The position numbers and the translations under genes are program-made. From positions 1 to 24,626 of the forward strand of contig JAHQWW010000054.1 of assembly GCA_029856365.1 (NCBI GenBank): DNA of 24,626 nucleotides. Reading direction: 5' to 3'. The stretch is from Candidatus Hodarchaeota archaeon (GTDB lineage: Archaea; Asgardarchaeota; Heimdallarchaeia; Hodarchaeales; Hodarchaeaceae). Below, in pieces: positions 1-24,626 of the stretch; position 1 is the first letter of the stretch, and the number at the start of each line of letters is the position of its first letter. The notes under the pieces were generated by a model. It searched no databases and was not told the origin of the DNA. It saw only the letters and a program-made list of their open reading frames with translations.

Positions 1-1
1 T

Positions 2-1576
2 CACAAGTACATAAAAAGATCATCAAAGCTCTTACGCTCACGGACTAAACGTAATCGTTCTGAATTAGAATCTCATAGAATTTTGGTAAAATTTTTGGAA
101 ACCACATCTAATTGTCCTTTAAATCCTGAAGATCTAATTACTCAAGAAAATCAAAAAATGGTTGATTTTATTGAACAAGCTATTGATTATATCGTAGAAC
201 GGTCATGGATAATATTCTGGTCATTCGAGCAGGCAGGTGAGGATCGAATTGTTGTGCATGATGGTACGTTTCATCGTAAATATGAAATTGAAAAGTCTTC
301 CTCGGCACTCCATGCTTTTGATGAGTTATTAATCCTTAATTTCGCCCAACCCTTCTTGAAATCTCTGAATCAACTATTAGATGATATTTCAATGCGAGCG
401 AATGATGTAAAGAGTGCTTTTGAGGGAACAAACATCGTTCCAATCTCTGATCCTGATCTAGCATCAGAAGCTTTTGGGATTCTAGTGGGAGATTTAGTGG
501 GAGGGATAGATGCTCTGAACACAATTGTTCGCCAACTTACCCGTATTGAAGAAATTCAATCAACTACTCATGAAGAGATTGAATTATTAAATGGATTCGG
601 TAAGGAAATAAAAGATCGTATCAGTAATGGTAAAAATCTTGCTGATTTGAAAGTAAAATTTGAAAACAATATTGAAACCTTACGGAATCTCCAAAAATCA
701 TTAAGAAAACTCCAAAAAGAGGCGCAACAAGGAAAAATCCAAGCTAATTTGGAACACTTTCATTCAGCAATAATAAAACTCCCAATTCAATTAAGAGAAG
801 CAAAAATCTGGGCTGATCGTTTCATGGATATAGCTTTTCTGTCTCCTGAGTCTGGAGGAGTTGCTTTGGAATCAGCCAAAGATTTGGTACCCTATGAACA
901 TGAAACAGGGACAGTTATTGAAGCAATCGGTCTTCATAAAACTTATAGGCCTACGAATAGTACAGTTTATGCCCTTCGGGGAGCAAGTCTTAAGATTCAA
1001 CAGGGTGAATTTGTTGCAGTCTTAGGTCCCTCTGGATCGGGAAAAACGACTTTAATTAATATTATGGCTGGTTTAGATGTTCCAGACCATGGTAAAGTGT
1101 ATTTTGAGGGAAGAGATATTTCTCTGATGAGTGATAATGAACTCTCGGAATTTCGCAGAAACAAAATTGGTTTTGTATTTCAACAATATATTCTAGACCC
1201 CCGCTTAACTGTGTATGAAAATGTAGCTCTCCCAGTACAGATGGCAGGGAATACTAAGAATATCAAACAGCGAGTTCATGAATTATTGGAAAACCTTGGA
1301 TTAATAGAGTATATAAACCAGGATCCTATGAAACTTTCGGGAGGGCAACTACAACGTGTTATAATTGCACGAGCGTGTGTCAACGATCCTCTAGTTGTAT
1401 TCGCAGATGAACCAACTGGAGATCTGGACAGTGAAACTGGAAAACAAGTGCTTACAAACTTTAGACGTCTCTGTAATGAAAAAGGAATCGCTTTCATTAT
1501 TGTTACTCATGATCAAGAAATGGCAGAATTTGCAGACAGAGTTGTGAGAATGAAAGATGGTCAAATAATGGAATAA
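2..1576 (+). CDS. ABC transporter ATP-binding protein (LolD/MacB/FtsE-like) with ~300-aa N-terminal helical extension; probably 5'-partial
   Basis: Walker A GPSGSGKTT, IGFVFQ Q-loop, LSGGQ signature, FADEPTGDLD Walker B/D-loop, IVTHD H-loop. The frame is open from base 2 (HKYIKRSSKLLRSRTKRNRSELESHRILV...), so the track's TTG at 83 may not be the true start. Confidence 0.9.
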   Translation, partial: HKYIKRSSKLLRSRTKRNRSELESHRILVKFLETTSNCPLNPEDLITQENQKMVDFIEQAIDYIVERSWIIFWSFEQAGEDRIVVHDGTFHRKYEIEKSSSALHAFDELLILNFAQPFLKSLNQLLDDISMRANDVKSAFEGTNIVPISDPDLASEAFGILVGDLVGGIDALNTIVRQLTRIEEIQSTTHEEIELLNGFGKEIKDRISNGKNLADLKVKFENNIETLRNLQKSLRKLQKEAQQGKIQANLEHFHSAIIKLPIQLREAKIWADRFMDIAFLSPESGGVALESAKDLVPYEHETGTVIEAIGLHKTYRPTNSTVYALRGASLKIQQGEFVAVLGPSGSGKTTLINIMAGLDVPDHGKVYFEGRDISLMSDNELSEFRRNKIGFVFQQYILDPRLTVYENVALPVQMAGNTKNIKQRVHELLENLGLIEYINQDPMKLSGGQLQRVIIARACVNDPLVVFADEPTGDLDSETGKQVLTNFRRLCNEKGIAFIIVTHDQEMAEFADRVVRMKDGQIME

Positions 1577-1729
1577 AACACGATTCTAGTAAACTAAAGG
1601 TTTTTTACCTTTCTATGATTTAATAATCTCCAATGGAAATTGCACAGGTCAATAATTATTTATGATGATCCTAGTTCTGTAATCCGGTAAAAAGGGCTTT
1701 ATAACTGCGAAATTATCAGGATTTTTTGT

Positions 1730-1963
1730 TATTCGACTAAAATACCACGTGATCCTCAGGGATATGAGAAAGCAACAGATAAAGCAGAGAAAAGAAAAGC
1801 CTATTGTTTTTGTCCCATCACATTTAGCTACTGTGGCGCGGGTTGGTTTCGGTAACAATGGGAGGATACTCTGGGAAAATCGATAAAGATCGAAATCTTA
1901 AAATCGGTTCTCAATGATGATGAAGAATGTCAATTTGCCATTCATCTTCCAAACGACTTATAA
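1730..1963 (+). pseudogene. Remnant of a Cys-motif protein C-terminus (DUF6144-like by recollection)
   Basis: Manual translation: YSTKIPRDPQGYEKATDKAEKRKAYCFCPITFSYCGAGWFR*QWEDTLGKSIKIEILKSVLNDDEECQFAIHLPNDL*. In-frame TAA at 1853-1855 and no start codon. Confidence 0.6.
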
Positions 1964-1985
1964 CAAATACAACGTGAAAAAAAAA

Positions 1986-2548
1986 TTAGAATATGAATTT
2001 TATCTTAGGAATAAACATTCCCACGTGTTTCTTGTATTCAGAATAACTATCACCAAACTCTTTTTCCAAAATGTACTTCTCTTCTATAAATATTTGAAGT
2101 ATAATGATTATAATCAAGAGTGGTAAGACTAGTAGGCAATATGTAGCTCCCCAGATAATAAACCATCCAACAAGACTTATTATTCCAGTCAAATATTGAG
2201 GGTGTCTTACCCAACTGTATGGACCAGTTTTTATTATAGAGGATACGTGATCTAAGGTCGTTGATGTCCCTTTAGATTTAAGATAAAATGCAGCATAAAT
2301 TCTTCCAATAATACCAAATGTTACTATCGGAACACCTACTAAGAAATTGAGAAAGATGTTTTCAATTCGTGGTTGATCGATAAAAACAAGTAAAAAGGAG
2401 ATAATGCCAGTAATAGCACCTACAAGTATTAGAAACTATTTCTAATAACCTTATTTTCAAATCTATCATATTTTGTAAAGATCCAGGAAATGATTGCAAC
2501 CCCTATTAACAAAACACTATATCCAATCCAAATAAAGTCTACAATCAG
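1986..2548 (-). pseudogene. Frameshifted isoprenylcysteine carboxyl-methyltransferase / phospholipid methyltransferase (ICMT/PEMT)-family membrane protein
   Basis: The frame upstream of the track ORF is open to 2435 and holds IIKTGPYSWVRHPQY, with EEKYILEKEFGDSYSEYKKHV further on (family hallmarks). The N-terminal TM part (IVDFIWIGYSVLLIGVAIISWIF...VIRNSF) is in another frame, with a 1-nt shift near 2433-2437. GAGGT RBS at 2557-2561 precedes CTG at 2548. Confidence 0.8.
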
Positions 2549-2717
2549 ATTGAATAACCTCTAATCATTGCCAATGCTAAAAATCTTTCATATTTCATTA
2601 TAATTTAATCACTCTTCAAAAATCTGATTCAATTAAAGGGCCATTCACATGACAGTCATAATATAGATCTTTATACAATTTACCAAAGTGGATTTATTCT
2701 AGTAAATACCAAAAAAG

Positions 2718-3464
2718 TTGAACAAAATGGATTCTCCGCTATTTCATTTTTCTAGAAATCAGACATGGCTTCATCAGAAATTAAAAAATCATTACCTAGA
2801 TGAAGTAGGGGGTACTGAAGAAGCTATAGTGTCTTTAAATGGGAGAAAATACCGAATCGATGTTCTTGACAAAGAAAAAACTACAATTTATGAGATTCAT
2901 CGTTCTAATTTCGGAGGAAAATTCTCTGAAAAAGTGAAGGACTTACTAAGTTTATCCAAGTTGAAAATAGTCATTGTACATCCTATCGTACTTAAACAAA
3001 AAGTAACTCGCTTCATTCGAGACTCCAACACTGTTAGAGTCAGTTATTATAACAAACGGGGAGATATTTTTACATTATTTGAAAAATTAGTGTTTTTTAA
3101 AGTGAAATTTATCCCAAACAGAATGAGATTTGATATCTTATTTATCGAAGAACATGTTCTAAAAGAATCTGAAGGTTTTTGGAGGAGAAGTAAGAGACGA
3201 AAATACAAGATTATGCAGAGAGATCTATTAAGTGTTCAAGAAATAAGAAAGTTTAGTACAAGAAATGATTTCATCAATGTTTTACCTGAGAAATTGCCAG
3301 ATATCTTTACTAACCATGATCTAGCTGAACGATTAGAGATTCAGGGAGGAATAAGACGAGTTCGAAGAATTCCTGGTTGCATTACTTATAGTCTTTGTAA
3401 ATTAGGGATTTTAAATCGGGTGGGAACTAGGGGACGGGCACATGAGTTTACAATTCGAGCTTAA
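2718..3464 (+). CDS. Conserved hypothetical protein, putative PD-(D/E)XK nuclease-like fold with C-terminal winged helix
   Basis: 248 aa. LHQKLK..Y...EE......YRIDV......IYEIH pattern resembles PD-(D/E)XK active-site spacing. C-terminal LPDIFTNHDLAERL...YSLCKLGILNRVGTRG is wHTH-like. Very basic. Confidence 0.6.
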   Translation: MNKMDSPLFHFSRNQTWLHQKLKNHYLDEVGGTEEAIVSLNGRKYRIDVLDKEKTTIYEIHRSNFGGKFSEKVKDLLSLSKLKIVIVHPIVLKQKVTRFIRDSNTVRVSYYNKRGDIFTLFEKLVFFKVKFIPNRMRFDILFIEEHVLKESEGFWRRSKRRKYKIMQRDLLSVQEIRKFSTRNDFINVLPEKLPDIFTNHDLAERLEIQGGIRRVRRIPGCITYSLCKLGILNRVGTRGRAHEFTIRA

Positions 3465-3479
3465 AGTAAATATAATGAT

Positions 3480-3708
3480 TCATACAGAGTTAGCTGAATT
3501 CTCCCCCTCCTCGGAAGCAATGGTAATTTGACTGATTTTTCCAGATGTTACATTCACTAATAAAATCGCTCCCAGATCATCAGTTCCTCTGACTCTCTTG
3601 AATCAAAGTTTTCACACCAGACTAGCGCAGCTTGGCCTGGATGAACATAAAAAAAATCAAACTCATCAATATTAAGCTAATTTTTCCGTGAAGAATTTTG
3701 TGTTTCAT
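3480..3708 (-). pseudogene. Possible decayed secreted-protein gene fragment
   Basis: ATG 3708 gives MKHKILHGKISLILMSLIFF, then after a shift in a T8 run YVHPGQAALVWCENFDS (signal-peptide-like with an AxA-type site). Another frame continues to TGA at 3480. Confidence 0.3.
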
Positions 3709-4055
3709 TTCTTTTAGCTCAAATCTTTAGAGTATTTTTGTATTGCATTTTTTTGGTAACATTTTCTCTAGATTGCTGAGATTTCATAAGAACCTTTAGT
3801 TGCACAGGCCTGTTATTCCTCTTTATTGTGGAGTTTTTTATTTTTCTTTGCTTTTATTGGCCTCATTTGATTACATCTTTCTTCTATAATATCTAAAGGG
3901 TAAAATTGTAATAATTATTCTTTTTACAAGTCCGTCAGCTTAATTTATCGGCTTTTGGGATTAATAAGTTGGTTAGAGATAAAAATTGAATTATCCAATC
4001 CTCTCTCATTTATGTGAATTAGCTATAATTCTCACCTAATTAAAGGAATTACACT

Positions 4056-4076
4056 GAAAAAAAAGAAAAAGGAGGA
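4056..4076 (-). terminator. Oligo-U archaeal-type terminator downstream of trpB2
   Basis: Minus strand reads TCCTCCTTTTTCTTTTTTTTC starting ~9 nt after the trpB2 stop. Confidence 0.6.
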
Positions 4077-4084
4077 ATTGATGG

Positions 4085-5395
4085 TTATTCAAGCTCATTA
4101 GCGATGTATTTCTGGTATCCTAATAAGTCAAGTAAGCCATGTCCAGAAAGATTGAAGATAATGGATAGTTCTTCATCCTTGTGTTCTCTTGCGATATCGA
4201 TTACTGCTACAATGGCGTGAGAAGATTCGGGTGCTGGAATAATTCCTTCACTTTTTGTAAATATTTCTGCAGCTTCAAATGCTGTCTGTTGAGTATACTT
4301 ATAGGGGGTGACATGACCTGTATTGATCAACACTGACAAGCTAGGGGCAACACCGTGATATCTTAAACCTCCTGCATGAATAGGTGGTGGTATATAATCA
4401 GAACCTAATGTATACATTTTCAATAAAGGGGTCATATTCGCAGTATCGCCGAAATCATATCGATAATCTCCATCAGACATTTTTGACGCAGCAGTGGATT
4501 CTGCTGCGACCGCTTGCATTTCATATCCATTTCTTAACTTTTCACGGATAAATGGATAAGCTAAACCTGCAAAATTCGAACCTCCTCCCACACACCCCAC
4601 TACAAAATCAGGGAAATCATTTTCTGCCATTCGAAATTGATTAATAGCCTCAAGACCAATAACTGTTTGATGAAGAAGAACATGGTTTAGCACGGAACCT
4701 AAAGAGTACTTTGTCTGTTCGTCTTGAAGAGCTAATGTTATTGCCTCACTGATTGCGATACCTAAGCTGCCAGGATGTCGTGGATCTGAGTTTAGGAGTT
4801 TCTTACCAAACTCTGTTTTCGATGAGGGTGATGGGTAGACTTTTGCCCCATACAACTCCATTATGGTTCTTCTATGGGGTTTTTGATCATAGCTCGCTCT
4901 GACCATCATAACTTGGCAATTCAGATCCAAGAGTTGACTAGAGTAAGCTAAAGCGCTTCCCCATTGACCAGCGCCAGTTTCTGTTGTTAAAGTCTCTGTT
5001 CCTTCCTTTGCGTTGTAGTATGCTTGTGCAATAGCAGTATTCACTTTGTGTGAGCCAGTAGGAGATCTTTCACCTTCATATTTGTAATAAATTCTCACTT
5101 TAGTCTTTAGAAATTCTTCCAGGCTGTTAGCCCTGATTAGAGGTGAGGGTCGAATATCTTGTAACATTTCCCTAATTGCTTCTGGAATTGCTATGTCAGA
5201 TTCCTTAGCAATCTCTTGTTTAATCAGCTCTTTAGCGAATAGTACTTCTAAATCTTTGGGATTCAACGGTTCGTTTGTCGCTGGTGAAAGAGGTGGGGGG
5301 AAGGGTTTGGGTAGATCAGGAAGAATGTTACACCATTTTTTAGGTAATTCATTTTCGTCTAACTCGAACCTTTTACGTTTTCGCATTTTTTTCAC
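4085..5395 (-). CDS. trpB2: Tryptophan synthase beta chain 2 (TrpB2, stand-alone PLP enzyme)
   Basis: SPTGSHKVN (PLP lysine), [68 protein letters not shown] and the N-terminal W.NI.PDLP are TrpB2-type. Start is GTG 5395 or ATG 5386 (preceded by GAGTGA). Confidence 0.97.
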
Positions 5396-5446
5396 TCATT
5401 TCTGTGTTCTTTTTTGACAAGTTATTGACAACCGAAAAAATGAGTG
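5393..5446 (-). promoter_or_regulatory. Putative RBS/start-sequestering hairpin in the trpB2 leader
   Basis: mRNA CACUCAUUU (5446-5438) is the perfect complement of AAAUGAGUG (5401-5393), which contains GAGUG(A) and the GUG start. The 5' arm includes a U6 tract. Confidence 0.6.
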
Positions 5447-5468
5447 GAAATACACTTTATTGAACATA

Positions 5469-5529
5469 TAGAAGCTCTAAAGGTCTTCAAGTATGTGAGG
5501 GTGTCAAAAGATACCTTAATAGAGCCCTA
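5469..5529 (-). promoter_or_regulatory. Putative attenuator hairpin starting at the leader-peptide stop codon
   Basis: mRNA UAGGGCUCUAUUAAGGUAUCUU (5529-5508) pairs imperfectly with AAGACCUUUAGAGCUUCUA (5487-5469). Confidence 0.55.
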
Positions 5530-5643
5530 AAACCAGTGCCACCAGCGCCAGCAGGTTACAAGATAGAATATGATGAGCGCTGATAATTTGATCTTAAAAG
5601 AAGAGAATATGTTAGAATGGCCTTTCTGATTCGTAATTTTCAA
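5527..5643 (-). CDS. Putative Trp-rich leader peptide (TrpL-like), MKITNQKGHSNIFSSFKIKLSALIIFYLVTCWRWWHWF
   Basis: Minus strand ACC TGC TGG CGC TGG TGG CAC TGG TTT TAG (5556-5527). Frame open back to 5760. Candidate starts are TTG 5643, GTG 5682 and GTG 5703; there is no ATG. Stop lies ~130 nt upstream of trpB2 on the same strand. Confidence 0.7.
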   Translation of the reverse strand: MKITNQKGHSNIFSSFKIKLSALIIFYLVTCWRWWHWF

Positions 5644-5772
5644 AAAAACAATAGCAGTTTCAAGAGCTGGGGTTAGATTCACTAGTAGAAGAGGTGAATA
5701 CACGTTCTTCTGTGTTATTGCCAGTCCCGGAACATACCAACCACTAATCTTTTCAAGATGTCAAAAACTTGC

Positions 5773-5792
5773 AGAGCAAATCCTTTTGCTCT
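5773..5792. promoter_or_regulatory. Perfect inverted repeat AGAGCAAA-tcct-TTTGCTCT, candidate operator
   Basis: 8-bp arms with a 4-nt spacer in the trpB2/purH divergent region, just downstream of a minus-strand TATA-like GAAAATAATAAAA (~5808-5796). Confidence 0.4.
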
Positions 5793-5958
5793 ATCTTTTA
5801 TTATTTTCTATCAATGAACTAATTATTTTTTGCGAACAAATTTGATTTCTTGTCAAATAATTTATTTATAAACATAAGAAAGGGATAAAAAGAATCGTAT
5901 GTTCTTAAAAGAACCTTAAAAAGCTTTAATGTTTCATCTAGTTTAGTGGTGCACCCTA

Positions 5959-7461
5959 TTGAAAAGAAATCAAGGATTAATTAGCGTATTTGATAAAACT
6001 GGAATAGTAAATTTCTGTAAAAAAGTATCATCAAGATTTTTATTTATTAGTACAGGTAAAACTGCTAAAATTCTTAAAGCTGCTAATATTCCAGTTAAAA
6101 CTGTTGCTAGTCATACAGGGTATCCAGAGATACTAGGTGGCCGTGTTAAAACCCTACATCCAGAAATTTTTGGAGGGATTCTTGGAACGATTGATTATTC
6201 ATCAGAAATGGAAGAAATGGGGGTTCAACCTTTTGGCCTAGTAGTTGTAAATCTCTATCCATTCCAACAAATTGTCTCATATCCTCATAACTTAGTAAAA
6301 GCCATGGAAAATATTGATATTGGTGGTGTAACTCTTCTTCGAGCTGCTGCCAAGAACTTTCGTGAAGTTATTGTCATTTGTAGTCCTAATGATTATAACT
6401 CCGTTGGCGACGCAATTGCAGGGGATAAAGTTTCTCTAGATTTACGTAAGGAATTAGCAAAGAAAGTATTTCGTTACACTGCTAACTATGATACTGTAAT
6501 CAGTAGATATTTTGTAGAAATCACAAATGATTTTTTTCCTCCTACTCTTGTTTTAAGTTTTGAAAATCCTCAGGATTTGCGATACGGTGAAAATTGGCAT
6601 CAAGAGGCAAAATACTATTTACAAGCGAATAAGAACCCTTTCTACAGACAATTACATGGCAAGAAGGTCTCTTTAAATAATTTAGTAGATTTTTGCGCAA
6701 CGATAGGGCTTTTTTCAGAGCAAGAAGAGCCTGCTTGTGCTATTATTAAACACACGAGTCCGTGTGGTTTTGCATGTGCAAATGACATTGAAACTGCTTT
6801 TGGTCATGCGTTAGCAACTGATGAACTTTCAGCTTTCGGTTCAGCGATGGGATTTAATCGGCCTATTACAGAGAGTTTGGCCAATAAACTCAATGCAATG
6901 TTTATAGATGCTATTATTGCTCCAGAATATGAAAAGAAAGCCTTTGAAATTCTCACGAGAAAAGAGAAAATAATTCTTTGTGTATTTAATGAGTATGAAA
7001 TACCCAGATATTCAATTCGATTTGTACCTAATGGTCTCCTAGTTCAACCTACTGATACTCGTATTATATCTGAAGATGATCTTACTGTTGTTTCAAAACG
7101 AAAGCCAACTCCTCAAGAAGTGAAAGATCTCCTTTTTGCATGGAATGTTGTAAAATACGTGAAATCTAATGCAGCTGTTGTTAGTATTGGCAGGAAGACT
7201 CTTGGAATTGGAATGGGACAACCATCGAGAATAAAAGCAGTTAAATTTGCTTTAAACCATGCTAATGACAGATCACAAGGTGCCGTTTTAGCATCAGATT
7301 CATTCTTCCCATTTAGAGACTCAGTCGACGCTGCTGGAGAAAAAGGTATCAGGGCAATAATCGCTTCTGGGGGATCAATACGCGATAAAGAAGTAATTGA
7401 AGCAGCTGATGAATTTGACATAGCAATGATCTGGACAGGAATCCGATGTTTTCGGCATTAA
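5959..7461 (+). CDS. purH: Bifunctional AICAR formyltransferase / IMP cyclohydrolase
   Basis: LISVFDKTG, TGYPEILGGRVKTLHP, VVNLYPF, ENIDIGGVTLLRAAAKN, LRYGENWHQ, IIKHTSPCG, VKSNA, ASDSFFPFRD, GGSIRD, TGIRCFRH. Confidence 0.97.
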   Translation: MKRNQGLISVFDKTGIVNFCKKVSSRFLFISTGKTAKILKAANIPVKTVASHTGYPEILGGRVKTLHPEIFGGILGTIDYSSEMEEMGVQPFGLVVVNLYPFQQIVSYPHNLVKAMENIDIGGVTLLRAAAKNFREVIVICSPNDYNSVGDAIAGDKVSLDLRKELAKKVFRYTANYDTVISRYFVEITNDFFPPTLVLSFENPQDLRYGENWHQEAKYYLQANKNPFYRQLHGKKVSLNNLVDFCATIGLFSEQEEPACAIIKHTSPCGFACANDIETAFGHALATDELSAFGSAMGFNRPITESLANKLNAMFIDAIIAPEYEKKAFEILTRKEKIILCVFNEYEIPRYSIRFVPNGLLVQPTDTRIISEDDLTVVSKRKPTPQEVKDLLFAWNVVKYVKSNAAVVSIGRKTLGIGMGQPSRIKAVKFALNHANDRSQGAVLASDSFFPFRDSVDAAGEKGIRAIIASGGSIRDKEVIEAADEFDIAMIWTGIRCFRH

Positions 7462-7502
7462 GAATTGATTTATTTTTTTATTCAGCCTTCTCATTTATCC
7501 CT

Positions 7503-8453
7503 TTAGAAATCGACTTTTTCACCTGGAACTTTAGGAAAAAGAGTTACATCTCTAATGTGTTTCTTTTTGGTAAGAAATCTGACCAATCTTTCGATACCAA
7601 GGCCACCTCCTGCACTTTTTATTAGTGATCCCTTCTTAGCAAGTTCTAAGTATGGTTCAAAGCGCTTAGGATCTTGGTTTCGTTCTTTGATTTTTCTCAG
7701 AAGGATTTCATAATCAAAATCACGTTCTCCTCCAGAGAGAGCCTCACCAAAACCTTCAGGGTAATACAAATCATAGTTAATATAATGACCTTTTCTTTCA
7801 GGGTCCTCTTTGTCATAAAATTCCCTTTCAAAATCAGTTATCCAAAAAGGATCTTTCTCTTGAAAGGATATTTTTGATCCAAAATCATCACCAAATTCCT
7901 CTCTTAGATCCCAACTACAGTAAATATTGAATGGTTTTTGAGGAACAGGAATATCAATGCCACTTTTTACTAATTCTTCTCTACAAGAATCTTTTACTCT
8001 TGAGAAAATGTGAATAATTAAATCTTCAATTAAAGACATAAAATCTTGAGCTGTTGCTTCTTTCAGTTCGATGTCTAATTGTGTAAATTCAATTAAGTGC
8101 TTCCCACTGTTCTTGAGATCGCTTACTTCCAAACGTATGTTCGGTGACATGATGTAAAGGCCTTTAACACCTAAAGTAGCGATAGCGATTTGTTTATGGA
8201 ATATCATACTCTTAGTCAGTTGGAATCGTTGGCCAAAGTAGTTAATATAAGCATTATAAACAGGGTGACATAGGGGATCCGTAATAGGAGAGAGAATAAC
8301 GGGCATGAGTTGAATCAAACCCTGCTGATAAAAACAATCATGTATGGCTAGTAGTACTTCTGTTTGGACTTTCAGAGTCATTACAATTTGAGAGCTTGCC
8401 TGTGATGTCATAAATTCATATTTATCTACTAATTTTAAAGTCAAAGTGTTCAC
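7503..8453 (-). CDS. asnA: Archaeal-type asparagine synthetase A (AsnRS-like, lacking anticodon-binding domain)
   Basis: 316 aa class II aaRS catalytic core only: LSPITDPL, LTKSMIFHKQ, SPNIRLE...HLIEFTQLDIE, NYDLYYPEGFGEALSGGER, SAGGGLGIERL. Confidence 0.9.
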   Translation of the reverse strand: MNTLTLKLVDKYEFMTSQASSQIVMTLKVQTEVLLAIHDCFYQQGLIQLMPVILSPITDPLCHPVYNAYINYFGQRFQLTKSMIFHKQIAIATLGVKGLYIMSPNIRLEVSDLKNSGKHLIEFTQLDIELKEATAQDFMSLIEDLIIHIFSRVKDSCREELVKSGIDIPVPQKPFNIYCSWDLREEFGDDFGSKISFQEKDPFWITDFEREFYDKEDPERKGHYINYDLYYPEGFGEALSGGERDFDYEILLRKIKERNQDPKRFEPYLELAKKGSLIKSAGGGLGIERLVRFLTKKKHIRDVTLFPKVPGEKVDF

Positions 8454-8562
8454 TATATTGAGTATACGAGAACATTTTTGTAAATTCTCATAATCTAGGT
8501 GATAAATTGCTAATCTGATCTGTATTTCTAATATATTTGAATGTTTTTAAGGAAAATATGAA

Positions 8563-8593
8563 AAATTTTGCAATAAAAAGCAAAATTTATAAA
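8563..8593. promoter_or_regulatory. Inverted repeat AAATTTTGC-N8-GCAAAATTT overlapping TATA box TTTATAAA; candidate Lrp operator and promoter of the lrp gene
   Basis: Arms at 8563-8571 and 8580-8588. TATA at 8586-8593 lies 24-31 nt upstream of ATG 8617 (leaderless geometry). Confidence 0.55.
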
Positions 8594-8616
8594 AAAAATG
8601 GGTTAAATTTTCCATT

Positions 8617-9057
8617 ATGGATGAAAGAGACAAAAAAATCATTGAAGTTCTCAAAGAAAATTCACGTCTATCTACAAACGAAATATGGAAAAAAACTGGC
8701 ATTCCTCAGACGACTGTTCATAATCGAATGAAGAAACTATGTGACAAGGATATTATTGAATCTTTTACAATAAAACTCAACAGGAAGAAGGTTGGTAAGG
8801 GATTAGTTGCATATATTTTCTGTACTGTTTCATATAGGACTTCTAAAGGAGAAAAATTAAGCCAAATTGATGTTGCTAAAAGGGTGAAAGCTTTACCTGA
8901 AGTTGAGGAAGTATCAATTGTGACGGGAGAAATTGATATTATCGTACGAGTTGGAGTGCAAGATGTTGATGCTTTGAATGATTTTGTGGTAATTAAATTG
9001 AGGGATATTGAAGGGATTGAAAAAACAATCACCAGTGTTGTGCTTTCCGAAGTTTAA
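8617..9057 (+). CDS. Lrp/AsnC family transcriptional regulator
   Basis: MDERDKKIIEVLKENSR...EIWKKTGIPQTTVHNRMKKL HTH and RAM domain (LPEVEEVSIVTGEIDIIVRV...IEGIEKTITSVVL); 146 aa. Confidence 0.95.
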   Translation: MDERDKKIIEVLKENSRLSTNEIWKKTGIPQTTVHNRMKKLCDKDIIESFTIKLNRKKVGKGLVAYIFCTVSYRTSKGEKLSQIDVAKRVKALPEVEEVSIVTGEIDIIVRVGVQDVDALNDFVVIKLRDIEGIEKTITSVVLSEV

Positions 9058-9111
9058 ACCACTTTTAATCGATTTTAGTTGAAACGCGCTAGATTTAATG
9101 GTAATATCATA

Positions 9112-9154
9112 TTTAAAAGGGATTTTTGCAACTTACTAAATCCTTTTAAAAGGA
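9112..9154. promoter_or_regulatory. Likely dpp-operon promoter: palindrome TCCTTTTAAAAGGA (9141-9154) on a TATA-like box
   Basis: 14-bp perfect palindrome, with a related copy TTTAAAAGGGATTT at 9112-9125. Confidence 0.35.
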
Positions 9155-9282
9155 AGGTATTTCATAGACTAGCAATGATCTTTGGTTGAATCCCCCGTAT
9201 TTAGGCCAAAAGTGGCTAGATTAAGAATACCAAACAATTAACTGTAAAGACTATTTATACAAAGGATAGGACGTTGGAATAA

Positions 9283-10323
9283 GTGGGTTTTAGAAGATAT
9301 ATTATTCGAAGAGCGATCGATAGCATAATTTTACTTATGATAACAGTAATTTTTAATTTTATCTTATTCCGGGTTATGCCTGGAGATCCCACAACAGCTA
9401 TACTTGGTAGATCTGGTTCACCCGTGTATAATCCAGGTGAATACCGAACAAGACTCATAGAACGTTTTGGATTGAATAAAGCGATTTTACCTTTTATCGA
9501 TAAGGACTTCCAAATCACTCCCGATCTAAACACTCTGATAGATAATCAGTTTGTTGTCTATATTCAAAAACTTCTTGTAGGGGATCTAGGAATTTCATTC
9601 AATTATTTTCCACAAGAGGTTTCTTATCTAATATTTGGTCATCGACTTCTGAATACAATACTTTTAATGGGTTTATCTATTGTACTTTCATTTCTCATTG
9701 CGATTCTTCTCGGAACATTAGCTTCCTCCAAGTTCAAATCTAAAACCGACATGACTCTTATATTTACTACCCTTACTTCCTATTCTACTCCTGTCTTCTG
9801 GATAGGAATGCTCATAGTTTTCTTCTGTTATGGACAACTTGGCATACTTCCATATGGAGGATCCCCCAGAATCGAAGAATATTCAGATCTAAGTTCATGG
9901 GGATTAGATTATTTATACCATATGATAGGTCCATTAGTAACATTAACAATCAGTTTCGTTGGAGCCTGGTTTTTAATTGCTCGCGATCAAATGTTAGGAG
10001 TCTTTACTGAGGATTATATAACAACCGCAAGAGCTAAAGGCTTGAAAGAAAGAAGAGTGATGTTTGTTCATGCACGGAAGAATGCAATGCTCCCGATGAT
10101 TTCTGTTCTAGCGTTAGCTATGACTTATCTAGTATCTGGAGCTACAATGACAGAGACGGTATTTAATTGGAATGGATTGGGGCTTTTAACATACGAATCA
10201 GTATATAGACAGGACTATCCTGTATTACAAGGGCTATTGCTTTTAGTTGCAGCAGTCGCAATCATATCTAATTTCATTGCTGATCTTATTTACGGTCTTC
10301 TTGACCCTCGAATTCGATATTGA
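9283..10323 (+). CDS. dppB: Dipeptide/oligopeptide ABC transporter permease
   Basis: RVMPGDP, GDLGISF, STPVFWIG, EDYITTARAKGLKERRVMFVHA (EAA loop), ETVFNWNGLG, DYPVLQG, DPRIRY. Confidence 0.93.
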   Translation: MGFRRYIIRRAIDSIILLMITVIFNFILFRVMPGDPTTAILGRSGSPVYNPGEYRTRLIERFGLNKAILPFIDKDFQITPDLNTLIDNQFVVYIQKLLVGDLGISFNYFPQEVSYLIFGHRLLNTILLMGLSIVLSFLIAILLGTLASSKFKSKTDMTLIFTTLTSYSTPVFWIGMLIVFFCYGQLGILPYGGSPRIEEYSDLSSWGLDYLYHMIGPLVTLTISFVGAWFLIARDQMLGVFTEDYITTARAKGLKERRVMFVHARKNAMLPMISVLALAMTYLVSGATMTETVFNWNGLGLLTYESVYRQDYPVLQGLLLLVAAVAIISNFIADLIYGLLDPRIRY

Positions 10324-10333
10324 TGTGATTATA

Positions 10334-11248
10334 ATGACAACTAGTACTCAAATCGAAACAATTTCGGAATATTTGGTTCCAACTCGCTATCTGCGATATA
10401 AAATTCGTTTTAAACGATTCTGGGGACTTTATACCGATAGCCCATTTGGTCTGATTGGTCTATACTTAGTGATCTTCTTTCTTGTGATTGGTATAACTCC
10501 CCAGATATTGGCACCTTATGATCCAAACATAAGTATGACTGGGGGGCGTAACGCTGCACCTTCTACTGCCCATCCTCTAGGTACTGACAGAATAGGACGA
10601 GACATATTCAGTCAAATGATTGCTGGTACACAGATCTCACTTTTAATAGGTTTAACTGCAGCTTTCATTGCAGTAATTATCGGAACATTGTTCGGAATTG
10701 TTGCAGGATATTATGGAGGATGGTCAGATACTATTTTAATGCGATTAACAGATTTCTTCATACAATTACCCCAATTGCCATTAATGCTAGTTTTTGTTGC
10801 CCTATTTGGCCCTGGAGTCGAAAATCTCATAATAATTATCGGATTGTTAGGATGGACTGGAACTTCCCGAATGGTACGAGCAGAATCTCTTTCTATAAAG
10901 GAAAGAGCTTTTGTTGAAGCTACAAGGGCGGTTGGAGCAAGCAATCGTCATATCATTTTAGATCATATTCTTCCCAATGTTCTTCCTCTGGTCTTTGCAA
11001 ACATGATTTTAGGTGTTGTAAATGCGATTATTTCAGAATCAGCACTTAGTTTTCTAGGTTTTGGAGTTACTGGGCAATGGTCTTGGGGGAGAGTGCTATA
11101 TGAGGCTCGTAGAGAAGATGCAATGATTACAGGAGCTTGGTGGCATTTTATTCCTCCTGGAATATGTATCATGCTTGTCGCTCTTGGTTTTGCTCTAATT
11201 AGTTTTAGTCTTAATGAAGTTCTTAATCCTAGGCTCCGTGAGAGATGA
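10334..11248 (+). CDS. dppC: Dipeptide/oligopeptide ABC transporter permease
   Basis: LAPYDP, HPLGTDRIGRDIFS, FVEATRAVGAS...HILPNV, ESALSFLGFG, NPRLR. ATG 10334 is more plausible than the track's TTG 10247. Confidence 0.93.
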   Translation: MTTSTQIETISEYLVPTRYLRYKIRFKRFWGLYTDSPFGLIGLYLVIFFLVIGITPQILAPYDPNISMTGGRNAAPSTAHPLGTDRIGRDIFSQMIAGTQISLLIGLTAAFIAVIIGTLFGIVAGYYGGWSDTILMRLTDFFIQLPQLPLMLVFVALFGPGVENLIIIIGLLGWTGTSRMVRAESLSIKERAFVEATRAVGASNRHIILDHILPNVLPLVFANMILGVVNAIISESALSFLGFGVTGQWSWGRVLYEARREDAMITGAWWHFIPPGICIMLVALGFALISFSLNEVLNPRLRER

Positions 11249-12234
11249 TATTAGTGGCTTTGCTTGAAGTAAATGATTTATCTACCCATTATTTCTTAAA
11301 AGAGTCTCGTGTGAGAGCTGTTGATAATGTTTCTTTTACAGTCGAACGGGGTAAGATGCTGGGCCTTGCTGGCGAGAGTGGGTGCGGTAAAACAACAGTT
11401 GCCCTCTCAATCATAAGAATGCTTCCTCCAGCTGGAAAAATTATTACTGGGGAAATTCTCCTTGATAATATTGATTTATTGAAAAAATCTAAAGAAGAAA
11501 TGCGAAAAACTCGTTGGTTAGACGTGTCTTATGTTTTTCAATATGCTATGAATGCTTTTAATCCTGTAATGAATGTAGGGGAACAAATTACTGAAGTAAT
11601 AATTGAAAAAGGGGGAATCAAATCAAGATCAATTAAAAAAGAAGCGTGGAAACAAGTTCGTGAGTTGTTTGAAATTGTTGGTTTAGATCCAGAGCGGGTA
11701 AAGAATTACCCTCATGAATTTTCAGGTGGGATGAAGCAACGGGCTATAATTGCAATGGCTATGGCTTGTAATCCTAAACTATTAATTGCAGATGAACCCG
11801 TAACAGCATTGGATGTTATTGTTGAAAAAAAGATTCTGAATCTCTTGAAGAAACTACAGAAAGATTTCAACCTCGGCGTGATATTTATCACTCATGATCT
11901 CAGCGTTATTGCAGAATCCTGCGAGGAGGTCGGGATAATGTATGCGGGAAAACTTGTAGAGGTAGGTAGTGCAACCACAATATTTCACAATGGAGCACAC
12001 CCATATACAAAAATGTTAATAAAAGCTTTCCCCAGTATACTCGGTGAGAAAACTTACATAGAACCTTTAGAGGGTATCCCTCCAGATTTGGCAAATCCTC
12101 CAACTGGATGCCGCTTTCATCCCCGCTGTCCCTTAGCTATAGACGAATGTAAGAAGAAAGTACCATTTTTTAAACAATATAGCTCTTCGAGGCATTTAGT
12201 GGCGTGTTATCGAGCTGGAGAGAAAATAATATGA
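11245..12234 (+). CDS. dppD: Dipeptide/oligopeptide ABC transporter ATP-binding protein
   Basis: GESGCGKTT, YPHEFSGGMKQR, IADEPVTALD, HPYT, Cys-rich C-terminus GCRFHPRCP...C...VACY. ATGA overlap with dppC. Confidence 0.93.
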   Translation: MILVALLEVNDLSTHYFLKESRVRAVDNVSFTVERGKMLGLAGESGCGKTTVALSIIRMLPPAGKIITGEILLDNIDLLKKSKEEMRKTRWLDVSYVFQYAMNAFNPVMNVGEQITEVIIEKGGIKSRSIKKEAWKQVRELFEIVGLDPERVKNYPHEFSGGMKQRAIIAMAMACNPKLLIADEPVTALDVIVEKKILNLLKKLQKDFNLGVIFITHDLSVIAESCEEVGIMYAGKLVEVGSATTIFHNGAHPYTKMLIKAFPSILGEKTYIEPLEGIPPDLANPPTGCRFHPRCPLAIDECKKKVPFFKQYSSSRHLVACYRAGEKII

Positions 12235-13217
12235 GTACGAAGTCAGAGGTTATATTTAAGGTTAAATCTTTAAAAAAATGGTTTACAACTCGAAGAGGAC
12301 TTTTCGATAGTCTTACTGGAAAACAGGAATATGTAAGAGCAGTTGACAATATTTCATTTGAAATTTGCAAACATGAAGTTGTTTGTATGGTGGGTGAAAG
12401 TGGTTCTGGAAAAACAACAGCTGCAAGATTGATTTTGCGATTAGAAGATCCTACGGAAGGACAAATTCTCTATAAAGGAAATGATATCGCAAAAGAAAAG
12501 CAGTCTGAATTACGAAAACTTAGGCGCCATATGCAAATGGTTTTCCAAGATCCATATGAATCTCTTGATCCAAGAATGACAATATTTGAGATTGTTAGTG
12601 AGCCATTAAGGGTCATAAAAATCTGTCCACGATCAGAAATCCCGATAAGGGTAATGAAAGCGCTCGAAGATGTTGGATTAATCCCCGCTAGTGATTTTAG
12701 TATTAGATTCCCTCACGAATTGTCAGGGGGGCAAAGACAACGCGTTTCAATAGCTCGTGCGTTAATTTTGAACCCTGAATTTATAATAGCTGACGAGCCC
12801 GCTAGTATGCTTGATGCAAACACACGAATTGAAATCCTTAACCTCCTATTAGATCTCCAAGTGCGCTACAAAATGGGTATCTTGTTTATTACTCATGACT
12901 TGGCTCAAGCACGTTATTTAGGTCATAGGATTATCATTTTATATCTTGGTAAGATTGTCGAACAAGGTGAGGTCGAATTAGTGATTAAATCACCTCATCA
13001 TCCATATACAAAAGCGTTAATCTCCAACATACCTGTACCTGATCCTGAAGCCAAAAGGGAACGGATAGAAATTGAAGGTGAGATTCCCACAGCAATCCAG
13101 CTTCCTCCTGGCTGTCGGTTTTCCCCAAGATGCCCTTATGCGTTTGAAAGGTGCAAAGAGGAAGAACCAGAACTAATGATGAAACATGGACGATTATCAG
13201 CCTGTTGGTTAGATTGA
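12231..13217 (+). CDS. dppF: Dipeptide/oligopeptide ABC transporter ATP-binding protein
   Basis: GESGSGKTT, MVFQDPYESLDPR, FPHELSGGQRQR, GCRFSPRCP...SACW. ATG 12231 overlaps the dppD stop (ATGA). Confidence 0.93.
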   Translation: MSTKSEVIFKVKSLKKWFTTRRGLFDSLTGKQEYVRAVDNISFEICKHEVVCMVGESGSGKTTAARLILRLEDPTEGQILYKGNDIAKEKQSELRKLRRHMQMVFQDPYESLDPRMTIFEIVSEPLRVIKICPRSEIPIRVMKALEDVGLIPASDFSIRFPHELSGGQRQRVSIARALILNPEFIIADEPASMLDANTRIEILNLLLDLQVRYKMGILFITHDLAQARYLGHRIIILYLGKIVEQGEVELVIKSPHHPYTKALISNIPVPDPEAKRERIEIEGEIPTAIQLPPGCRFSPRCPYAFERCKEEEPELMMKHGRLSACWLD

Positions 13218-13228
13218 GATGAGGAAAA

Positions 13229-14233
13229 ATGAAAAGCCATTTAGTATTTCTTATTATTGTTCTATCATTAGGTACAACAGTAAATTTCACGAATAATTCT
13301 TGCGTTAGAATCAGTAACCAATTAATCGATGATAGTGTTTTTCGTTTTACGCAAGAGACTGCTGATTTTTTTTTGAACGTCTCCGCACCCGAGAAAATGG
13401 ATTATCAAAACACTGTAATAATAATAGCTGAAATTGAAGAGATATCAAATAATCAGCAGAACGATATTTCAGTAAAAGTAGAATTAGAAAATGGGCTTTA
13501 TCTTGCCGAGGATCAAAGTGATACAGTAGATCTTGGCAATTTCAATCCAAGAGAAATAAAAATGGCGAATTTTTCCATCACTGCTTCTCAAACGAAATTA
13601 ACAAATCCATATATTATTTCAAGGGTTTATCTTTTCAAGAATGGAGATCAACAATATATTTCCACTCCTGATAGCCCATTAGAGGCATATCATGCCTTTG
13701 GAATTAACATACTATATCCAAATCTACGAGTACGAGGACCAATTGAACTGACGGGATTCGTTGTACCCCGTATAGAAATGTTACCAGATGAAAAGCAAAC
13801 AGTAACTTATAATGTCTCTAATATAGGGGAATCGGCATTGAGAAATCTTACATTTCGAGTAGAAACAGAAAAAGATTTCATTAAAGTTACTCTCTCAAAA
13901 AATTCATTAGATATTTTACCTGCTAAAAATTTCACATTTGTCAGTTTAGAGGTTTCCTGCGAAACTATGTTTGCATCATATTCAAACGTCCATTTTCTTG
14001 TAGATTCTGATCTCTTTGAGACAAGAATACTTGTTTTAAAAATCCAAACTTTTGATTTCTTTAATCCGTACAAATATTATAATTCACTAGTCATTATTGC
14101 TTGGCCACTATTTGTATTATTTTTCATCGGTTTTGCTTTATTCATTGGATACTATACTTGGAAGAAACGTGCAAGAAGAAAAAAGATTGAGAGAGAACTT
14201 GAAGAAAGATATGGAAAAAGTTTAATTGATTGA
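13229..14233 (+). CDS. Membrane-anchored extracellular protein with two predicted Ig/CARDB-like beta-sandwich domains
   Basis: N-terminal signal (MKSHLVFLIIVLSLG), beta-rich repeats (VDLGNFNPREIKMANFSITA; YNVSNIGESALRNLTF...LDILPAK), C-terminal TM plus KKRARRKK tail. GAGG RBS, 11 nt after dppF. Confidence 0.75.
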   Translation: MKSHLVFLIIVLSLGTTVNFTNNSCVRISNQLIDDSVFRFTQETADFFLNVSAPEKMDYQNTVIIIAEIEEISNNQQNDISVKVELENGLYLAEDQSDTVDLGNFNPREIKMANFSITASQTKLTNPYIISRVYLFKNGDQQYISTPDSPLEAYHAFGINILYPNLRVRGPIELTGFVVPRIEMLPDEKQTVTYNVSNIGESALRNLTFRVETEKDFIKVTLSKNSLDILPAKNFTFVSLEVSCETMFASYSNVHFLVDSDLFETRILVLKIQTFDFFNPYKYYNSLVIIAWPLFVLFFIGFALFIGYYTWKKRARRKKIERELEERYGKSLID

Positions 14234-14433
14234 ACTTCTGTCAGTTAACCAATCTATCGCTTTGAATGCTGAAAAAGCTAAATTACAGGCGAATATTTGG
14301 CTAAGAATCTCAGAAGCATATATCTTTCTTATCGAAAAAGATTGATTCCTCAACTCCAATCATTTTTCAATATTTCCCGACTTTTCATTCACGGATACAA
14401 AAATTAATAAGAGAGGAATGAGTTGTTCAATAG

Positions 14434-14500
14434 TCAAGCTGAAGAAAGTCATTCTACCAAAATTTCACTGTAACTCCAATAATCAGTGGATCAGCTTTGA
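14434..14500 (+). promoter_or_regulatory. Candidate three-way-junction RNA structure upstream of dppA
   Basis: P1 UCAAGCUGA/UCAGCUUUGA, P2 AGAA/UUCU, P3 UUCACUG/CAGUGGA. Begins ~25-30 nt after a BRE-TATA-like CAAAAATTAATAAG (14398-14411). Confidence 0.3.
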
Positions 14501-14590
14501 ATTCAAATTAATTCTTGAATTATACTTATAAACCCACAATCTTTAAGATCTGGTTTGAATGATAACTTTAGCTCGATTTAGGTGAAAGAT

Positions 14591-16435
14591 ATGAAAAAAA
14601 GACAAGTCGTTTTACTTTTAGGCTCTTTTTTGCTTGTATTGAGCGGATTGAGTCCAGTTGCTCCTGCCCTTGCCGCTCCCAACCTTGCTTCTGGTTGTGA
14701 AGCCTTAGAGGAGTTTAAATTCGAATGTTGGACACTGGATTGGGATTTAATTTCTGTCGACGCAGGAAAAGCAATAGCTGAAGCATTGAAAGAAATTGGC
14801 ATGGAAATGACAGTTGTAGAATTAGATGATGCAATTTTCTATGATACAATCGATGCAGGTGGGCGCTATGATGGTCCTGGTGGTCAACTTGTAAGTAAAT
14901 GTCGTGATTATCAGGTATATGAGATGAGTGAAGGTTATGGTCCTGCTCCGAACCATGTTTATTTCCGTGCTCATTCTAGCCAAGATTATCCAATGGGCTC
15001 TTGTGACCAATATCATCAAAATGCTACCTTGGATAGTGCATTGGAGCTATCTCAAAACGCCACAAATCCAACTGAGTTAAAGGCTGCTCTAAACGATGTT
15101 CAGAAATATGCTGCTGAAACACTACCTTATTACCCGCTGTTTGTATCAGACGACAGCCATATAATCCGAAAAGAATGGAAAAACTATCAGCAACTGCCTG
15201 GAGGTATCTTTACTAGTTTTAACATATGGTCTTCTTTAACCATGACCAATGAAGGCGATGAAAAATTCGTTATGGCTTATCCCAGTGATGCTAAAAACAT
15301 AAATCCGTTTGAAGCAGATGATGGACGGTCTGCTTGGTTTGCACTTAACCTGTACGAAAAACTCACTTATTATGACAAAGATCTGGGGTTAATTCCTTGG
15401 CTCGCTGAAGACTATACCCGATCTGCTGATGGAACACAAGTGAACTATACTATTAGACAGGGTATAAAATGGCATGATTTTGCTACTAGTGGCAAGTACT
15501 TAACTCCTGAAGATGTGAAACACAGCATTGAAATGTACATTGATTATATTGCAGGTCCATACTATGCCTATGTTGAAACAGTTGATTCAATTACTATTGA
15601 TGGTCAAGTTGTTAGTATTAAACTAAAACAGCCCTATGCCTGGATTGTTGAGGATCTTGGGGAATTATATATTCTACCACAACACATTTGGGATGGTGAA
15701 GACCCTGAGGATACTAAATGGGAGACCGATACTACTGATAAATCTCTCCGTGTTGGTACTGGACCATTTAGGTGGGTTAAAGGTTTGAGAGAATCTGGAT
15801 ATGTCTTAGAAAGAAACCCTGATTACTGGTATGATGGTAGTACTGGGATGCCAGAGATATCTGATGGTAAACCTGGCGTTGGTACTTACCCCAAGATTGA
15901 GAACCTAACGGTAACAGTTGTTTCAGAGGAAATGACTCGGATCCTTGGTATGAATACAGGTGACTTCGACTCTGAGCGATATGAAGCTAATCCACCTGCT
16001 TTAAAAGCAGTGATAAACGCAACGTATGCAAACCTAAAAGTGGTAAATACTCCCTCACAATGGGATTATTACTTCCAATGGAATCATCAAGTTAAACCCT
16101 TTGATGATGTTATTGTCCGTCGAGCCATGGCTTATGCCATGGATGTAGAAGCTATCGGAGAATTTGCTCGTGAGGAATGGGCTACCCCAACTTATTCTGT
16201 TATTCCAGAAGCTTTCTGGCCTGATTATTTCAATCCTAATATTGAAAAGTATGAGGTAGATATAGCAAAAGCCAATAAGCTACTGGATGATGCAGGTTAT
16301 GAAGACATTGATGACGACGGGATCCGTGAAATGCCAGGTGCAAAGCGAGGTACTCCTGGATTCGAGATTGCTCTAACTCTTCTAGCACTGTTTGTAGTAG
16401 TTCCAATAGTCACTCAGCAAAAACGGAAGAAATAA
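14591..16435 (+). CDS. dppA: Family 5 (DppA/OppA) substrate-binding protein, circularly permuted, with PGF-CTERM anchor
   Basis: NINPF...LYEKL...PWLAEDY..SADG...IRQGIKWHD...LTPEDV; GTGPF; LERNPDYW; PFDDVIVRRAMAYAMD; ANKLLDDAGY. AGGTGA RBS precedes ATG 14591. Confidence 0.92.
   Translation: MKKRQVVLLLGSFLLVLSGLSPVAPALAAPNLASGCEALEEFKFECWTLDWDLISVDAGKAIAEALKEIGMEMTVVELDDAIFYDTIDAGGRYDGPGGQLVSKCRDYQVYEMSEGYGPAPNHVYFRAHSSQDYPMGSCDQYHQNATLDSALELSQNATNPTELKAALNDVQKYAAETLPYYPLFVSDDSHIIRKEWKNYQQLPGGIFTSFNIWSSLTMTNEGDEKFVMAYPSDAKNINPFEADDGRSAWFALNLYEKLTYYDKDLGLIPWLAEDYTRSADGTQVNYTIRQGIKWHDFATSGKYLTPEDVKHSIEMYIDYIAGPYYAYVETVDSITIDGQVVSIKLKQPYAWIVEDLGELYILPQHIWDGEDPEDTKWETDTTDKSLRVGTGPFRWVKGLRESGYVLERNPDYWYDGSTGMPEISDGKPGVGTYPKIENLTVTVVSEEMTRILGMNTGDFDSERYEANPPALKAVINATYANLKVVNTPSQWDYYFQWNHQVKPFDDVIVRRAMAYAMDVEAIGEFAREEWATPTYSVIPEAFWPDYFNPNIEKYEVDIAKANKLLDDAGYEDIDDDGIREMPGAKRGTPGFEIALTLLALFVVVPIVTQQKRKK
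16352..16435 (+). other. PGF-CTERM archaeosortase sorting signal
   Basis: TPGFE + hydrophobic helix IALTLLALFVVVPIV + basic tail KRKK-stop. Confidence 0.85.
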
Positions 16436-16438
16436 ACA

Positions 16439-16478
16439 CCTCTTTCTCTCCCTTCTTTTTTCTTTTTTTCCTTTTTTT
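16439..16478 (+). terminator. Pyrimidine/oligo-U terminator after dppA
   Basis: 40-nt pure C/T tract with several T6-T7 runs immediately after the stop codon. Confidence 0.7.
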
Positions 16479-16563
16479 ATATTACTAGACTTTATGTAAC
16501 AAAATACAAATGACTTACATATAGATTTTAATGCAGATCTCTCTAAATTTGAGGAATGTTACA

Positions 16564-17313
16564 TTGAATCTTCTCTACCTTTTACCAGGAACAGGAATGC
16601 CTGATGATGAGATAAAACGTCGTACTAAAATCACTAATTCGATTGCGAGAACTAATACTCATGTTTCTGTAATGGAAGTTGGTGAAGGGCCCTTATCTAT
16701 TGAATCCGCTATAGAAGAATATATGGCAATTGGGCCTATGCTACGGAAACTCCTGGATATTAGTAAAGAGAATAAGTATGATGCAGTTATTATCGGGTGC
16801 GCTGGAGATCCTGGGTTAAAACCAGCAAGAGAACTTCTCCACATACCAGTAGTTGGCCCAGCTGAATCCTCCATTCACTTTTCTTGTATGCTTTCTGACC
16901 GATTCAGCATCCTCACTATCCTACAAGCTGGTATGGCATCTGAGGACAGTGCACGTATTCTTGTAAGAGGGATGGGGCTTGAAACACGATTGGTTTCAGT
17001 GGAATTTGTACAAGTCTCAGTTACAGAAATGTGGGGGAAAAATAGGGATATTATCATTAATCAAATGACTGAAAATGCAAAGATAGCAAAACAAAAAGGA
17101 GCAGGCTGTGTTGTTCTTGGTTGTATGTCAATGGCATTTCTCTTGGTCGATGATATTGTTGAGAAGGCAGTAGGACTACCAATTGTAAATCCCTTAAAAA
17201 TTGCCATTAAAACAGCAGAAATGTTCGTAGAACTAGGAACTAAACATAGTCGTATTACTTATCCCGCTGCAGACTTTGAGAAACTTAAGACAACTGTTTT
17301 CAATGAATATTAA
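16564..17313 (+). CDS. Asp/Glu/hydantoin racemase family protein (hydantoin/allantoin racemase-like)
   Basis: GPLSIES, DAVIIGCAGDPG and VVLGCMSM (two catalytic Cys), IPVVGPAESS, LPIVNP. TTG 16564 follows a GAGGA RBS; the track start is 16531. Confidence 0.88.
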   Translation: MNLLYLLPGTGMPDDEIKRRTKITNSIARTNTHVSVMEVGEGPLSIESAIEEYMAIGPMLRKLLDISKENKYDAVIIGCAGDPGLKPARELLHIPVVGPAESSIHFSCMLSDRFSILTILQAGMASEDSARILVRGMGLETRLVSVEFVQVSVTEMWGKNRDIIINQMTENAKIAKQKGAGCVVLGCMSMAFLLVDDIVEKAVGLPIVNPLKIAIKTAEMFVELGTKHSRITYPAADFEKLKTTVFNEY

Positions 17314-17398
17314 GAATAGAGTTAAACTTAAGGAATATGAAGATAGAAGGATCTGTTTTTACTAGTATAAAATATCTAATTCTAAGGAATGAATTAAA

Positions 17399-18628
17399 AT
17401 GGGTAGAAATAAAAAATATACCGGATATAAGGCTTATCAATACCTAACTCCTGGTATAGATTACAAAATTTTCAAATTTCGAGAAGCGATAAAGGAAGAG
17501 TGGGCGTATACAGTTCCTTTATCGAAATCAGAAGAAGAACGAGCTGAAAAGATCCTTGAGAAGAATATTATTATTGATCTCCATGAACACCCAACATTTT
17601 ATCCAGAAAATTCACAGGAATCGGGTGAACAGGCGCGAGAAGGAAGAGATTTCATGGCTTATGAAGCTCTAAGTCAGTCAGGACTTGATGCGGTCTTTGA
17701 TAATCTGATGAACGGAAGCTGTATTATTACAAGCAAGCATGGGTGGAAATGGAGTGATACGATCCATGATTTAGGGCAACGACTATGTGATATTGCTCAC
17801 CAAAATTTTGTTATTCATTGTAAAAAAGCAGAGGATATCATCACAGCTCACAAAACTGGGAAATTAGCATGGATTGCAGTCCTTGAATCAGCTTCAAGTA
17901 TTGAAAATGAAGTTGATCGAATAGATATCTTATATGGACTTGGTATTCGATCCATGGGCTTAAACTATAGTGAATCCAATATGCTTGGTTGCGGCTTAGG
18001 TGAAATAAGAGATGGAGGGTTAACGGATTTTGGTTATGACTGTATTATTCGGATGAATAAAGTCAAAATGCTTATAGATGTTAGCCATGTAAGTGATCAG
18101 ACAGCTCTAGATGCTATTGAAACTTCAAAAGAACCTATCATAATTTCTCATTGCGGCGCAAAGGCTTTGAACCCCATTGCTCGTATGTTTCCTGATGAAG
18201 TTTTACAAACGCTAGCGGAAGCAAGAGGGGTAATAGGTATAGAAGCTGCCCCAGGATTTACTGCAACCAAAAATAATCCGATTCCTACTATTGATACTTA
18301 TATGGAGCATGTTGAATATTGCATAAACCTAATGGGGATCGACTTTGTAGGGTGTGGCCCAGATACCCTTTATGGTGATCATGTAGGTTTATATCGTTTC
18401 GGAGAGAAAAAATTAAAATCCGCGGGATTAGGACATTATTCTCGACCTGATAAAAGGGGTGATGGATTAGTTGTCGATAACCTACCCGACTATGTCAAAG
18501 GTATGGAGAATCCTACAGAATGCATCCAGAATATCACTCGGTGGATGGTTAAACATGGGTATTCTGATCAGGAAATTGCAAAAGTTATTGGAGGTAATGC
18601 TTTAAGACTCCTAAAACAGGTCTGGTGA
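17399..18628 (+). CDS. Membrane dipeptidase family M19 (amidohydrolase fold), no signal peptide
   Basis: IIDLHEH, LESAS, LYGLGIRSMGLNY, DGGLTDFG..CIIRMN..KMLIDVSH, PIIISH, VGCGPD, KVIGGNALR. Confidence 0.92.
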   Translation: MGRNKKYTGYKAYQYLTPGIDYKIFKFREAIKEEWAYTVPLSKSEEERAEKILEKNIIIDLHEHPTFYPENSQESGEQAREGRDFMAYEALSQSGLDAVFDNLMNGSCIITSKHGWKWSDTIHDLGQRLCDIAHQNFVIHCKKAEDIITAHKTGKLAWIAVLESASSIENEVDRIDILYGLGIRSMGLNYSESNMLGCGLGEIRDGGLTDFGYDCIIRMNKVKMLIDVSHVSDQTALDAIETSKEPIIISHCGAKALNPIARMFPDEVLQTLAEARGVIGIEAAPGFTATKNNPIPTIDTYMEHVEYCINLMGIDFVGCGPDTLYGDHVGLYRFGEKKLKSAGLGHYSRPDKRGDGLVVDNLPDYVKGMENPTECIQNITRWMVKHGYSDQEIAKVIGGNALRLLKQVW

Positions 18629-18680
18629 CGAATCAAATGACTTCAAACAGATTATTCATGAATGAGTCGTTTTCTTGATA

Positions 18681-19865
18681 TTATCTATTCTGTTTTTTCT
18701 CGATTTTATCCATATGAATAAAGACTGCAATGACTATCAAAGTACCAAAAAAGGTTATAAGCAGTAATGGCGGGAATCCTATCAATGAAAACAAGAGTCC
18801 AGCAACAGCAGCAGACGGAACACGGCCCAGACGTTGGAAAAAGGCTAATATCCCAAAGTTTGTTGTTGCTGCTGATGGATCGATCGAAATAAAACTCAAG
18901 GTTACTGAGGGCCGCCAAAAAGCAACTACTGCTCCTAAAAATGCGTATGCAAGAATTAATAGATTTGTAGCCATTGAAGGAATGGCTATAGCTGCTAAAA
19001 TAAAAAATATCCACATAAATCCAATAACTTCACCACAAATAAGTCCCACCACTCTACCAAAACGATCGACAACCATTCCAGCTGGATTGGCTAGCAATAC
19101 TAAGATAATTGTCTCTATAAGAGTTAAAGTAGCAATGAAAGAAACATCTACATCAAATAGTATAATAAAGATCCCATTAGCGATCGCAAGTGGTAAACCC
19201 CAGATAAAAGCATCCAGAGCAAAAGTAAAAGCGGTTAAACGTGAAAATGGATCTTTAATAATTCTAGCAATTGGAAACTTAATTTGCTTACTGTTGGGGA
19301 ATACATCACGTAAAGCGATAATATTCAACAATCCAGCTATTGTGATTAGAAAAAATCCTATTTGAAAATAACTAATATAACCAGAGTTTCCTTCTTGAAT
19401 AGAAAGCGATGCAAGTATTCCAGCGAGGTAAGCAGAATTATAAACTATTGAAAACGCTAATCCTCGTTTTTCAATACAAGATTCATATATTAATCCTTGG
19501 AGAGGAGCATCATAAAATCCAGTTCCTAAATTGAACGCAATAATGCCTAATAGTAACGCTAAAATGTTAGAAGTACTCGTTGAGAGGCCAATTAACCCAA
19601 TTACACTGAGAACCTGGCCAAAAATGATTAAGTTCTTTCTTCCATAAAAATCTGCAATAAAAGCCATTATAAGAGGAAATACTGCGGATAAGGTTCCTAT
19701 CGAAAGAATTAAACCAAGGATTTGCGCTGCTACTGTAGTAGTTCCATAAATGGATAAGAGATAGGGTTGAATTTGGATTGTAAAGACAAAATTAACAAAA
19801 CCCCACAAGAAATGGGTAACTGTAAGAGTAATAATGTTCAATCTATGGTAGTTCGCTGTTTTCAT
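18681..19865 (-). CDS. MFS transporter
   Basis: ~12 hydrophobic segments; motif A FIADFYGRK and GMVVDRFGR; AAGGTG RBS. Confidence 0.9.
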   Translation of the reverse strand: MKTANYHRLNIITLTVTHFLWGFVNFVFTIQIQPYLLSIYGTTTVAAQILGLILSIGTLSAVFPLIMAFIADFYGRKNLIIFGQVLSVIGLIGLSTSTSNILALLLGIIAFNLGTGFYDAPLQGLIYESCIEKRGLAFSIVYNSAYLAGILASLSIQEGNSGYISYFQIGFFLITIAGLLNIIALRDVFPNSKQIKFPIARIIKDPFSRLTAFTFALDAFIWGLPLAIANGIFIILFDVDVSFIATLTLIETIILVLLANPAGMVVDRFGRVVGLICGEVIGFMWIFFILAAIAIPSMATNLLILAYAFLGAVVAFWRPSVTLSFISIDPSAATTNFGILAFFQRLGRVPSAAVAGLLFSLIGFPPLLLITFFGTLIVIAVFIHMDKIEKKQNR

Positions 19866-20017
19866 TGAATAGCACCTTGGATAACTGTGTGTAATTTGTT
19901 ATTTCTACATCGTGTTCCATTTCCACGCGTTATGTGTGACCACATATAAGTACGAGTGACATTAACACTAAATTTAATAAGGAGGGATAAGAGTTACATG
20001 CGAAGGTGTTTCATCCT

Positions 20018-21130
20018 ATGAAAGAAATTGAGATAGGTAACGCGAAAGCTGAACCAGGAAAACTAACTTATGGCTTTATTGAGAGTTTAGACCATCCTAC
20101 TGGTATAATAGAAAAAGTTCCTGTGATGATTGCTCAGGGTCGCGAAAATGGGCCGACTTTTTTTTTAACTGCAAATGTCCATGGAAATGAGCTGACAGGA
20201 ATCGCTGTTATTCATCAGCTAGTAACGGATAAACTTACCCAAGAGTTGAAAGGAACAGTAGTTGCTATTCCAACCCTCAATCCCTCTGCATTACGGCGTA
20301 ATCATAGGTCACCTGAGTTCGATGAAAGGGATCCTAATCGTCTTTATCCAGAGGGGAAGTTCGCAGAAGAGGAAGAGGAAGAGGAAATTGATAAAGATTA
20401 TCCTGAACTATATGAACAAGTTGCAAACAAAATTTATTCGTACTTTGAAAAATATGCAGACTACCATATCGATTTCCACAATCACTCGTTACGATCAATT
20501 CCATATGTAATTCTCGATAGGGTGTTTTATGAAAATGAAACAAAGAAAGAAGAAGCAGAAAAACTTTTTAAACAACAGAAAGCCATGATCGAGGCTTTTG
20601 GTGTTTTGACATGTTCAGAATTCCCTGCTAAGAAATATATAAAGATGAAACTTCATCGATCAGTCTCGGGGGCAACTTTAAACAGTCTTAGAATTCCTGC
20701 ATTCACCGCAGAGCTTGGAGAAAACAGTGTGATTATTCCACAAGTTGTAAAGGGCTCAATAAAAGGAACCAGAAATGTTTTAAAATGGGCTGGAATGCTC
20801 GAAGGCCCTAGGGAAGAGATCACGGAGTTTCTTGTACCAAAACCGCATGAACAACTGAGGCGATGTTACCATCCCCGAGCAAAACAATCAGGTATTATTA
20901 GATTTCTAGTTAATCCTGGAGACCAAGTAAAGAAAGGACAACCTGTGGCTCTAATTACCGATATCTTAGGTCGAAAACTTGGTGACGGGTATATTCTAAC
21001 AGAATACGATGGTTATATGATTGCTTTACGATCAGAGATGACGGTTTACCCAAATGATCCCATTGCTGAAATGGGAATCAAGGATGATGCTCCTCTTGTG
21101 GTTCCAATTCCTTCTAAGAAAATAAATTAA
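20018..21130 (+). CDS. Succinylglutamate desuccinylase/aspartoacylase family (M14) metallo-deacylase
   Basis: HGNE, DPNRLYP, IDFHN, FTAELG; C-terminal barrel-sandwich-like segment (SGIIRFLVNPGDQVKKGQPVA). AAGGTG RBS before ATG 20018; TATA TTTAATAA at ~19973-19980. Confidence 0.88.
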   Translation: MKEIEIGNAKAEPGKLTYGFIESLDHPTGIIEKVPVMIAQGRENGPTFFLTANVHGNELTGIAVIHQLVTDKLTQELKGTVVAIPTLNPSALRRNHRSPEFDERDPNRLYPEGKFAEEEEEEEIDKDYPELYEQVANKIYSYFEKYADYHIDFHNHSLRSIPYVILDRVFYENETKKEEAEKLFKQQKAMIEAFGVLTCSEFPAKKYIKMKLHRSVSGATLNSLRIPAFTAELGENSVIIPQVVKGSIKGTRNVLKWAGMLEGPREEITEFLVPKPHEQLRRCYHPRAKQSGIIRFLVNPGDQVKKGQPVALITDILGRKLGDGYILTEYDGYMIALRSEMTVYPNDPIAEMGIKDDAPLVVPIPSKKIN

Positions 21131-21372
21131 GGAGTCTGGAAATTCTTTGATCCTTTATAGAGCTAAATCCCAAGAGAAGTGACAAGAGTGAAGGTTCAGA
21201 TCATCATTCCTTTCTGTCATTGATTCATTCCCCTTTCTCACGAAAAAAGATCAGCTCTCTACTGACTAACATTATGAGAGAAGATGGTTTCTCTAATAAT
21301 CTCAGGGATATAATAATAGGATTCTGACATTTATAGATCGTACCTATTGTTTCAGCTCTGATTTTATAGAAA

Positions 21373-24186
21373 TTATCCTTTTATAGAATTTCGGAAATAA
21401 AAGGTAAATCTGGATAATTGGAAAAGCTGGTATACAATTAATAGCAGGAAAAATCCTATTTCGTAACCAGATTGAATTAAAAACATAAAATCAAGGGAAA
21501 ATATTCTAAAAGAAAAAAATTCTCCTTGGGGTTGTTGGATTATAATAAAAAGGATCGCTTGAATTAATACGTGAGATAAAAGCAAGAGAATGAATCCAAG
21601 TTGTCCCTTTGATGCCATTTCTCCCGTCCATTTTAGTTTATGTTTTAATATAAGGTCTGGGTTTGAACCTTGAAGGATTAAAAATGCCCAGATTCTCTGA
21701 AATACAATCAACTGTAAAAGGATGGTTAGGACTACAGATATAGATTTTATAATGGAATCCGAACCATAGAAATAAGGTCCTTCTATTATTATAAAAAAGA
21801 ATTGTGCAAATATTAAGAAAAGTAAGAAAGAAATACTGAAACAAATGATAATGCCTGTCAATCCAAAAAGAAAACTTCTAATTGTGACCTTCACTAAATT
21901 ATTAGGTAAATCACCATGAGTGATATAGTATGAGACGGGACCGATAGCTGCAAGACCTATACAGAACAAGAATGGATTTATTAATAGATATGAATATTCA
22001 TAACGATATAACATACCAGTTGTCATCATTGAAAAAAATCGCAAGAGGATATCAGAAGGAATTAGTCCTCGTATTATAATAAAAGGATCTAAAATATAAT
22101 TAAGAGTTACAATAGTAAGCAATATTAGAAAAACCGACAGAATTTGTATCATATTAGTTTTAAGAAATTCCCACACAGTTGTTGGTCCTGCAACATCCTT
22201 TATAGAAGGTTCATCAATAATTTTTTCTTTCACAAATGGATAGGACGTCATTTTGCCATACAAAAATTGTATTTCTTGCCCTTCAACGTAACCTCTAACC
22301 ATTGGCCTACCAGAAATGGTAGCTACTATATTTTTCTGACTTGAGCGGTAGGATGGAAGGATTGTACTCGTTGATGTTATTAAAAAGGAGAGAAAAATCC
22401 ATATCAGAATGCGATCGAAAAGGATTTCAAATTTAATTGGGATACTGAATGAAATATACCAAATAATTAGAAGAAAACCTAATAATCCATCGATTAAACC
22501 TATTAGGAGTGAAGAGAAACCTAACGCCGAGGATTCAGTTATAAAAATTTCGAAAACACGTTGTTTATGTAGACCAATACTTCGCATAATCCCCATATCT
22601 CGCTCCATTAGCAGAGTAGAAACGAGAATACATACAAATTGAGCCATTGCAGCTAAAATAAATGACTCTATAAAGAGTACTTGAAAGATCGCCGTCTGAA
22701 AGGCAAGACTTTTTTCAATCAGTTCACTATAGTATGTAATCCCTATTACTTCTTTGAACTGGCTAAATGTAGATTCTAAGGTCAACTGAACGGATTCAAC
22801 GTCACCATTGACATCACAAACGAACCATTTAGCTAGACTAGAGTTGAAATAATCTTGAAATCGTTCAGATGAGATATATAGATACTCACCATTGTTTAAG
22901 AAAACATTTCCTTGAATAATCGCGCCTAATGTTATATTAACCGTACTATTTTCAGTGTTTTTCACTGAAACTTGTGATCCTAAAGGAATTTGGGGTCTTA
23001 AACGTTGATAAAGATGTTGGGAGATTACACCATACGCTATGTTTACATTGGTGGTATTTCCAGTTTTGGTGTTTGTATTAAACCTAGTTGTTTCATTCAA
23101 GAAATAAGATGATGGTCGTGCATTAATAGTATCCATGATAGGTTCAGCAAAATGGGAATACTTCATTGGATCTACACCTAATAGGTAACTATTCACCCCT
23201 CCAATTTCTGCCCTAGTTTCTTGAATGAATGAGGATCGTTTAATATCAGTACGTCCATCGAGTTCTTCTGTGAATTCAATTGAAACAAAACTGTTATCTC
23301 TAACTTCTGCTACCAAATCGATACTCCCCCATTGATTTTCAAAATAATCTGGAACACTAGCTATTATCGCTGCTGATGTCAAGCCTGTTACCACAATAAA
23401 TGTAAGGGCTAAACCTGATGTCAATATTGTGAATAGTGATTTTTGGAATTCACGAGTAATATTCCGCATTGAAATAGTACGGGCAACAACACCAAAACAG
23501 AAGAGGATTTTCATTCCAATTTTCGGTAAAAACGCGAGAATTCCAATTTCCACTAGTAATGTTCCTAAGAAGATCAATATGATAACTAAGAAATGTATTG
23601 AAAGTATTGAGAAATCAAGGAAGCGAGATGGGCCAATAAAAAATTGAAGTAAAAATCCTGTTATCGAAAGAAGAAAACCAAAAGCAATGCTATATTTCCA
23701 ACTTCTAATCACCTTAGAAGATCTTGGTGAACTCATTCGTGAGTGAATGTTTTGAACTACTGGCATTGAAAGAGCTAAAAAGATGGGATAAAGGCCTGAT
23801 ATGAGAGCTACAATAATCCCTGAAAAAAAAGTTGCGAAAATTGAGGAGGGATGAATAGAAATTGTCTGAATTTTCAGACTTATGTAGAATGAGTCCATTA
23901 CATGAACCAAAAAGGTTGAAAACATAATTCCTCCAAATATTCCGAATGTACATCCTACTATAGAATAGAATAGGATTTCTACTATAACGATTCCAACTAG
24001 CTGATTTGTATTAGCTCCTACCGCGCGAAAAATTCCAAACTCTTTTGATCGATCACGAATTGCCATTGCGAGAATGTTTGTAATAAATAAAAATTCAACA
24101 ACAAAAGAGACAAGGATGACTAGATTCATTGCTGTTTGGTAAGCACGAATTCCTATAGCTTCAATCTCAGAAATATCTTTCTCCAC
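21373..24186 (-). CDS. FtsX/MacB-like ABC permease, apparently 5'-truncated, with extra C-terminal multi-TM domain
   Basis: Two FtsX motifs (DRSKEFGIFRAVGA; ERDMGIMRSIGL) and an internal RNITR...SLFT repeat start. The first TM and first extracytoplasmic domain are missing. Confidence 0.85.
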   Translation of the reverse strand: MEKDISEIEAIGIRAYQTAMNLVILVSFVVEFLFITNILAMAIRDRSKEFGIFRAVGANTNQLVGIVIVEILFYSIVGCTFGIFGGIMFSTFLVHVMDSFYISLKIQTISIHPSSIFATFFSGIIVALISGLYPIFLALSMPVVQNIHSRMSSPRSSKVIRSWKYSIAFGFLLSITGFLLQFFIGPSRFLDFSILSIHFLVIILIFLGTLLVEIGILAFLPKIGMKILFCFGVVARTISMRNITREFQKSLFTILTSGLALTFIVVTGLTSAAIIASVPDYFENQWGSIDLVAEVRDNSFVSIEFTEELDGRTDIKRSSFIQETRAEIGGVNSYLLGVDPMKYSHFAEPIMDTINARPSSYFLNETTRFNTNTKTGNTTNVNIAYGVISQHLYQRLRPQIPLGSQVSVKNTENSTVNITLGAIIQGNVFLNNGEYLYISSERFQDYFNSSLAKWFVCDVNGDVESVQLTLESTFSQFKEVIGITYYSELIEKSLAFQTAIFQVLFIESFILAAMAQFVCILVSTLLMERDMGIMRSIGLHKQRVFEIFITESSALGFSSLLIGLIDGLLGFLLIIWYISFSIPIKFEILFDRILIWIFLSFLITSTSTILPSYRSSQKNIVATISGRPMVRGYVEGQEIQFLYGKMTSYPFVKEKIIDEPSIKDVAGPTTVWEFLKTNMIQILSVFLILLTIVTLNYILDPFIIIRGLIPSDILLRFFSMMTTGMLYRYEYSYLLINPFLFCIGLAAIGPVSYYITHGDLPNNLVKVTIRSFLFGLTGIIICFSISFLLFLIFAQFFFIIIEGPYFYGSDSIIKSISVVLTILLQLIVFQRIWAFLILQGSNPDLILKHKLKWTGEMASKGQLGFILLLLSHVLIQAILFIIIQQPQGEFFSFRIFSLDFMFLIQSGYEIGFFLLLIVYQLFQLSRFTFYFRNSIKG

Positions 24187-24217
24187 AAAAACATAGCTGT
24201 CAAAATTAACTTTATCT

Positions 24218-24409
24218 TTGATATTATTACTAATCTGGTTTATACTTTTTGGGCTAATAGGGGAAAAAGAATTTCAATTTCTATTAGCTATTGGTATAGG
24301 ATTATTTCTTGCTGGGCTCTTACTCTTAACCAGAATTCAGTATGTAATTTGGATAAATAAGAGGGCTTCAAATAATCTGGAGAGGGATAGTAAAATTATA
24401 AATTTTTAA
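24218..24409 (+). pseudogene. Probable C-terminal remnant of a membrane protein (two TM helices), or a small membrane protein
   Basis: ILLLIWFILFGLIG...FLLAIGIGLFLAGLLLLTRIQYVIW. No RBS; frame closed upstream at 24194-24196; head-to-head with the truncated permease. Confidence 0.4.
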
Positions 24410-24507
24410 AAATGTTTAGATTTAAATTCCCTTGAATTTTATAATTTCACACTGCATGAAATCAAGATTATAGAATCTATTTAATAAAAAGAAGTTGATT
24501 TTTCAAA

Positions 24508-24626
24508 ATGGTAAGAATATTAACAAAAGACAACGTTGCTAGTTTACTCACCATGCAAGATGCATTGAATTATGTAGAGGAAGCTTATAAACAATTAACT
24601 TTAGGGAATGCAATTGTTCCTCAACG
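24508..24626 (+). CDS. Ornithine cyclodeaminase / mu-crystallin / archaeal alanine dehydrogenase family, 3'-partial
   Basis: MVRILTKDNVASLLTMQDALNYVEEAYKQLTLGNAIVPQR matches the family N-terminus; TATA TTTAATAA at 24480-24487. Confidence 0.8.
   Translation, partial: MVRILTKDNVASLLTMQDALNYVEEAYKQLTLGNAIVPQ

Follow-up and report, generated by a model that had tools for sequence, protein, structure and literature searches.

How might an archaeon adjust a tryptophan-forming enzyme to its tryptophan supply? The question is raised by the trpB2 gene on a 24,626-nt contig of a Candidatus Hodarchaeota archaeon (the whole stretch of DNA analysed, hereafter the window), upstream of which the original prediction had placed a translated leader frame, three RNA helices (H1, H2 and H3) and a switch driven by the position of the ribosome. 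The gene product belongs to NCBIfam NF009057 (E 2.4e-196). Across five genomes of the genus, including one assembled as a single contig, IGPS gave no match and TrpA one match only, below the family cut-off; judging by these searches, TrpA and TrpC seem to be missing from the genus. Because IGPS was not found and TrpA appeared only below its cut-off, trpB2 is probably a stand-alone Trp-forming (indole salvage) enzyme. Comparison of orthologous leaders and folding models together suggest that the ~385-nt trpB2 leader (features in Table 1) probably senses tryptophan supply through ribosomes.

Table 1. Features of trpB2 and its leader, with positions as numbered in the window.
Feature	Position	Strand	Remarks
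TATA-like box TAATAAAAG	5795..5803	(-)	predicted archaeal promoter of the leader
P0 5' strand	5741..5772	(-)	first ~32 nt of the predicted transcript
Long open frame	5527..5760	(-)	77 codons stop to stop; ends C-W-R-W-W-H-W-F-TAG
Mini-ORF ATG-TTC-CGG-GAC-TGG-CAA-TAA	5715..5735	(-)	M-F-R-D-W-Q-stop; +1 relative to the long frame
Invariant block GGACUGGC	5720..5727	(-)	Asp-Trp in the mini-ORF, Gly-Leu-Ala in the long frame
P1a hairpin	5680..5714	(-)	begins 6 nt past the mini-ORF Trp codon
H1	5539..5586	(-)	5586-5577 with 5548-5539; covers three Trp codons
Trp codons of the long frame	5550-5548, 5544-5542, 5541-5539, 5535-5533	(-)	
H2	5469..5529	(-)	5529-5508 with 5487-5469; 5' arm begins at the leader stop codon
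P0 3' strand	5417..5447	(-)	includes the H3 5' arm (5446-5438), the U6 tract (5440-5435) and both UUGUCAA copies
H3	5393..5446	(-)	5446-5438 with 5401-5393; alternative to distal P0; would cover the Shine-Dalgarno of trpB2
trpB2 (TrpB-like PLP enzyme)	4085..5386	(-)	start ATG 5386-5384, Shine-Dalgarno GAGTGA 5398-5393

The leader and its tryptophan-codon frame

H1 to H3 make up the 3' part of this leader, which would begin near 5772 (-), a predicted transcription start inferred from the position of a TATA-like box. The box is conserved and keeps a fixed spacing to the start of the long-range helix P0 described below, its variants (TTAAAAG, TATAAAAG or TATAAG) lying 27-29 nt before GCAGG wherever the leader sequence extends that far. 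Of 399 genomes examined from the phylum, only the 9 carrying this trpB2 ortholog have the leader, and the paralog is without it. Seventeen orthologous leaders (from the Hodarchaeales genus and metagenome contigs) were compared, with some tests made on 14 or 16 of them; for covariation they represent ~11 lineages of a single genus-level group, which is why the covariation statistics given below are modest. No Rfam family, T-box and Trp leader included, matched the leader at the gathering threshold or at E up to 10. C/D-box matches on the opposite strand were weak and not conserved, and a tRNA scan of the region returned no tRNA.

Four of the final seven sense codons of the long frame in the window are UGG. 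All 17 leaders contain W-W-H or W-W-Q, with the Trp cluster 0-8 codons upstream of the stop, and in all 17 the frame is open for at least 58-70 codons, every indel being a multiple of three. In-frame stops number 0 in this frame in 14 of 14 leaders vs. 2-8 in the other frames (three further leaders agree), and shuffling gives a probability of 0.014-0.06 per leader for such an open frame. The distance from GGACTGGC to the first TGGTGGCA is 174, 183, 201 or 210 nt, always 0 modulo 3, which together with the openness in every leader argues for translation of the frame, as had been proposed. The 4.24-Mb assembly, translated in six frames, contains 10 matches to W-x-W-W...stop, the one in the leader being the only match outside a long ORF. 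The encoded peptide is 19-43% identical between clades vs. 55-93% for TrpB2; dN/dS in the frame is 0.3-1.1, with substitutions spread evenly across codon positions and no third-position excess, and what is conserved is a V-x-G-L-A motif and W-W-H. On this comparative evidence, the long frame is a translated regulatory uORF whose peptide is barely conserved.

Within the window's clade, the long frame is without a conserved canonical start codon, and in L002, L003, L009 and L010 an in-frame stop lies seven codons upstream of the invariant block. An ATG out of frame with it is invariant. Canonical in-frame starts do occur in at least six lineages: an ATG, TTG or GTG six codons upstream of the block in L036, L005, L189 and L209, a start four codons upstream in L043, and one further upstream in L187.

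Separately, a related leader from another family of the class (L011) ends F-W-W-H-W-F-stop, and its sequence, inspected by eye, would allow a hairpin hiding a GGAGG just past the stop, a hairpin absent from the MFE fold.

A mini-ORF overlapping the long frame

Overlapping the long frame is a six-codon mini-ORF of the general form M-F-x-D-W-x-stop, whose layout (ATG, two codons, GAC-TGG, one codon, TAA or TAG) recurs in 15 of the 17 leaders, the exceptions being the near-identical pair L043/L045. The block GGACUGGC is invariant in all leaders and occurs once per genome, at the leader only. The G preceding GAC is invariant as well, though the codon ending in that G varies (CGG, TTG, TGG, CAG). 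A hairpin starts 4-9 nt past the mini-ORF UGG in 16 of 16 leaders tested, with differing sequences, and the hairpin at the P1a position has z < 0 in all 16 and z ≤ -1.8 in 11. P1 and P1a in the form taken by the window's MFE fold are not clearly supported on fixed alignment columns. Upstream of the mini-ORF, an in-frame GTG stands at 5744-5742 (-).

This arrangement bears on an idea that would add to ribosomal sensing on the long frame rather than replace it, namely a starvation-triggered -1 frameshift from the mini-ORF into the long frame, which we consider unlikely. Ribosomes would start at the mini-ORF ATG (5735) and, with Trp available, stop at the TAA (5717-5715); without Trp, they would wait at the UGG (5723-5721) while tRNA-Asp on GAC slipped one base back onto GGA with help from the hairpin that begins 6 nt further on, and the hidden 70-codon frame would then be read across the folded leader to the second Trp cluster. 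As in hungry-codon frameshifting, a slow A-site UGG stands beside a P-site codon able to re-pair one base back, the -1 frame is open (58-70 codons) and a hairpin follows at the usual spacing. The idea also draws on the start, Asp-Trp and stop shared by most mini-ORFs, on the invariant G, and on a long frame that is open from the block in all leaders, startless in the window's clade and preceded by stops in four leaders; such frameshifting under amino-acid starvation is described as established in E. coli in a 2016 review (PMC5009743). Against it, the at least six lineages that own a canonical in-frame start would have no need of a slip, re-pairing from GAC to GGA keeps only one Watson-Crick and one wobble pair, and the candidate site, G-GAC-UGG, is no classical slippery X XXY YYZ heptamer; the same review gives slow decoding in the A site a larger part in +1 than in -1 shifts (PMC5009743). 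Sequence and modelling would further allow a two-stage ribosomal Trp sensor, in which, with Trp-tRNA short, a ribosome slipping from the mini-ORF at the mouth of P0 would unzip the leader fold in the wake of the polymerase and then park on the second Trp cluster, turning trpB2 ON. We would bet against this scheme; if true, hungry-codon frameshifting would here serve regulation in nature, a use of which no example is known according to that review (PMC5009743).

Pairing within the leader and access to the trpB2 start

All three originally predicted helices are present in the window at the minus-strand positions first given, and the MFE fold of 5600-5370 (-) reproduces them at -51.4 kcal/mol, vs. 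-42.0 +/- 4.1 kcal/mol for 200 dinucleotide shuffles (z -2.28; 3/200 as good). H1, which had been proposed to pair the Trp codons, shows compensatory changes across orthologous leaders, with 80.7% of its cells paired vs. 34-59% in slid controls and three pairs changed on both sides (folded alone, -14.8 kcal/mol, z -1.56). The proposal that H2 starts at the leader stop codon was likewise confirmed, and the helix covaries (64.3% of cells paired vs. 35-56% in slid controls, 31 double-change cells; folded alone, -14.5 kcal/mol, z -2.27). An H2-type hairpin is found at or just past the stop in most lineages, with no strong equivalent in L036, L187 and L189.

P0 is a helix of ~30 bp (5772-5741 with 5447-5417) that links the predicted 5' end of the mRNA to a pyrimidine-rich strand ending ~30 nt upstream of the trpB2 start. 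RNAalifold finds it without guidance, and the duplex is predicted at -29.6 to -36.6 kcal/mol in 16 leaders and at -34.5 kcal/mol in the seventeenth. Its cells are 76.9% paired vs. 42-47% in slid controls, and 47 of them are double-change cells vs. 20-27 in slid controls; 0 of 500 shuffles do as well as the leaders. The interior helices of the domain closed by P0 are poorly conserved. Bulges of 1 and 2 nt only rule out a bulge-helix-bulge splicing motif. Two further candidates were rejected: an alternative helix between the P0 5' strand and a U-rich uORF segment is no better than shuffles (z -2.6 to +1.9), and UUUGACA in the H2 loop, considered as a mimic of the P0 5' strand, is not a conserved motif. 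P0 had been overlooked in the original prediction, and its 3' strand takes up the 5' arm of H3.

That arm is central to the switch as first drawn, in which a ribosome on the Trp codons or at the stop selects between H2 and H3, and H3 hides the RBS or the U6 tract terminates transcription, an account that now looks distinctly improbable. H3 itself has a local fold of -14.5 kcal/mol (z -2.58) and a covariation score of 0.227, above slid controls (maximum 0.171) and above all 500 shuffles; across lineages it is weak (51% of cells paired vs. 39-49% in slid controls), and RBS pairing is better than that of a shuffled RBS in no leader (z -0.95 to +2.0). The helix is confirmed in the window; a role as a conserved RBS-hiding helix is not supported. 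P0 (~-30 kcal/mol) prevails over H3 in full-length folds, and whenever P0 forms, the trpB2 RBS is predicted to be mostly unpaired (0.45-0.96). Contrary to a switch by ribosome position, the RBS stays 0.81 unpaired in the window with a mask on either the Trp codons or the stop, and ribosome-masked partition functions give the same RBS accessibility or structures in 15 of the 16 leaders modelled. The only RBS partner (5446-5438) lies 85 nt past the stop, far from a stalled ribosome, and the trpB2 RBS is ~130 nt from the stall site. More favourable to the original account are models in which the 5' end is occupied: with the P0 5' strand masked, the 3' strand favours the RBS region in L001, L003, L046 and L091, and in a cruder model holding proximal P0, covering the distal 5' strand has mixed effects, with the RBS less accessible by 0.1 or more in 9 of 16 leaders and more accessible by 0.1 in two. 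H3 together with the proximal half of P0 would be a pseudoknot, a fold outside the scope of the programs used.

As for termination, the U6 run exists as described, and the terminator role given to it is not borne out: the run pairs with GAAAAG in P0, and the U tract is missing from the L005, L036, L043 and L009 lineages. A consensus scan, whose scope leaves out archaeal signals, found no hairpin-plus-U intrinsic terminator between 5530 and 5386. Neither a mutually exclusive terminator/antiterminator pair nor a conserved alternative partner was found. The competition proposed between the H2 loop and the UUGUCAA copies retains its complementarity in the window (UUUGACA/UGUCAA) and loses its generality, with the loop motif gone even in the closest relative, L002. 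The trpB2 start had been placed at a GUG (GTG 5395); the ATG in Table 1 is likelier and aligns with the start in all orthologs. GAGTGA would then serve as its Shine-Dalgarno; GTGA/GGTG is enriched upstream of the long ORFs of the genome, and the 16S 3' end, which defines the anti-Shine-Dalgarno, is absent from the assembly. A 23-codon ORF (5467-5396) that spans the P0 3' strand and reaches the Shine-Dalgarno is probably due to chance, its frame being broken in L002.

Probable ribosome-mediated sensing and its relation to known systems

The long frame could alternatively encode a small hydrophobic protein that is functional and ends in a Trp-rich tail, the helices only stabilising the mRNA and no Trp being sensed. 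Gene callers list it in three relatives as hypothetical proteins, and its two conserved motifs would suit such a protein; we rate this as very improbable in view of the dN/dS range without third-position excess, the low identity between clades, the lack of a conserved start, a conserved N-terminal motif that falls on the invariant nucleotide block, which is read in the other frame as well, and a frame strictly tied to one trpB2 ortholog. An RNA that binds a ligand or tRNA (a riboswitch or T-box-like element), P0 being its closing P1 and the UGG blocks contacting tRNA-Trp or Trp, would account for a helix closing a large domain and for two invariant UGG-containing blocks. It is hardly credible against the negative Rfam search (which covers the T-box, RF00230), the poorly conserved interior helices and the position of the UGG blocks within a conserved reading frame, since an RNA sensor needs no open frame with indels in threes. 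A DNA-level inverted repeat (operator pair, inverton, transposon remnant or MITE) in place of an RNA helix would fit two ~32-bp arms ~290 bp apart and has a next to negligible chance of being right, as G-U pairs make the duplex stronger in the sense than in the antisense strand in 16 of 16 leaders, which fits RNA, the arms covary with pairing kept, and the element is single-copy per genome and fixed upstream of one gene.

Under the preferred reading, tryptophan sensing by ribosomes, the decision would be made in a first, co-transcriptional round. With charged tRNA-Trp scarce, a ribosome trailing the polymerase would park on the UGG cluster and melt H1; with Trp plentiful, it would reach the stop, open the base of H2 and depart. 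P0 would afterwards zip the leader and bury the start region of the upstream frame, so that no more futile stalling occurred, and would leave the A-rich trpB2 ribosome site open. That starvation would turn the gene ON is assumed from the role of the enzyme. The read-out may, tentatively, be premature termination or polarity vs. read-through in the 140-nt spacer. Nearly as likely is a competition for the 5447-5434 strand, which either the 5' end would take, leaving the RBS open (P0 distal), or the RBS itself, becoming hidden (H3), and the remaining probability falls to mRNA stability or another read-out.

Among known systems, the leader resembles the bacterial trpL attenuator (RF00513) in placing a translated upstream frame with clustered Trp codons near its stop before a Trp-forming gene, in holding these codons in an RNA helix and in having a hairpin that starts at the stop codon. 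It differs in its archaeal host, in the length of the frame (58-90 codons vs. 14-30), in the 30-bp 5'-3' helix that closes it, and in that no 3:4 terminator, mutually exclusive helices or Rfam match were found. As in tnaC, a ribosome parked at the end of the leader frame could mask the nascent RNA from a termination factor or expose it, for which the archaeal route would be FttA/aCPSF1 (PMC13681488). Unlike tnaC, to which it has no sequence similarity and which responds to free Trp via the nascent peptide with catabolism ON, the signal here would be missing Trp-tRNA at UGG. In ermC and secM-secA attenuation, too, remodelling of downstream RNA is expected from a ribosome halted towards the end of an upstream frame, whereas the trpB2 RBS is predicted to be open and to lie outside the hairpin adjoining the stalled ribosome. 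Translational riboswitches offer the closing-helix 3' strand that pairs with either the 5' strand (here P0) or the RBS (here H3); in contrast to them, the leader has no evident ligand pocket and its H3 side is weakly conserved, and because the enclosed domain is a reading frame, the effector would be the ribosome.

In bacteria, leader peptides through which ribosomes sense amino acids are textbook material, and our literature search returned no description of leader-peptide amino-acid sensing in archaea. Hodarchaeales are the Asgard lineage nearest to eukaryotes. The mechanism would appear in them in an unusual form, with a long translated frame, a helix closing the 5' end and a possible frame switch, and the leader would give tests of transcription-translation coupling and of uORF control in Asgard archaea a concrete system open to mutation. 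The leader also suggests that Hodarchaeales seemingly devoid of TrpA and TrpC may tune indole salvage to their tryptophan supply.

An open frame ending in tryptophan codons

We compared 17 leaders from ~11 lineages of one genus-level group. Some came from genomes of this genus, others from metagenome contigs or from contigs on which database peptides are encoded. In all 17, W-W-H or W-W-Q is followed by a stop after 0-8 codons, and the frame of these Trp codons is stop-free over 58-70 codons from the invariant block GGACUGGC onward (chance probability 0.014-0.06 per leader), with 2-8 stops in the remaining two frames over the same stretch. The conserved blocks lie 174, 183, 201 or 210 nt apart, every value being divisible by three. 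Evolutionarily, dN/dS of this long frame is 0.3-1.1 for close pairs, codon positions are substituted evenly, and peptide identity across clades is 19-43%. An open, in-register frame with near-free amino-acid drift therefore indicates a regulatory uORF, whose translation would be required and whose product would hardly matter. When the 4.24-Mb assembly was translated in six frames and searched for the pattern, the uORF was the only match outside a long ORF. The leader is strictly linked to one trpB2 ortholog: among 399 genomes of the phylum screened, the uORF is confined to the nine with this ortholog.

A canonical in-frame start is present in at least six lineages, as ATG, TTG or GTG six codons 5' of the invariant block in L036, L005, L189 and L209, four codons 5' in L043 and farther upstream in L187. 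The window's clade has no canonical in-frame start for the long frame, and four leaders carry an in-frame stop seven codons 5' of the block. Overlapping the long frame is a mini-ORF whose start, Asp-Trp and stop are conserved in 15 of the 17 leaders, and each of the 16 leaders tested has a hairpin that starts 4-9 nt 3' of the mini-ORF's UGG. The overlap and the hairpin are compatible with a ribosome slipping -1 from the starved Trp codon of the mini-ORF into the long frame, and hungry-codon frameshifting itself is already established; however, slow A sites promote +1 shifts more than -1 (PMC5009743), the same review knows of no natural regulatory case, and we regard this slip as unlikely.

One genome bin (G012) holds two diverged leader-trpB2 loci, C395 (L003) and C73 (L028), with TrpB2 87-88% identical to the window's; in L028 the Trp cluster is closed by an earlier TGA (W-W-H-W-stop). 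Leader L011 (positions 1183-1511; G031, a different family of the class) has a canonical 27-codon ATG leader with the window's tail (F-W-W-H-W-F-stop), then a 61-codon second ORF overlapping the trpB2 start by 29 nt. Its leader fold has a z of -3.95, and CCUCCUAAA could pair with UUUAGGAGG directly 3' of the stop, a pairing outside the MFE fold; this is a different, simpler architecture. Short leaders ending in D-W-W-W-W-T-x-x-P-stop lie 190-240 nt 5' of trpB2 in unrelated lineages (L069, a metagenome contig, and L140, a Spirochaetes MAG).

Helices of the leader

Features of the trpB2 leader and its surroundings
Feature	Position	Strand	Remark
P0	5772-5741 with 5447-5417	-	complementarity of leader ends
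Mini-ORF (M-F-R-D-W-Q)	ATG 5735 to TAA 5715	-	overlaps long frame, +1 frame
H1	5586-5577 with 5548-5539	-	MFE fold
H2	5529-5508 with 5487-5469	-	MFE fold
H3	5446-5438 with 5401-5393	-	MFE fold
trpB2 start codon, most likely	ATG 5386-5384	-	aligned in all trpB2 orthologs
23-codon ORF	5396-5467	-	TGA within trpB2 Shine-Dalgarno
9-bp hairpin and T run	5772-5793	both	terminator-like by consensus scan
C/D-box sRNA-like matches	5558-5638	+	antisense to leader

The original prediction had three helices (H1-H3) connecting the Trp codons with the trpB2 RBS, and its minus-strand sequence and pairings were borne out: the MFE fold of 5600-5370 reproduces all three and is more stable than shuffles (-51.4 vs. 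-42.0 ± 4.1 kcal/mol, z -2.28; singly, H1 -1.56, H2 -2.27, H3 -2.58). H1 and H2 covary as expected, and H3 is weakly conserved. Across leaders, H1 is paired in 80.7% of cells vs. 34-59% for slid controls, with a compensatory series of CAGCGC/GCGCUG, CAGUGC/GCACUG and CUAAUGC/GCAUUGG, and H2 in 64.3% vs. 35-56%, with 31 double-change cells (pairs altered on both sides), a strong H2 equivalent being missing in three lineages; H3 reaches 51% vs. 39-49%. The interior of this alignment is of poor quality.

A long-range helix overlooked by the original prediction, P0, closes the leader and covaries (76.9% paired vs. 42-47% in slid controls; 47 double-change cells vs. 20-27; 0 of 500 shuffles as good). 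RNAalifold finds it unguided, and it closes 13 of 14 leaders' independent MFE folds. As a duplex P0 comes to -29.6 to -36.6 kcal/mol in 16 leaders and -34.5 in the 17th, and the trpB2-sense duplex is more stable than the antisense one in 16/16, as expected because G-U pairs form in RNA. The 5' strand takes up the first ~32 nt 3' of a conserved TATA-like box, from which the transcript start is predicted, and the 3' strand terminates 30 nt before the trpB2 start. This 3' strand contains the H3 5' arm, both UUGUCAA copies and the U6 tract, whose U run pairs with GAAAAG; the tract is absent from several lineages, which speaks against its proposed role as terminator. The suggested competition between the H2 loop and UUGUCAA also lacks support, the H2-loop mimic not being conserved. 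We take the comparison across leaders to show a uORF that is translated, conserved in frame and closed by Trp codons, together with H1, H2 and P0.

Three other elements were noted. The terminator-like hairpin touches the predicted leader start from just upstream and is not conserved in L002, the closest relative. The 23-codon ORF begins just past H2 and crosses the P0 3' strand, its frame being broken in L002 by a 1-nt indel. The weak antisense Rfam matches (SNORD19B, 23.6 bits, E 0.27; sR5, E 0.4) are probably chance, since the C box is lost in L002.

RBS access and likeness to trpL

When a ribosome mask covers the Trp codons, the stop codon or the whole uORF, P0 is predicted to persist and the trpB2 RBS to stay mostly unpaired. 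Ribosome position had been proposed to choose between folds, with H3 hiding the RBS; free, stalled and at-stop states are alike in 15 of 16 leaders (RBS 0.81 unpaired in the window), and RBS pairing never beats a shuffled RBS in any leader. H3 and the proximal half of P0 would form a pseudoknot, beyond the scope of the folding programs used. A cruder model, with the proximal half fixed and the distal 5' strand covered, made the RBS less accessible in 9 of 16 leaders (by at least 0.1) and more accessible in two (by 0.1), a faint hint that two ribosome sites might compete for one pyrimidine strand.

We infer that ribosomes at the UGG cluster probably sense Trp-tRNA during the first co-transcriptional round and that P0 then shuts the leader, leaving the trpB2 RBS open; transcription read-through and RBS competition are candidate read-outs. 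Among known systems, the bacterial trpL-type attenuator comes closest. Its defining terminator/antiterminator pair, intrinsic terminator and Rfam model were all looked for and not found in the window leader, which therefore works like this family without being a member; Rfam and tRNA scans gave no Rfam family and no tRNA anywhere in the window. The literature searched contained no description of archaeal leader-peptide attenuation.

The trpB2 gene and tryptophan supply

The gene 3' of the leader is trpB2, a TrpB-like PLP enzyme (NF009057, E 2.4e-196), with GAGTGA just 5' of its ATG. The leader-trpB2 unit adjoins purH in the window; in three metagenome contigs (L189, L190, L209) it is divergent from an adjoining RuBisCO large-subunit gene. 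In five genomes of the genus (G000, G001, G007, G009, G019; one a single-contig assembly), IGPS (PF00218) was not found, the sole TrpA (PF00290) match, in G009, fell below the family cut-off, and each carries one or two trpB2 copies. The window's genome has another trpB2, a paralog of ~50% identity, and no comparable leader precedes it. From the IGPS and TrpA results we infer that the window's trpB2 is probably a stand-alone, indole-salvaging Trp synthase, and these five organisms are likely Trp auxotrophs that salvage indole.

Follow-up and report, generated by a model that had tools for sequence, protein, structure and literature searches.

The trpB2 locus and its host

In this study, we analyzed a 24,626-nt stretch of DNA (hereafter, the window) in which trpB2, the proposed regulated gene, encodes a stand-alone TrpB-like PLP enzyme on the minus strand (4085–5386, with its ATG at 5386). 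The product is of the TrpB2 type (NF009057, 652.6 bits against a cut-off of 366; TIGR01415, 628.6 bits). The gene has a ribosome-binding site, GAGTGA, at 5397–5392, which together with the start codon ATG (5386–5384) occupies 5384–5397. On the other side of the leader, purH is encoded divergently from 5959, and an Lrp/AsnC gene is located 3 kb away. The neighboring genes vary between loci (purH here, an acetyltransferase in L185), so that what is conserved is the leader together with trpB2.

The initial annotation of this DNA had tied the novelty of its proposal to an archaeal host. The host is an archaeon of the Asgard order Hodarchaeales, not a bacterium, and the nearest loci are found in metagenome-assembled genomes (MAGs) of Hodarchaeota, Heimdallarchaeota, and Promethearchaeota. 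TrpB2 proteins with 75–93% identity come from Candidatus Hodarchaeota archaeon, Promethearchaeota archaeon, and Candidatus Heimdallarchaeota archaeon bin6 (CP070695.1). The host genome (4.24 Mb, 35% GC, 84% complete) also has genes for aRF1 and a GTPase of the Ras family.

TrpB2 presumably converts indole and serine to Trp. Searches of the host genome (84% complete) with the Pfam models of TrpA, TrpC, and TrpE gave no match, and TrpA and TrpE were absent from five congeners (94–99% complete) by the same approach, for which 14 of 14 control genomes scored. The genus apparently cannot synthesize Trp de novo and, because trpA and trpE are missing from it, TrpB2 is probably its sole Trp route, through indole salvage. 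The failure to find trpA and trpE in six genomes (84–99% complete) makes a Trp-responsive control of trpB2 physiologically sensible, as an organism without a source of indole-3-glycerol phosphate of its own would profit from tying this enzyme to its Trp-tRNA supply. Two TrpB2 paralogs are kept in the genus and the leader is present at one of them only; the element occurs in one copy per genome, solely with this trpB2.

A Trp-codon cluster upstream of trpB2

On the minus strand, positions 5553–5527 read TGC TGG CGC TGG TGG CAC TGG TTT TAG, which translates as C-W-R-W-W-H-W-F-stop. The four TGG codons of this cluster (5530–5553) are located at 5550–5548, 5544–5542, 5541–5539, and 5535–5533, and positions 5549–5540 double as the 3' arm of a predicted helix, H1. 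The TAG stop codon (5527–5529) is separated from the trpB2 ATG by 140 nt. The initial annotation had read these codons as the end of a Trp-sensing upstream ORF, and the four TGG codons and the TAG are exactly where it placed them. Its statement that the ORF contains no other Trp holds from GTG 5703 onward; upstream of this GTG, the frame carries one additional Trp codon (...SGWYV...).

At least four Trp within seven codons were found at 39 places in the 8.49 million six-frame codons of the genome. A stricter filter demanded three Trp, consecutive or separated by at most one residue, followed by a stop no more than 10 codons away and not located in a long ORF; it left four places genome-wide. 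When an intergenic cluster was sought that has a long ORF (by crude gene calling) on its own strand no more than 500 nt downstream, the trpB2 leader alone combined an open frame before the cluster with a long ORF close behind it. Another of the four, a WWW triplet on contig C78, precedes a zinc-ribbon gene, and there a stop codon comes before the triplet. Given this rarity, its standing as the sole intergenic cluster with an open frame and a downstream ORF, and its recurrence at orthologous loci (see below), the Trp cluster before trpB2 is not a product of chance.

Leaders of other amino acids were also sought in the host genome, and this noisy scan yielded no convincing example. A His run precedes an aminotransferase that is not HisC and lacks a start codon, and Cys runs before aRF1, an alcohol dehydrogenase, and a rubrerythrin were unconvincing.

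Conservation at orthologous loci

We collected 13 distinct leaders (L001, L002, L003, L028, L004, L107, L097, L110, L155, L005, L006, L010, and L009) from Hodarchaeales genomes and metagenomes in which the trpB2 orthologs have at least 56% identity. A Trp cluster with a nearby stop codon is located 112–169 nt before the ATG of every such ortholog in the genus, and the conservation at a similar distance that a Trp-sensing leader was expected to show is thus present in all 13. Three to four TGG codons fall within 4–6 codons in 12 of the 13 leaders, and two are present in L009. The stop follows the last Trp codon after 0–3 codons, again in 12 of the 13, and after 8 codons in L006. It is TAG, TGA, or TAA and its position differs by lineage, so that the stop has been maintained independently in each lineage. 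The cluster variants are CWRWWHWF, SWRWWHWL, SWRWWHCL, HWWHW, RWRWWQK, FWWHWWHSL, TWWHWWHYP, FWWHGWHS..., SWRWWHEK, and GRWWHGR.

The cluster was not found at approximately 150 other TrpB2 loci of bacteria and other archaea, with two bacterial exceptions that carry classic short WWWW leader peptides. In a different family of the same class (L011), a compact 27-codon ORF led by ATG and ending in FWWHWF-stop is located before its trpB2, which suggests that the principle is not confined to one genus. Motif matches in two other families (G041 and G047) are both inside unrelated coding genes.

The long frame is kept open while its peptide drifts

The Trp cluster and TAG terminate a long leader ORF, which we call frame A (5527–5760, minus strand). 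Its length in the window is 77 codons from stop to stop and 58 codons from GTG 5703. Frame A is free of stop codons over 72–111 codons in all 13 leaders. In the interval that runs from the conserved 5' block GGACTGGC to the Trp cluster, it has no stop in any leader, and the other two sense frames contain 2–8 stops per sequence, at 19–29 and 24–25 distinct positions, respectively. That 43 distinct stops should all avoid frame A has a probability of (2/3)^43, or ~3e-8, if stops fall evenly among the frames. GGACTGGC and the first Trp codon are 174, 177, 183, 195, or 204 nt apart, all of which are multiples of 3. All three antisense frames contain stops, which speaks against antisense coding, and a plus-strand frame reading P-P-A-P is short and lacks a start codon.

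The amino acids of frame A are otherwise hardly constrained, and the peptide is close to neutral in its evolution. Substitutions in close pairs are spread evenly over the three codon positions ([10,12,13], [9,7,3], and [15,13,10]), and dN/dS in the interior of the frame is 0.3–1.1; in the L010/L009 pair, it is 0.98, compared with 0.10 for trpB2 of the same genomes. The dN/dS values thus gave no sign of purifying selection on the amino acids of frame A, third-position changes were not in excess, and the ORF region is no better conserved than the flanking non-coding DNA. This pattern fits a frame that is read by ribosomes and encodes no functional protein. With its openness, its length changes in steps of three, its end in Trp codons and a stop, and its drift in sequence, frame A looks like a regulatory leader ORF; neither a functional protein nor an untranslated motif would be expected to combine these features. 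The Trp-sensing upstream ORF proposed by the initial annotation gains from this comparison, since a frame kept open while its peptide drifts is what a sensor read by ribosomes would leave behind.

Start codons and an upstream mini-uORF

The start of the ORF had been called uncertain from the outset, and the alignment agrees, as no start codon is conserved in frame A across the 13 leaders. In the window, the in-frame candidates are GTG 5703, GTG 5682, and TTG 5643, with no other canonical ones. Five leaders (the L097 group, L107, and L005) have an ATG or TTG at position 25–32 of the predicted transcript, and seven have a GTG or TTG at position 70–113. L006 has no ATG, GTG, or TTG in frame A downstream of the predicted transcription start, and the ATG annotated in its relatives falls between the predicted TATA box and that start.

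The sole universal ATG that is preceded by a Shine–Dalgarno (SD)-like sequence opens the +1 frame, not frame A. It begins a mini-uORF, ATG TTC CGG GAC TGG CAA TAA (M-F-R-D-W-Q-stop; 5715–5735, minus strand), which contains the invariant GGACTGGC (5727–5720). The ATG is invariant in all 13 leaders, at transcript position 38 (51 in L010 and L009). The stop codon keeps its position in 12 of the 13 printed sequences and in 10 of the 13 aligned ones, and is missing in the L107–L109 lineage. The consensus is six codons, M-F/Y-x-D-W-x-stop, and one genome shows a TAA to TAG and a TTC to TTT change. An SD-like GTGGT is located 4 nt upstream of the ATG (GUGG(U/A)U across the leaders), and the 16S rRNA 3' end of a congener, ...GGAUCACCUCCU, can pair with GUGGU. 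The mini-uORF is a candidate for translation, and ribosomes may enter there and reinitiate in frame A. A programmed frameshift from the mini-uORF into the long frame was also considered, and no slippery sequence was seen on inspection. Because GGACTGGC is invariant even at the synonymous sites of both frames, some constraint must act there at the nucleotide level.

A predicted promoter and a folded leader RNA

A conserved block with two invariant A's, AATAAAAGA (consensus TTAAAAGA; 5794–5802, minus strand), resembles a TATA box. In the alignment of leaders, an invariant GCAGG follows 28 nt downstream, after an unconserved spacer. Archaeal TATA boxes and initiators show such spacing. The block is probably the promoter, which would place the transcription start at ~5772–5770.

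The most conspicuous structural element is P0, a predicted long-range helix of ~20 bp between the first 25 nt of the predicted transcript and a segment 19–45 nt before the trpB2 ATG, identified by duplex search, folding, and covariation. Its 5' strand is at 5750–5772, at the predicted 5' end of the transcript, and its 3' strand, TTTTCGGTTGTCAATAACTTGT, is at 5417–5438 and ends ~30 nt before the ATG (both minus strand); a T-run at 5440–5435 is part of the helix. When the 5' 25 nt were matched against the entire leader, this homologous site before the ribosome-binding site was the best duplex partner in all 13 cases (dG -13 to -26 kcal/mol), and single-sequence minimum-energy folding, carried out on 11 leaders, recovered P0 in 10. 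Compensatory variants include CAAGUU:AACUUG, CAGGUU:AACCUG, CAGAUC:GAUCUG, GUUGGG:CUCAAC, and AUUUACC:GGUGAAU. In a plain MAFFT alignment, 80.7% of the P0 cells are paired, compared with 36–50% when the partner is slid by 1–3 columns. Nine of the 20 pairs change on both sides, and the covariation score was reached by none of 500 shuffles. This covariation shows that structural selection acts on a single RNA comprising the upstream block, the Trp cluster, and the ribosome-binding region of trpB2, and it argues against a transcription start located only downstream of 5530. The Trp codons are thus inside one folded 5' leader, with a predicted length of ~385–390 nt.

Within this leader, the 5' arm of H1, TATCAGCGCT (5576–5585, minus strand), pairs with the first half of the Trp cluster. 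The H1 cells are paired in 83.8% of cases, compared with 32–60% after sliding, and one pair changes from C-G to U-A in five sequences; the duplex z-scores range from +0.2 to -3.7. We have moderate confidence in this predicted helix. A candidate local hairpin, P1 (CAGAAGA ... TCTTCT; 5687–5712, minus strand), was noticed by eye just past the mini-uORF stop. Matching purine and pyrimidine arms can be seen in most lineages (CCAGAAG/CTTCTGG, GGAGA/TCTCC, and GCGGAAGAG/CTCTTCTCGC), and their register shifts in the alignment.

The region downstream of the leader stop was inspected for a terminator. A hairpin that begins at the stop codon, H2 (5469–5529, minus strand), occurs in the minimum-energy folds of each lineage. 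Compared with shuffled sequences, the 80 nt after the stop have z-scores of +1.6 to -4.2, with a mean of ~-0.8, and are not more stable in most lineages, so that H2 is a weak prediction and does not stand out as a terminator. No conserved hairpin with a U-run follows the stop, and alifold predicted no terminator or antiterminator in five close leaders. The bacterial style of attenuation by a terminator and an antiterminator is therefore not supported for these leaders. An anti-SD segment at 5446–5438 pairs with the trpB2 SD in the window (-13.6 kcal/mol). This pairing, H3, is weak or displaced elsewhere, so that no conserved anti-SD was found across the lineages and H3 is not supported beyond this lineage.

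Several other structures were rejected. A helix between the W3-H-W4 codons and CGGTTGTCA is present in the five closest leaders only, shows no compensatory change, and overlaps P0. P0 does not contain a bulge-helix-bulge splice motif, as its internal loops are 1x1 and 2x1 rather than 3-nt bulges 4 bp apart. No Rfam family matched the window at the gathering threshold, and the region 5350–5990 gave only spurious hits (E ≥0.3). Four sub-threshold C/D-box hits on the opposite strand at 5558–5638 were discarded, since the C box is absent in a relative with 93% identity.

Interpretation of the leader and alternative explanations

We consider it somewhat better than an even bet that the trpB2 5' leader is a folded RNA containing a translated, Trp-sensing leader ORF. 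Among the alternatives, an untranslated riboregulator fares best. The TGG-rich block, made of UGGUGGCAC units, and GGACUGGC would bind a protein, uncharged tRNA-Trp, or Trp itself, and the open frame would be incidental; in the tRNA form, the RNA would act like a T-box whose UGGN base-pairs with the terminal NCCA. P0 and H1 show that this RNA clearly has structure, GGACTGGC is invariant even at synonymous sites, and no start codon is conserved. The CGC and CAC codons between the TGG codons point to constraint at the nucleotide level, which would be expected for a protein- or tRNA-binding motif too, and GGUGGCAC resembles what we take to be the T-box core, GGUGGNAC. This explanation nevertheless leaves the stop-free frame (P ~3e-8) unaccounted for, together with the independently kept in-frame TAG, TGA, and TAA stops and the multiple-of-3 spacing, and no Rfam family, T-box included, was matched even at E values up to 10. 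We regard it as unlikely.

A small protein of ~60–90 aa with a Trp-rich C-terminus, co-expressed with TrpB2 as a partner subunit, a membrane peptide, or a RiPP-type precursor, would also explain why the frame is kept open. Conserved parts of the peptide include an N-terminal G-x-x-V-x-G-L-A and a C-terminal W-W-H, and one NCBI annotation agrees with it: a profile of the 13 peptides retrieved two matches among 5.8 billion proteins, one of which is annotated as a hypothetical protein of 90 aa in a Hodarchaeales MAG. Both matches belong to the L006 lineage, however, and neither has a Pfam domain. Those "N-terminal" residues that are conserved fall on RNA elements, namely the GGACTGGC block and the mini-uORF, the tail varies in character from hydrophobic to acidic (L028), and no modifying enzyme is a conserved neighbor. 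Together with a dN/dS near 1, evenly spread substitutions over codon positions, and the lack of a conserved start, these features make a functional protein quite improbable.

A DNA operator, in which 9-bp repeats (TGGTGGCAC) bind a TrpY-like or Lrp-like factor at a second promoter before trpB2, can draw on the direct repeat with its 9-bp period, AT-rich TATA-like strings between the cluster and trpB2, and the Lrp/AsnC gene 3 kb away, but we give it very little credence, as it explains neither the stop-free frame and its stop codon nor the compensatory changes in P0 that join a far upstream segment and the trpB2 ribosome-binding site on one RNA, and the candidate internal TATA strings are unconserved.

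Comparison with known regulatory systems

The Hodarchaeales leader shares several features with bacterial trp attenuators, such as E. coli trpL, the rhizobial and actinobacterial leaders, and the Rfam Trp_leader family. In both, Trp codons are clustered before the stop of an ORF, the peptide is otherwise unconstrained, and the Trp codons are within an RNA helix; both are in the 5' leader of a Trp-biosynthesis transcript, as indicated here by the identity of trpB2 and the covariation of P0. The differences are considerable. The host is an archaeon, and the ORF has 50–90 codons compared with 14–30 in the bacterial leaders. The Hodarchaeales leader has no conserved start codon, neither a terminator hairpin with a U-tract nor an antiterminator was found in it, and it does not match Rfam Trp_leader. 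The 20-bp closing helix from the 5' end to the ribosome-binding region, in turn, is seen in the Hodarchaeales leader only. We did not assign the leader to the trp attenuator family because the search for a terminator and antiterminator failed and no Rfam match was obtained.

Other Trp-responsive systems serve the same purpose, the control of Trp-synthesis genes. TrpY of Methanothermobacter represses by binding DNA, the targets of TRAP are (G/U)AG repeats, and T-box leaders recognize tRNA and are not themselves translated; an open frame that ends in Trp codons is predicted by none of the three. Regulatory uORFs that encode short peptides include TnaC of E. coli and, in eukaryotes, the MAGDIS hexapeptide of AMD1, the arginine attenuator peptide (AAP) of CPA1, and the uORFs of GCN4. 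The Hodarchaeales leader likewise has an SD-led hexapeptide uORF at the 5' end, with further ORF sequence before the gene. In contrast to these examples, conservation of the mini-uORF may be at the nucleotide level, and arrest or reinitiation is here only a candidate process.

The ermC and cat leaders act by translational attenuation through stalled ribosomes. A related arrangement occurs in the poly-Cys leaderless sORFs of mycobacteria, where stalled ribosomes prevent an mRNA fold from masking the ribosome-binding site downstream (bioRxiv 10.1101/834739). As in those sORFs, the Hodarchaeales leader has a run of codons for one amino acid in a 5' ORF, and we think that translational attenuation of this kind is the most likely type of output, since formation of P0 requires that transcription of the entire leader be complete. 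The stall site adjoins the sequestering helix in the poly-Cys, ermC, and cat systems, whereas here 112–169 nt separate the expected stall from the start codon and a search for a conserved anti-SD gave none.

Proposed mechanism

The leader is probably an archaeal variant of leader-peptide control, and the path of its output is a guess. The model that follows is inferred with regard to translation of the leader, the place where transcription begins, the sign of the regulation, and each step by which the signal is passed on. Transcription would start ~26 nt after the TATA-like box, near 5772. Ribosomes would load close to the 5' end, either at the mini-uORF with its SD-like sequence or, depending on the lineage, in frame A at an AUG or UUG (positions 25–32) or a GUG or UUG (70–113 nt), and read a long frame that is constrained only to stay open and to end in W-x-W-W-x-W and a stop. 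When charged tRNA-Trp is scarce, a ribosome would pause on the Trp codons. The pause would be relayed through RNA structure, as the Trp codons are within H1 and the whole leader is closed by P0, which would tie the region beside the start of the leader ORF to the segment abutting the trpB2 ribosome-binding site. Paused ribosomes would hold H1 open, and a queue stacking behind them would occupy the 5' part of the leader and block the closure of P0. The leader would thereby be remodeled, and trpB2 would be translated more, or its mRNA stabilized, when Trp is short. We favor such a post-transcriptional output since P0 would form only once the full leader is transcribed and no conserved hairpin with a U-run is present. 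The ribosome queue would account for the length of the ORF, its freedom of sequence, and the conservation of its length. A weakness of the model is that some of the predicted pairings, when read simply, would give the opposite regulatory sign.

A more specific and rather doubtful version assigns separate roles to the hexapeptide uORF (M-F-x-D-W-x) and to the long ORF as a "ruler": the queue behind the stalled ribosome would reach the 5' end, open the P0 clamp, and expose the trpB2 ribosome-binding site. If true, this would be the first control of the leader-peptide type in Archaea, and a terminator-free one, with a mechanism that stands between attenuation as known from bacteria and the uORF control of eukaryotes. 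Any such link to eukaryotes is speculative.

Implications

Amino-acid sensing by ribosome pausing on a leader ORF is a textbook mechanism in bacteria and, to our knowledge, has not been described in Archaea. Full-text literature searches on archaeal leader-peptide attenuation, archaeal uORFs, TrpB2 regulation, and tryptophan in Hodarchaeales yielded no account of such an element; an archaeal Ribo-seq study reported uORFs in general terms only. Hodarchaeales is the order proposed to be closest to eukaryotes, and a conserved example from it would show translation-coupled cis-regulation in this lineage.

The trpB2 leader would provide an object that can be mutated in tests of how ribosomes start on SD-poor leaders, whether transcription and translation are coupled, and how uORF control originated in Asgard archaea. 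With regard to physiology, the genus, which seemingly lacks de novo Trp synthesis, seems to tune its indole-salvage enzyme to the supply of Trp.

Elements within and around the trpB2 leaders

The leader upstream of trpB2 in the window contains, on the minus strand at 5715–5735, a mini-uORF, an ATG-led ORF of six codons in the +1 frame relative to frame A (the long stop-free leader ORF, 5527–5760). It would encode the conserved hexapeptide M-F/Y-x-D-W-x-stop, in which Asp-Trp is invariant, and is preceded by an SD-like GUGGU located 4 nt upstream. The hexapeptide could be a second sensor, an arrest peptide, or a mere nucleotide motif. The block GTTCNNGGGACT occurs at ~5730–5720 and again at ~5670–5660 (minus strand), and both copies read V-P/L-G-L in frame A. 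This direct repeat, with a spacing of ~57–60 nt, is likewise present in the Hodarchaeales leaders L028 and L003, and its recurrence hints at an old internal duplication within the leader. On the plus strand, 5558–5638 carries ATGATGA and two CTGA boxes, and four overlapping sub-threshold Rfam matches to C/D-box sno/sRNA families (E = 0.3–2.2) fall in this interval. These matches are probably spurious because the C box is not conserved among close relatives.

L003 and L028 are two diverged leader and trpB2 copies in one MAG (G012, contigs C395 and C73), whose TrpB2 proteins show 87% and 86% identity to that of the window. In one of them, the Trp cluster is interrupted by an in-frame TGA and reads HWWHW-stop-HWF-stop. 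The copies represent either two strains binned together or a duplication.

In L011, from another family of the same class, an ATG-led compact ORF of 27 codons lies 231 nt upstream of the aligned start of trpB2 and ends in FWWHWF-stop. A further ATG, preceded by AGGAGG and located ~62 nt beyond the compact ORF, lengthens the N-terminus of TrpB2. An anti-SD-like CCUCC lies 4 nt 3' of the leader stop, and the folding is ambiguous. Among bacterial loci, a Spirochaetes MAG (JALXDB010000407.1) has a short ORF ending in DWWWWTILP-stop ~200 nt upstream of trpB2, and a metagenomic locus (Ga0190359_1003049) has one ending in MKIKIKYIKFDWWWWTENP-stop ~264 nt upstream of a bacterial trpB2; both are likely classic Trp leader peptides of stand-alone trpB2 genes.

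Gene content of the genus

The 16S rRNA match in the congener G007 (C9:1695–3919) is 2225 nt long, compared with a model of 1478 positions; the gene therefore holds a large insertion or intron. Neither TrpA nor TrpE was found in the window genome (G000) or its congeners G001, G007, G009, G011, and G019 (84–99% complete), and TrpC was not found in G000. Two TrpB2 paralogues are nevertheless retained. Members of the genus are probably auxotrophic for Trp and rely on indole salvage.
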